A DNA stretch of 64,000 bases from Neolecta irregularis DAH-3 (taxonomy: Eukaryota): assembly GCA_001929475.1 (NCBI GenBank), contig LXFE01000119.1, positions 1 to 64,000 on the forward strand. The letters are read 5' to 3'. Shown piece after piece: positions 1 through 64,000 of this stretch; the stretch's first letter is position 1, and the number at the start of each line of letters is the position of its first letter. Under the pieces are notes generated by a model. That model searched no databases. It was given only the letters and a program-made list of their open reading frames with translations, and had not been told where the DNA came from. Made by a program: the position numbers and the translations under genes.

Positions 1-1353
1 ATATTTTATGAGGATACAGATTCTGATGATCTCTATAGATCTGATAAGGATGCAGAATCTGATGGGAACTCTGGATCTGAGGAAGACTCTGAATCTGAAT
101 CTGAATCTGATGCAGAATCTGATGAGGGCTCTAGGTCTGATGAGGAATTTGTTGACCTCGACACACGTTCTGTCACTCGGTCCTCTCAACACAATACCAC
201 ACCTCTATATCGCAATTCCCAAGATGACATGCCTGTCACTACGATTACTCTGAAATCTAGTCAAATGAATTTTCGCTCTCACACACTCTCCCAACGGACC
301 GAAACTCACAAATCTCATCCGACAAATTTTCTCTCCCAACGGATCGAAGCTCACAAATCTCATCACATAAATTTTCTCGCCCAACATACCGAAATTCGCA
401 AATCCCATCAGATAGATTTTCTCTCCCAACGGACAGAAGCTCACAAATCCCATCAGACAAATTTTCTCTCCCAAAGGACCGAAACTCATAAATCTCATGA
501 GACGAATTTTCCATCTGACACTCTCTTCCAACAGACTGAAACTCGCAAATCTCGTCAAACGAATATTCCCTCATGCTCCCAACGGACCGAAGCTCACAAA
601 TCTCATCAGACAAATCTTCTCTCCCAACATACCGAAACTCACAAATCTCATCAGACAAATGTTCAACGGACCGAAACTCATAAATCGCATGAGACGAATT
701 TTCCCTCCGACACTCTCTTCCAACAGACTGAAACTCGCAAATCTCATCAAACGAATATTCCCTCCCGCTCTTTCTCCCAACGGACTGAAAAAACTCAGAA
801 ATCTCGTCAAACCAAATTTTCCTCACACACGTTCTCCCAACGGACCGAAAACCCCACTGGGCAATTCAACAAGCCTCCAATTGTTGTAGGACCACAAGTT
901 AAGACAAAATCATTGGTTGGAACCATAGTAGAGCTCAAAACTGTCCAAAGAAAACTGCTTCTCTCAAACATGCAAGTCAGGCTAAACTCTCATGAAGCTC
1001 GCGCAAACGCTCATGCTGATGCATATGCTAAGGTCAAAGCATCTACTTTCCAGGGACAAGTCCTAGTGGCCTCTAAACCTTCTAGCGAAGTCAAAGTTCA
1101 AACCTTCCCTGAATCTGACAATGCCGAGATTGTAGTCACCCAGAAACCTTTGAATCCCTTCCCGCAAGATCTCTATCTAGAACCAGTTGGACAGCTCAAG
1201 ACTACTACTCATCCTACTGGCTTTGCATCAGTGGGACAGCGTACTTCACCTACTAGCTTAAGGCGTCCCATTCCTAGTTTCACTGCCGGTTCGATTAGAA
1301 ACAAAATGTCATACCTTGTAGGTGTTGTTTTGCTTGCTGGTCTTATTCTCTAA
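1..1353 (+). CDS. 5'-truncated repeat-rich surface protein: acidic Asp/Glu/Ser tract, 12 His/Thr/Gln-rich repeats, C-terminal hydrophobic (GPI-signal-like) tail
   Basis: Frame 1 is open from base 1 (IFYEDTDSDD...) through the listed ORF 229..1353. It ends in ...AGSIRNKMSYLVGVVLLAGLIL*. Confidence 0.75.
   Translation: MFYEDTDSDDLYRSDKDAESDGNSGSEEDSESESESDAESDEGSRSDEEFVDLDTRSVTRSSQHNTTPLYRNSQDDMPVTTITLKSSQMNFRSHTLSQRTETHKSHPTNFLSQRIEAHKSHHINFLAQHTEIRKSHQIDFLSQRTEAHKSHQTNFLSQRTETHKSHETNFPSDTLFQQTETRKSRQTNIPSCSQRTEAHKSHQTNLLSQHTETHKSHQTNVQRTETHKSHETNFPSDTLFQQTETRKSHQTNIPSRSFSQRTEKTQKSRQTKFSSHTFSQRTENPTGQFNKPPIVVGPQVKTKSLVGTIVELKTVQRKLLLSNMQVRLNSHEARANAHADAYAKVKASTFQGQVLVASKPSSEVKVQTFPESDNAEIVVTQKPLNPFPQDLYLEPVGQLKTTTHPTGFASVGQRTSPTSLRRPIPSFTAGSIRNKMSYLVGVVLLAGLIL
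286..850 (+). repeat. Coding tandem repeat, basic unit 45 nt / 15 aa (LSQRTETHKSHQTNF), about 12 copies
   Basis: ctctcccaacggaccgaaactcacaaatctcat... recurs. A higher-order block (ETNFPSDTLFQQTETRKSxQTNIPS) is present twice. Confidence 0.95.
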
Positions 1354-2559
1354 ATGACTTGGTTCATTCGAATATTATCCCTGGTCGTAAAATGTTTTAT
1401 TAAGAAGAGAAATGTATAGTAGACGTAGCCGAAAAGTTTGTGGGATAGGCATTAAATTTAAAGTGACCCGTCGCATTCTCTTTTGCTAGGTTCTCACATT
1501 CAACTGGGTTGTAAATGAATCTTGTCTTTGGTTTTTGGCTAATGACAAACAAAAGTCTTCCCACGAACATTGAGAAAACAATGACGAATATTTCAAAATG
1601 TACGACTGATCTCGTTCCTTGTTTGATATGATCTTTAGACGTAAAGACAAAAGGTATGAATGGTATAGTAACATGAATGATTTAATATAATATTATAAAC
1701 CATTCATATATTACTATTCTTCTGGTCCACTTTTAAGCTTGTCCATTACTTGAATTTCGAGGCCATTTGGTGGCTGTGGCAGTCCGTTCTATGAAAAGTT
1801 TACCTCCATGGATATTCACATGAGGGTATTAACAACAGACGATCGAAAATTCGCAAATGGTATAATCTTCTAATCAGTACTACCTCTCAATGAATCGCAC
1901 TTGTATTACGTGATCGCCGATGGTGACGGTGGGGATCCTGGACTCCCCACACTATTTAAACGCCTGTCGAACCCTGGCGTCCAGACGACATAAAAATCAA
2001 ATATTCATCGGAAGCTTGAGGCCAAATAAGCGCCAACGTTATTTTATTATTTCCTCATATATACTGTTTACATCTGGAGAGCCACCTCTCTTCTCCTAGC
2101 TCTCAGTACTTATTACTATCTCTTTAGATGCTGCAGAATTATTAACCATGCGTGATCTAACCACCTTACACTCTCGATTGCACCTGTGATAGAACTCAAT
2201 CTGTGATGGAACTTTTTCCATAGCATTTAAAGCTAGGAATTCGGTTGGTTGGCAGTTTACCCATTTCCCCTTTTCACAATTGAATAACGAATCTAGAGTC
2301 TCTAATTGGATTAATTACCAATGGGCTTCCTGGAAACATTGAACGACCCAAACCTCTGAGCAGCAAACAAATAAATGCGGGTATTTTACTGTGAGGGGTT
2401 CCAGATACCCATGGTATTCATACATAAAATGACCAATCATCATGTTAGTTATGCTGACCCTGCATCCCACCTTTACGACCAAAACTTAACTACAATCGTC
2501 TCAACACCAACTTTGTGCGCCAAATCAAGGTAGACAAAGAAATTATAATACAGGGATGT

Positions 2560-3384
2560 TTAAACAACCACCAACTGTCTTCGAAATTCCAGAGCGGAAG
2601 TTTTTCCACTGGCCATATCATCAAGCACACCAAGGAGCTTTTGAATTTTTCGTTGATATAGAGGATCATCCTGTAATTTGCGCCATGAAGCTTTGTATAC
2701 TTGAGTAGCCATTTCAATATAAGCTTCTTGACCGGTTCTAAGGAATGTTTCGATAGTCGTCCAAAACACTTGTTTGCGCATTCCACGAATGGCGTACGTC
2801 AAAAATTCAACCATATTTGTTGGTGGGACAGATTCAGGTTCAAGCTCAATCTTTCGCAGACGCGCAAGTAGATGGTCTTCAACGTGTCGTTCCAATTCAA
2901 AGACTTGAAACCGATGATCCATTCGATAGATTTCGTCGCGGATTTTGAGATATTTCTTTGCAGCGGCTTGACTGTTGTATGTAATCTCCGAGTCAAATTT
3001 TTTACTGACCGTCGACATGCTGAAGAAAACGTCCTGTTGTAGAAATGCTTCATGGTCGTCAATGTACCTATGGACTTTTCGAAACATGTGTTTACAAGTC
3101 AATCCGATGTTTCGTAGGTCTGATAGAGGTAGATGATCGAGGACGAAAAGCCGGAGCTCGGGTATCGAGAGTTGACATATCATGGGTTGCACCGGAGGTT
3201 TATAAGATTCGATTTTACCTATTAGAGAGGATAAAGGTGATTGGTCTTTCAAGCCTTTTGGTTTGCTCCGCGATGGCTCGCTCCATACTTTTCGACGGAG
3301 GGAATTCGGGATACTAAGCCTCTGTAACTGCGTTGAAGCTCTTCGAAGCGAATATCCCGGTGATTTGCTGTTTGATTGGCCCAT
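2560..3384 (-). CDS. F-box domain protein, intronless, with N-myristoylation-like start
   Basis: F-box-like segment LSIPELRLFVLDHLPLSDLRNIGLTCKHMFRKV; N-terminus MGQSNS. Confidence 0.7.
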   Translation of the reverse strand: MGQSNSKSPGYSLRRASTQLQRLSIPNSLRRKVWSEPSRSKPKGLKDQSPLSSLIGKIESYKPPVQPMICQLSIPELRLFVLDHLPLSDLRNIGLTCKHMFRKVHRYIDDHEAFLQQDVFFSMSTVSKKFDSEITYNSQAAAKKYLKIRDEIYRMDHRFQVFELERHVEDHLLARLRKIELEPESVPPTNMVEFLTYAIRGMRKQVFWTTIETFLRTGQEAYIEMATQVYKASWRKLQDDPLYQRKIQKLLGVLDDMASGKTSALEFRRQLVVV

Positions 3385-3568
3385 TACTGATAGGTGTCGT
3401 TAGTTGCTGGAATATCAAATGAATAACAAAGTGGGGGCAGGTGAAAGGAGAAATGGCGTGAAGAGGTTTTATAGGAGCGCCGGGCCAGAATTCCCGATTC
3501 CTCTTAAGTAAGCCTTAGCTTTTTGCTTTTAGGCTAGACTACACTTCCGAAGCCGGTGGAGTTCGCAT

Positions 3569-3602
3569 GACACCGAACACTAAGAGACACCGAACACTAA
3601 GA
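3569..3602. repeat. Perfect 17-bp tandem duplication (gacaccgaacactaaga x2)
   Basis: Directly visible upstream of the F-box gene. Confidence 0.9.
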
Positions 3603-4446
3603 TGAATGTCCTTCTTTGCGCTTTATAAATACCTCTCAAAATTTTATTGGTTGGACACGTTCCTTATAACAAGTTTGTTTGATTATTAAGGATATGACTC
3701 CTATTCAGCGGCTTCTCTGGTGGCTCGTTTTCTCAGGTTAGTTTAGTCTAATTGGAAGCCTTTTCTTGAACTAGCCACTGATCTTCGTCAAGAGCGTGAC
3801 CGTGGCAGCCCAATTATTCCGTTCAGGGCATTGGTGGTACATAAATCGGAGTCAAAATCAGTTTGTTCATTTTGTCTTAACCCCGAACAAGACTGATCAC
3901 CCACTGTACTGAATGAAGTGCGACCATCAAGGTAAAGCTAACTTTTCTCAATTCATATAGAATAAAGCCGATCAATTATTAGGCCTAACACTGACAGCAA
4001 TTGTAAAGAAACGACAAAATAATACCAGGACTAATAGTCTCATTTTCCACGTGATATCGTGAACTTGTTCATCACTCCACCCGTCTCCTAGACATTTTCA
4101 AAATGAAAAGGAGTTTAAATAGGCGCCTTTCGGGATTGGAAATACTACCACTGCTAATTCATGGATTGTGAAATCGAGATTTTGGAGGTGTGATAGTTAT
4201 CCTCGATCACTGCTTCACGTCCGATGATTCGACCAGGGATTCCACAACGAATTCCTCTTATGTTTCTTTTACCGGAAGAATTTTGGGAAGAATGCGAGAC
4301 TGGAAAATTCCGATAACATTCAGGGTATCGGCCCAGCCACAATTTTTGGCAAATTCCTATCAATACCAGTCATGTATCACGTCATCATTTACAGTCTCTC
4401 TCAATAAAGAAGGCGGCCACCTGGTGTTAGATGAACATCACACACC

Positions 4447-5656
4447 ATGATTCACCGAGCTATTTTGGCATTAGCTGCAGCATCGTTGATATCTTGTCTC
4501 CAGACCGGTGACAAGTGTACAGAAAGCCAATGTTCCGGTGACGGTAATAAATTGCTCGCTTTGTGTGATAGAGGGGTGGTCTCTTTACTTGATTGTGGAG
4601 AAGAGTTGGATGAATACTATGGCTTCCGTGCGATCTTCAGCGTAATATATGCTGATAATAGCCCCGGGAAAATTGACGGACGCAAAATGCGACATCAGAA
4701 ATGGGAATGCCGATTGTTACAGCTCTCAAGGAGATGGCTGTGTTTTCCTCTTAGTGTTCCTATTCTGACGATTAGTCGAACAGTATATGGCTACCGCCTC
4801 CGAAGAACTAAGCATCGCCTCTGCCACTCCAGTTTCACCGTCTGATCCAGATGAGACTGATTCACAAGAACACAGGGGCGAGGAACAGATTCCAGCTCCA
4901 ACACCACACTCTGAGCCTCTTTCTAAAAGAGAAGGACTTGCTCCTGGAAATGATGACCAAGACACTACTCTGACTCGACGGAATTATCCTAAATTTCGAG
5001 AATTATCCTCAAAGATAACGGCTGACAACGACAACGACGAAGGAATCACTGATGATACTCCGGACCAAGATGCAACCCTTTCGGAATCAAACCCGACTAG
5101 CACCACTGATTCGCATATACATCCCCGTCGATCTCAAGATTCACACAACGTCCTAGATAAACGAGAACCTGAACATATCGCAGAAGACTACATGAATGTC
5201 GTTTTTACACAATGGTCGGCTCCTGAATTCATTAAACTTTGGAGCCTTGACGTTTCTTCACCTGAAATTCTCGAGGCAGATGATGCAATTTTCAACGAGA
5301 CCCCTTATGATGATGACGCTATCCAGAACTTGGCAGTAACAGGACTCACTGTGGATTCTGAGTTATATCAGGATCGTACACAAGATCTCTTTAGGCGTTA
5401 TGCAGTTGACGCCGAGAATATACCATCTGAGAACGCAATTTCCAGCAAGCAGGTATCTACTCGACTCTATTCCCGAAGCAGCACTAGTACCGACCTAGCT
5501 AATGATGACGATGACAGCATCTTCGATGACAGTCCGGACGAGCAAGACATCCCTGTACCAACAAGTTCGGCCACTGACGTTCCCCTTAAATTTCGCCTCA
5601 TACAAAAACTACAAAAGAAGGACGGGGTCAGTGTTGGGGACAGGCCTCATAAATAA
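4447..5656 (+). CDS. Secreted protein: signal peptide, small 6-Cys domain, long acidic region with dibasic (Kex2-like) sites
   Basis: Signal MIHRAILALAAASLISC. Introns 4628-4661 and 4740-4775 join ORF 4447 to ORF 4787 through PGKLTDAKCDIRNGNADCYSSQGDG. Confidence 0.75.
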
Positions 5657-5988
5657 ACCCAGTACTTCTGATGTCAACCTTCAGTAAGATCGATAAATTT
5701 AGTTCCTTGATTTTTCCACTTTCCCATAGATAGTTTTTACATATACATTTTGCAAAGATTTCTCCACATCGCGTCATGTCGGAACTAGTCAAACTGTCAT
5801 TACTTCGCTGACAATTCCGATGGATCATAGACGGTCAATGGAACACATCTTATCTCTGAATTGGTCATCAACAGTTATTGCCACAAGTGACCTTCTGGGG
5901 GAGTTTCCAAGATCCCCTTAATCATCTCCTAGGGTTAAAGATACTCAAGGAAAATTACGTGAAGTCTGTAACGTGTTGAGCTCTTGTA

Positions 5989-6161
5989 TACAAATAAGAC
6001 TAGGTTATATTCCTTAAACTAAGCTTGTAGATTTATGAGCTTAGGTTAAGGTATGCCTCCCGAGCCTTCATATGCTTCTAGATACAAATGCCCTTATTTC
6101 TTTTCCGCCACTTGATCAATTGGTAAGATATATCCGGTAATACTCTGGATATATCCTTACA
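5989..6161 (+). mobile_element. Dispersed repeat copy 1 (solo-LTR-like; 5' limit uncertain)
   Basis: Shares caaataa..ctagg, ctaagcttgtag and cttatttc..tccgcca..ttggta..tatatcc..taca blocks with 34608-34825, and shares some of these with 47023-47308 (minus). Confidence 0.65.
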
Positions 6162-6689
6162 AAGTCTCACTTTTATTATTGGACCTATATTCCAGTAAGA
6201 GAGGGTAATTTTTGGCTAACTATTTGATATATATGGTTGTTTTTCAGCATATCATCAATCTCAGATAGCCAGGCTAAAGTTTCATGGCTGAATATTACGT
6301 TCAACAAACAATTTTCGAAATGCGCCTTGCTAATGATCTCATTATGGGTGTAGAGCCACTTGCTATCCATCAAGTCGAGTTGCAGCCCAGTTAATGTCCA
6401 TTGCCCATCCGTATCCAGCTGTAATGTGCTATTTTCTTGATGTCAAACTTTGATGTTTACAAGTTCGATTAGATCAAAACCCCGCCCATACCTACATTGA
6501 AGATTTAGTTCATTATCAGACCCAGTGATTTTGTAGCGCGCTCAAAAATGATTTGCATGTTGTATTTCGCCATTCTACATTAAATTCAGACCTATAACTC
6601 GCTTATGGGAATGCGGAGGTCTGGCAGTGCTGATCAACGAATGACACGTCGACTTGGATCTCTTCAGCCCGCTTCATTACATAACCAGC

Positions 6690-7636
6690 ATGAGCGCAAA
6701 ATCTGGGTTACCTCCTACTGAACCACCGGCATACAGCAAAATTGTATCGTTACGTGTTTCGCCATTCACCGATTTGCATGGGAAAAGGATCATACTGGCT
6801 TCTCAATCACCGTGAGCATTCGCGTCGGCTATGAACTAACGCGCCAAGACGACGTATTGAGTTGTTATTACAAATGGTACCAAAGCGTGGGAAAAGGAAG
6901 CATGAATTTATGTGATAGGGACTTGAAAATGTCGAAGTGATTCCCTCTTGTCATCCTGAAAATCTCGATCAATCACATTTTACTCCCTTTGAATACGTTC
7001 TTCAAACAGCTCAGGAGAAGGCAATTAAGGTCTATTCCGAGGAAGCGGTATGTATTGTCATATTTCTCGGTTAATTAGGTCGTAGGGATCGGAGAACGCC
7101 CCTGACTTGGTGATTGCCGCAGATACCATTGTGCTTTCCGGGAGTATCATTCTGGAGAAGCCAGCGAGCGCTGTCGAGCATCTCAATATGTTGAGATTAC
7201 TGAGAGGGAAAGAACATAAAGTATTCACTGGGGGTATCGTTCTTCTTGATGTCTTTGCTTATACTCAAGTTGCTGTCATCGCTCCGTTGGTTGATGCACC
7301 GGTCTACCCTGGATATTCCCTGCAAACGCATCTCGAAGAAACAATAGTTACCTTTTCGAGCGATTTGACGGATGAGTTTTTACGAGCTTATGTGGAAAGT
7401 GGAGAAGCCAGCTCGATGGCAGGTGGATATGGAATACAGGGGCGCGGGGCCTTATTGGTTGAAAAGATCAATGGAGATTATAATAACGTTGTTGGGTATG
7501 ACTTTCGCTGCCATAAGCTGACTGAATCTATAGCTTACCTTTACGAGCCACATTGCGACTGATTGATAACTGTTTAAAAGAAGCCCGGGAAGGACTACAT
7601 CAGGAGGCCGAGGAAACAGGACTGGATAGTGACTAG
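6690..7636 (+). CDS. Maf-family nucleoside triphosphate pyrophosphatase (ASMTL N-domain-like)
   Basis: IILASQSPRR, LVIAADT, AGGYGIQG and GDYNNVVGLPL motifs after removing 5 short GT-AG introns. Confidence 0.9.
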
Positions 7637-7705
7637 ATCGTTATGAAGAACAAGGAGTAGACACCAATAGCCGATTATTTACATGTTTAATATCTGCAAG
7701 TACCG

Positions 7706-8134
7706 TCATGTTTCCATATTCCGGCGGTCCATTTCTTCCAGTAAACGTTGTTTCTCTTGTAATAGCTCTTCTATATGTTCCCTTGCTACATGGATGAATT
7801 TTGGACTCGTAAGATCCATACACACCTGATTTCAACACTCTTGCTTCACTGCGACACACATCTTCCGTAAGGCTAGGTACAACTTGACACAACCGAATAC
7901 TCGCATCTCGAATTTTCTGACGCCTTTGTTGCTCCTAGAATTCAATTAGCCGAGAGAATATGATACAAAGGAAGGTACACTGGCAGTATGATTCGCCTGA
8001 CGTTCTTCGGCAGTAAGAAGCGTCTTTTTCTTTGTTTTTGAGCTAGATGACAAGTATCTCTGACGCTTTGTAGAAGGTGGCGAGGAGGTCGAAATTTCCA
8101 TTGGAGAAGCCACTGATTGTGGAGTTGATAGCAT
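7706..8134 (-). CDS. Small bHLH(-zip) transcription factor, Ino4-like
   Basis: LLTAEERQANHTASEQQRRQKIR...LCQVVPSL...SEARVLKSAREHIEELL after 2 introns. Confidence 0.8.
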
Positions 8135-8662
8135 TATTGGTGGTATTCCAAGTTAAAGGAAACGTTGTTCCATGTGGAGTTCATTGAGTAAGCAGGTGAT
8201 TTTCATCTCAATCAAAAAGCACGCTTTGCCTATCCATCCCAGATTCGAGTTAGATTTATTCCCAGGTGTAGTTAATTGTACTAATTCTAAACATGATACA
8301 ATCGAAATTCAATCGCCAACATTCCCTTGACATCCCCATAGTCTTAGTATCTGAAGTGCTATTCGCACGTCTATAACTATTCTGCTGCTAGCCAAAACTA
8401 TTCTGAAAGCTACGTCCTCCTCTGCCGCACTTTTGTCGTGGATTTTATGAAATCATTCCGTACTTACTTGATTAATTTTATCTGTTACAAGGTGATAAAT
8501 AGCTCTCGATTTCAGAACCAATTATGTAGCTCGATCAAAATAAAATACAAACAGTCAATATGCATCATGAAAGAACCAGTGAACTAGGAGCAAAAAACAA
8601 AATCCCAATTGATTACATGACTTTAAATTCCCGATTTGTAACCATATCGTTTCAAGTTCATG

Positions 8663-9723
8663 CTAATTCTGAGGGCGTAGCGGTATTTCTGAAGAGAATA
8701 TTGAAGTTCCAACTATGCGAACAGAAATGCCATTGTCAAAGTATCCTGCTTCAGCCCAATCGTTGATCTCTTTGATGGAGTATGGCCCATGGATATCCTC
8801 TTGTCCGGGCCTGGTTAATCAACCATCTTGATTCCAATAAAAACATACCATTTGTACTCGTACATATCTTCCTGCTTGTTATCCTTGTCAATCCACTTCG
8901 TTCCTGTCTTGTTGTTGAATTTTCCGATCAATAATTCTCGAGTATCTTGATAAATATCGATATGACCTTTCGCAAATAGCTTGTCTGCTAGTCCAGTGAT
9001 CTTCTCCACCCGTTGCTTCCTTTCCATATCCTTCTTGTCCCCTTTTCCCAACCTTCGTATTCCATTTAGCACTGTTTCCTCCAAGTCCAACATCTCGATC
9101 AATTCACGTAATAGCTCCTCTTCGGTAAAAATCTCAGAGTCGTCATCGTTCTTTTTCAACTGTTTCTCCTGGGCTTCTTTCGCTTTACGAATATCCTTCT
9201 TCGAAATTCCTTCTAACCAAACGTCATGTTTTGCGTTAGGATCACCAACGTTCCTAACAAAGTTCCCCTGTTCATCAAACTTGCCTTCCTCTAGATCATT
9301 CTTCATATTGAAAGCCTCTATTTGTGGGGCATTTCGTTTTTTGCCACTAGGTCCAATTTCTTCATCGGGGACATCATCATCGTCTTCCGTATCAATCTCG
9401 GAAAGCAGATCCTTGGATGACATTTCTTGACCTTGTATTTCATTTATTTCCATGAATCGTACTTTAAGTTTTGTTTCTTGATCCTTGGTACTTTCACCAA
9501 ACATATCTGAATCGTCTGCTTTGGTCTGTTTTGCTTCAGTAGAGCTATCGCTTTCGTAACCGTGCAGTTTGACAGCATTACGGTTCAACTTGGAGGTCGT
9601 TAAATCAGCTTCTAGGAATTCATCTTGTATTCCTTCAGTATTTCTCGATGATCCAACTCGGACTTTTTTAGGTTGACTGAGAATGGACCGCATTGATGGA
9701 GTGGAATGACGTTTTGAAGACAT
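8663..9723 (-). CDS. LIN1: U5 snRNP 52K / CD2BP2 GYF-domain protein
   Basis: IEAFNMKNDLEEGKFDEQGNF and ETVLNGIRRLG; C-terminal WPGQEDIHGPY...WAEAGYF after one intron. Confidence 0.9.
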
Positions 9724-10330
9724 TGGAGTGGCGCGAGGCGTTGTAATATGGAATTAGAGTCTCGATCTGTATTGTAAACCTATGGCCAAATATGTATTCT
9801 GATAAATAACGGATTAACAAAGAAAACAATTCCAGGGGTTTGACTGTAATTTGATGCTATGAGAACAATAAAAGCACCCATCTCACGCTTATAACAAATC
9901 AACGATTCGTGCCTACAGTCCAACAAAATTTTGGTTTTTGCTGCGAGAATCATTTCAATATCGACACAGACTCGCAATATTCAACTTCTGCCCCTAGTAC
10001 TGAGACCGACCTGCCAACAAGATTGAAAAACGGGACTCAGGACACCGTTGTTTCTTTTGATACAAATTGGCCATGCACACAGTAAAACACAGTAAAGCAC
10101 AGGATGTATAGAAAGTGAAAAACCTCAGTGGAAAGATTATTTGGTGTAGCAAAGCAACTGCAGTAGCCACGCAAAACCTCAACGTTTATCCCCGCCTTTC
10201 TCCTATATCTCCATATCTCGCTTGTCTGGAACGGTAATTGTCCTTGCGAGTATATTTTGGACAGATATTTACCATATAGGCAGTCTTCTTCATAAGAGCT
10301 TCTCCACTGCGCTTTGCTTCGTGACAACAC

Positions 10331-12982
10331 ATGGCCGCAATTGCAGAGAAACCCTCCGGTCAGATGGCCCAATCGCCTATTATGGGTCCTTTGAGAATGC
10401 TAATTCTCATTCTTATTGCGGGTGTGTTCTCTAGTTAGATCGAGGGATTCATCTTGGTTCAGGAGCTGCCATTAGTTCGCGTTTGTTTTCGGTCATTCGA
10501 TTTGAGTCAATTATTCACGAGGTATGCTTTTGAAGCTTTTTCTCTGGTTAAAATCTAGTTCGATCCTTGGTTCAATTATAGAGCATCAATAAAGTTGGTT
10601 GAAGACGGCATCTATGTATTATCACACATTAACTCTACATTAGACTTATCAGAAAGGAATTTTGGAATTGGTTTGATGAACGCAGTTGGTATCCGCTCGG
10701 CAGAGTTGTGGGAGGGACATTGTATCCCGGGTTGATGGTCACGTCGGGTATCATTTACAATTTTCTTCAAAAGATCAACCTTCCCGTGGAGATTCGCAAT
10801 ATCTGTGTTATGCTGGCTCCTGGATTTTCAGGACTAACCGCTCTTGCAACATATTTCTTCACAACGGAAATGAAGAACGAGTCAGCTGGACTCTTGGCTG
10901 CTGCATTTGTAGGCATTGTTCCAGGTTTTCTTTCCCAGCTGATGATATCTCACTACTTCAAGGTTATATTTCTCGTTCAGTAGCTGGCTCCTACGATAAT
11001 GAAGCAATTGCAATCACTCTGCTCATGACGACCTTTTTCCTCTGGATCAAGGCACAAAAGACCGGATCAGTCCTTTGGTCAGCGGCGACCGCTTTATTCT
11101 ACTTCTACATGGCCGCCGCATGGGGAGGTTACGTTTTTATCACAAACATGATACCATTACATGTCTTCGTTCTTATCCTCATGGGCCGTTTCTCGAACCG
11201 AATTTACGTCGCATATTCAAGCTATTATACCCTTGGGACTTTGATGAGTATGCAGGTCCCTTTTGTTGGCTTCCAGCCGATTCGAACAAGCGAACATATG
11301 GCTGCAATGGGTACTTTCATGAATCAAGGTAACTTCTTTAATGATGAAAGGAATATTCGGACTTGTCCAAATCATTGCCTTCGTGGAACACATCCGTTCT
11401 CATGTACCCCAAAATCAGTTCAAATCACTTCTCCGCGCAGTTATCTTCATTTCTTTCATTCTTGCTTTTGGAGCATTGGTCACACTAACTCTTTCTGGGA
11501 TTATTGCTCCTTGGACTGGCCGATTTTATAGTCTTTGGGATACAGGCTATGCCAAAATCCACATACCTATCATTGCATCAGTTTCTGAACATCAGCCAAC
11601 GCCATGGCCAAGTTTCTTCTTCGATTTATCATTCTTGGTCTGGCTATTCCCTGTTGGCATTTATTTGTGTTTCCGGGAGTTGCGAGATGAACACGTATTC
11701 GTCATTTTGTATGCCGTTATGGCAAGTTACTTTTCCGGTATGACAACTTCCTTGAATCCAACTTATCTGAGGCGTTATGGTACGGTTGATGCTAGCTCTT
11801 ACTCCATGTGTCTGTGTTGCGGCTGCAATGGCTGTTAGCAACCTACTCGAAGTCTATCTCGACGCCAGTACTCCTGTCATCGAACCCGCAGAATCCATGC
11901 CAGAAACTGGTGTAGACACCGCCAAACAACATAAGCCCCGAATGTTCCGTCTCTTCAGAGGTCTAGGTTCTCAGGACAGGATTATAGGAATCTTCAATCC
12001 AATTGCTAAACTTGGCGTCGCCTCCACTTTCGGTCTTTTCCTTGTTCTATTCGTCTATCATTGTACCTGGGTCACTTCCAATGCGTACAGCGCACCATCT
12101 GTTGTCCTTGCCTCAAAAATGCCCGATGGAAGTCAACACATCATCGACGATTTCCGCGAGGCTTATTCTTGGCTACGGAAGAACACAGACTACGACGCGA
12201 GGATCATGAGCTGGTGGGATTACGGCTACCAAATCGCAGGAATGGCCGATCGAACTACATTGGTTGACAACAATACCTGGAATAACACACATATCGCTGT
12301 ACGTCTTTTATTTATGACGAATGTTAATAGGCAGACTGTAGGAAAAGCTATGGCTTCCAGCGAAGAAAAAGCATATCCTATTCTCCGACATCATGATGTG
12401 GACTATATTCTTGTAATTTTTGGAGGTTTATTGGGGTACTCTGGAGATGATATGAATAAGGTTTGTGCTCAGTCTTAAAGAAGTTGTCCAATTATCTAGT
12501 TTCTCTGGATGATAAGAATTTCTGAAGGTATCTGGCCAGATGAAGTAAACGAACGAAGTTTCTTCACGGCAACCGGCGAATATAAGATTGATGAAAAGGC
12601 TAGCGAGACGATGAAAAACAGTCTGCTGTACAAGATGTCTTATTACCGGTATCATATCATGGATTTGATACATATCTCTGATCTTTCAAGTTTTAGCGAA
12701 ATATTTAGAGGACAAGATTGTATCGATCGTGTCAGAAATCAAATAGTTCCGAAAGATGGCCCCAAACTAACCCATATCGAAGAGGGTACATGTTACTTGT
12801 GATACAATAAATGACATTTCGCAGCTTTCACTTCTGAAAACTGGATTGTGCGGATATATAAAGTCAAAGATCTGGATTCGTTGGGAAGAGAGCATTCTTC
12901 CGCTGTTGACTTTGAGCAAGGGAAGAAGAAAAGGAGAAGAAGCTTAAAAAAAGGTGCCAGAACGTTGAGAGTTGATATATAG
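10331..12982 (+). CDS. STT3: Oligosaccharyltransferase catalytic subunit
   Basis: [33 protein letters not shown] and [11 protein letters not shown]; 10 short introns. Confidence 0.98.
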
Positions 12983-13469
12983 AGTAGTTCTTGTATCTTC
13001 ATCTATATGATCATTGCTTTGTCAATCACAATTGACGTTCATAACAGAAATGCTTTGAAATTTGGCAAAGCTATCAAACACGTAACTATGGGTATATCCG
13101 CATGGCATACTATTACTGAAATGAATTGTTCCTACCTATCAAGTTAATTTCTGCTAGAATAGAAATAAAACTATCCCTTGAATAGACATAGAAGGTAAAG
13201 TTGCTATCTTTGGATCTATTTTCTTCCCGAATTTGCTCTTCGGTTCCACTTTGTTGCTTCGGACAAAATTACGCGCATCGAGGATTCGAGAATTAACGCC
13301 CGTTCCGCCTCCTTCTTCAGCCTGTGAAACTTACTGACACAAATCGCGAAAACCAAATCACCACTTTGTCTCTGCAACTTGTTTTCAACAGAGATCCAAT
13401 CGCGTCCAACTTTTAATTGCCAATCCATTTCAAGGGAAGGCAGTGTCGGATTTCAACTAACTCCACCTC

Positions 13470-14965
13470 ATGGCACTGGAGTACATTAGAACTCTACACC
13501 AATTGCTTTCTCATATCAACAAATGTATCTTAACAAAAGACGGCGAAGGGCTTTCGCGTGCTTTTCACCTTGGAGCACCACAATTTTCAGCTCCAATAGC
13601 ATATTCAGCCAGCGAAGCTTCCGGAGAACGAGAAATAAGATCCGACTTGAATGATAAATCCTGGACGGATCCTGTGCTTACATTGTGGAAGGCTATCGGC
13701 GCCTTGGGACGGGAAGAGAATTACATCAAAGTTTTAGATGAACTGAGTATTTTGTTACAGTTTATCCCTTCCTGCTTCAAACCATTGAAGCTGATCAACA
13801 AGACAAGTACTGCGAGGATTTATGGTTTGGGACGCTTGGGCTTTACACGTTCTTTATGTTGTTTGCAAAGATCTGAGACGGTTTGCATTGATTGTGCTTT
13901 CCCGTTGTCAAAGCCGATGTAACTGACTTTGTGAGGTAGATCGACAACTTCAGAAATCTGGAAAGAAGGCTGAACGGCTCGAGGAAGCAGCTAGAGCCAT
14001 CAATAAAGCCTTCACTCTTTGCATTACGGATCGGTACGTTTCTAATGAAGCCCGGACTTACGCTATAGAGCGCCCATGGAAGAATCAAGGAAATGGGGAT
14101 CATTGTGTATTGCTGGAATTCTGTTCAAAATTTACTTCAAGGTATCTGCAGAAATTACTCGCTCATTAATTCGTAGCTGAATCGGCTTCCGCTATGTAAA
14201 AATTTGCAGCGGAGTATGACCGTGTCGGATATTCCTCCGCTAGAGTATTTTCCCAAGGCACATGTAGTAACATATCGATACTACACAGGCGTTTTGTATT
14301 TTCTGAACGAAGAGTATAGAAAGGTGCAAGTCTTTGACTATTAAAGATTAACGAGACAGTCTGAAGAAGAATTGATGGCAGCATTGTATCAGTGCCATCC
14401 AGAGTCACTGCGTAATCAGGAGTACGCAATGCTTGACTTAATCCGAGATACTCATATTGACAGGTTGATACTGACTTATCTAATTCCTACTCTCCTCGTC
14501 ACATCCCACAGTAGACCTAAACCAGCTCTCTTGAGCCGCTTTCCGAATCTTGAACGACTCTACTCGCCCATAGCAACAGCTCTACGTTCAGGAAACCTCC
14601 GGGAATACGATCTGGCCCTGGTCGCCGGCGAAACTGAATTCATTACACGAAGAACGTATCTTACCGTCGAACGTGCACGAGTTTTGGCAGTTCGAAATCT
14701 TTTTCGACGGACATGGCTATTGTCTGATACAAATACCAGGCTAAGTATTGAAACTTTCCGGGTGGCTTTACAGGTGTCTGGGATTAGTGTCGATTTGGAA
14801 GAAGTGGAGTGTATGTTGGCCAATATGATTTATAAGGTATCTCCATGATCTGAAAATGCTGCTAATAATCAGGGATATGTAAAAGGTTATATTTCCCAAG
14901 AACGCAGTATGGTTGTCCTTAGTGCAAAGGAGGCTTTTCCCTCGGTCGTTCCTGGATTCCCCTAA
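13470..14965 (+). CDS. PCI-domain protein, Csn12/PCID2(Thp1) family
   Basis: CITDRAPMEESRKWG, TYRYYTG and EVECMLANMIYKGYVKGYISQE; 7 introns. Confidence 0.9.
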
Positions 14966-15117
14966 GTTTGATAAATCGTTTATAACACTCAAAGAGTCTG
15001 GCGAACTTTCGGGTACTTTTTCGCTGTTTCTCCTCTGGTTACTGATGCAAAAACTGTAGGAACAAATCGATCTTTGGACGTGAATAATATAGAGATGGGG
15101 CCGTAGGTCATGTTACT

Positions 15118-17288
15118 TCAATTGTTGTCCTCTTCATCATCATCATCATGCTCTTCATCCAAGTCCGTCTCGTCTTCAGTTTCCACTTGATCATGATTTG
15201 AGTCATGCTCATCTTTCAAGGCCTCCCTAAGGAGTCGACGCTTCTCCTCTTTAATTTCCCTTTGAACAGCAACCCATTTTCCCAAAGGAAGTTTGTCAAT
15301 ATCTACACCCTCTAAAAATCTCTCTACTTCACTCACCTTTTCTGGAGAAAACTCAACTTTTGAGCGTTTGCCTTCAATGTATGTGGAATGTAATTCCAAC
15401 TTCTCGACAATAGTGAGAAGAAATTTGTTGAGTTTCACATTCTTGCTTTTTTTCACGTATCGTTTTAATTGTACAATGGTAGGAATGACAAGCTCTGGGA
15501 ACGCGATACTCTTGGATAAAAGATAATAAAACTCTCCGAAGAGCTCAATGACTTGGTCGACGAGCCCATCTTGATAAACTCTCCCGCAGAGATATGCGTT
15601 CGGTGCACGAACAGCGATTTCAAAATCAAGCGGTTTCTGAGTTGAGGGCTTTGCCTTTTTACGTATTTCGGAGGAGTTAATAATTTCAAAGAGGTGCGGA
15701 GTTAGTGGAATATAGGTCCCCGTTGCTTTTGAGATTCGAAGAAGTAATCGGATGAGGTGGAACTGAAGAGGAAAGAATTGCGGTGTGGGTCGTAATCTGA
15801 ATGTTTAGCAAAAGATATCTTGACGGTGTACATACCGAATTGCTCCGAGGGTAATTTGAACAAGCGGATAAATCAAGGGCTTCAGAAGACTTTCTCTCCC
15901 AGCTTTCTGCTCGCGTTCACAATGCATTGACAAAACGGTTGACCAGAAATCCAAGCTATGCACATACTGCCAGTTATACACAGCTTTATGCGATTCCTGT
16001 TATCAGCTTGACTTCAAACAGAACCTCATACTTTTGTTTTGTTATGTATACTTCCACGAAGATGAATGGCAAGTTGTCGGATATAGCCAAACGCAACTGT
16101 ATAGGCTGAACTCTGATCTATTCCAAACAGTTCAGAAGCAGAGTTTTTGGTAAGAGTAATTTGAGGAAGCGAATGAACTGTTGTATGTTTTGATTGCTTT
16201 ACGAGGGCGGTATATGACAACTTTCTGTCACTTTTGTAAACTGGAAAGAGGAATACCTTCATACAAGAATCTCGCACACCAGAGTCTCCAACGCTACTCA
16301 ATTTCCGGGTTACCAGGAACGAGGAAATTCGAACAGAATCGTGAGGTGATGTACTCCACAGATCCAAAATGGTCTTGACGAAAGTTCTGAGGAATTTTCT
16401 GAATGAGAGCATATAGGGCACCAGCTTTTCTGATTCAGACAACACTAATTTGATGGTTATTGGGTCGGTAAGTGTCGGAAGAAGATGAAGGATCGACGAG
16501 AAGTGAGACTTGAGAACTGGCGAGAGGGCTTTGAATTTGGCCGAATCGGTCGGAACTCGCCTTATTCGTAAGTATCAAAAAAGAAGATATGGATACCCTG
16601 TCTTTTGAGAAGGTGGAAGATGGTGAATAACTGATTCTGGTATCTGGACCAGGGATAGCATTAAAATTTGGTTGAATACTACACTGTCAGCCTGGTATGA
16701 TATGAGAATAGTGGCACCTTCAGGATCATCTATTTGGTACTTGTGTATATTCTCCTCGGTTTCATTGAGATGGACGGCTGCTTTGAATGCGACAGCAACT
16801 TTTTTCATCGTTTTGATCGAGTGATCTTTGACAAGTAATGATCTCCACCGCTCAATTTGTTCCAGTGAGAGTAATTCTTGAGATATTTTTGTATTATCTG
16901 GTTTGGCTTTATGGTGTAGGGGTTCATCTTCACTGCTGTCTCCAATTTCAACTTCGGGGTCTTCTTCGTCTTCATTGTTTCCAAAATTCAAAAGATCTTC
17001 CTCGTTGTCTTTCAAAAATTGATAAAACTCAGGATCTTTTTTCTGTAATCTACCAAGCTGTTGCTTGTGATCTTGAGCCAGATTCTCGATTTCATCGTCC
17101 GACTCAAGGGTAGTGCCTTGCACTGGGTTGGCTTTGACCGGTTGCTCATCTACTTTTATTGATCTTGTTGACTTTTTGTCATGCGCTCGATGGGTTTGCT
17201 TTGTTTTCTTGATAGCTTTCCGCCGTTCAAGAGCTTTTGGAAGTTTATTCTTCTGAAACTTTTTCGTCGCTTTTGCCGGTCTTCCCAT
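15118..17288 (-). CDS. NOC2: Nucleolar complex protein 2
   Basis: MGRPAKATKKF, LQKKDPEFYQFL, AFGYIRQLAIHLR and AVYNWQY; 5 introns. Confidence 0.95.
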
Positions 17289-17532
17289 TGAAAATCGGAG
17301 AAAATATTACTCTATTGGTAATCTGGGAGCGGCAGTCTCGTGAAATTTTCCCTCACAGCATGAATTTTTCCAACCCATAAGAATTCACAAAACACAACCG
17401 CTGTACATATATATACTGTAAAGTTCACTTTAGAGTAGATGACCATAAGATAATGCATAATTATCTATGCGAGCAAACTGAGAAATGCTCGTCGTATTTC
17501 GCAATCGCCAACTGCTCCTCTGCCGATCTGCG

Positions 17533-18464
17533 ATGTCCAACTTGTCGGTGGTAAGCACACCAGTCGTGACATTGTCTGATAAACACAGGGACCGCTTTAT
17601 GCCAGTGTAGTTGAGGTGCGGTATACCAGAAATCTACCTCGTTAATTATCTCAGGATGTAATCGCTTCGTCTCGACCCGATTTCGAAGAGTTTGGTGTTG
17701 ATGAACAAACTCTGCTGGATTTGAAATCCGTATAATCAGCTTCGCTTTTATAATTCTGATATTCAGATCTGGGAGAAAAAGCTTACAGATTCGGATGTTG
17801 CATCATTTCCCTGGTCCGAAGCTTCTTCCCCTCCGCCCCGCAAACCCGAACCCATAATCGCAAATACCGCAATGGCCGCCATGCGTGCAGCGGCCCACGT
17901 CGAACAGTTTGCAAAGCAGAATGGGAGTCAGTACACTACTGGAGCAAGCGAAAGCGTCGCTGGATTAACTGCGTACGCCCATCAACAGGCGCAGCAGCAA
18001 CATCACAATTACCCCAGTTTAATGTTACCCGGCGGCTTAAATTTTCCTGGGAATAGTGCTCGGAATATCCCCCAGAGTGACGGAGCTAGTGATATCTTCG
18101 ATTTACTATCAAAAAGGGTACTCTTGTATCACAGTTTTATTTTGACTCGTAGCAGCAAATCGACTCGATCATTAGCCACAGATATTCCCAACAATCGAAT
18201 TTTGGCGATCCTGACAAGGTCATACCCCAATTAGACGGCTTAGACGATGAAGAAATAAATAGCGATCTAGATGACCCGGACGAAGAGGAGGAAGATAATG
18301 ACGAAGGCGAGGACGGAGACGATAAATCTAAACTTATGCTATGTTTATATGACAAAGTTCAGCGTACCAAGAATAAATGGAAATGCGTTCTCAAAGATGG
18401 AATTGTTACTGCGGATGGAAAAGATTACGTGTTTCATAGGGCGAATGGAGAATTCGAATGGTGA
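17533..18464 (+). CDS. TOA1: TFIIA large subunit
   Basis: N-terminal DFEEFGVDEQTLLDLK..WEKKL; C-terminal LMLCLYDKVQRTKNKWKCVLKDG...GEFEW*; 4 introns. Confidence 0.95.
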
Positions 18465-18646
18465 GCTATTCGGCTCTTGTTATGGATCTTATCAGCTTGT
18501 GTATATATTACCCGGTATCATATGTGTCTGAAACTGAATGATTATACGTTTATCATAGATCACAAGGCTGTCTGGAAGATAGGGTGTCGATACTTTTGAC
18601 GCAGAGACACAAGGGCTTCTATAAAATTGTACAAATGTATCTATAT

Positions 18647-20342
18647 CTAAGCAGACTCTGAAGTGTTTGTAGACTTCTTTTCGATATGACAGTTATCGTT
18701 CTTATCCCCACTCACGATATTCGCAGCGGCTGTAATCATTAATGTACCATCACTTCTTGTCCAAATTTCTCCTGCATTTTGTTTCTTGGACGTCTCCGGA
18801 ACAAACAACGCAAATAGGACGAATATCTGGCAAGTTTTAGCTAACGAAGAAAGGAAAAACATACCATAACCCCAATAACGACGAAGATAATGAAGACATA
18901 TCCACCAAGCTTTTCTCGAAGGGGAGGGAAAATGTATGCCTATATGAATTAGCACTTGAATTGAATTGCCTTGACATACAATGACAAACGTAGCCAACAA
19001 ATTCACGGCAACTCCAAAGCTCGGCGCGATGTTCCCAACAACTGCAGCCCCATTAACAACTTCAACAGCCATAGGAAATGGCATAGGTCCGAGTCCAACT
19101 CCAAAAGACGCAACAAATGCAACAGCAGCAATGGCGGTTAATGCTCCAATTCCCTTGACAATGCCGAAGCACATCAATGCGGAGCAAGCGGTCATGCCAA
19201 AGACACTGTGTAGCAACGGTATCTTCCTCCCAATACGATTAGAGAACAATGCCATTAAAAGCGTGGCAAAGAGATTGACAATCGAGATTATGACGCTGAG
19301 ATATTTTGAAAAAGAGCCGAGAAGACCGTTGAGTGTTGTTGTACTATAGAAAATTACGACGTTGATTCCACAGAGTTGCTGGCCCAACATCAAGAGTGAG
19401 ATCACCGCGAATGCTTTTCTCCAATCGTAGACTGCATGCCAGATGTCCTCAAGAGAGGGTCGAGGTTTTATAGAGTTATTTCCAGACGCTATTACGTTAG
19501 AAAGGAGCGAATAAGAAAAGAATATACCATCCCATGCGTCGATTACGCTGCTGGCTTCCTGGTGGTCTAGGAAAACTTTGAGAGTTTGTTCGGCTTTCTT
19601 TTTGCTACCTGTCTCATAGTAATACAGAGGACTTTCGATCGCCCAGATAAGGAGAATTGATTGAGTCAGTTGTATGAACCCACCGAGGGAAAAGATAATT
19701 CGCCATCCAGGCACATTGGAAAGCCCCAATGCCAAAGCTTGGGTGAAGAGAATACCAAGGACACAGGATAACTGAGGGACAAGACCTTAATTTGAGCATT
19801 ATCCATGATCAGAGACATACCAACTGGACCGGTCCATTTCTTTGGAGTAATCTCGGACAAATATTGCGGGACAATGGCCATTGCCTGATTATCAACAATA
19901 ATGTCTTGAGGAAAACATACCAAACCGCTTTGGACACCGGAGATCAATCTTCCGGTAGTCAACATCCCCGGGTTGATTGCAAGGGCCATAAGCAATGGTC
20001 CAAGGATACCGGGAATTGTATTAAACAGCAGTGTGGTCTTTCGACCCATTCGAACGAGACACGGACCCATGAGGGCTCCCAACAATCCTCCAATTGCAAA
20101 GATTGCCGTTGCAAATGCATAGGAACTTGTTGTCATTGAGACACATGAAGGTAGAATTCCCGAAATTGGAGATTCGGTTCGACAAGATACAACATTTTCT
20201 GGACTGTTCATTTCACCCTTTCAAGTTGTCAATAATTATCATCTTAATGTATGTGATATACCAGATGAAGGCCAAACTGGAATGAACCCAGAGCAATTGC
20301 AAAGGCGTTGTACGAGATGTATAAACTTGCTTTAGACAACAT
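18647..20342 (-). CDS. MFS sugar-porter family transporter (Vps73/YBR241C-like)
   Basis: LGSFQFG, GRK loops, YLSEITP, ESP, QQLCGINVVIFYS, GLGPMPF and VPET motifs; 6 introns. Confidence 0.9.
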
Positions 20343-21338
20343 GATATGATAGAATGTTGACCAAGTAGAAGAATAGAACAGAAAGTGGAGGAATTTCCCT
20401 TCTAATAGAAATTCAGAGGTAGTGTTGCCTGCATCTTTGCTAGCGATAACTGGTAGTGTACCTTCGAGACTGACCCTTGATTGATCCCACCGTCTTGATA
20501 AGGCGCTTGAAATGAGATATAGGGAGAGGATACCAGCTGAAAGAATATCTTTTGAGACCGTTTATTCCTTGAATCTCAATGATTGAGGGACTGAAGACTT
20601 GATAGAGTCTTTGGCTGCCAGTAGAAGAATGCTTGTCTATGACGCCATCGATTATGCAACGAAGATGGCGCATAACGAAGCAGGTAGTCGCGCTTCAGCG
20701 TGTGTCACACGCATAATATAGCTATGTTCTATAGCAGTTCGTTCGGTTTGACATATCGTCGAGTAGTGACCACGGTCGTATAATTTTCCAAGACAGAGTT
20801 GCCAAGACTTGATGAAGGAAAACATTTATACAATTGGACGAAGTACAGAGAAGAAAGAGGGCTCTTCCTATAGCAGCCAGTGACGGAGCTCGTCGTTGCC
20901 GATGGGAAATAAAAAAAGGACGGAAAGTAAGGGGGTGAGAAGTAGCTTTTGTTGGCGTAGCTACACTTCCCAATGACTCTACATTCGCCCGGTCTCAAAA
21001 CAGTCAACTCAGAGGGAATTAAATGACAGTAAATATTTATATTGCATACTCAATCTGATAAACCTTCCTCAAGTTTTCAACTCAAGGCAATTCTGGTTGC
21101 AAATTATAGTACTAGCGCAATTTCTTCTACTGTTCAGTCTTATTAGAAATTTGTATATTACAAAGTAACCAACAACCTTCGAAAGTAGACAGAATGCGTG
21201 AGATTACCATCAAAGTTGTGATCTATAACACGGGATATACAGAATTCCAATATGCATGAGAACCGTCAAACAGACTTTTGAAATACACAAAACGAAATAC
21301 ATTCATAAAAAAGCACGACTTTACAAAACTGGACAATA

Positions 21339-24261
21339 TCAAGCAACGGAGGTGATCATCGCCATTGGATAATCCTCATCCGGATGAACTATTTGATAAT
21401 TAAATCTAGGCGGACCAGAAATAAGTAGAGACATTTCAGCAAACATAGAGTCCAATGAAGCCATTGCATATGGTGGATTCTCATATAACGATGATAATCG
21501 ATCGACATTAATAACAGTATTTCGAGAGTCATCTTCGAATGGAGTGTTTACCGCGGCTTTAGATATGCTGGAGCCGTAGATAGCTGATAACCCTTTTGTG
21601 CGTATTTTTGATGATTTGCAAGGGGTGTCTGGAAGCAGGGATGAAGATGTTGGGATGATGGAAGTTATTTGTGCAGAAGCGGTGATTGCTAGAAACGAAG
21701 ACGATGCGAGCGATTGCATGCACAGGACAGCGGTAACCGGTGAGTCGAAAACATGAGTGAACGCCGGTTTCGAGGACTCTATATCGAAAAGAACAACTTT
21801 ATATTCTAAAGTTAGTTTTGGTGAAAAAAGAAGAGTGGGTACTTGAATCTTTAGTTACTTGAGAAACTGCAAACCAATTTCTTAGAGTGTCAATAGCGAG
21901 GTTTTGGACATTGGCAAGGACTTGAAATATGATGTTTCCTGAAATCAAGTCAAATATATGTAACCCCTGAACCGAAAGGACAACTAGTTTTGTTCCTACA
22001 AACCCGATTTCGCGGATTGACTTGGATAGGTGAAAGACGCGTTGCACATTTCCTGTTTCTGCGTTTACAACAACTGCAGAATTCATTATTCCGAAAGCGA
22101 GGAGACTTGTATCTATGCACCAAGCTATGCAACTTGCATGTCGTTCATTAATGAGAGCTCGACGACCGTATCCGATTACACGACGACAACTCCAACAAAT
22201 TTCTTTTTCGATTCCCGATTTTTCTTGTTTTGTCTTGGGTTTCCAAATTTTTAAAAGGCCATCTGCGCCGACGGTTGCAAAGCCATGGTTTGTAGGACAT
22301 GGAATGACTTGATGTACTTTTCCATCTGTTCCATGAGGCGAATCAACTCGTGTATTTTGATTCCATTCATTCTTCTCTGTAGACCATTGCCAAAACTTGA
22401 GAAATGATTCGAGGTGCCCTGGTTGGTGTGTAGGTACCCATTCATCAACCGTGGCCATCCATTTCCCATCCGAAGAAATAGAGACGTGAGTTACACTCGG
22501 TTCAACGATTTTCAACCCAGATATCCCGCTTCTTCCTGCTCTCGTAGCTTTCGAAACTTGGAGACAGTAGACAGTCTGATCTAGGAACGGGTCAAATGCT
22601 TGGATATGTGTAGTCGATGACCCTGGTTCGATTCGGGAGGCAATGACAACGTGGTTTGACATGGGATGTATACATGCCGGAGTCCTTTCGGCTTTCATCG
22701 AAGCTTGTATTCCAGTGATTTCTTTAACTAATTTCAATCCCATCGCATTGATAATTTTAACAGTATTGTCGATCAACTGCACTGCGTAGAGTGTACTATT
22801 CAAGTTGACAGATATAGAAATGATATCTGTGCCCACACGCGGTAGAAATCGTCGATACCCGGAATCCATCTGCCACAAGACTAGAGTACTTTCATCGCCC
22901 CCAGATAGTAAATAACTGCCTGTTTTGTTAGAATTGTTTGTTGACAACGAGATACCATCTAGAGCCCATTCAATATCCCCGATTTCGCGAGCATGCCAAT
23001 GAAGGTTTCGGGAATATGCGTCTCCGCCATTGAATACATTGTGCCAAATATGAATTTTCCCATTGGCGTCGCTGATGGCTACGACTTGGTCTGCCACTGA
23101 CACTTTGCGAAATGCAGCGTTTTGTCGGGTGTTTGGTAATTTGAAATCGAGCCATTGTCGTTGTTTATCCGTCGAGTGGATGGGACTGACTGATAATTTG
23201 GCAGTCGTGATTAAAGCTATATGGGAATGCGAGACGTCAAAGTCTGTAAGCTGGTCGCAGTCTATAATTTTCTGGGATCTGTGGACTGAGAGAAATTGTT
23301 TTTTGGGGCTGACTGATGAGAGAAGGGTGTCTGTCAAAGATACTGACAAGAGTCGAGTTACAGATCTATGGGGTTGGGCTCGAGATGATTCTTCTTTCCG
23401 GCGTTTTTGAACAGTGAGTGTAAGATGGACTAGTCGATTATCATTCTTGTCAAATTTGGCGTCTCTGATGGGCCAGGATAAGTCGAATTTCCGTATTATA
23501 TCGCCAGTCCGCCAGTTCCATAGGATGATGTGACTGTCTTGAGAGAATGTAAAAGTTTCGTCTGCGTTTTCGGGATTCAATTTGAGGGCTGTGATGTTTT
23601 TGAGATGGCCAAGGGTATCGAGACCTAGAATCCGCACGACCAGTCCAGTTTGCACAGAGTATACTTTAACTTTTGGCCCAGTCGCTATTAGAATGAATCT
23701 ACTGTTTAGTATTGGAAATTATATAAAGAAGCACTCGTTGTCTGTTGAAAAAACAGGTTTTAATCGATTAAAGGTTCCTCCAACAACTCTATCGATGGAC
23801 CATGAAACAGGCAATTTTACAAGATTCTTTGGTTTTTTAGGATTTTTGTCTTGAGGAGTTGGGGATGATGTGGATTGGGAGTCTACGGGATTGTCTAGAT
23901 TGCCGTTGAGGGGGGAAGTGATGGCGGGTATATGTTGATCTGAATGTTTTTTGCCTCGGTTTCTCGGTTTCTTTGGACGAACAGATTGATCGTTTGACGT
24001 TTCTGCAGCGACGATTCCAGTGGAGTTTGATTCAATTTCTTTCTGAGGGTTTGATTCCATTTTGTTCTGTGGTTTTAATTTTTTCATTTTTCGCTGTGGT
24101 GTGGATATCACCATCTTTCCCTGTGGTTTTGATGTTTTTCGCAGCGCTTCTGCTATTTCCATTTCTCCCTCTGGTTCTGATGTTTTTATTTTTTCCTCTT
24201 GTTCTTGTATTTCCATTTTTCTCTCTGATATTTCCACTTTTTCCTCTTGTTTTGATTTCAT
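21339..24261 (-). CDS. UTP17: U3 snoRNP / UtpA WD40 protein (WDR75) with repeat-expanded N-terminus
   Basis: LHWH, YLLSGGDESTLVLWQ, FLPRVG, WMATVDEW, LKFW and TRVDSPH; 3 introns. Start codon inferred. Confidence 0.9.
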
Positions 24262-24358
24262 TTGAAGAAAAATAAGAGGAATGTTTTTTTTGGGTGTAAT
24301 GTGACCGAAAAGAGATAGAGTCAACTACGACTCCACTCTTAGATTTTTCTTTCCCGCG

Positions 24359-24701
24359 ATGATTGTGCCTGTGCGGTGTTTTTCCTGCGGAAAGGTGACT
24401 GCTCTTTGCAGCACGACTGACAGTAGGTATGATGGTATTGTATCTATACTGATGCAGGTCGTTGGGGACAAATGGGAAGAATATCTCGGACTGTTGCAAA
24501 AAGACACTACGGAAGGGTACGATTTATTTTATATGTGCTGAGATTAGGGATGCGCTTGACCGGCTGGGATTGAAACGATACTGCTGCCGGCGGATGATAC
24601 TGACTCATGTTGATCTGATTGAGAAGATTCTCCACTATAATCGTGTGCTGCCGGTGTGATTTGTGCTGACTGCAGAATTCGAGCGGGCTAACCGGCACTG
24701 A
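24359..24701 (+). CDS. RPB10: RNA polymerase I/II/III shared subunit RPABC5
   Basis: [21 protein letters not shown]...[19 protein letters not shown]. Confidence 0.98.
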
Positions 24702-24799
24702 GTAGTATATATAGCTGGATATTATAATTGTAAAGTACAGAAATGCATGACTGATTTACTGCATCCCATAATTTCATCCAGTTTATAGAATTCACCTCC

Positions 24800-26822
24800 A
24801 TGCCGCTGCCTTTTTCGCCAACTGCAGGCGACAATTCGCTCGATGCCGATCCGCCTCCGCCGGTGCTCGACAGCGTTCTCGGGCGGCTGCTGCTCGCGGG
24901 CGATACGGAACCTGCGATCGCCGATCTGCCGCTGCCCCATACCCGCTTCTTTCGCCCAAACTCGTCGATTCGCCCAAGAAAAATAGCAAGGGCGCGTCTC
25001 GGCCCTCCTAAAAGGGCGGATGTGGGCATCGATGCTAATAATGATGGGAATATCGATAATATTGGAGGGGATAATAATGGAGGGGATGTCAATATTGAAG
25101 GGGATGTCAATAATATCGACCGGGATAGTGGTAATATCGACCGGGATATCAATAATATTGGGGAGAATATCAACGATATCGACGATTTCCATCGGAATAT
25201 TGAAGGAAATATCATCAATATCAACAATATCGAACAGGATAATATTGGAATTAAATATCCAATCGACTCTCCCAATATCATTCGAGATTCAGTCAGATCG
25301 AATACCCCAGACTCGATCAAATCAAAAATCATCCGAGATTCTATCAAATCAATCATCACCCGAGATTCTGTCAGATCGAATACCCCAGACTCTATAAAAT
25401 CAAATATCATCCGAGATTCTGTCAAATCAATCATCACCCGAGATTCTATCAGATCAAATACCCCAGACTCTGTCAAATCAATCATCACCCGAGATTCTGT
25501 CAGATCAAATACCCGAGACTCTATAAAATCAAATATCATTCCGCATGCTATAAACCCGAATATAAATACCAATATCAAATCTATCAAATCTATCAACATT
25601 CCTATAGATCTCTCATCCCGCTCACTCTTATCCTCATCCCTCGATCGCTCGCTTCTGGTATCCCTTCTCTCTCTCCTGCTAATCAGAGTCGGCCCCCCCA
25701 TTACGCACCTCCACTCCCCCCTCCTCTCCCAAGCACAAAACAACAATCACCCTCAATGACCGCACATACACAAGACTCTCAATTATCGGCCGCGGCGGAA
25801 GTTCAAAGGTCTTCAAAGTCATCAGCCCAGACAACAAAATTTACGCCCTCAAAAGAGTCTCCTTCGACAAGGCAGACAATTCAGCCATCCAGGGCTACAA
25901 AAACGAAATAGCCCTCCTCAAAAAACTCGCTGGCCACGACGAAATTGTCCGTCTTTATGACTCGGAGATAAATGACCACAAAGGCTACCTCCTCATGGTA
26001 CTTCTTCTCACTCCAAAACTAACCACCCAGCTGATGGAAATCGGTGAAATAGATCTCGCACACATTCTCCAGAAATCATCAGACCAACAACCAGACATGA
26101 ACTTCATCAAATTCACCTGGAAACAAATGCTATATGCTGTCCACATCATCCACGAATCAAAAATAGTCCATTCAGATCTAAAACCCGCAAACTTCCTCAT
26201 GGTCCAAGGGTCCCTCAAACTCATAGACTTTGGAATCGCAAAGGCAATCGCCAACGATACCACAAATATCCACCGTGAAACACAGGTCGGAACAGTCAAT
26301 TACATGAGTCCAGAAGCTATCCGCGATACAGGACTACCTGGAAAATCGAGAATGATGAAATTAGGCAGACCAAGCGACATCTGGAGCCTCGGATGCATCC
26401 TCTACCAAATGGTCTATGGAAAACTCCCTTTTGGTCATTTGACTATGTACCAAAAACTCCAAGTCATCCCAGACCCCCGCTGCGAAATCCTCTTTCCAGA
26501 TCACGGGTCAGGCGGACTGGCTATCGATTCTTCACTCATGCAATGTCTCAAAGGCTGTCTATGTCGTGATCCTAAAACCCGCATGACCATCCCGCAACTC
26601 TTGAACCATTCTTTTCTTCGCGCTCCTTCATCTACAGACAAAGTCGCAATCTCAGTCGATCAAATGTTTCGTTTAATGGTGGAAACTTTGGAATACGGAC
26701 AAAAGGGCGGTGATACCCGTCCCCAAGTCGTCATGCGCTTGGCTAAGGTAGTTACTTTCTACCTTGCCAATTTCTTTTTAACTTCATAGGACGTTTTTGA
26801 TAAATTAAAAAGAGACTCGTGA
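24800..26822 (+). CDS. MPS1: Spindle checkpoint kinase Mps1/Mph1 (TTK family)
   Basis: IGRGGSSKV, HSDLKPANF, DFGIAKAIANDTTNIHRETQVGTVNYMSPE. A 31-nt intron (25658-25688) joins the N-terminal ORF to the kinase frame; 2 further introns. Confidence 0.93.
25030..25540 (+). repeat. Coding low-complexity (N/D/I/G) tract followed by tandem 24-nt-based RDS[IV][KR]S repeats in MPS1
   Basis: atcatcacccgagattctgtcagatc / aataccccagactc units are repeated. Confidence 0.9.
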
Positions 26823-26929
26823 TTCCTTCTTTGGCTTTCTTGGACAGGCGTATTTCTCCGTTTTTTATCTTTTTCTCTTGTAGGTGAATTGGGAAATCAA
26901 GGTTTCTCTTGTTAATTTTTATATACGCA

Positions 26930-27429
26930 CTAATTTGAACCACTCGTCTCTAATTCATCCGCAATCTTCAATTCACATATCCTAGAATATTAATATCCAG
27001 CGATCAAAGCCCACCATACCGCAAAACCGTCTGGTAGTGTTTCGACGTAACCCGCTTTTTATGTCGTTGTCTCCGTCGATCTAGAATCTTTTCAAACATT
27101 GGTCCCTTTGTAATTTCCAAAACTACAGCCCGGGCCGTGAACAGTTTATTATCAATCCATGGATTCCCTTGGATAGTGAAATCCCGACTACCCAGTTTCG
27201 AACAATGCGTTAAACGGATAATTTGGCCGGGTCTGTGCAGTGGTTTCATATTAAACGGAACGGTCAACTGGTCGTTTTCAGTTAATAGGTAGGGTCTATC
27301 ATGAATATGTAAAACGGCATAATGATTCGGTTGTGATTTCAGACCTCCAATAGACGTAAAAATATTTTTTAAATATGTCGCTGTATAGTTAAACCCATTC
27401 CTTACGATTTCTTTTATACTTTTTGACAT
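26930..27429 (-). CDS. MRPL49: Mitochondrial ribosomal protein bL21m
   Basis: YAVLHIHDRPYLLT, LGSRDFTIQG and RRQRHK...HYQTVLRICEL; one intron. Confidence 0.9.
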
Positions 27430-27545
27430 TAAATGTGCGATTTCTGATAAAGTGATTACGACAAGATTGTCAAGGTGGTGTCTGGTCGCGCGCTCAAAAG
27501 TTTTCGGAATATTTCGTCACCGAGTGACCCCGTAAATTTCACGAT

Positions 27546-29297
27546 ATGTCAAGTTCTCCGTCTTTGTTATTCACTACACTTGAAAAATCACCTCGGGACT
27601 TTTTGAATCCTTCTGGAAAGCTCTATGAATCTGCTCTTGCTCTGTTGAAAGATATACTCGATCCTATCGCGAGTAAGTACTCGGTATTTGAAAAGATTGC
27701 GTTGGATGGGTTGGACGTCGATCAAATTGTTGAACAGGCGCGGTATGTCGTCAATGGAATACTGGAAACAGTACCGGGTGAGATTCAGCAGGAGAAAAAT
27801 CTGGAAACCGAAGAGGGCGATATCGAAGAGGAAATCTCTGAGGAGGACGTTGAAATCGATATTAATACGGACGATATTAGAACGGATGATGTTGAGACAG
27901 AAGACGAACAGAGTACAGATTTTATACAAGAGTCGAATGAAAGCGATTTTGATCAAGATACTAACAGTCCTCAAATAACACCAGACGTCCACGGGCTAAA
28001 CGATAAATTCTTCTCAATCGAAAACTTCAACCGGGTGACTCAAGATATGGAAAATGAACAAGACGACCAACAAACTGATGACGGAATCGATTATAACGCC
28101 GGTACTTTTCCCCTTCCATTTAGTTCATACCTCATCTTCAGATCCTGATGAACTCGACGATTCACATGATGAAGATCTCGACAGCGATAATGCTAATGAG
28201 ATCCGATACAAAGATTTTTTTGCACCTACTAAAAAGTCGTCAAAACGGAAACCTCACTTCAAAAAACCAGAAACTTACGAATCGCAGATCGAACGTATAC
28301 AACGGGATCTCTTTGAAGATAATGAGCCCGAAGAAGTGGTTCGCTCTGGTACTGTAATATCTATTCATCTTATTGATTACTAGACATGTCTAAATTCGAA
28401 AAGAAACAGGCCTTGTTGAAGCAACAGATTCATTCACTCGAACAAGAAAACATTGGGAAGAAAAAATGGACGTTGGTGGGGGAAGCCAAAGCCAAAGACC
28501 GTCCAGTGAATTCATTACTAGAAGAAGATTTGGAATTTGAACGGGGCGGGAAACCGGTTCCTGTGATTACTCAACAAGTTACCAATAGCATAGAAGAGAT
28601 TATTCGATCTCGCGTTGCTAAGGTATATTTCTTTCTAGTTCTCCTCACGTTGATCATCCAGGGATTATTCGACGATGTATTGAAACGGTTACCTCAAATT
28701 AATTTCGAAAAATCGACTCCATTCGAACTGGACGATTCTAAAAGTAAAAAATCGCTAGCCCAGCTCTATCAAGATGATTATACAAAACCTCAATCAACCG
28801 CCCTTGAGAAAAATACTCAACATGAAGAAGTGGAGAAATTATGGAAACAAGTATCACATAAACTTGATAGTCTTTCCTCGTGGCATTATACTCCGAAACC
28901 AGTTGTTGTGGGACTCGAGGTTCTTACTTGTGCACCGACGATTGAAATGGAGGATAGCAGGCCTGATGCCAGTGCTTTCGAAACACAGCTTGCACCGCAG
29001 GAGATTTACAATCCCGGCCAGTCGAAACAGGATGGAATGATCGTTATGAAGAGCGGAGTCCCTGTATCAAAAGACGAAATGAGCAGAGAAGATAAACGAC
29101 GTATGAGACGGCGGCAGAAGAATAAGAAAAAGATGAGTGGAGTCTTGAAGAAAATTAGCAAGAATGACGAGACTATGCGGACGCTGAAAAAGGGCGGAGT
29201 AGTTATCATTGGTCGAAATGGAGAAAAGAAGACGCTAGATGGCAAAACAGTTCGAGAGAAAAAAGTCATTAAAGGTGGAGCGCAACTGAAGCTGTAA
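27546..29297 (+). CDS. MPP10: U3 snoRNP protein Mpp10
   Basis: YKDFF, WTLVGEA..RPVNSLLEEDLEF, KSKKSLAQLY, LDSLSSWHYTPKP and LAPQEIY; 3 introns. Confidence 0.95.
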
Positions 29298-29334
29298 ATA
29301 CGAATTTCGTACTTGTGGATAAAAGTACACATTT

Positions 29335-30062
29335 TCACATACCCTTTGTGTAAACCTTGTTATCCTCGAAATATTTCATCACAATAGACACAATATTTTC
29401 TAATGCATTCAGCCATTCAATCAACTGTTTCTCAACGAGATCTTGGTCTTGGCCTAATTTCTTATAAAAGTCCTTTCGATAGGGAGTCGATTTCAATGCA
29501 ACGCTGATTAAAGGACGAACCAACATACCATGATGTTTTCGTAATGTTTCTTCATAGGCTTTTGAGAAAGAAACGCCTAATTCCTGTTGCTTGTCATCAA
29601 TATTTTTCCGAAGACCCGCTGCGGTGAACTGCAACCCTCTAAAATGCATCAATTGAAAATGCAGGGAGCAAATATACCGAGCTAGCCAAAGAAAACCTTC
29701 AGTTGCTACCCTCTTCTTCTCGGTCGCATTTTCATGTTCAACCAGAATTTGAAGGGTTGCAGATTGCTCTAGATGCCCCAGCTGTCTATCACGAATTTTC
29801 TTTTCAATTAAGCACATCATAATGACTCTTTCCTTACTTTGATGTTTGTCCTCATATCGGATTTGACCAAGGAGAAGGCTGTTCCGCCGATAACATCTGC
29901 TCTTGTCAGCTGATCAACGTGTAGAAAATTACCAAAGAGCATGACTAGAGCTTCACTTGCTTCAAGAAATTCTGTCGTAGAGATTCCAGCGTCTGTAATT
30001 GGAACATCGGCAAAAGAACGCTTGCCATCAAAGAAGGTTACTTGGGTAGATTGTTTTGACAT
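29335..30062 (-). CDS. Glycolipid transfer protein (HET-C2 family)
   Basis: TTEFLEASE, VKSDMRTNIKK, ATEGFLWLARGL, AYEETLRKHH and PYRKDFY; 3 introns. Confidence 0.93.
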
Positions 30063-30559
30063 GTGTTCTGCGCGGATTGTTAAGTGGCCCACTTGACCAA
30101 ATTTCACCACCACCACCACTCCAAATGTAGAGTAGCCTACTTTACCTTTCCCAACCTCCACTCCACCTTAATTGTTGCAATTATATCTTTATATTCTCAT
30201 CTACTTGGAGTTTTTGTCAACTGGTCAATCCTCAATTGTATACAGATGAGGCCTCCTAGAATAATATGTCTTCGCAATAAGGATATAAAACGATGTGCAA
30301 GTCCAAAATTGTTTGCACTTAAGACTCGTTTGATCAAAAGTTTGAATATCTTTCTGATAAAAGACGTGTCCGATTTCCTGCAGTACAGAAACACCTGGCA
30401 TTGACTATAAGAGTGATAACTTTCAATGCGTCCATCGACTCGTTCTTGCGTGTGTAGGTCTTTTTAACCATGTCAGACTACACAGCTGCAGTAATAATAG
30501 CGTCTGAACACCAAAACCATATCCAACAACCGTACTTCCTATTTCCAAAACTTCATCTA

Positions 30560-31262
30560 TCATTGTGGTTTCTTGCTACTCTTCCGTTCAAAGGCCTCTC
30601 GATCTTTTACGAAAATGGATTCTAGCCGGGCTTGTAAAGTTGGCCGATATCCAAGCATGAATAACACTTCGATAAATACGAAGAAGGGTGCAAGAAAGAT
30701 TGCTACCTCGTTCAGCTTAAACCGTTGTATAAAATATACCTTGAAGTAGGTTATCCAGCAGTGCGGGTGCTCGTTTCTCATGAACACCATGTCCATAAAA
30801 CTGAGCCAGCCAGCTAACGACGTGCAACACTCCAGCGATCTTGTTTGAATAAGGAACCGTGTGATGAAAGTTTCTTGCAGTTACTGCCATCATAATCAAT
30901 ATTGGGAGGTAGAGAGTCTGTTGCTTTAGTTCTTCGTAGGCCAAAAGTGGAGACCCCAGCAACCGGTTCCAATAGAACATAACCAGACGCGTATATGAGA
31001 GCTGTGATCAAACAGGTGTTTATTTCAATGTTAGTTCCCGGTATTATTCCAAACGGTTGCAAGTTCGCAGACCAGACTAATGCCGTCCAGAATATCAACG
31101 GAACACATACTATCCTTTAGAACAGGGTTGGAAAATTAAGCCAAACTTATATGAATAATCTTATTAATTGAGTTGTGATGATAGGCGCCATAGAAAGCAA
31201 GGTTCTTCTCGAGCTGATTGTTATTTCAAAGGTGAGACAATAGGATGTACATTGAAGATCAT
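30560..31262 (-). CDS. MPO1: DUF962 / Mpo1-like 2-hydroxy fatty acid dioxygenase
   Basis: [20 protein letters not shown] and [22 protein letters not shown]; 4 introns. Confidence 0.9.
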
Positions 31263-31769
31263 AACGTGGTGGAGATAGCCTACGGACTAATGACAGACGT
31301 TTCAGACATATGACTCCACAATCTCTAAAAAGACAACCGAGGTCGTCCATTTACTTATACTTACTCTCTACCACAGGCAACAATTAACTACTAAACTCTT
31401 GAATTCGTGTACTACATGTATATATCTGGGTGTCCAGTGTATCAAAAACCTCGTTCTGTCCCAACAACGGTAGCAGGGAGACAAAGTAGGCGATTTTTGT
31501 TATATAGAGAAGCTTCTCACCAACCTTCGCAACGTAACTTGCAATATATTGTTGAAATACCGACCACTTGAAAGTTCTGTTTCTAATGTAATATAATCAT
31601 TCACTTCCATTTTCCTGTATTCATATTTCTGCACAATGACTGAACTAGCTGTTGTCATCGCAGCTTAAAATATAAGAAAAACAATTTGAATTCTCGTCAA
31701 GGAATCTCCGTCGATTGTGATTTTCTGGGCCTGTCGCGTGATTATACACCGCTTCTATTGTTGGGTAGT

Positions 31770-33789
31770 TTAGACCCCACGACGGCTCTCTGGTTTTACC
31801 TCATGACTATATAGACGCTCTTTCTCACCGACTCTTTGGCGCAAAATGGTTTTTCGGAACCACCACTTTCCAACTCGGAATTGATATGCAGCATGTAAAG
31901 TCGTAGGAATACTGAAAACTCGATCGAGTTCCTCAAGAGAGAGAGCTAAAGTCAGTTGTTGGAAACAAGTAAAATTACCTTTGGTTTCCGGAACGAAGAA
32001 AAAGACCAACACCCATCCGATAAGACACCAACTAGCATACCAACTAAATGCGCCTCTTTATTCAGTTAGTGATAGTGAAAAAAATGGGATGGATTACTGA
32101 ACCGTGAACGCATCTCGCAGACTTGGCCAGGTAATGCTGAGAACGAAATTGAAAAACCAGCAAGTGGCAGTAGCCCACGACATTCCAATATCACGAATGT
32201 ATAGCGGAAACGCTTCAGCTGAATAGGTGAAGGGAACGGGACCTTCTCCCGGCGAGTATACGGCCCAAAACAAATAGATGAACACAGCAACGGAAGCAAG
32301 ACGTGAATTTTTGTCCTCAATAAAGAATGAAAAGCCAGTCAAGAACAGAAATGCAGACATGAGAGGAAAAGTAACGAGCAAAAGGTTTCGACGACCAAAA
32401 GTATCGATGGTATAAATAGCAGGGATGGCGAAAATCCAATTGATGATACCACCACCCAAAGAAGCCAACATACCAGTTTGATCTGAAAGACCTCCGTCTT
32501 CGGTGAAGATGACGCTGGAGTAGTAGGCTATAACATTGACTCCGCAAAACTGCTGCATAAACATGACAATAAAAGAAGCCAAAGTAGCTCTTCGAATTCG
32601 AGGAACACAGAACAGATCGATCAACTGATTTCGGCCCCGCTGAGCCTCCACTTCGAGTTTAACGTTAACATGAACGAGATATAGATCGCGTGCGGCTTGA
32701 AGTTGTGTTCCCCGGATACGGTTGAACGAGTCGAATGCTTCTCTATATCGGTTTTTTTTGATGAGCCACCGAGGCGACTCGGGACAGAAATAAACTTGGA
32801 GGCAGACAAATATTGGTGCAATAACGGTAGAACCAAGCATAAGACGCCATGCAAGGTTTTCACGAACATTGAGAAATGCCACGTCTACTATGTAACCAAG
32901 CATAATTCCAAAGCTAAACTCAATAGTGGACTCAAAAGATGGGTTTACGCAGTCCAGACTTGCCACTGCATGACAAGAGCTCCTCGAATGGACGTAGGAG
33001 CACATTCTGCAGCATAAACAGGAACCGTAGTCGACTTGCTCCCGATACCAAGACCAAGTACGAATCGTGCCATAAATAAGTTAACCCAGGAATTCGCAAC
33101 GCCTTCCCAGATACTAGCAGCTCCAGCTACGAGGCAGGAGAGAAAGATTACACCTCGTCGACCTAGCAAATTGTTGAGAGGTTCGGTGATCCAACATCCG
33201 AGAACGGCACAACATAGGTAGGGCGCAGAATTGATCAATCCGACGAGCCAGGATGATTTCGATTGAGACATATACGGTGGTTCAAGCTTGAAATGCTTTT
33301 TGTAGAAGATTTGAGCTCCATTGACGACTGTCTCGTCCATTCCTTGTACTATGGCACACATCGAGCAGAGAACTGTCAATTAATGATGATGTCTCAACTA
33401 AGATATGCACCAACAAGGTAATACAGTTCCCTTGGTTGTCGCCATTTGTGATTGATTTCATCATCAAGAGCTCGAATATCTTCTTGCGTCAAACCAACAA
33501 TGGTGCCGGTAATTTCATCAAGCTCTGCGTATTTATCAGGGTTTTGGGCGACGAATGCTCCTTTGGTGAAAAGGTCTATTTTGTCTTCCAGACCCTTGGA
33601 TTCGCAGAATTCGCGAACATTCCGCCGAAGAGCATCCGCTGGAATTCCAACTAGAGGATTTTCAAGCAATTCTGGATCCCCGTTTGGTATAAATCCGAGC
33701 TCTTTTTGAACAGGATCACTTAGTCGTTGCTTCTCAGCGGTCATGGACGCCGGAATAGCTAATCCTTCGTCATATGCGTTTCCGGGCAT
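31770..33789 (-). CDS. MFS sugar/polyol (inositol-transporter-like) porter
   Basis: VQGMDETVVNGAQ, PVYAAECAP..IRGALVMQWQ, PESPRWL, QQFCGVN and SPGEGPVPFTYSAEAFP; 4 introns. Confidence 0.93.
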
Positions 33790-34607
33790 GATAGAGATAT
33801 TCGAAAGACGTTTGTGCGACAGGAAATATGAGTCCTTAATAAGGGTTCGGACGGATTTGAGCGAAGCAGCTCATTTTAAGAGCAAAAGTCAATATCTAGG
33901 TTAGTGTGAAAAATGATGCAACTAGCGTATGAAAGTGTCAAGTTCTCTTCCAGAGCCTGCTAATTACTGGAAGGCTTCTTTGAAAACCTGTTTTCGCCTG
34001 AATCCTTGACTGGTCCATCTCAAAAGAAGGTTTCAATAGACACTACCAGGAGATCCACGGAACCAGTGATTGCGCTGCGCTTGTAATGTATTGAGATTTT
34101 CCACTCAACATTTAGGTCCAGCCGACGCAAGAGTGGAGATGTCTCTGACAGTACAGGGATCCATTGATATTTCTACTGACAGTACTTTTGTGACTGACAC
34201 TCTTTGAGTGAATCTTTTAGTGTTTTGCAAAGCATCACAGTCCTACGGCATGAAGCACAGCAAGAAGCTACTATCAGACCACAGGCAAGAGGCTACTCTT
34301 CATGGCTTCATACTATGGTGGGAATCACGGCAGGACATATATAGCAAGCTCCTATTCTTTGCCTATTGTTACTACTGTCGAGGCCGAATCAGAGGATCGC
34401 CCAGTATCAAATGTTCTATTGTCAGGAAACTTGCGGCCTGCGTCAGAGAGAACGAAAAGCCCAAAAAAGTTCAAAATAAGTAGAATGGTGTTTTTATCAT
34501 TGTACATGATTAATGCCCAAGGCGTGCCTCGTGCAGAATATCTCAGAAAGCCACGTACACTTTCATGTAAAGTAGTCAGACATGGATATAAGTTGTACGC
34601 TTGAGGA

Positions 34608-34825
34608 ACAAATAAAACTAGGTTTTAATTGTTCTAACCCAAGCTATATGAACGTAACTTAGGCATGTTTGTTTCCATTTTTTATATCCTCTATTTTTAA
34701 TCTAAGCTTGTAGGCGTGTAAGCTTAGACTAAGATATGAATTTCTATCTAATGTCTTATTTCTTTCTCCGCCATTGCTGTATTGGTACGGGTATATCCAG
34801 GTAATAGCCGGAATATACCATTACA
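34608..34825 (+). mobile_element. Dispersed repeat copy 2 (solo-LTR-like; 5' limit uncertain)
   Basis: Colinear similarity to 5989-6161 and to the reverse complement of 47023-47180; ends in ...attaca. Confidence 0.65.
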
Positions 34826-35226
34826 CTCACCTTCCCGCCGACAATCTCAACAACTTTTTCCCCCAGATTAATATATTATTATCTGAAAGGCGATTTGAAT
34901 ATGTCTGGTTGAAGATACAATTGACCCGGCTTTTTCGCGAAAATAGAACTTGTAATTCTAGAATTGGTTTTTCTTGTTAGAATATTGGTGAACAAACGGG
35001 TGTCCCATTTCAAGAATCGAGTCTAATACGACCTTGATCTATGAAATCTACAGACTTGCATTCCAATCCCTCAAAAAGACGAAAAATATATATCTGAGAT
35101 TGCAAAAAGAGATAAACAACGGTTCGGTGGTTTATTTCAGGGGCCCATCAGTATCTAAAGTGTTCACGTGTGCTGACGTAGTAACTATAATTGCAAGTTT
35201 CATTCACGAGACATCCACCATAGCCG

Positions 35227-36456
35227 ATGTCTTCCAAACCATCTCGATCGTCGTCTTATCGCTCGGATCATCATACAGACCACGAGGTTTCGGACCAGGA
35301 AGCAATAGAACAGCATTCGAAACGCGAAGAGGAAGAGGGAGAAGGTCTGTTAACCGTGGTAAAAAGCCTAATAGTAGACCTTCTCGAAGACTGCCCTTAT
35401 GATTCAGTTGTGAGTTTTCTCCTATCTCAGACGATGTCGTCTCAGACAACTAGGATATTGATATGATTCACTCTCGAGTTAGATCAATTGCTGATCTTCG
35501 TCTTGACCGTTTCCCCCGTATACAGGCAACCTGATTATCCGAATTATTTAACAAAACTAGACCTTATGTCTTCGTCAAAATCTTATTTCTACCATTGATG
35601 GGATACCAAGCGGACTGAAGGAACTCGACTTATACGATAACAAGATTGATCACATTTCGAATTTGGATGGCATGTCACAGATAGAATCCCTAGATCTTTC
35701 ATTCAATAAACTCAAAACCATAAAGAACATATCGCACCTGAAAACTCTAAGGAACCTTTATTTTGTGCAGAATAAGATTTCGAGAATTCAGGGTTTGGAT
35801 GGATTGCATAAATTGATCAACCTAGAATTGGGCGCAAATCGTATTAGGGTGAGGCCGTTTATCTGAAAGTCTATTCACAAAGTAGAAGATTGAAGGACTG
35901 GAAACGCTGACTTCCCTGGAGCAATTATGGTTGGGAAAGAACAAGATTACAGAGTTATCGGTTTAAAATGCACCTTTCTTCTTGCGCTGATGACCAGAAT
36001 CTTAGTGCGCTAAAGTCCTTACGCTTGATATCAATCCAATCCAATCGTCTCACATCAATAGCCGGTATTTCGAATCTCCAGAATCTCGAAGAGCTCTATA
36101 TCTCCCATAATGGGTTAACCTCATTACTTGGCCTTAAGAACAATCTTAGGGTTCTCGATATCTCGTCAAATAGGATCGACTCAATTGCTTGTAGTCTGAA
36201 ACACATGTCCAACCTCGAAGAGTTCTGGGCGAGTAACAATTTACTGGAGAGCTTGAAAGAGATTGAGGATGAATTGCACGACAAAGAACATCTGGAGACC
36301 GTGTATCTGGAAGGAAATCCTGTGCAAACGAATCAGCCTACTCTCTATCGAAACAAAGTCCGGCTCGCTCTGCCACAGATTAAGCAGATCGATGCCACGT
36401 ACATCCCTCAGAATATTTGCTTCTAATTCACTAGATTTGTCAGAATAGATACATAA
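35227..36456 (+). CDS. SDS22: PP1 regulatory subunit 7 (LRR protein)
   Basis: LCLRQNLI, LDLYDNKI, LDLSFNKL, LELGANRI, LWLGKNKI and VYLEGNP...YRNKV...QIDAT; 6 introns, one of them GC-AG. Confidence 0.95.
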
Positions 36457-36689
36457 CACAATCGTTGCTCAACATGGGAACTACATCAAAAAGAAGGAAA
36501 TTTTGAGTTTCTGTAGGCTTAGATCGTGATATAGTAATTTTCATGTGTAACTATTGAAATTCAGAATCTTTTGTAACCTTGTACTAGTAAAGAGGCCCAT
36601 ATTCCTTATGGGCACCCCTCAATCTGGTAGCTGCTCCTGGAATGGTATTTTAGATTGGAAGTCAATATTAAAATACACACTGACCAAGC

Positions 36690-37205
36690 AATCGAAGACG
36701 GACAGTTATCTTTGAATCTCGTCGTGTCTGCTTGAGAGAATGCTAATGTAACGATATACCATTACCAATGTGCCTAGTGACTTACTAAAATAAGGAATGG
36801 GTATAAAATATGACTTGTATCCAGCTTGGATTCTTGTAACTTGATCTAGGTACACATCCCATAGATTCTCATAATTTAAGCTAGAAAAATATAACCTGGC
36901 TTCATTTGCAATCAAAGATCTCATCTTTCTCTTAAGGACAGTTGAGTAATAAAACAAGATTTGTGTCTTACTATTCTGTAAGTGTGGATACCTCGCTCCT
37001 ACAATGAGTGTGCCCACTTGCCTGCCCGTTGTACGCGGGCTGTCTTCACCAAGAGATCCAAAATGAGTGCAGAATGTGAAAGACTATTCAGCCAAGCAAC
37101 AAAACTGATTACTGATGAAAGAAATCGTCCTGGGAATGACACTATTGAAGCAGATGAATGCCAGAATAACTGGCTGCTTTATGGGCCTTTTTGTAAATGG
37201 TAATG
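36690..37205 (+). mobile_element. Degenerate hAT-family transposase remnant
   Basis: MSAECERLFSQATKLITDERNR...TIEADEC..NW matches the hAT C-terminal dimerisation motif. Upstream LNLVVSA resembles the hAT HxLNLxV motif. Interrupted by stops. Confidence 0.75.
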
Positions 37206-37644
37206 AGGAGAAATAATAGTGAAGGAAGAAATGTCGAGATAGAAATCAATTTTTGTATTGCATTTGTTGACAGACCATTAGTTTCGCCTTTAAATTCCGA
37301 TCCTGATAGTGCTTTTGTCTTTTGAATACGTTCATTGGTTGTTCAGCTGTGAATTGATTGCCATTTGCTCAAAGTTATGCTCGCAAGATTTGTCACCGAT
37401 CACGTGATAACATGAACTGTATAGTTTGAACTTTGTGAATATGTGCAGCATACTTCACCAAGGAAAGAAAGGGCCAGATAGAAATCATTTTATATCGGCA
37501 TTTTTGGTTATTTAGTGAATTTGGTATTGCACCTATATAAACATTTAGTCAAAGATGTGCTGTTCATATTGAATATAACAGGGGCAGCAAGTATATGTAG
37601 CCATGAGCTATTTTTAAAATCAAGACCCACCACTTACCGAAATA

Positions 37645-40623
37645 ATGCATCTTTCGCCAAAAGAGATTGATAAACTTTTGATATCACAGGTATGATTTGA
37701 TCTGTGGTTATGTTGAATATTAGACTGGATGGTTAGCTCAGAGGAGACTTGCTCGTGGGGTCAAATTGAACCGAGCAGAAGCAATTGCCCTTATTGCATC
37801 ACAATTACATGAGCGAATCAGAGATGGAAGCACAGTTAGCCGTCTTATGGACGAAGGAAAGAGACTTCTTGGGCGGAGACATGTTCAAGTCTGATCACTC
37901 TCATTTGTAATGAAGAACTAATGACATAGATAAATGTGGTTAATGGATTGAGCGAAGTTCAAGTTGAAGGGACATTTGAAGATGGGACCTATCTTGTCAC
38001 TGTTCATAATCCGATATGCACGGATGATGGAGATCTCGAAAGTGCGCTTTATGGGTCATTTTTACCCGTCCCGTCCAACGATATGTTTCCTCTTGTATCT
38101 GAAGATATGTATGCGTCATCATCTCAGCCAGGTGCAGTCAAGGTCATAAAAGGAGTTATTCCTCTCAACGAGGGTCGGAATCGCATCAAGATCAAAGTGA
38201 TGAATAAAGGAGATCGGCCGATTCAAGTTGGATCGCATTATCATTTCATCGAGACAAATTCCAGCTTGGAATTCGACAGAATCGCGAGTTACGGTCGAAG
38301 GCTTGATATTCCTTCTGGGACAGCGGTTCGTTTTGAGCCAGGTGATATGAAGACTGTTTTACTTGTCGAAATTGGAGGAAACCGTATCATTACGGGTGGA
38401 AATAACCTTGCCTCGGGCCCGGTATCTTCACACCGGACCAATGATATCCTTCTCAGAATTCAACAGGCTGGGTTCTTTCACGCTCCATCACCAAAAACAG
38501 ATCTTGTTCTTCTACAGACTCGGACAATCATGGACCGGGAAGCTTACGCTGAGATGTTCGGACCAACGACTGGAGACCTCGTACGTTTAGGAGACACAGA
38601 TCTGTGGATCCGTGTGGAGAAGGATTTCACTGTTTACGGAGATGAATGTAAGTTTGGAGGTGGCAAAGTGATTCGAGATGGAATGGGGCAAGCTAGTGGA
38701 CGGACTGATAAAGACTGCTTGGATTTGGTTATCACGAACGCATTGATTGTAGATTATACCGGGATCTACAAGGCTTGTTCTTTCGTTTCAACGACGCTGC
38801 TTATCTGACGATAGGCGGATATAGGGATCACCAATGGAATGATTGTTGCTATCGGAAAATCTGGCAATGAGGATGTCATGGATGGCGTTACTCCTGGGAT
38901 GACTATAGGAAGCAATACTGATGTCATCGCGGGAGAAAAAAAGATCATCACTGCTGGAGGCATCGATTCGCATATCCACTTCATATGCCCGCAACAAGTT
39001 GAAGAGGTATTAAGGTTTCTTGAATCGCTTCATAACTTTCAGAGCATAACTTCTGGGATCACAACGTACATTGGGGGTGGAACAGGACCAAGGTTGTCTT
39101 GAGAAACATACTCTAGATTGATGTGACCAGCACCGGTACGAAAGCGACAACGTGCACTCCTTCCGCAAACTACATTAGATCTATGCTTCAATCCTTAGAC
39201 ACTCTTCCAATCAACATCGGGATAACTGGAAAAGGAAATGATACAGGTTCTGCAGGACTTCGAGATCAAGCTGAAGCGGGAGTTATCGGATTGAAGCTAC
39301 ATGAAGACTGGGGAACTACTCCATCTGCTATCAATACTTGCTTAGAGTGGCCACTAAGTTTCTTTAACAAAGCTAAGTATTGAAGGGTTTGCGATGAATA
39401 TGACATTCAGTGCCTAATACATACGGATACGCTTAATGAGAGTGGATTTGTTCAAAGCACAGTAGATGCATTCAAGGTATGTTTTTTGCATCAGCTCAAG
39501 GCTCATGGGCCAGGGAAGGACTATTCATACGTATCATACCGAAGGCGCTGGCGGTGGCCACGCTCCCGATATTATCTCTGGTCTTTTTCTCTTGGTTCCC
39601 CCGTTCATGAGCTAACTCAGCTAGTTGTCGGACTTTCGAATGTTTTGCCTTCCTCGACAAATCCTACTCGCCCATTTACCTGCAATACCCTTGATGAACA
39701 TCTTGGTATCTCCTTTTCTAAATGATCTCTCTAAAGTGTTGAGATATGTTAATGGTATGTCATCACCTTTCGAAATCAATTCCAGAAGACGTCGCATTTG
39801 CAGAATCAAGGATTCGAGCTGAAACTATCGCTGCCGAAGATGTACTTCATGATATTGGGGCCATATCTATGATGTCTTCAGACTCTCAGGCGATGGGGCA
39901 TTGTGGAGAAGTCATTCTTCGAACATGGAAGACTGCTCATAAGAACAAGGTCCAGAGAGGAGTGCTTCCAGAAGAATCCGCCGATGGAGATAACTTTAGG
40001 GTGAAAAGGTATATCAGCAAATACACTATCAATCCAGCAATTGCACATGGGATGAGCCACTTGATTGGAAGTGTTGAAGTTGGGAAATTAGCTGATCTAG
40101 TCCTCTGGGAGTTTGAATCTTTTGGTTGTAAGCCCGAAATGGTCATTAAAAGCGGAATTATTACATACTCTCAGATGGTAAGCATTCCGCTAGGAATGAT
40201 TTCAATCAACTAAAGTCTCAAGGGTGATTCGAATGCTAGTATTCCGACCGTCCAACCGGTATGATGTCATATATGACACAGCCATCTCTAAGAAACCAGA
40301 TCTATATGCGACCTATGTTTGGCGCATTTCTTCCTTCAGCACATGTTACGTTCATGTCTCAAGCTGCCGTTAATAATGGTCTTGACAAGGTTTATGGTTT
40401 GAAAAAGAGGGCAGAACCTGTCAAGAGTTGTCGACGAATTGGAAAATCTGAAATGAAGTATAATGATGCTACGCCCCAGATGAAAGTTGACCCGGATTTA
40501 TATCAAGTGCGCTTCTGATGTTTTTACTGATCTGATTATCGATAGGTGTTCGCTGATGGTGTTTTGTGTGAAGCAGAGCCCTGTGACAAGTTACCCCTTA
40601 CAACTGCATATTTCTTATATTAA
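37645..40623 (+). CDS. URE1: Urease (fused gamma-beta-alpha, eukaryotic type)
   Basis: [60 protein letters not shown] and SSDSQAMG; 12 introns. Confidence 0.98.
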
Positions 40624-40979
40624 ACACAATTGTTTTGTGCGCAATGGGACGAATATCTGCCTTGCTCTCCGATTTTCCCACTGCATGCAAAAATGGATGC
40701 AGTCTTCAAGATACCCTAACTTGCATAAACAGGCAACGATTCTCAAATAAATATATGGGTTGGCTCTATGATTGTGACCAATGTTGGTATTGTTTCCCTT
40801 GGTGTATAGAACTGGCTAAGGTTGCTCATTTGTAGCCGCTAAAAACATCATGATGATGCTAACCCTTAGACCCTGGAATCTAAGGGTAACTAGTAACCGA
40901 AAATTCCCATAGGTTTGATTCAGAAAAACAAGAGAAATATCAATACAGACAGCAAAGTTATCAATCAAACTTCAAAATT

Positions 40980-41796
40980 TTAGTCAGTAGAAATTTCCAT
41001 AGGGGCCTCCCCATCTTCATTTTGTGTACTTTCCTCTCTTTTAGGTGAATTTGAATGCGAAACTAGTGTTCTCGAAGGCTGAGTATCCAGCTCCCTGGAA
41101 TCACTTGTCTCTTTCCCAGCAGTATGCCGATTCATCCGCGTATCTTCAGGTGGTGGCACAATTCCGTTTACTTTGTCTTCCTTTTGCAGTTCCCCTTCTG
41201 CATGTAATCCGTTTCCATTCTGAGGGCCGAATGGAATCGGCACTAGTCTTGCACCGCCCAGAGAGTCGTCTTCAGCATCTTCGCGATTTGTTTCAGCTAC
41301 AAGTAAAGGCAGTGGATAGTCTGAAGTTGTTGTTGTAACCTAAGCGGTAAGAATTGATGTCTGTCCAGTAATCTGTACATTGACGACTCGTTCAATTGCG
41401 CGGAGATATTTTGCTAGATCATTGTAATGTTGCGTTGGACTCATTAACAGTTCTGCGAGTCTTTGAATAGTGAATGGTGCGGCACTTTGGAAATCGTTCT
41501 CCAACGTTGCTTTGATTGTATCGATCAAGAAGCCAGCGTGTGGACAATCAGCAAAGACTGTAATATTCTAACTCTAGTCAAAACCATATTTTGATTTGGA
41601 GTCTCTACGGCCTCGAACATTGCAAAAATGATGAGTAGCAACTCTGACCATGCTGTTCTTTTGTTCGGTTAGCCATTTCTCGAAGGTATATAGGTTTCAA
41701 GTACGTTACTGTTCCTGTGGCCGCAATAGACCCGAGAATGGCAGTATCTCCACGGTTAGCATCTCTTTTGAGGCAATAATATTTACCGGACTGCAT
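40980..41796 (-). CDS. Protein phosphatase 4 regulatory subunit R2 (Psy4/PPP4R2-like)
   Basis: APFTIQRLAELL..P..HY....KYLRAIERVVNV. The 5' exons are inferred. Confidence 0.85.
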
Positions 41797-42145
41797 TCGA
41801 TAATAAAGGCGCAGATATCCCGTACTATTAAACCTTTAACTAAAGTCGTAATCACGATTTTAGTAACAAATAGAACAATCACCACCAAGACCGTCTCCTT
41901 TTCAGCACATCACGCTCAACAGTCATTTCATTTCAAACTTAATCACCCTCATACAGGTCTTGTGCGTCGCGTGAAAATTATTTGCAGGTTTCTCCTTTGC
42001 GCTCGCCTCCTTACATCGATTTGCCCGATTTTTCACCCGAATTCAGCCGCCCGGCAACCTTGGTGGGCGACTGGTTCCGTATTTCTCCGCCATTACCTCA
42101 GAATCTCTCCGTCGTTTTTTGCCGCTGGACGATGCAAATCTAGGC

Positions 42146-43422
42146 ATGGTTGTACGTGTTTTTTACGCATTGGTCTGACGTGGGCCAGTATTTTCCAAGG
42201 TCGCCCTGGAGCTTAGGCTTCCTTGCTATTTCGTTCCTCGAGTCCGTTATCGTCCTCGCCTTTGAAGGATACGCGTTCGGCCGCTTCACCATCAACCAAA
42301 AGCCATGTCCGATCGGCGAGAAAAACTGTTCGAGGGATCGGACAATACCGACGTACCTTGCGCTCTTCATTTTCGCACATATATTTCAGCTGGGAATGGC
42401 CTATGATTCGCTGCGGATGAAAAACACTATTCAGGTAGGATTCCTGTCATCTCCGTACTGATCCCGAGCTTATTGGGCTTTGTCTTTTCAACGGGGCTCT
42501 GTTGATTTACGCCGCCTTACAAATCGACCAAATTCACCAGTCGCTGCGAGTCTTGTTATCTCATGGAAGCGCAAGCAAGGATATCTGGTCAGGTACCATT
42601 TCTTAATGTTCCTGTTTAAAGAAATTAATTAACCCGCTAGCAATTCATCCGTTCCTCGCGGTGATACCCGTTGTAATTGCTGTCTCGTGTTTATTCATGG
42701 CACTGGCAGCCTACCAGCTATTCAAGGAATTCGGATGGTCCGTGTATAAGCATATCGGAGCAGACCTACAGATGAAACGACGGTTTTTCACTTACCAAAT
42801 CTTCATCGCTCTTCTCAAGTTTGATTTCTTCTTTTGTACATTCAAAGCTCAGCATCTGTCTGCTAATCTAGCAGTTGTTGGTTTTACGGTTCAGTTTGTA
42901 GTGATTATCCTTGCTATAAAGGATATCGAATTTTCGCTCACTATCGCGGCCATCCCCATCACCATCCTTCTGTTGTTTTTCTTTGCTTGGTCAGTAAGGT
43001 ACGAAAAAGTTTGGGGCATGATTGCGTCAGAAGTCGTTGCTCTTGCAGGTCTTGCTTACTTCTTCTATAAAACAATCAGAATGTGGGAACCCGAAAGTGC
43101 GTTCAAATATGCAAGCGCGCGGAAATCACTTACAACATTTGGTATGATAAGAACCATCGCGTTCTTGATGTCTAATCTGACAGCCGTTATCACAATCATC
43201 CTTCTTTTCATTACTATCACCCATGCAGGTGTATGCATGTCGAATTTCAACAAGGGCTTGAAAAAGCACAGTATGTCCTATTGCCTTTATCATTGGTCCA
43301 ATGACATAGTCAATCGTCGAAAGATTCATACCGACAACGAGAAATATGAGATGAGCGAATACACCGACTATACATCCAATCAGGCACCTCACCAAGCAAC
43401 CGCTCGCATGACCATAGATTAA
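42146..43422 (+). CDS. Conserved fungal multi-pass membrane protein (UPF0658-like)
   Basis: TIPTYLALFIF, DSLRMKNTIQ, EFGWSVYKHIGADL, ALLKFDFFF and NFNKGLK; several introns. Confidence 0.85.
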
Positions 43423-43729
43423 TTTTCGGGTTTTTGATTTGATTGATTTGTTTCATAATGGCATGCGATATGGATTCGAGAGGGTTGGAGTTTCCTTAAA
43501 TTTTCCATGATCTGAGTAATTTACTGGTGTATGTGAATTTTTGAATGATCTGTTACTTGATCTTTTCCACCTTTCTCCGCTCTTTCTATAGTATTTTGAA
43601 ATAATTCAGTTTCAACCAGCAAAGAGGAAAAATAGGATCGACTAGACTGACATAACACTACGGAATGGGGCCTATCTATAGGAATATCTTGAATCCAATT
43701 CATGTGAATCAACCTCCCATTTTAATCGT

Positions 43730-45068
43730 ATGGCAACAGATCCAGACTTTCCACCACGCCTATTGGCTATATTCTATAGTGTCTTTGACGATATTACCGG
43801 CCCGAAAATCCTCCATCGTTGCCCTCTAGACTTTCATTTCGACTTTGATTCCATATCGGAATATGTCATCCCAAAACGTCAGCATTGCAACAAACTCGTT
43901 TCTTTATCGACAGGCGAGTACCGTATTATCGGTTATCCAACCTGCCTAATCGATCAATCAAAATATCCTCGAAATGCGTTAATATTCAACCTATGCGTTG
44001 TTCTGGAAGAAGGAGGCGATACGAATTGCTATATCGATGTGGTAAGACGTCTTGCGCGAAATCTCAAGGCTCTGGAAGAACAGACTGCGTTTTTATCAGA
44101 TGAAGGCAAAGTTTGGAAGCTATGGTCGATTATGGACCAGCTTTTGGAGGACCTGAACAATTATTGTGAATGTATGATTCCAATAGGTATGTTTTCCCAT
44201 GGTATATCAAACTGACGCAAACAGACGATGAGAATATCATCAACATTAAGTTATTTCCGACATATAGGACTCCTCAAAGGGCGAAGGCCTGGCAGGTGCC
44301 TATTTGCACGGTTCAGCTGGAGTTATTGATGGATGTTAACTGGGATATGACAATGATCAGAGTATGACAAAGCTCAAATGCCTAGCTCACGAAATGGTTG
44401 TTCCGTTTATTGATGGTATCAATTCGGTGAAACGGATATCAGAACTTGCCGATGTCGAATTAGCGTTAACTAAAAAGTGCATGGAGCATCTGCTGTATCG
44501 CTATCGTGGCATATATATTCTAACCGGCAGATATTACAATTGTCTCATCATGGTCGATATCTTTCAGTTCAGCAACTGCTACACAGTTTTGCACGATATC
44601 TCGAATTTGGAGATATCAGAGTGTCTACAAGCTGAATGCGTAGCGTATACATCCAACTCTCGTAAAGTCTACCTAGGGAGCTTTTCCTGACGAAGCAGAT
44701 TCTCCGTCTACAGGTATCGAAACCATCCTCAATCTCTATAAATCGCTTCACCAAGAAATCACTATACGACAGTGGATAGCTGAACATCGTTCTGAAGTCA
44801 AGGGAATCGACATTCGGAGATTTATCTCGTTTGGAGTTATCAAAGGATTTCTTTATCGAGTGATGAAATATCCTGTTCTTCTCAATCCAACCTCGCAGAA
44901 AGTGAATAGTCTTACAAAGTACAATATGTCCTTTGTCTATTTGGACTTATAGGTAGATTTGCAAATGGGAATCATCACATGGACGAGATCTGCACGGAAT
45001 TCGAGTGTAGCTTGGTTGAAGCGCAGGAAGCATTAGAACAATTAGGAGTCGAATATGTTTATAAATAA
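43730..45068 (+). CDS. NPR2: GATOR1/SEACIT subunit
   Basis: IFYSVFD..GPKI, YVIPK, KYPRNALIFN, DLNNYCECMIPI, INIKLFP, WDMT and DIRRFISFGVIKGFLYRV; 5 introns, one apparently non-canonical. Confidence 0.95.
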
Positions 45069-45069
45069 T

Positions 45070-45959
45070 TCACCCAGCATATCGGTCATTCTTCTTCTTA
45101 ACTCGAAGATCAAGAAGTGCTTCATTCAGCAGACCCTCTTTGTCAGCTTTTCGAAGTTCTTTTACCCTTTCGTCCGTTAGTTTTTTCCCGACCCTAACAA
45201 GTCAGTGAGATTAATGTCAATATCATACAGGCGTTCGAGTTCAGACCGTGAGACCTTGTGAGGTTTTTTTTGGTCCTCGACTTTTTTGGCCTCCGCTAAC
45301 CGCCTCTTTAAAAACCGCTTTTGAACTCGGAGAATGAAAATTTCGTTCTCAGTTAAATGTTCACTGTCACCTGTCCGCATTGGAATAAATAGTGGGGAAT
45401 TTGATGGTACCTCGAATTTCGTATCCATTCTGCACTTTTCCAATAGACACGTACTTTTCAATCTTACTCTTCAATGTCCATCCATTGTCAGTCACTCTTT
45501 CCAAACTCCAAGCTTCCATCAAACCGATAGCTTCTGTATTTGCAGTCAAACTTCCAAACTTATCAACGGAAAGATATTTCCCGGTATGCGATTTTAATGC
45601 GAATTTCTCTGTTCCTCCGACCGTTGTGATCACCCAGACTTGACGTACATCTTCGGGCTCCAGATTTTCGGAGAGTTTAGAAGTGAACAGCTTACCGATC
45701 GGATCACAAGAAAGTGCTAGAGGAGCACCAAGGCATGCTCTTGAGATGAGAATAAGAGGTCCTGAGAGTAATTCGAGAGATGTAGGAAATGTCCATCCTT
45801 CTGGATCGCCATCATCTTCGTGATTATTATTCTGAGAGGTTTCAGGATCCTTTCGTTTCCGCTTTCTATCAGAGTATTAGAATAGTTCATATAAAGCCTC
45901 TACTTCTTTGATTCGCCTTTGAAGGTCAGTTTCTTGGTAGTAATTGTATATTCACTCAT
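45070..45959 (-). CDS. FRG1: FRG1-family (fascin-like) protein
   Basis: KKLTFKGE, EPEDVRQVWV, ALKSHTGKYLSVDKFG, ILRVQKRF and EALLDLRVKKKNDRY; 3 introns. Confidence 0.9.
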
Positions 45960-46010
45960 ATGAGACGTGGAGTGGAGTTTGACAAAACAACTCGGACCTA
46001 CTACAGTTCT

Positions 46011-46688
46011 ATGTACCTATGCCGCTTTTTTACCACATTGAAATCCTGTATACAATGCGGAAACCAACTATCAATTTCTCGAGTTGTTTGCGGCAAATGC
46101 AAGGCTGTTGTACCTGTTCCTGAAACTGTTTCATATTTCGAATTATTTGGGCTACAGCAACCGCCTCAAGGCGACTTCAATATTATTCCCAGATCACTAC
46201 GGAAAGACTTTCTCAAGTTGCAACAACTGGTCCATCCGGATGGATATGGAAATAGCTCAGATGCATGCGAATTGTGCAGACTGATCATTGACTTATAGAA
46301 TCAGCAGCAGACAGCAGTTGCTGTGAGTTCCCACATAAATAGAGCTTACAGTACGCTGTCATCGCCTTTGTCACGCGCAGAATATCTTTTGAGTCTACAA
46401 GGAATAAAAATCGAGGAAGATGAGGGGAGTTCGGATCAGGATCTACTTATGGAGGTCATGGAAATTCGAGAGACAATTGAGCAAATTCGTTGTGAAAGTG
46501 ACCTCGAGGTTATCAAGGCTGAGAACAACGAAAGGATTCAGAATGTCGTTCAAAAACTCGCAGAATCTTTTAGTACAGTAAATTTTGAAGAGGCGAAAAA
46601 GGGTGTTATACGCTTAAGATATTGGGAGAATGTGAGGCAAGCGCTGAATAACTGGACGCCTGGAGGAAGTATTCGTCTCCAGCACTAA
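46011..46688 (+). CDS. JAC1: Mitochondrial Fe-S cluster co-chaperone HscB/Hsc20 with tetracysteine motif
   Basis: YFELF, LQQLVHPD, INRAYSTL..PLSRAEYLL, LLMEVMEIRE and LRYW; GC-AG intron 46263-46298. An alternative in-frame ATG lies at 45960. Confidence 0.93.
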
Positions 46689-47022
46689 GAATAGTTTATC
46701 ACGAAGGAGTTAATCAAACTCCCGAACGAACAGTGTTGAACATTTCAGGCTCGTTCCGTCGATACTTGGCTGACTCATTGTTTTCAACGTGACCATAGAG
46801 ATGTGTTGCTATTTGGGCAAAATACATTGGACAGTCAAAAAAAGTCAAATCAATTTTTCAATTGAAATTAGGCACATCAAGCTAACTCAAATCTTCCCTT
46901 TGCTGTGAAACAAATATCATGACTCGTGGGAAGTACGACAACATCGCCTATATATTAACAAGTGGTAGAAACCTGTCATCCGTTCATGCTTTGGTTTTTC
47001 ATGACTGTATATGAATGCAAGC

Positions 47023-47308
47023 TGTAGGATATACCTTTGGTACATCTTACCAATACAGCAGTTGGCGCCCAATATCGTGGCCCTTCTAATTTGGAGGATA
47101 TAAAGCGGAAAAACGAATGAACCTAGTCTAAGTTCAGTTATCTTAGACTTGTATAATAAACCCTAGCTTTATTTGTATTCAGTTGAGATACTTGCACAAG
47201 CAACACTAATTCATTTCAGCCATGCCTAATGGCCATTCAACAAGATAAATTAAAGTTTAGCTTAAGAGATCCCCTACACTACGGAGCGGGTATCATAATG
47301 TTCCTACA
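47023..47308 (-). mobile_element. Solo-LTR-like element, 286 bp, with TGTAGGA...TCCTACA termini (copy 3)
   Basis: Perfect 7-bp terminal inverted repeats with TG...CA ends and an internal AATAAA on the minus strand. Similar to copies at 5989 and 34608. No target-site duplication found. Confidence 0.7.
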
Positions 47309-47319
47309 TTCTAACCCTT

Positions 47320-49096
47320 TTACTTAAACGCTCGCATTAGTCGAAGGGTTTCATCAGTAAGCCATTTGACATCCTCTCTTGGATACCAACATTCATCATA
47401 CGAGAAATTGACAAATGCACGACCATTGAATCCCGTGATATGAAGGCTTGTTTCTTTACCGCAGAACTACGAATTAAGTCTTAAAATGAATGCTGGTCGA
47501 CGAACCTTGACCCCCGTTCCAACATCCCTAACCATAAGACTACCCGGCAGTTTTGACTTTGTCGGAATGACTCTTTGGTAATATTTATCAACAAGCCCGA
47601 CAGAAGACAGGTAAGGCATTTTGTCAGAGTCGGCAGGCGTCTCCGCGTCAAGCTCTAGAGTCTTTAGAACGGTTTCATGAGACCAGTTTAATGTATTGGG
47701 GCTTTTCAATGCTATGGATTAGTCTATATGTAAGAAAAGAAAAGCGCACCGCTATTCCAATTCTGCTTGCTCTCGGCAGCAGCTTGTTCTAGAACAAGCT
47801 GATCATCTTTTCCTTCAAAAGTGTCGATTGAAGTAGAAGAGGGAAAGAAAACAAAGGAGCATTGGAAGTGGTGAGTAGCATTTTTGTAAGGCGCTTTGAA
47901 ATGAGGGCGACCGTTGATGATATTGAAGGGCCAAATTTGGTGAAGAGTATCGGGCGATTTGCCAGTCTTGCGCGATTCCAATTTGTAACAGGCGAGAGAG
48001 AGAGCAGCGTTCATGGCTTGTGTTATAGTATAACCCTAAGGTTAGAGGCGCGAGTTATAAGCAAAACCTTTGCTTTCCAGGTCTTACGAATGGCATCAAA
48101 ATCTTCTTTTTCGATAACCACGGTATAGTGTGAAGACTTTGCCATCGTAGGTTTATAATCTTTGGGTGATAGGTTGGTATAAACCCCTTGGGACGGCTAG
48201 AATTTAGCATGCATGGTGTGAAGCCGTCACACACTCCTTTAGAAACAAGATTCTCGAAATGAGTATTGAGCTCATCGACAGTTTCTGCGGAAAGAGGCTC
48301 CCCTTCCTTTCGAATTCCGAATTGCAATGGAGCCGAAGGGCTAAGGCGCTCGGGCTCGCCAGCAAAGTCCCAGAGAGCTTGCTTCGGGACTCCCTTGGCA
48401 ATAAGTTTGAGCATACGGCCAAAGAAAATGTGTCCACCAATGCCATCACTCTACTGAGTCAAAACTCGACTCTCTTCAAGGGAAGAAACCATGACATGAT
48501 TGCACGAAATTCCAAGGAAATGATCACCAGTCGTATCATTCTGCACGAATTTGAGCCGAAAGTCCACATGCTTTGGCGATTTCGTTTCCTGACCCTCAGC
48601 AGGCGTCACTTCTGTATGGCAATGGGATGGATCAAGGAGATAGGTCTGAAAATCGGCCAGCGAAATTCCACGTTTCGATGCGTCCATGACTTCTAGAGAC
48701 CGCTCAGCCCAAGCATCAATATCAGCCTCCGATCTGGGCCGTTCGTATCGGAGGTACCGAGCCTCAAACGGCCCATTGGCATTGACGGATATGTGAGGCG
48801 AAGTTCGTCTCATTTCTTTCCACGCAGTCTTCACACGACTAGGAAAGTATCAGACCAGAATGGATCTAGGCAACGCACCAGATAAGCTCTTTGCCAGAAA
48901 GAGCAGATGGTGGAATGTGAAAAGTGACATGAGTGGCGGCGGAGTAAAGCTTTCAGATTAGACATAGAACGGAGGAGCATACTCCTTGCGCAGCAACATT
49001 TCCAATGTCCATGAGGAGCTCGGTTGCTGCTCGGTCGCGAACATAGACATCGGGATTGTGTGCAGATTGGCGCCAAGAGAGTCTGACTGATTCCAT
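47320..49096 (-). CDS. CoA-dependent acyltransferase (HxxxDG; Tri3/condensation-fold-like)
   Basis: Spliced product MESVRLSWRQ...YVRDRAATE...AWKEMR...CNHVMSDGIG...LSSVGLVD...FSYDE; 7 GT-AG introns keep the frame. Confidence 0.75.
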
Positions 49097-50511
49097 TGAA
49101 TTGATATTTTGAAGAGCCGAGGCCAAAAGTCTGAGGTTTTATATGCCATAAGAGCTCCTGAGCTCCAAAAGTCCCGCCTGCCTGTGTACCAGACGATCAT
49201 TTTGGACTAGTGAAACATGGAATGTCGACCGCGTGTCTTCAACATCCAAGACAGTCGTGTTTGTGTAACAAATCGAAGGTCTGGGGATCTTCATGGAAGT
49301 GTTTCAGGAGAAAAAAGGCCTAGAGTTGATGTGCAAAACGTGTGCGTCAAGGATATTGTAGTGGTATTCGCTGATATCGTACTGTTCTATAATTTCCGAG
49401 TGATAAATCGATAGGCGTTTAGGGTTAGGCGCCTTGGTCAGCTCGATAAGAAAAATGAAGAGTAACAATCTCAAAACCTCTTCCACTAGTAATTCGATGA
49501 AATCTTGAGACACTTTGTCCCGAAGCAAGTGACTAGCAAGGGTGTTTCCCCTTTAGAATCATGAAACAAGTACTGGATTTAATGTCCCTCGCAATGAAGC
49601 GCATGCAACGTTTCTATTGCAAACCAGTTTGTTAACTTTCTGATTTTCACAGCCAGTTGAGGTTGGTGCGTTTCAAGAACAAGCAACTTAGAAATAAGAC
49701 TGTTTCTGATCTCCCGACCAAGCTTCTCTGTAATGGTAAGGTCGTCATTTTGCTGTTTCATGTCCCTCTTAGCGACATTCAAAATAAGACTACTTTCAAG
49801 GGATGATCTTTCCGAATTTCACGATTTTAGTTTGTAACACGCAGGTCGATGCTGCCTGAAAATATGGTAGATCCGCTAGATTCTCGAGTAGTGTTTGGAT
49901 AGTTGTAATAAGGAAAAGGAGCGGGTTATTGTTATTGTTATTGTTATGTCTTGGACTTTCTTTTCTGACGAGGGGGAAGAGTACCCTGCTATATATACCC
50001 AGTGAGAGAAAGAGCCACATCAGCAGCCACATCAGTAAAAGTAAAAAGATAAAAAAAGGAATAATGAGTTCCCAAGCTACCGTAAACTACCTTAGGCGAT
50101 TCCCAGTACTATGCATACTCCCGATAGTGTTAAACGCGATTACCAAAAGGATAAAGCTTCCGACCAGTTCGATAGGCTAGAATTATGCGAGGGCGAGGAG
50201 GCAAGGTTTGACGGGGTTGAGGATAAACATTCCGTATTCAGGACGAGCGAATGAATAGAAACGAAACCGGGCAGGTTATAGATGATTATTCCGAAGGAGA
50301 GTGGATAATTGAAAAGGACCAAAGAGCGTTATAGCATGACTGACCGATTTTGGCATGGATGAGTGAAGGAACGTGGTTTTGATCATGAGTACCACAAGTT
50401 ACATAATGGTCAAAGCAAGTCGATGGAAATTGTAAATTTAGAGCCTCGGACTCGGCCGATAGTCCGGGTGTCGGGTTTATTGGGTAGTATTCCCATCAAG
50501 TTAATCTCGAC

Positions 50512-51728
50512 ATGAGCACGGGACTCGACCGAGTTCCACGGTTCCAAGACATGCCGATGGCAAACTTAGTGACTATTTCCTATTCGCAGCTACAAAATGA
50601 AAAGGAAGTGAACTGTCTGTTTCCGATTTTAGAAAAAGCGTTTGGTCGGGGTTCAGATTGCTTGGGAGCTTTGATTGTCAGTGATCTGCCTACGCATTAT
50701 AGTCAATTACGCAGCCGACTCCTTAGCTATTCGACATGGCTCAACAACCTTCCAGAAGACCAATTAATGGCATTAGAGCGTAAGGAAGCTTATTATGTTG
50801 TCGGATACTCCCGCGGCAAAGAGGCATTTGCTACATTGGACGATCTGAAAGGTACCTCCAATTCCTTTGGAGTGCTCTTCATACCATCAGGGAGCTTTTA
50901 TGCCAATCCAGTTCACGAATTTGCAGAGGGCGATGGTTTCCCCGAATACACTACTCCAAACGTATGGCCTTTAGAAGAGTTGCTACCTGGATTTCGTGAA
51001 GCGTTCGTCCAACTTGGTCAATTCGTTGTCGATGTCGGAGCTCTTGTTGCCAGGGTATGTCTTATTTCATGAAGATTTTTGAATCGCCATTAGGCGTGCG
51101 ATGCATATGTAACATCAAAAGTCCCTCATTATCCTCAACAATATCTCCAAAACATGGTCAAGGCTTCCTCAACGACAAAGGCACGTCTACTACACTATTT
51201 TTCGCCCAGACCAGATGCTCGAGACCCAGCAGAAGATGACTGGTGCGGAGAACACCTTGATCATTCATGTTTGACCGGTATGTGTCCAGTTTATTGAACT
51301 GAAAACAATAGGCCTCACGTCAGCAATGTTCGCATCGGAGCCGAGTTCGCCATTTAATCCCTCCAATATCGACATAGAGGAATTCGAAGCCTCGCCGGAT
51401 CCACTAGCAGGTCTGTATATTAGAGACAGAGCTGGAAGGACCACAAAAGTTTCTATTCCTCGAGATTGCCTGGCTTTTCAGACTGGAGAAGCATTACAAG
51501 TCGCAACTAATGGATGGCTGAGAGCTACTCCACATTATGTTCGAGGCTGTCGACCCAGTCTTGCTAGAAACACAGTTCGCAATACCCTTGCTGTGTTTAT
51601 GCAACCAGGCTTGAATGAGAAGATAGGCGCATATGATGGAGATTTTGCTCAATTTGTAAGTCTTCTTGTCGCGATAAGAGAACTAACCAAGCAAGGCAAA
51701 CGAGATTCTACAGAAAAATGTTGCTTAA
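50512..51728 (+). CDS. 2-oxoglutarate/Fe(II)-dependent dioxygenase
   Basis: KGSFYANP, NVWP, RLLHYF, WCGEHLDHSCLTG (HxD), FQTGEALQ, ATPHYV and RNTLAVF; 4 introns. Confidence 0.9.
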
Positions 51729-52996
51729 AGATGGCAGATCTATATAAGATGACTCAAAGATAAATGATATATGTTGAAGTGATGAGTAGAGGTATTTCCC
51801 AAAATCCCAATCACAGCGAAGTACCAGGACTAAGGGAAGTCCTTTCGGTCATGGAGATGTCGCCCAGCTTGAAACATCGTCCTCCACTTCAATCAGTCCG
51901 AGCGGTGAGATTTTGACACCCGATATCGGAGAACATTTGCTGGGTGGTCAAATATTGTACCAAGCAGGATTCTGTAGTCATGGTGTAGTTAATACTGAAT
52001 AGAACGAGCCCCCGATGAATCCAATGCACCAAGGACTCGAAGAGAATAGCCAAAGAAGCACTAGAAAATCGCTATGTGGATTGGATCAAATTTAAGTCTG
52101 CTGACCAAGTTAGGAAATTGCGAAAAAAAAACAGAGAGGAGAGATCTGGAGGCTTCAATTGGAATTGTTCGGGCTGAAATACCTCTATTGTTTACTAGCA
52201 ATAAATGTCGTTCTCTCTTGACTCGATGAGGACCGAATTAGCATGCATGGATCGACAAAAATAGAGATATGAGAACTGAGGGTACTGCAAATCGTGGAGA
52301 GAAATAAAACATTTGGAACTTAATTCAACCCCGAAAACAAATTGTAATTTCCATGAGCAGAGATGATTTATTAGCTACATGAAGTAACCAAAGCGTTTAG
52401 TATTTTAGTATATTTTAATGTATTGGGTGGGTTCTCTTACTTAATATGAGCTTAGAAATTGATCTCGACGAAAATGGTTTCTAACATGTTTTGCCCTTGA
52501 ATATCCCCCGGTGACAAAAGGAGGGGAGCTAAAAAGATATTTAGCACATACTGGGTATCTTTTAAATGAAGGGCGTGCCAATTACGCCAAAACAATCCTT
52601 AGTAACAAATGACCATTTCTTCCGCTAGCCTTTGAGAACCAGGCCTACGAAGACAGGACTGCCTAGACTATTGATAATTCCACAACTAATCCCCGACATA
52701 AATATGGCTCAGAACAAGCTTGATTAGACTTGCAGTTGGATAAAATCACCTACCGTACCGAAGATTGATTTCAAATTGAGCCAACAACTGTTCGATCCTT
52801 CAACTAGAAGACTATTTAGATGCTGGCGACTAAAGACCAGAGAGCCAAAGTGTGCCTTGTAATACTCAAGCTAACATTGGTCACGGGGCATTGAAAGATA
52901 AAGCTTATCACGAACGCTGATTATTTTGAAAAACCAATACGGTATGATGAGCAGCCATACTACATATCTGTAGTTGGAACTTTTTTTTGGTATGCT

Positions 52997-53264
52997 TCTC
53001 TTGTCCTTTTTATACACAAGATGGTAGAATATATATATGTTGCCTCTACGGCTGTAGTCATCATGAAGTGGTGTGACAATATCGGTCATATGTATTGACA
53101 TATAACTTCGACAAATCATGCAGTCTGGATTGTTTGTATCCATCTCTTGTCTTTTGTATATTCAAGATGGTAGAATATATGTTTCCTCGACGGCTATTGT
53201 CACATCTGACAATATCGGTCATAAGTATTGATATTAATAACTTCGACAAATCATGCGGTGTGGA
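52997..53264. repeat. Diverged direct duplication, period about 146 bp
   Basis: tctcttgtc..caagatggtagaatatat..tgacaatatcggtcata.gtattga..ataacttcgacaaatcatgc occurs at 52997 and 53143. Confidence 0.9.
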
Positions 53265-53701
53265 CATGGTGATCATTCAAAAGATTGAACTGTTCCAGAA
53301 CTTTAATCTAAATTCTGTTCCTGGAAAGCGTTGATGCATGGACCTGATATCGTAAAAATCTGAATGGGGTCTGTTGTGATTACATTTTTCGAGAACGCTC
53401 ACCTCCACCGCCAATACCTGAATATCGGTAGTATTACTGGTACCTCAATCGTGCATATATTCCGCGCATTTACGTCTTATTCAGCAGTGATCGTACCATT
53501 TGCTATTTGTTACCGGTGTTCAGAGGTTCAGAGGTTCCCGGTCGTGACAGGGGTTTGTAGTGCATTTACAACATCCCAACTACAGCGACTTGTCGCCGAT
53601 TGTCATTCTCATAACCACCTCCTCATCCTTCACTCTTTCCTCTCATACTCTTCTTAATTCCACTTGGAGCCGCATATCACGAAACAGCTTGCATTGATTC
53701 A

Positions 53702-55072
53702 ATGGGTAGTGTTGGCCCTTCTCAGGGTGAAGACAATCCATCAGAGAAACAGCATGGCGCTCGTAAGACTCCTCGGCACAAACCATAATTAATTATATTT
53801 TTCAGCGGTAGATTCTGCAGAACGCCCTTCTGTCCTAGCCAAGGATGTTCAACCGGCTGATAATATGATACAAGAAAACCCCTCGGAAGCTCAAATATTC
53901 AAAGAAGAAAAGTCATCATCCACCCCTCTCAATTCCGCCTCAAAGAAAAGAAAATCAAAGAAAAATCCATTCTCAATCGTATCGAACTTGTTCAAATGCT
54001 GCGTGCATCCGAGTGTTCAAGAACAAGATTATCCCCCCCAGGCCGATATCACTAGGAGGAAAGAAAGCGTGCCAATAGAAATCGAAAATACCGCAGCAAA
54101 CCCTCTGACAGAAACAGTGATTGTTCCTGCCTCGCAAACAACGGTTGTCACAGATAAAAGTTATCTGCCGGTAGATGCTTGTGATGGCAGGTTATCCGAG
54201 AAGCACATTACAGATGATCAACCTGAAGTGAAGGAGACTGGGAACCCTATCGATTCTTCAGTGATTTCTCCCATCGAAGAAGGCGATTTGGGGACTGAAA
54301 AAGATATAATTAGCAATTATGGAGCCGTGATAGGTTCCCCTTTGTTGGTATCTTATCGCTCCCAACGAAATCTTGTTTAATAATTTAGGAATCATCCCCT
54401 CAAGGGTGGCTGCTGAAACCGTTGGAACCTGCAAATCAAGGGAAGAAATGTCTCGTCTTGGATTTAGACGAGACTTTAGTACATTCTTCTTTCAAGGTAT
54501 GGTGATTGAAAGATGCACATGTCTTATATCTTGGAATAGCTCATTCATCAAGCCGATTTCGTCGTGCCTGTAGAGATTGAAGGGCAGTACCACAATGTCT
54601 ATGTTATCAAAAGACCAGGAGTTGATGCTTTTATGAAGAAAATGGGAGAGCTATATGAAGTTGTGGTCTTCACTGCAAGTTTATCCAAGGTTTGATTTAC
54701 CATTCATGGAATTATATCTGACATCATAGTATGCAGATCCAGTATTAGATATGCTGGACATCCACAAAGTCGTCCACCACCGGTTGTTCCGCGAGTCCTG
54801 CTATAACCATCATGGCAATTATGTGAAGGTGTCAAATAACTCGTTAAAAGTGCTGAACATTTAAGGACTTGAGTCACCTTGGTCGAGATCTTCGAGAAGT
54901 CATCATCATCGACAATTCTCCAGCAAGTTACGTTTTCCATCCTGCGAATGCTGTCCCTATTTCCTCGTGGTTCAACGATCCTCATGACACAGAACTTCTA
55001 GATATCATCCCTTTCCTTGAAGATTTAACCAAAGTCAACGATGTCTCCGCTGTTCTTGATATGTTGATCTAA
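53702..55072 (+). CDS. PSR1: FCP1/SCP-family HAD phosphatase, Psr1/Psr2-like
   Basis: [29 protein letters not shown] and IIIDNSP; MG start and FKCC lipidation-like motifs; 5 introns. Confidence 0.93.
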
Positions 55073-56125
55073 GCTCGAGTCAAGTCCACATTTAATTTGA
55101 CTCCTACGTTATGTTATTTCCTTTTGCATCTGAGGAAGAAGGGGTGGAATACTCTGGGTTACTTGTTAGTGACACAATGGTGTTTAGTTGATCCTATAGC
55201 TTCTTTTTTCATCACCCTAATGTTCAAACTTCACAGCGCGGCGGAGTTCAATGTTGTTGGTTAACTGGTTATTTTTTCAGCCCACTCATTAGCATTTCTT
55301 CTTTCCTTTCTCAAGAGGCTATCTCTTTTCTGCTTACTATTGTGGGTCTCTTTATTTCTTTATTTATTGCAGAGGTACATCTTTATGTTTGTACAATGAA
55401 ACTTTGTAAGCTCCTTCATACCATTAATAAACATTCTTCACAAGGTTTAAATATCTTGATGTATCGTACCCAGTTCTATCCCACTAGTCTAGCATGAACA
55501 TCCAAAAATGGCTCTCCGAGTTGAAATACGCAACTCCTTAAAGCTTGTCAGCAGTTTTCCATGAGAGTACCTTGCTCCTCGAGCCAAGCATCAACCGTTT
55601 TTTAAAGGAATGTTTTAAATCAATTGAGAAGTCATTATTTCGACAGGGATTTGTAGGACAAGCCACACAGAGAATGCTCCTGCTCAATTTACCTTCATTT
55701 TGAAAGCTCACATGAGAAAGAAAAATCGATCTCGTATCACACCGGACCACAAATCCTCAAAAAAAGTAGATTATGCCTGTCGGCTTTCTTAGAGCTTCAC
55801 TCAACCCTTTCAAGAGGTGGAACATCTCGGGATAATTCAAATTAATTGGAATAGCCCGACATTATACATGGCAAAAAATGCACAGTTTGTAGAATCAGCA
55901 AACTCGCATCGTCCTTCTAGTTTACTCGTCAGAAATTGCCTGTCTTTGGGTAAAAACGACCTTTCTTTTGCACTAACTAAATTACGAATACTAGCTGCTT
56001 ATCGTAAAGTTCTTAGCCGATAGCAAGAACGTTTCTTGCCATGTCCTCTTAATAGACTCGCAGGAGGACTAGCATCCATATTCGGAAAAGCACAGCCGGT
56101 CCGATGCAAGCCATAAGAAAACTGC

Positions 56126-57052
56126 TTAAGAACTCAGTCCTTTGAAGAACTCGTTATACGCTTGTTCAATGTCGAAGAGCATCTACACATTAGCTTCTCT
56201 TATTATAAGCCTCACCTGACGGCTCTGCTCTTCGGTGATCTCGTCCGCTGCATTCATCTGGTTGAGCTTAATGAGCCTGATTATGAATTTATTAGCATAA
56301 AATAATATCATTACCAATTGACAATCTTAGAACGTCCCTGGAATTCTTGAACTGTAACATTATTCAGGCTGGTTATAAGATCTGACAGGAGAGGATGTAG
56401 CTGATCCTTTGCACTGTACTTGAGTTTTAGCGCGTCCATAAAAGTTATAAAATTCTTGGTGGTAAACAGGCGATTAACAGAGGACAGGAACACCTGAACA
56501 GCTTCTGCCACTTCTTTTGCAGATGTACCAGTAGTTATTGCGACGGAGTCAGCACCAGCATGTTCAACAGTTACTGGCACTCCAATTTTGAGGCGATAAG
56601 ACGCAGATGAGTATGATACCTTCTTGTAAGCCAAGATAAGTACAAACGATCCAAATACTTTATAGCCATTCATAAAAGTGTCGATGTCTTTAAATTTGGC
56701 CGCTACTTCCGGCGTCTTCAGAATCGATTTATATTGTGTGAGCAGACGTTGACATGTTGTAGCATATCTTTAACCTACTTAGAATATAGATCCCGTGAAT
56801 CATACCTACTGTGCCTGATTGACTGTGTCCCTTGTGTACGCTTTTTCCAGAAACTCGAGAGATACAATGATGGAGTATAATTCGGCCAGATCCTCGTAAA
56901 TTTCTCGTTTTGCGGAAGTTGTATATAACTTGACCTCCTTTAAATCAACTCTCATTCCCAGAATTTCACTGGACCTCGTCCAAGGAAATATTTGAAGCTA
57001 ACGGCGGCGAAATAATCGACGATGTAGGAGCATATGGGGTCTGTCGAGACAT
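56126..57052 (-). CDS. VPS28: ESCRT-I subunit
   Basis: LDEEVKLY, LAELYSII..LEFLEKAY, NFITFMDALKL..AKDQLHPLL and LFDIEQAY; multiple introns. Confidence 0.95.
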
Positions 57053-57584
57053 AATGTGCTGCCGATCGAGTGGTGTAGATTAATTCATGTCAAAGGCTCA
57101 AAAGAAATATAAATCTGCCCGAGCTAGTCCCCAAATGAATAACATATTCTTCCAAACTCTAAGATACGAATACCAAGATATCATTTCTTACGGTCGTTTT
57201 GATAAAGTCACCAGAAATTTTGTGTGAACCATAATACCATATATGGTAATGAAAATTCCTACCCAACATGGAACCAAGTATACGTGAACACATAAAGCAG
57301 AACATTCGATCCAAAATAGTGTCAATTCTCTACGTTTGAGAAGAGGCTGTGGTACTATATATCATTCTAACAACGTAGCGATAGAAGTGGACGATAACAT
57401 TTGTATATATCCATCCAGTCATTAACAATGGTGTCACCGATGCGCTATTGATTCAGGGATCCGAAATACAGAAATTACTCAGGACTGGGAACACTGGAAC
57501 CCGGTGAAGGATTTTCTTTGCTTTTCCTTCGAGACTGGCCCCGCGGTTTCTTCTCTCATTCATATTTCACGGCGTTATTCTCTG

Positions 57585-57949
57585 CTAGTTCTGATCGTAG
57601 TCATGAGTATACTGCGCAGCAGCTTGTTCTCTCGCTTCTTCTTGCATCTAAGACTTTAAATATTGTCCATACTCATCTCTCCATACCATAATTGAGTAAA
57701 CACTTGCCTTGAAGAAAGTGAAAACTAGCCCAGTTTTTCTTTCCAGCTCGCGGAGAGAATCAAGAATTTGGGTTGTAGGCTGGCCCGCAAGATCCTGAAT
57801 CAACCCATTCAGCTAAACGAAGCACCTTAATGATGTGCCAACAAAAGCCTATATACCCTCTCAAGGCTTGCTGCCAGACGTGAATATTGGTCCAAAACTG
57901 TTTGTTCGAGTTCTGTTATGGGAGAGGGTGATGAGGGTGACGGTGCCAT
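57585..57949 (-). CDS. DAD3: DASH/Dam1 complex subunit
   Basis: LEQTVLDQYSRLA...ILDSLRELERKTGLVFTFFKASVYSI; 2 introns. Confidence 0.9.
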
Positions 57950-58006
57950 ATTGAGGTTATTCGACACGTGTATAATAAATAGCATAGTCCACCATCTATC
58001 AACAGC

Positions 58007-59629
58007 ATGTCTAGTAAATGGGCAAAGGAAGACTTCGTAACAGGTCTCAGTGGAGGTCCTCTCGATGAGATAATCTGGGTATCTCTGGCTGCTCCGGTAT
58101 ATACTGATCAATATTGGCAAAAGATTAATTGACATGTTCTAGTCAGCATATTTCCTATGGTCGGCTCTCCAATCACGGCTAGATATATTCCAGAATTATT
58201 ATTTTTTCGCATATATCCTCGATATCAGTCTGAATTGCATGGGCCTTTTGTTGTCAATTACATTATGTTCGAATCATCCAAAGTCGCTTAATTTACTATT
58301 TATTATTCCAGGAATTTTGCTATTTCTCGTCAAATCACCTTCAAGAAAGGTCCTCAGGAAACATCAAGGCGCAGGTATACTTCCAAGGAAACCATTTATT
58401 ACCGCGTATCGAGGTGGAATGCAAATAATTACTTGCCTCGCTATTTTAGCCGTTGACTTTCATATATTTCCACGGAGATTTGCAAAGGTTGAGACCTGGG
58501 GCACTTCGCTGGTACATACTCCTAATTTTCCAATACTATTGCCAAGTAGATGGATCTTGGAGTGGGATCGTTTGTATTTGCAGCTGGCGTCGTTGCTGTT
58601 AGGCCTTTATTAAAGGATACGAACATTTCAATGGCGAGATTGATTAGAGTATCAATCAAACAATCTATACCTCTCCTCGTTTTAGGGTGTGCTAGATTAG
58701 TGTTGATCAAAGGTGTCGACTACCATGTATTTACCCTTTTGAAGATGGGCTAATTATCGAGGAACACGTCACAGAGTACGGTGTTCATTGGAATTTCTTC
58801 TTTACACTTGGTCTTTTACCGCCATTTGTGACACTACTCTCTGGGATTTACACTCTATTACCTTCATATGCCCTTTTATCCCTCATCATTGTCTCCAGTT
58901 ACCAATTCTTCCTCGAAAATAGAGGTCTCAAAGCATATATATTGACGGCGCCACGGGAAAACTTACTCTCTCAAAATAGAGAAGGCATATTTTCTTTCAT
59001 TGGTAGCAGCTTCTTCTTGGGAAAATATTTAAATGCTAGGATATCTCTCCATATTTTTAGCGGGCATGGATATCGGTCGATATATTCTCCCTCGGAAACC
59101 CGAATTGCCTTATTTCTTATTTTTCAGCAAAAGGTCCTCAGAGCGAGTCAAAGTTTTTTTAATGTTAGCCCTTTGGGCTACATTCTGGACTTCAGCATAC
59201 CTTTTTTCTACAAACTACTTTGCTCTGACGGTTTCTAGGAGAATGGTATGGTCGAAACTAGAAGCAAGGCTAAGCCCTAGGCTAATCTCCCGTATGTCCT
59301 TTGGATATGTGCGTACAATGTTGGATATTTACTCATTTATTTCATGATCGAAATTTTGTTTTTCAAGAAGGAAGAAGACCACGTGGACTGCGTCCCATCA
59401 GTGCTACATTCGATTAATTACAACGGATTGCCTACTTTCCTGGCGGTACGACTTCTTTTCAATGTCTTCTAAATTCAAGGCGAATACGTTGACAGGTATT
59501 ATCAACATTACCATAAACACTCTTGCTATCAAGACAATTCCAGCCTTTTTGTTACTCACCGCTTATATCCTCACCTTGAGCTTATTATCCGTTCATATGT
59601 ACCAAAAGCAGATTCAACTAAAACTTTAA
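58007..59629 (+). CDS. GWT1: GPI inositol acyltransferase (PIG-W)
   Basis: [58 protein letters not shown] and SRRMANL; 6 introns. Confidence 0.96.
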
Positions 59630-59654
59630 TAATCACTGGCAAATCCGATTCACA

Positions 59655-60569
59655 TTACATAATAAAGGTCCAAAAGCTAGGGAACACAGTCTCATCTTCT
59701 ACTATGCGTCTTACTTGTTCCAAGACAAACTTTTCTACTTTTCCTACATTCTTCAGCACATGCCCTCCTTGCTCTCCAATCTCGCTTTCAATCCTGAGGT
59801 CTTTGAGAACATTTCCTTCCATGAAACAAAGGTGTATCCGATTTTCAATCAACGCAACACAAAGAGACCCTTGTAAATGAATTCCTGTAATTTGAAGCCG
59901 TACAGGAAGGCCAACAAACATGGCAGCAGGATGATTCAAGATAAGCTCTGCGTTGAGAGAGAGACGTATATCTCCTTTGTATTCAACGTCTGCTGTGACC
60001 TGAATGTGCGTTTGCTTTTTCTCAATGGACCTCGACAGTCTTGGTTCATCGGCTACATGGCGACTATATTCGAGTTCACTTGTGTTGGAAATAGAAGAGC
60101 TCTCAGTGCGTCTTCGGATATGGTGGATGGGATTACAGTGCTCAAAAACAGGGCTAAACGGCAGTGTAGGTGTCATCAGCCCAGTGGCAAGACCTGCTGC
60201 GTGAGGCGAGAATGCGGAATAATGCAACGGCTGTCGCTGAGGAAAGAAAAAGGAAAAACTGTGGTCGTTTGGAGTTTCTGCATAAGGGGGCGGCTTTGAA
60301 CTGGTTTGACTGATGCGATCAGAGTCTTCTGCACTTTCCTGTTCGCCTTCTTCCTCATATCCGTAATCTTCCTCGTAGAAATCATCCAATGGATCAGAAA
60401 TATCTTTCACGAAGACTGATGGCGGAACAGAGCCCAGGTCGATATCGATGATCTCGATGCTGCGCAGGAAATTTGGGAGGGTAATCGACGCAAAGTGCGA
60501 GTTGAGCATTATTTTGATATCATTTGCTACCGACGAATCGAGTTTGGTCCAGTCGAATTCGACCGCCAT
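59655..60569 (-). CDS. MDM12: ERMES subunit (SMP domain)
   Basis: MAVEFDW, KDISDPLDDFYE, ESEIGE..HVLKNVGKVEKF and VFPSFWTF; intronless. Confidence 0.93.
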   Translation of the reverse strand: MAVEFDWTKLDSSVANDIKIMLNSHFASITLPNFLRSIEIIDIDLGSVPPSVFVKDISDPLDDFYEEDYGYEEEGEQESAEDSDRISQTSSKPPPYAETPNDHSFSFFFPQRQPLHYSAFSPHAAGLATGLMTPTLPFSPVFEHCNPIHHIRRRTESSSISNTSELEYSRHVADEPRLSRSIEKKQTHIQVTADVEYKGDIRLSLNAELILNHPAAMFVGLPVRLQITGIHLQGSLCVALIENRIHLCFMEGNVLKDLRIESEIGEQGGHVLKNVGKVEKFVLEQVRRIVEDETVFPSFWTFIM

Positions 60570-60628
60570 GTTTTGGATTCTGAAGCTGCAACGAGGTGTA
60601 TATAAAGACGACTGAATGGTAAGGGAAC

Positions 60629-61844
60629 ATGGAATCACGGTCAATTTCCACTCCAACCCCTGCCAACCTCTCTTTTTCTATGTCATCATCCGCGCAAGAC
60701 AATAATACAGACCAACATGAAAGTAGCTTTCTTGCAGAAACACCTCTACAGCACAACCAATCATCATATCATCAAGACCTGCAATTTGAGCAGGATACAT
60801 CTAGCATTGAAAATATTAATTCCCCAATTGCATCTCCTAGCAAAACTCCAGTACGCATACAAGAGGCTATTCCCACAGACCCAACTTCTCTCTTGTCGTC
60901 CATTGGGTCCACAAATGACGTTATTAAAAGCGTTCTTCTCAAAGACCCCACGCTGAGCAGGCCAAACTTTGACCAAACGGAAGAGTCGATAAACTTGGAT
61001 GGTATTCCTTTGCTTAAGAACGACGGTACGACAGCGCTCCCTCTTCAGACATCCCCATCAAAGTTTATGTCGATTACGTCTTCTTCAAGTCCTAGTAAAG
61101 TTTCATCACCGTCAAAGGTTCCATCGAAGCGACTTACCCCAGGAACGCACCACCCTGATAAACGTAGGAGATTAGATGAAGTCAGAAAGACTCTCCACAA
61201 GCCCTTTCGTTCACCCCTAGTAATGTCATCTTGCGAAATCCGACCGACAGTAAATACGCAATTTGCAAGTCCTGAACAAGAACACATGCCTTGCCAAAAT
61301 ACAAGGGTCACTCCGCAAGGAAAACGCTTTCATAACTTTTTCAAAAGCCCCCTGTCTTCTTCAAAGACACTAAACCCGGAGACCCAATCTCTCCAAAATC
61401 GAGCGAGAGAACTCGATAAAGTGATTACTCAAGCTAGAAAAGACATAGAGCTGGCTAAAACAGCATATAGCTACGAGTTGAAGGTATTACATTCTACCCT
61501 CTTTTTTCCTGACAAGATAGAACGAAGATTTACGTCTAAAAGAACTAATTCAAAAATGGAAATTAACATCTCAGCAAGCTGCGGACGACATTTACGCTAC
61601 TGTCTCTGTGAGGGTGAATGCAGCGGGTGGAATCTCCGCGCTTCGTAGTTCAGCGTGTCAAGAAAACTGGGGCTGGACAGAAGACGATAAGCCTTCAGTC
61701 CAAGTCACTAGAAATGCTTTTGATCCTCCCCCAAGCAACGCTCCTGAACCGAAGCACAAATTTACAATGGAGATGATGCTTGAGCAACTGAGTATTCCAT
61801 TTGAGACTATCGGGTGGAATACCAACGCAGGGTATTGGGAGTGA
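60629..61844 (+). CDS. Sfr1/Mei5-family recombination mediator
   Basis: LHKPFRSPL; after one intron LKELIQKWK..SQQAA...NWGW...FTMEMML..LSI...IGW. The start may be 60680. Confidence 0.75.
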
Positions 61845-61910
61845 TTTGCAGTTGCTACTTCTTTAATTCCATGCTAGATATCGCTAAATTCACAAATTCT
61901 GAAAGAAAAA

Positions 61911-64000
61911 CTATAGCAAAGGCGGTGGAATTGGGAGGCCCGGTTCGTCTCGTCCTTCATTATTTTGAGGCCGATGGTTTTGTTGCTGGCCTTCTCTCAA
62001 TTGTTGATTCTGTCTCCACCAAAGCAAAAATGCGACGAACCCGCAAAGTCCTAGAATCGCAAGGGTCTCTAATATGGAGTCTTCAAAATCTTCGAGATAA
62101 TCATCCTCAAGGACATCTTGTTGATAGTCGTCGAGGACATTTTCAGGCATCTTCGTTGACGCTTGAGCTTTTCCTTTGTTCTGGCCTAATGCCGGTTGCT
62201 GATATCTTTTAAATAGCTGTTGAATAGCCGACTTGACGGTTATCTGTGGAGGAGGATCTCATTATGAAAAGAATCAAGAAATGAATCATACTTTCATCAT
62301 CCCCAATGCTGTTGATAGGTGCGCCTGTCAACGTATTCCATGCACTCCTAACTCTCAACTTCAATAACGCCAACTGTACGGGAAGCCATGAGTTCGGGCT
62401 GATCTGTATTGCATGGTCATAGTAGCGCTTCGCAAGATTGTAGTCCTGTTTCATTCCGTACCCATTTTCGTACATCCAACCCAGATTCCAATATGCCATC
62501 GGACTCAATTTTGTATCTGAAGCCGATGCATAGCAATTTGCTGCTTTTGCGTAATCAGGAGCTGTTCCGATGCCTTTGAAGTAGAAGTCCCCCACTTTTA
62601 CAATTGCATCAATATTGCCTTGGGTGGAGGATCGGGAGTAATAAATCAAGGCAAGTTCTTCGTTCGTGCCGTTTGGCGGTTTTTGCAAGAAGGACAATGA
62701 AAGGCGGTGTTTATCTAATATGTAAACTGAGTAACAATTCAAAGATACCTTGATCAAGAAGGTAGGCGACATTTGTTTGAGCAACTTCGTAACCTTGTTC
62801 TGCCGCAATCAAGTAACCAATAATAGCTCTGTCAAGATCGCCTGCTTCGATTGCTGCATTGGCATCGGGAATTGTTGAACGACCGCACTCTATCCTTTCT
62901 GCGACCGTTTTATAGTACTAATTTGTTAATATTCACAACAGGAAGATATTTACCAATGTCGCAAGATTGCAGTCTCTTTCTCTTGCTTTTCCGCTGTTAC
63001 TGAGTTCAGCAAGATGATATAAAGCTTCAATATTCCCATGCCTTGCAGATGACTCAAATAATTTTAAAGCAACATTCACTTCCTTCCTCTCAAGATATAC
63101 TTTTCCAAGATTCATCTGGGCGGGCGCAAAATCTTGATCTGCAGCTGCTTTGAAATACTCGTACCCTCTTTTAATATCCTTTTTCAACCCCAGCCCATTC
63201 AAAAACATATATCCTATCCCATTTTGACTGACCGAGTCTCCAAGATCGATTCCTCGTTGAAACCATTGGGCAGCCTTTTCAAAATTCTGAGCGACGCCTT
63301 CACCTCGAAGATACATTCGTCCTATATAACCCGCACTTTTCGCAGCGGCAAGAGCCGTTCCAGGGAGAGGATTCGGAACCATAGCGCCCGATGAAGTCCA
63401 GTATTGTCTAGCAACACCTTGAAAATAAAACAAACTCTTTTGAAAATTTCTATTGGTTGCTCTCGATCCATCGTAGTAGAGTCTTCCGAGTCCAAATTGG
63501 CTTGTAATATCACCTTTCTCAGCCATGAATCGAAGATATTCGAGCACATCATCGAGTTCTTTTGACGCATCTGTCGGCTGAGATTTCTTGTGATGGATTG
63601 AAATAGTGGAACTTGCTCCATCGCCGTATATTCCCCCATCATCTTCAGGAAGAGAGTAATCGTGACGTGCAAGATATTGACCACCGGGAGGCCCAGTTTG
63701 CCACCATTTGATTGCTATATTTTGAGAGCTGAAAACACGTAAGGAGGGTACCACTATCAGCTGCTTTTTTGTAATAAACCACAGCGTCTTCGCAGCTTTT
63801 AGGCGTTCCAATCCCGTTGAAGTGTCGATACCCGAGAGTCATCTCGTATCGCACATCGCCTGATAGAGCTGCGAATGTATAGTATAGATGCGCCTTATCA
63901 TTTCATTTTTCATCTCAAAGACAAAGATAATACCATTCCCTGATCTCTTGCATTGGCATCACCATACCCCGTTGCATAGAGAAATCCAAGCATAGCTTGC
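61911..64000 (-). CDS. HRD3: Sel1-repeat ERAD component (5'-truncated)
   Basis: Multiple Sel1 repeats (LGYRHFNGIGTPKSC, WNLGWMYENGYGMKQDYNLAKRYYD) and a C-terminal transmembrane segment. Confidence 0.93.

Follow-up and report, generated by a model that had tools for sequence, protein, structure and literature searches.

Recursive splicing through a zero-length exon has been shown in two fungal introns, the 336-nt intron of S. pombe SPNCRNA.445 (bioRxiv 10.1101/226894, the part of the preprint drawn on here) and the 375-nt intron of C. neoformans BOT1, which divides into 210 and 165 nt (bioRxiv 10.1101/224170, likewise in part). On a large scale, recursive splicing occurs in Drosophila at ratchet points, or zero-nucleotide exons (bioRxiv 10.1101/006163, in the excerpt used), and the stwintrons of Pezizomycotina and Lipomyces consist of two U2 units that are removed by consecutive reactions (sections of PMC7138796 and PMC6616335). 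The same sections of the latter article treat "abutting U2 introns excised by recursive splicing" as a type separate from stwintrons (PMC6616335). The initial annotation of the locus described here had set it against animal recursive sites and stwintrons, a background that is incomplete, as it passed over the zero-length-exon recursive splicing shown in SPNCRNA.445 and BOT1.

The locus is a 63-nt intervening sequence in the RPB10 gene of Neolecta irregularis DAH-3, within a 64,000-nt stretch of DNA (positions 1 to 64,000 of contig LXFE01000119.1) that was analyzed whole and is called the window below. As far as the cited parts of the two preprints go, its likeness to SPNCRNA.445 and BOT1 is that a 3′ site abuts a 5′ site within one fungal intron and that the final junction is the same as the one-step junction. 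Their halves are removed separately, as shown via spliceosome-bound RNA, and the introns are long for their species, whereas the RPB10 twin is known from DNA sequence alone, measures 63 nt with halves at minimum size, and sits at a phase-0 site in coding sequence. The likeness extends to ratchet points, which reportedly occur in long vertebrate introns as well, in that an acceptor adjoins a donor and the first step regenerates a 5′ splice site; however, ratchet points, as the Drosophila excerpt presents them, subdivide large introns, whereas the RPB10 units are 31–32 nt long. With stwintrons the RPB10 sequence shares being one fungal intervening sequence made of two intron-defined U2 units, but in a stwintron, on the account given in the cited sections, an inner intron lies nested within the donor, branch or acceptor of the outer one, which it thereby interrupts, and removal has to proceed from the inside out, whereas in RPB10 the units abut and either order would work. 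Since no splice signal is interrupted, the RPB10 twin is not a stwintron: the unspliced sequence holds both units whole, with every canonical element unsplit. What it contains is the abutting U2 arrangement, with ACTGAC-AGTAG/GTATGA at 24416–24432 placing a 3′ splice site directly before a 5′ splice site (the slash marks the boundary). A literature search, supplements aside, returned no description of the RPB10 twin or of twins this small. The architecture is already known, and what would be new is the 63-nt scale, the minimum-size halves, the freedom as to which half leaves first, and a position within coding sequence, in the gene for a core polymerase subunit.

The RPB10 gene has the following parts, numbered by position in the window:

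24359–24701, plus strand: RPB10 gene, four exons and three intervening sequences.
24359–24394, plus strand: exon 1, 12 residues with last codon AAG, by translation and by alignment to residues 1–12 of Rpb10 homologs.
24395–24426, plus strand: intron 1, unit A, 32 nt, GTGACT...ACTGAC...AGTAG, branch A at 24420 (intron position 26).
24421–24432, plus strand: intron 1, inner junction CAGTAG/GTATGA, where a 3′ splice site abuts a 5′ splice site; zero-length exon at 24426/24427.
24427–24457, plus strand: intron 1, unit B, 31 nt, GTATGA...ACTGAT...GCAG, branch A at 24452 (intron position 26).
24458–24516, plus strand: exon 2, 19 residues plus GG, by translation and alignment.
24517–24547, plus strand: intron 2, 31 nt, GTACGA...GCTGAG...TTAG, phase 2, needed for the homologous protein.
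24548–24642, plus strand: exon 3, (G) plus 31 residues plus C, from matches to PF01194 relatives.
24643–24675, plus strand: intron 3, 33 nt, GTGTGC...GCTGAC...GCAG, phase 1, from alignment of the spliced product.
24676–24701, plus strand: exon 4, (Q)FERANRH and stop TGA at 24699–24701, from alignment of the spliced product.

Full splicing, with the 63 nt and introns 2 and 3 all removed, gives a 71-aa product that aligns with the 72-aa Rpb10 proteins of Protomyces and Pneumocystis with 54 identities each and zero internal gaps, and that has the hallmarks of Rpb10/RPABC5 (PF01194), namely a length of about 70 aa, the zinc-ligand pattern CxxC...CC, and the motifs LKRYCCRRM and THVDLIEK. Each of 11 aligned fungal Rpb10 sequences has V13, and almost all have K12, the two residues standing side by side. 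Based on this adjacency, all 63 nt must leave the mRNA and a micro-exon between the two units is impossible. We also searched 5.8 billion proteins, in length classes of 25–81 aa and 82–2000 aa, with the open stretch 24519–24656, which covers exon 3, and obtained 721 plus 580 Rpb10 relatives, all of those listed being PF01194 proteins. Among the best matches listed from both length classes there was no exact match to exon 3, and RPB10 may therefore be unannotated for Neolecta irregularis in that collection.

The neighbors of RPB10 are a WDR75/NAN1-like gene on the minus strand and, downstream, a protein kinase gene. The WDR75/NAN1-like gene and RPB10 form a divergent pair, the apparent ATG of the former (24261–24259, minus strand) lying 97 nt from the ATG of RPB10. 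Its first ~80 codons (24025–24261, minus strand) consist of degenerate tandem repeats of 21–27 nt that encode an E/K/M-rich sequence for which Pfam gave no match.

The initial annotation had divided the 63 nt at 24395–24457, which lie between codons K12 and V13, into units of 32 and 31 nt that meet at TAG/GTATGA with no exon between them, had assigned each a full set of signals, and had stated that removal of one half alone breaks the reading frame. These claims were borne out throughout: the coordinates and motifs are correct, donor, branch site and AG are complete in both halves (ACTGAC and TAG in unit A, ACTGAT and CAG in unit B), the inner junction is free of an exon as judged from K12 and V13 being neighbors in the aligned homologs, and the computed products show the frame to be lost with either half. 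Removal of unit A alone gives ...GKV followed by a stop (GTA TGA), because the inner donor GTATGA itself carries an in-frame TGA, and removal of unit B alone causes a frameshift with a stop after 50 residues; retention of both units keeps the frame open and lengthens the protein by 21 residues. On reading the sequence, the AAG that ends exon 1, once joined to unit B, forms AAG/GTATGA, which is again a 5′ splice site.

As a standard of comparison we used 26 accepted introns from the window, comprising ten urease introns obtained by exact mapping of the public urease protein onto the window, introns 2 and 3 of RPB10, and 14 introns from a conservative ORF-chaining program. They range from 31 to 45 nt (median 37), an upper bound that is partly circular for the 14 program-derived introns, as program-predicted introns of more than 45 nt were dropped before counting. 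Their donors are GTR, the third base being A in 17 of the 26, and their branch sites are yTrAy, placed 6–14 nt before the 3′ end with the branch A at intron position 22–36. The conservative gene finder called just ~22 kb of the 64-kb window coding. A self-trained gene finder, for which intron matrices had been fitted, proved overfit, chaining ~1000 false introns, and was discarded; loose motif scans yielded flat intron length distributions.

Each half of the RPB10 sequence is like an ordinary Neolecta mini-intron (31–45 nt) in its length, donor, yTrAy branch and short branch-to-AG spacing; the difference is that ordinary mini-introns stand alone, whereas RPB10 has two with no exon between them. 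The branch A is at position 26 in unit A and again at 26 in unit B, and in both size and donor-to-branch spacing the halves resemble the smallest introns of the window; the branch of unit B is 5 nt from the 3′ end, one below the 6–14 range of the 26 accepted introns. If the 63 nt were removed in one step, the branch A would instead be at position 58, so that, as a single U2 intron, the sequence departs in both length and branch position from the 31–45 nt and 22–36 of the accepted introns (with program candidates of more than 45 nt dropped beforehand). Scored with position weight matrices (PWMs) built from the same 26 introns, the outer donor of unit A, GTGACT, is weak at 2.2 bits, a value undercut by just one of the 26, and the inner donor of unit B, GTATGA, reaches 6.5 bits, with 19 of the 26 scoring lower. 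The inner branch ACTGAC of unit A scores 5.9 bits (18 of 26 lower), the inner acceptor of unit A 3.9 bits (6 of 26 lower) and the outer branch ACTGAT of unit B 6.6 bits (24 of 26 lower). The inner donor and branch thus rank in the upper half of the accepted introns and the inner acceptor in the lower third.

How often such a pair would occur by chance was estimated in several ways. A strict motif (GTR ... CTRAY/G ... AG, 27–46 nt) applied to both strands of the window found 126 candidates, compared with 109 ± 14 in shuffles, and a single abutting pair, the RPB10 twin, where 0.065 were expected and 6% of 200 shuffles held one or more. In a simulation of 200,000 random intron-like 63-nt interiors with the outer ends fixed, an internal AG/GT whose signals equaled or surpassed those of the weakest among the 26 accepted introns arose in 0.6%, a figure that falls to 0.04% at the lower-quartile threshold and to 0.002% at the observed scores. 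At the loosest PWM thresholds, abutting pairs were at chance level (46 in the window, 46.9 in shuffles), and the RPB10 pair itself drops out once every signal has to reach the lower quartile, a consequence of its weak outer donor. Because motifs alone do not exceed chance when loose, the case for the twin rests on the outer boundaries being fixed by the protein and on the quality of the inner signals. Among the loose pairs, 14107–14176 was rejected as a twin, as its first half extends an open upstream frame and is exon-like; the loose abutting pairs 10485–10558 and 36817–36880 were also inspected.

The anatomy, as far as it can be read from the DNA, is a better fit to two mini-introns, each defined separately, than to a single intron, leading us to suspect that the 63 nt are two abutting U2-type mini-introns around a zero-length exon that are probably excised in two reactions, a reading we hold with modest confidence. 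Short-intron fungi are described as pairing splice sites across the intron (PMC6616335, in the sections cited). In a fungus that recognizes introns across ~31–45 nt, each unit would most likely be defined by itself: the donor at 24395 would find its closest well-placed branch and 3′ site in the ACTGAC and TAG at 24416–24426, and the donor at 24427 would find them in the ACTGAT and CAG at 24448–24457. Two reactions would release two small lariats, and their order would be free, as removal of A first would recreate AAG/GTATGA and removal of B first would leave A intact beside exon 2. We infer the use of the inner sites, the sequential assembly and the order of removal. All three removal routes yield the identical mRNA, so that the mature message cannot tell them apart.

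U1 normally contacts a few nucleotides upstream of a donor. Simultaneous engagement of both units would therefore seem unlikely, because the 3′ site of A lies inside the stretch contacted by U1 at the donor of B, which is itself 7 nt from the branch of A. Overlap of the footprints at the inner 3′ and 5′ sites could also hinder the use of both sites.

A serious rival, although we consider it less likely, is that the 63 nt are a single intron removed in one step (donor 24395, branch A 24452, AG 24457), the inner pair being a relic or a chance occurrence that is rarely or never used. Its outer signals are of the canonical kind, the outer branch scores highest (6.6 bits), and since every route gives the same mRNA the inner sites would be free of cost and could persist unused. 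It is also general knowledge that most eukaryotes with short introns splice longer ones too. Conversely, a 2.2-bit donor, expected to be a poor competitor for a distant branch because of its weakness, would have to reach a branch 58 nt away, bypassing a well-placed branch and 3′ site on the way, and a strong donor only 25 nt from that outer branch would have to be ignored. It is for this reason, namely that a one-step route makes the weak outer donor both skip the near site and beat the strong inner donor to the distant branch, that we favor two reactions. Inner signals as good as these are moreover improbable by chance (0.04% at the lower-quartile threshold), and the accepted introns are all ≤45 nt (n = 26, after program predictions of more than 45 nt had been filtered out). 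Were the inner sites unused, RPB10 would simply have an ordinary intron with an odd history.

The dynamic-programming passes or the public urease model proposed six candidates longer than 45 nt in the window:

11738–11795: long candidate, 58 nt.
38749–38814, plus strand: long candidate, 66 nt, from the public urease model.
39066–39130: long candidate, 65 nt.
48036–48087: long candidate, 52 nt.
48449–48505: long candidate, 57 nt.
61841–61905: long candidate, 65 nt.

The candidate at 38749–38814 conflicts with protein homology, as it would delete the residues VDYTGIYK, for which the window has the codons and which at least 105 of 120 urease homologs share, and 39066–39130 conflicts with the public urease model, which has two short introns and an exon there. 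The other four (11738–11795, 48036–48087, 48449–48505 and 61841–61905; 52–65 nt) are still candidates, and as such they count in favor of one-step removal of the RPB10 sequence. At 48449–48505 a 39-nt alternative is plausible, based solely on a presumed acyltransferase motif in that gene; a Pfam search with five ORFs of the gene at 47.5–49.2 kb returned zero matches, leaving the acyltransferase motif unconfirmed.

Returning to excision in two reactions, its value would lie in scale and in partner choice. If the inner sites are used, the RPB10 sequence would be the smallest case of recursive splicing among those compared (Drosophila, S. pombe and C. neoformans), and in an essential gene; it would offer a natural test of partner choice in intron definition and a test of whether ultra-short-intron genomes impose a length ceiling on splicing. 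A stronger version of the last point, in which the spliceosome has a hard ceiling of ~45–50 nt, longer sequences are removed only as chains of mini-introns joined at zero-length exons, and RPB10 is the first visible case of genome-wide "modular introns" as well as the shortest sequence known to be spliced recursively, is a speculation that we think improbable.

The initial annotation had further suggested that the twin could act as a regulatory switch. In such a switch, half-retained transcripts with premature stops would be degraded, which would tune the supply of a subunit common to all three polymerases. What speaks for this is frame arithmetic alone, as removal of A only would lead to a stop two codons past the junction, removal of B only to a frameshift, and the 63 nt are free of stops in frame; however, any pair of introns whose lengths are not multiples of three has the same property. 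Nor is the predicted RNA folding other than ordinary, with z = −1.79 for the 63 nt (matched or beaten by 7 of 200 shuffles) and z = −1.52 for the stretch from exon 1 to exon 2 (14 of 200). We therefore regard a switch as very unlikely.

To place the K12/V13 site among relatives, metagenome contigs were scanned with the Rpb10 alignment and the best 80 of 528 relatives, chosen by long contiguous matches, were kept, 77 of which could be scored. These 80 loci are mostly unsplit genes or transcripts, and hence a sample biased against split genes and one in which close relatives are absent. Within this sample, biased as it is to unsplit genes, the K and V codons are contiguous in 76 of the 77 scorable loci. 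The remaining locus, L039, has a 15-nt GT...AG insert, GTAATCTTCACTCAG, exactly between the two codons (L039:205–220), and from its sequence this insert has the look of a tiny intron. A narrow pattern, back-translated from an 18-residue stretch of Rpb10, found 0 matches in the metagenome contigs. Extra sequence between the exon-1 and RYCCRRM words was present in 30 of the 77 loci and, where inspected, followed the EG codons, which is the position of intron 2; at the site of intron 3, the reading "HYNR..." runs on into the intron in many loci and gene calls of the database. Fungal-type RPB10 loci with both the sequence after EG and the "HYNR" read-through are the following:

L029, L038, L043–L048, L052–L055, L058, L060, L061, L064–L066, L071 and L072.

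Judged by these sequences, the positions of introns 2 and 3 of Neolecta are widely shared, and the K12/V13 site is not seen to be so in this biased sample. The same comparison leaves next to no credence for the notion that the 63 nt are unspliced and encode a 21-residue insertion in Rpb10, for although the stretch is in frame and stop-free, as about a third of random 21-codon stretches are ((61/64)^21), the insertion is absent from all 11 aligned homologs, the sole insertion at K12/V13 among the 77 scorable loci is the 15 nt of L039, complete splice signals are present at both ends, and the added residues would fall right behind the CxxC zinc knuckle, whose C7 and C10 we take to be zinc ligands.

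As to the origin of the two abutting introns, the twin may have formed by gain of a second intron at the AG/GT edge of an older one or by the appearance of new sites within a single longer intron; a lost micro-exon can be excluded, as no residue is missing. AAG/GT is the classic proto-splice site, and since the 3′ edge of an intron, AG/GT, recreates it, a second gain at the same spot would be plausible. Units A and B are not notably similar (their alignment score was reached by 31 of 500 shuffles), and no further copies of either unit were found in the window; with the units dissimilar and copies absent, nothing points to a family of mobile introns or to a duplication of recent date. The inner-junction 12-mer CAGTAGGTATGA recurs once in the window, at 56800–56811 on the minus strand, and was rejected as a second twin, being there the donor region of an ordinary VPS28 intron. 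This VPS28 intron (56768–56809, minus strand, 42 nt) has two overlapping donors, GTAGGTATGA, and continuity of the frame between the flanking Pfam VPS28 matches requires the upstream donor, GTAGGT.

Neolecta is an early-diverging ascomycete of the Taphrinomycotina. The genome article puts it at 14.5 Mb, 44% GC and 5,546 gene predictions, and states that fruiting-body RNA was sequenced (PMC5309816, the portion of the article cited here). In the main text of that article the words "intron," "splic," "RNA-seq," "transcriptome" and "gene model" are absent; its supplementary tables or methods may hold intron statistics and the annotation method.

Genomes with introns this tiny are easily mis-modeled, RPB10 being perhaps unannotated and the urease model apparently off. 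The ORF at 37930–38808 has 100% identity over 94% of its length to the urease of Neolecta irregularis DAH-3 (P0121, 804 aa), so that the window comes from that species or one nearly identical to it. In the public model the first 24 nt of the 66-nt intron at 38749–38814 (plus strand) encode VDYTGIYK. The reading that matches the homologs exactly has a 42-nt intron at 38773–38814 with a GC donor (GCTTGT...GATAG), and a 30-nt alternative with a GT donor would add four extra residues. By this comparison, eight conserved residues seem to be missing from the public model where it places an unusual intron. The sole Rfam match in the window, 5_ureB_sRNA (38672–39003, minus strand, 59.7 bits), is antisense to the urease coding sequence and most likely reflects nucleotide conservation of urease rather than a small RNA gene.
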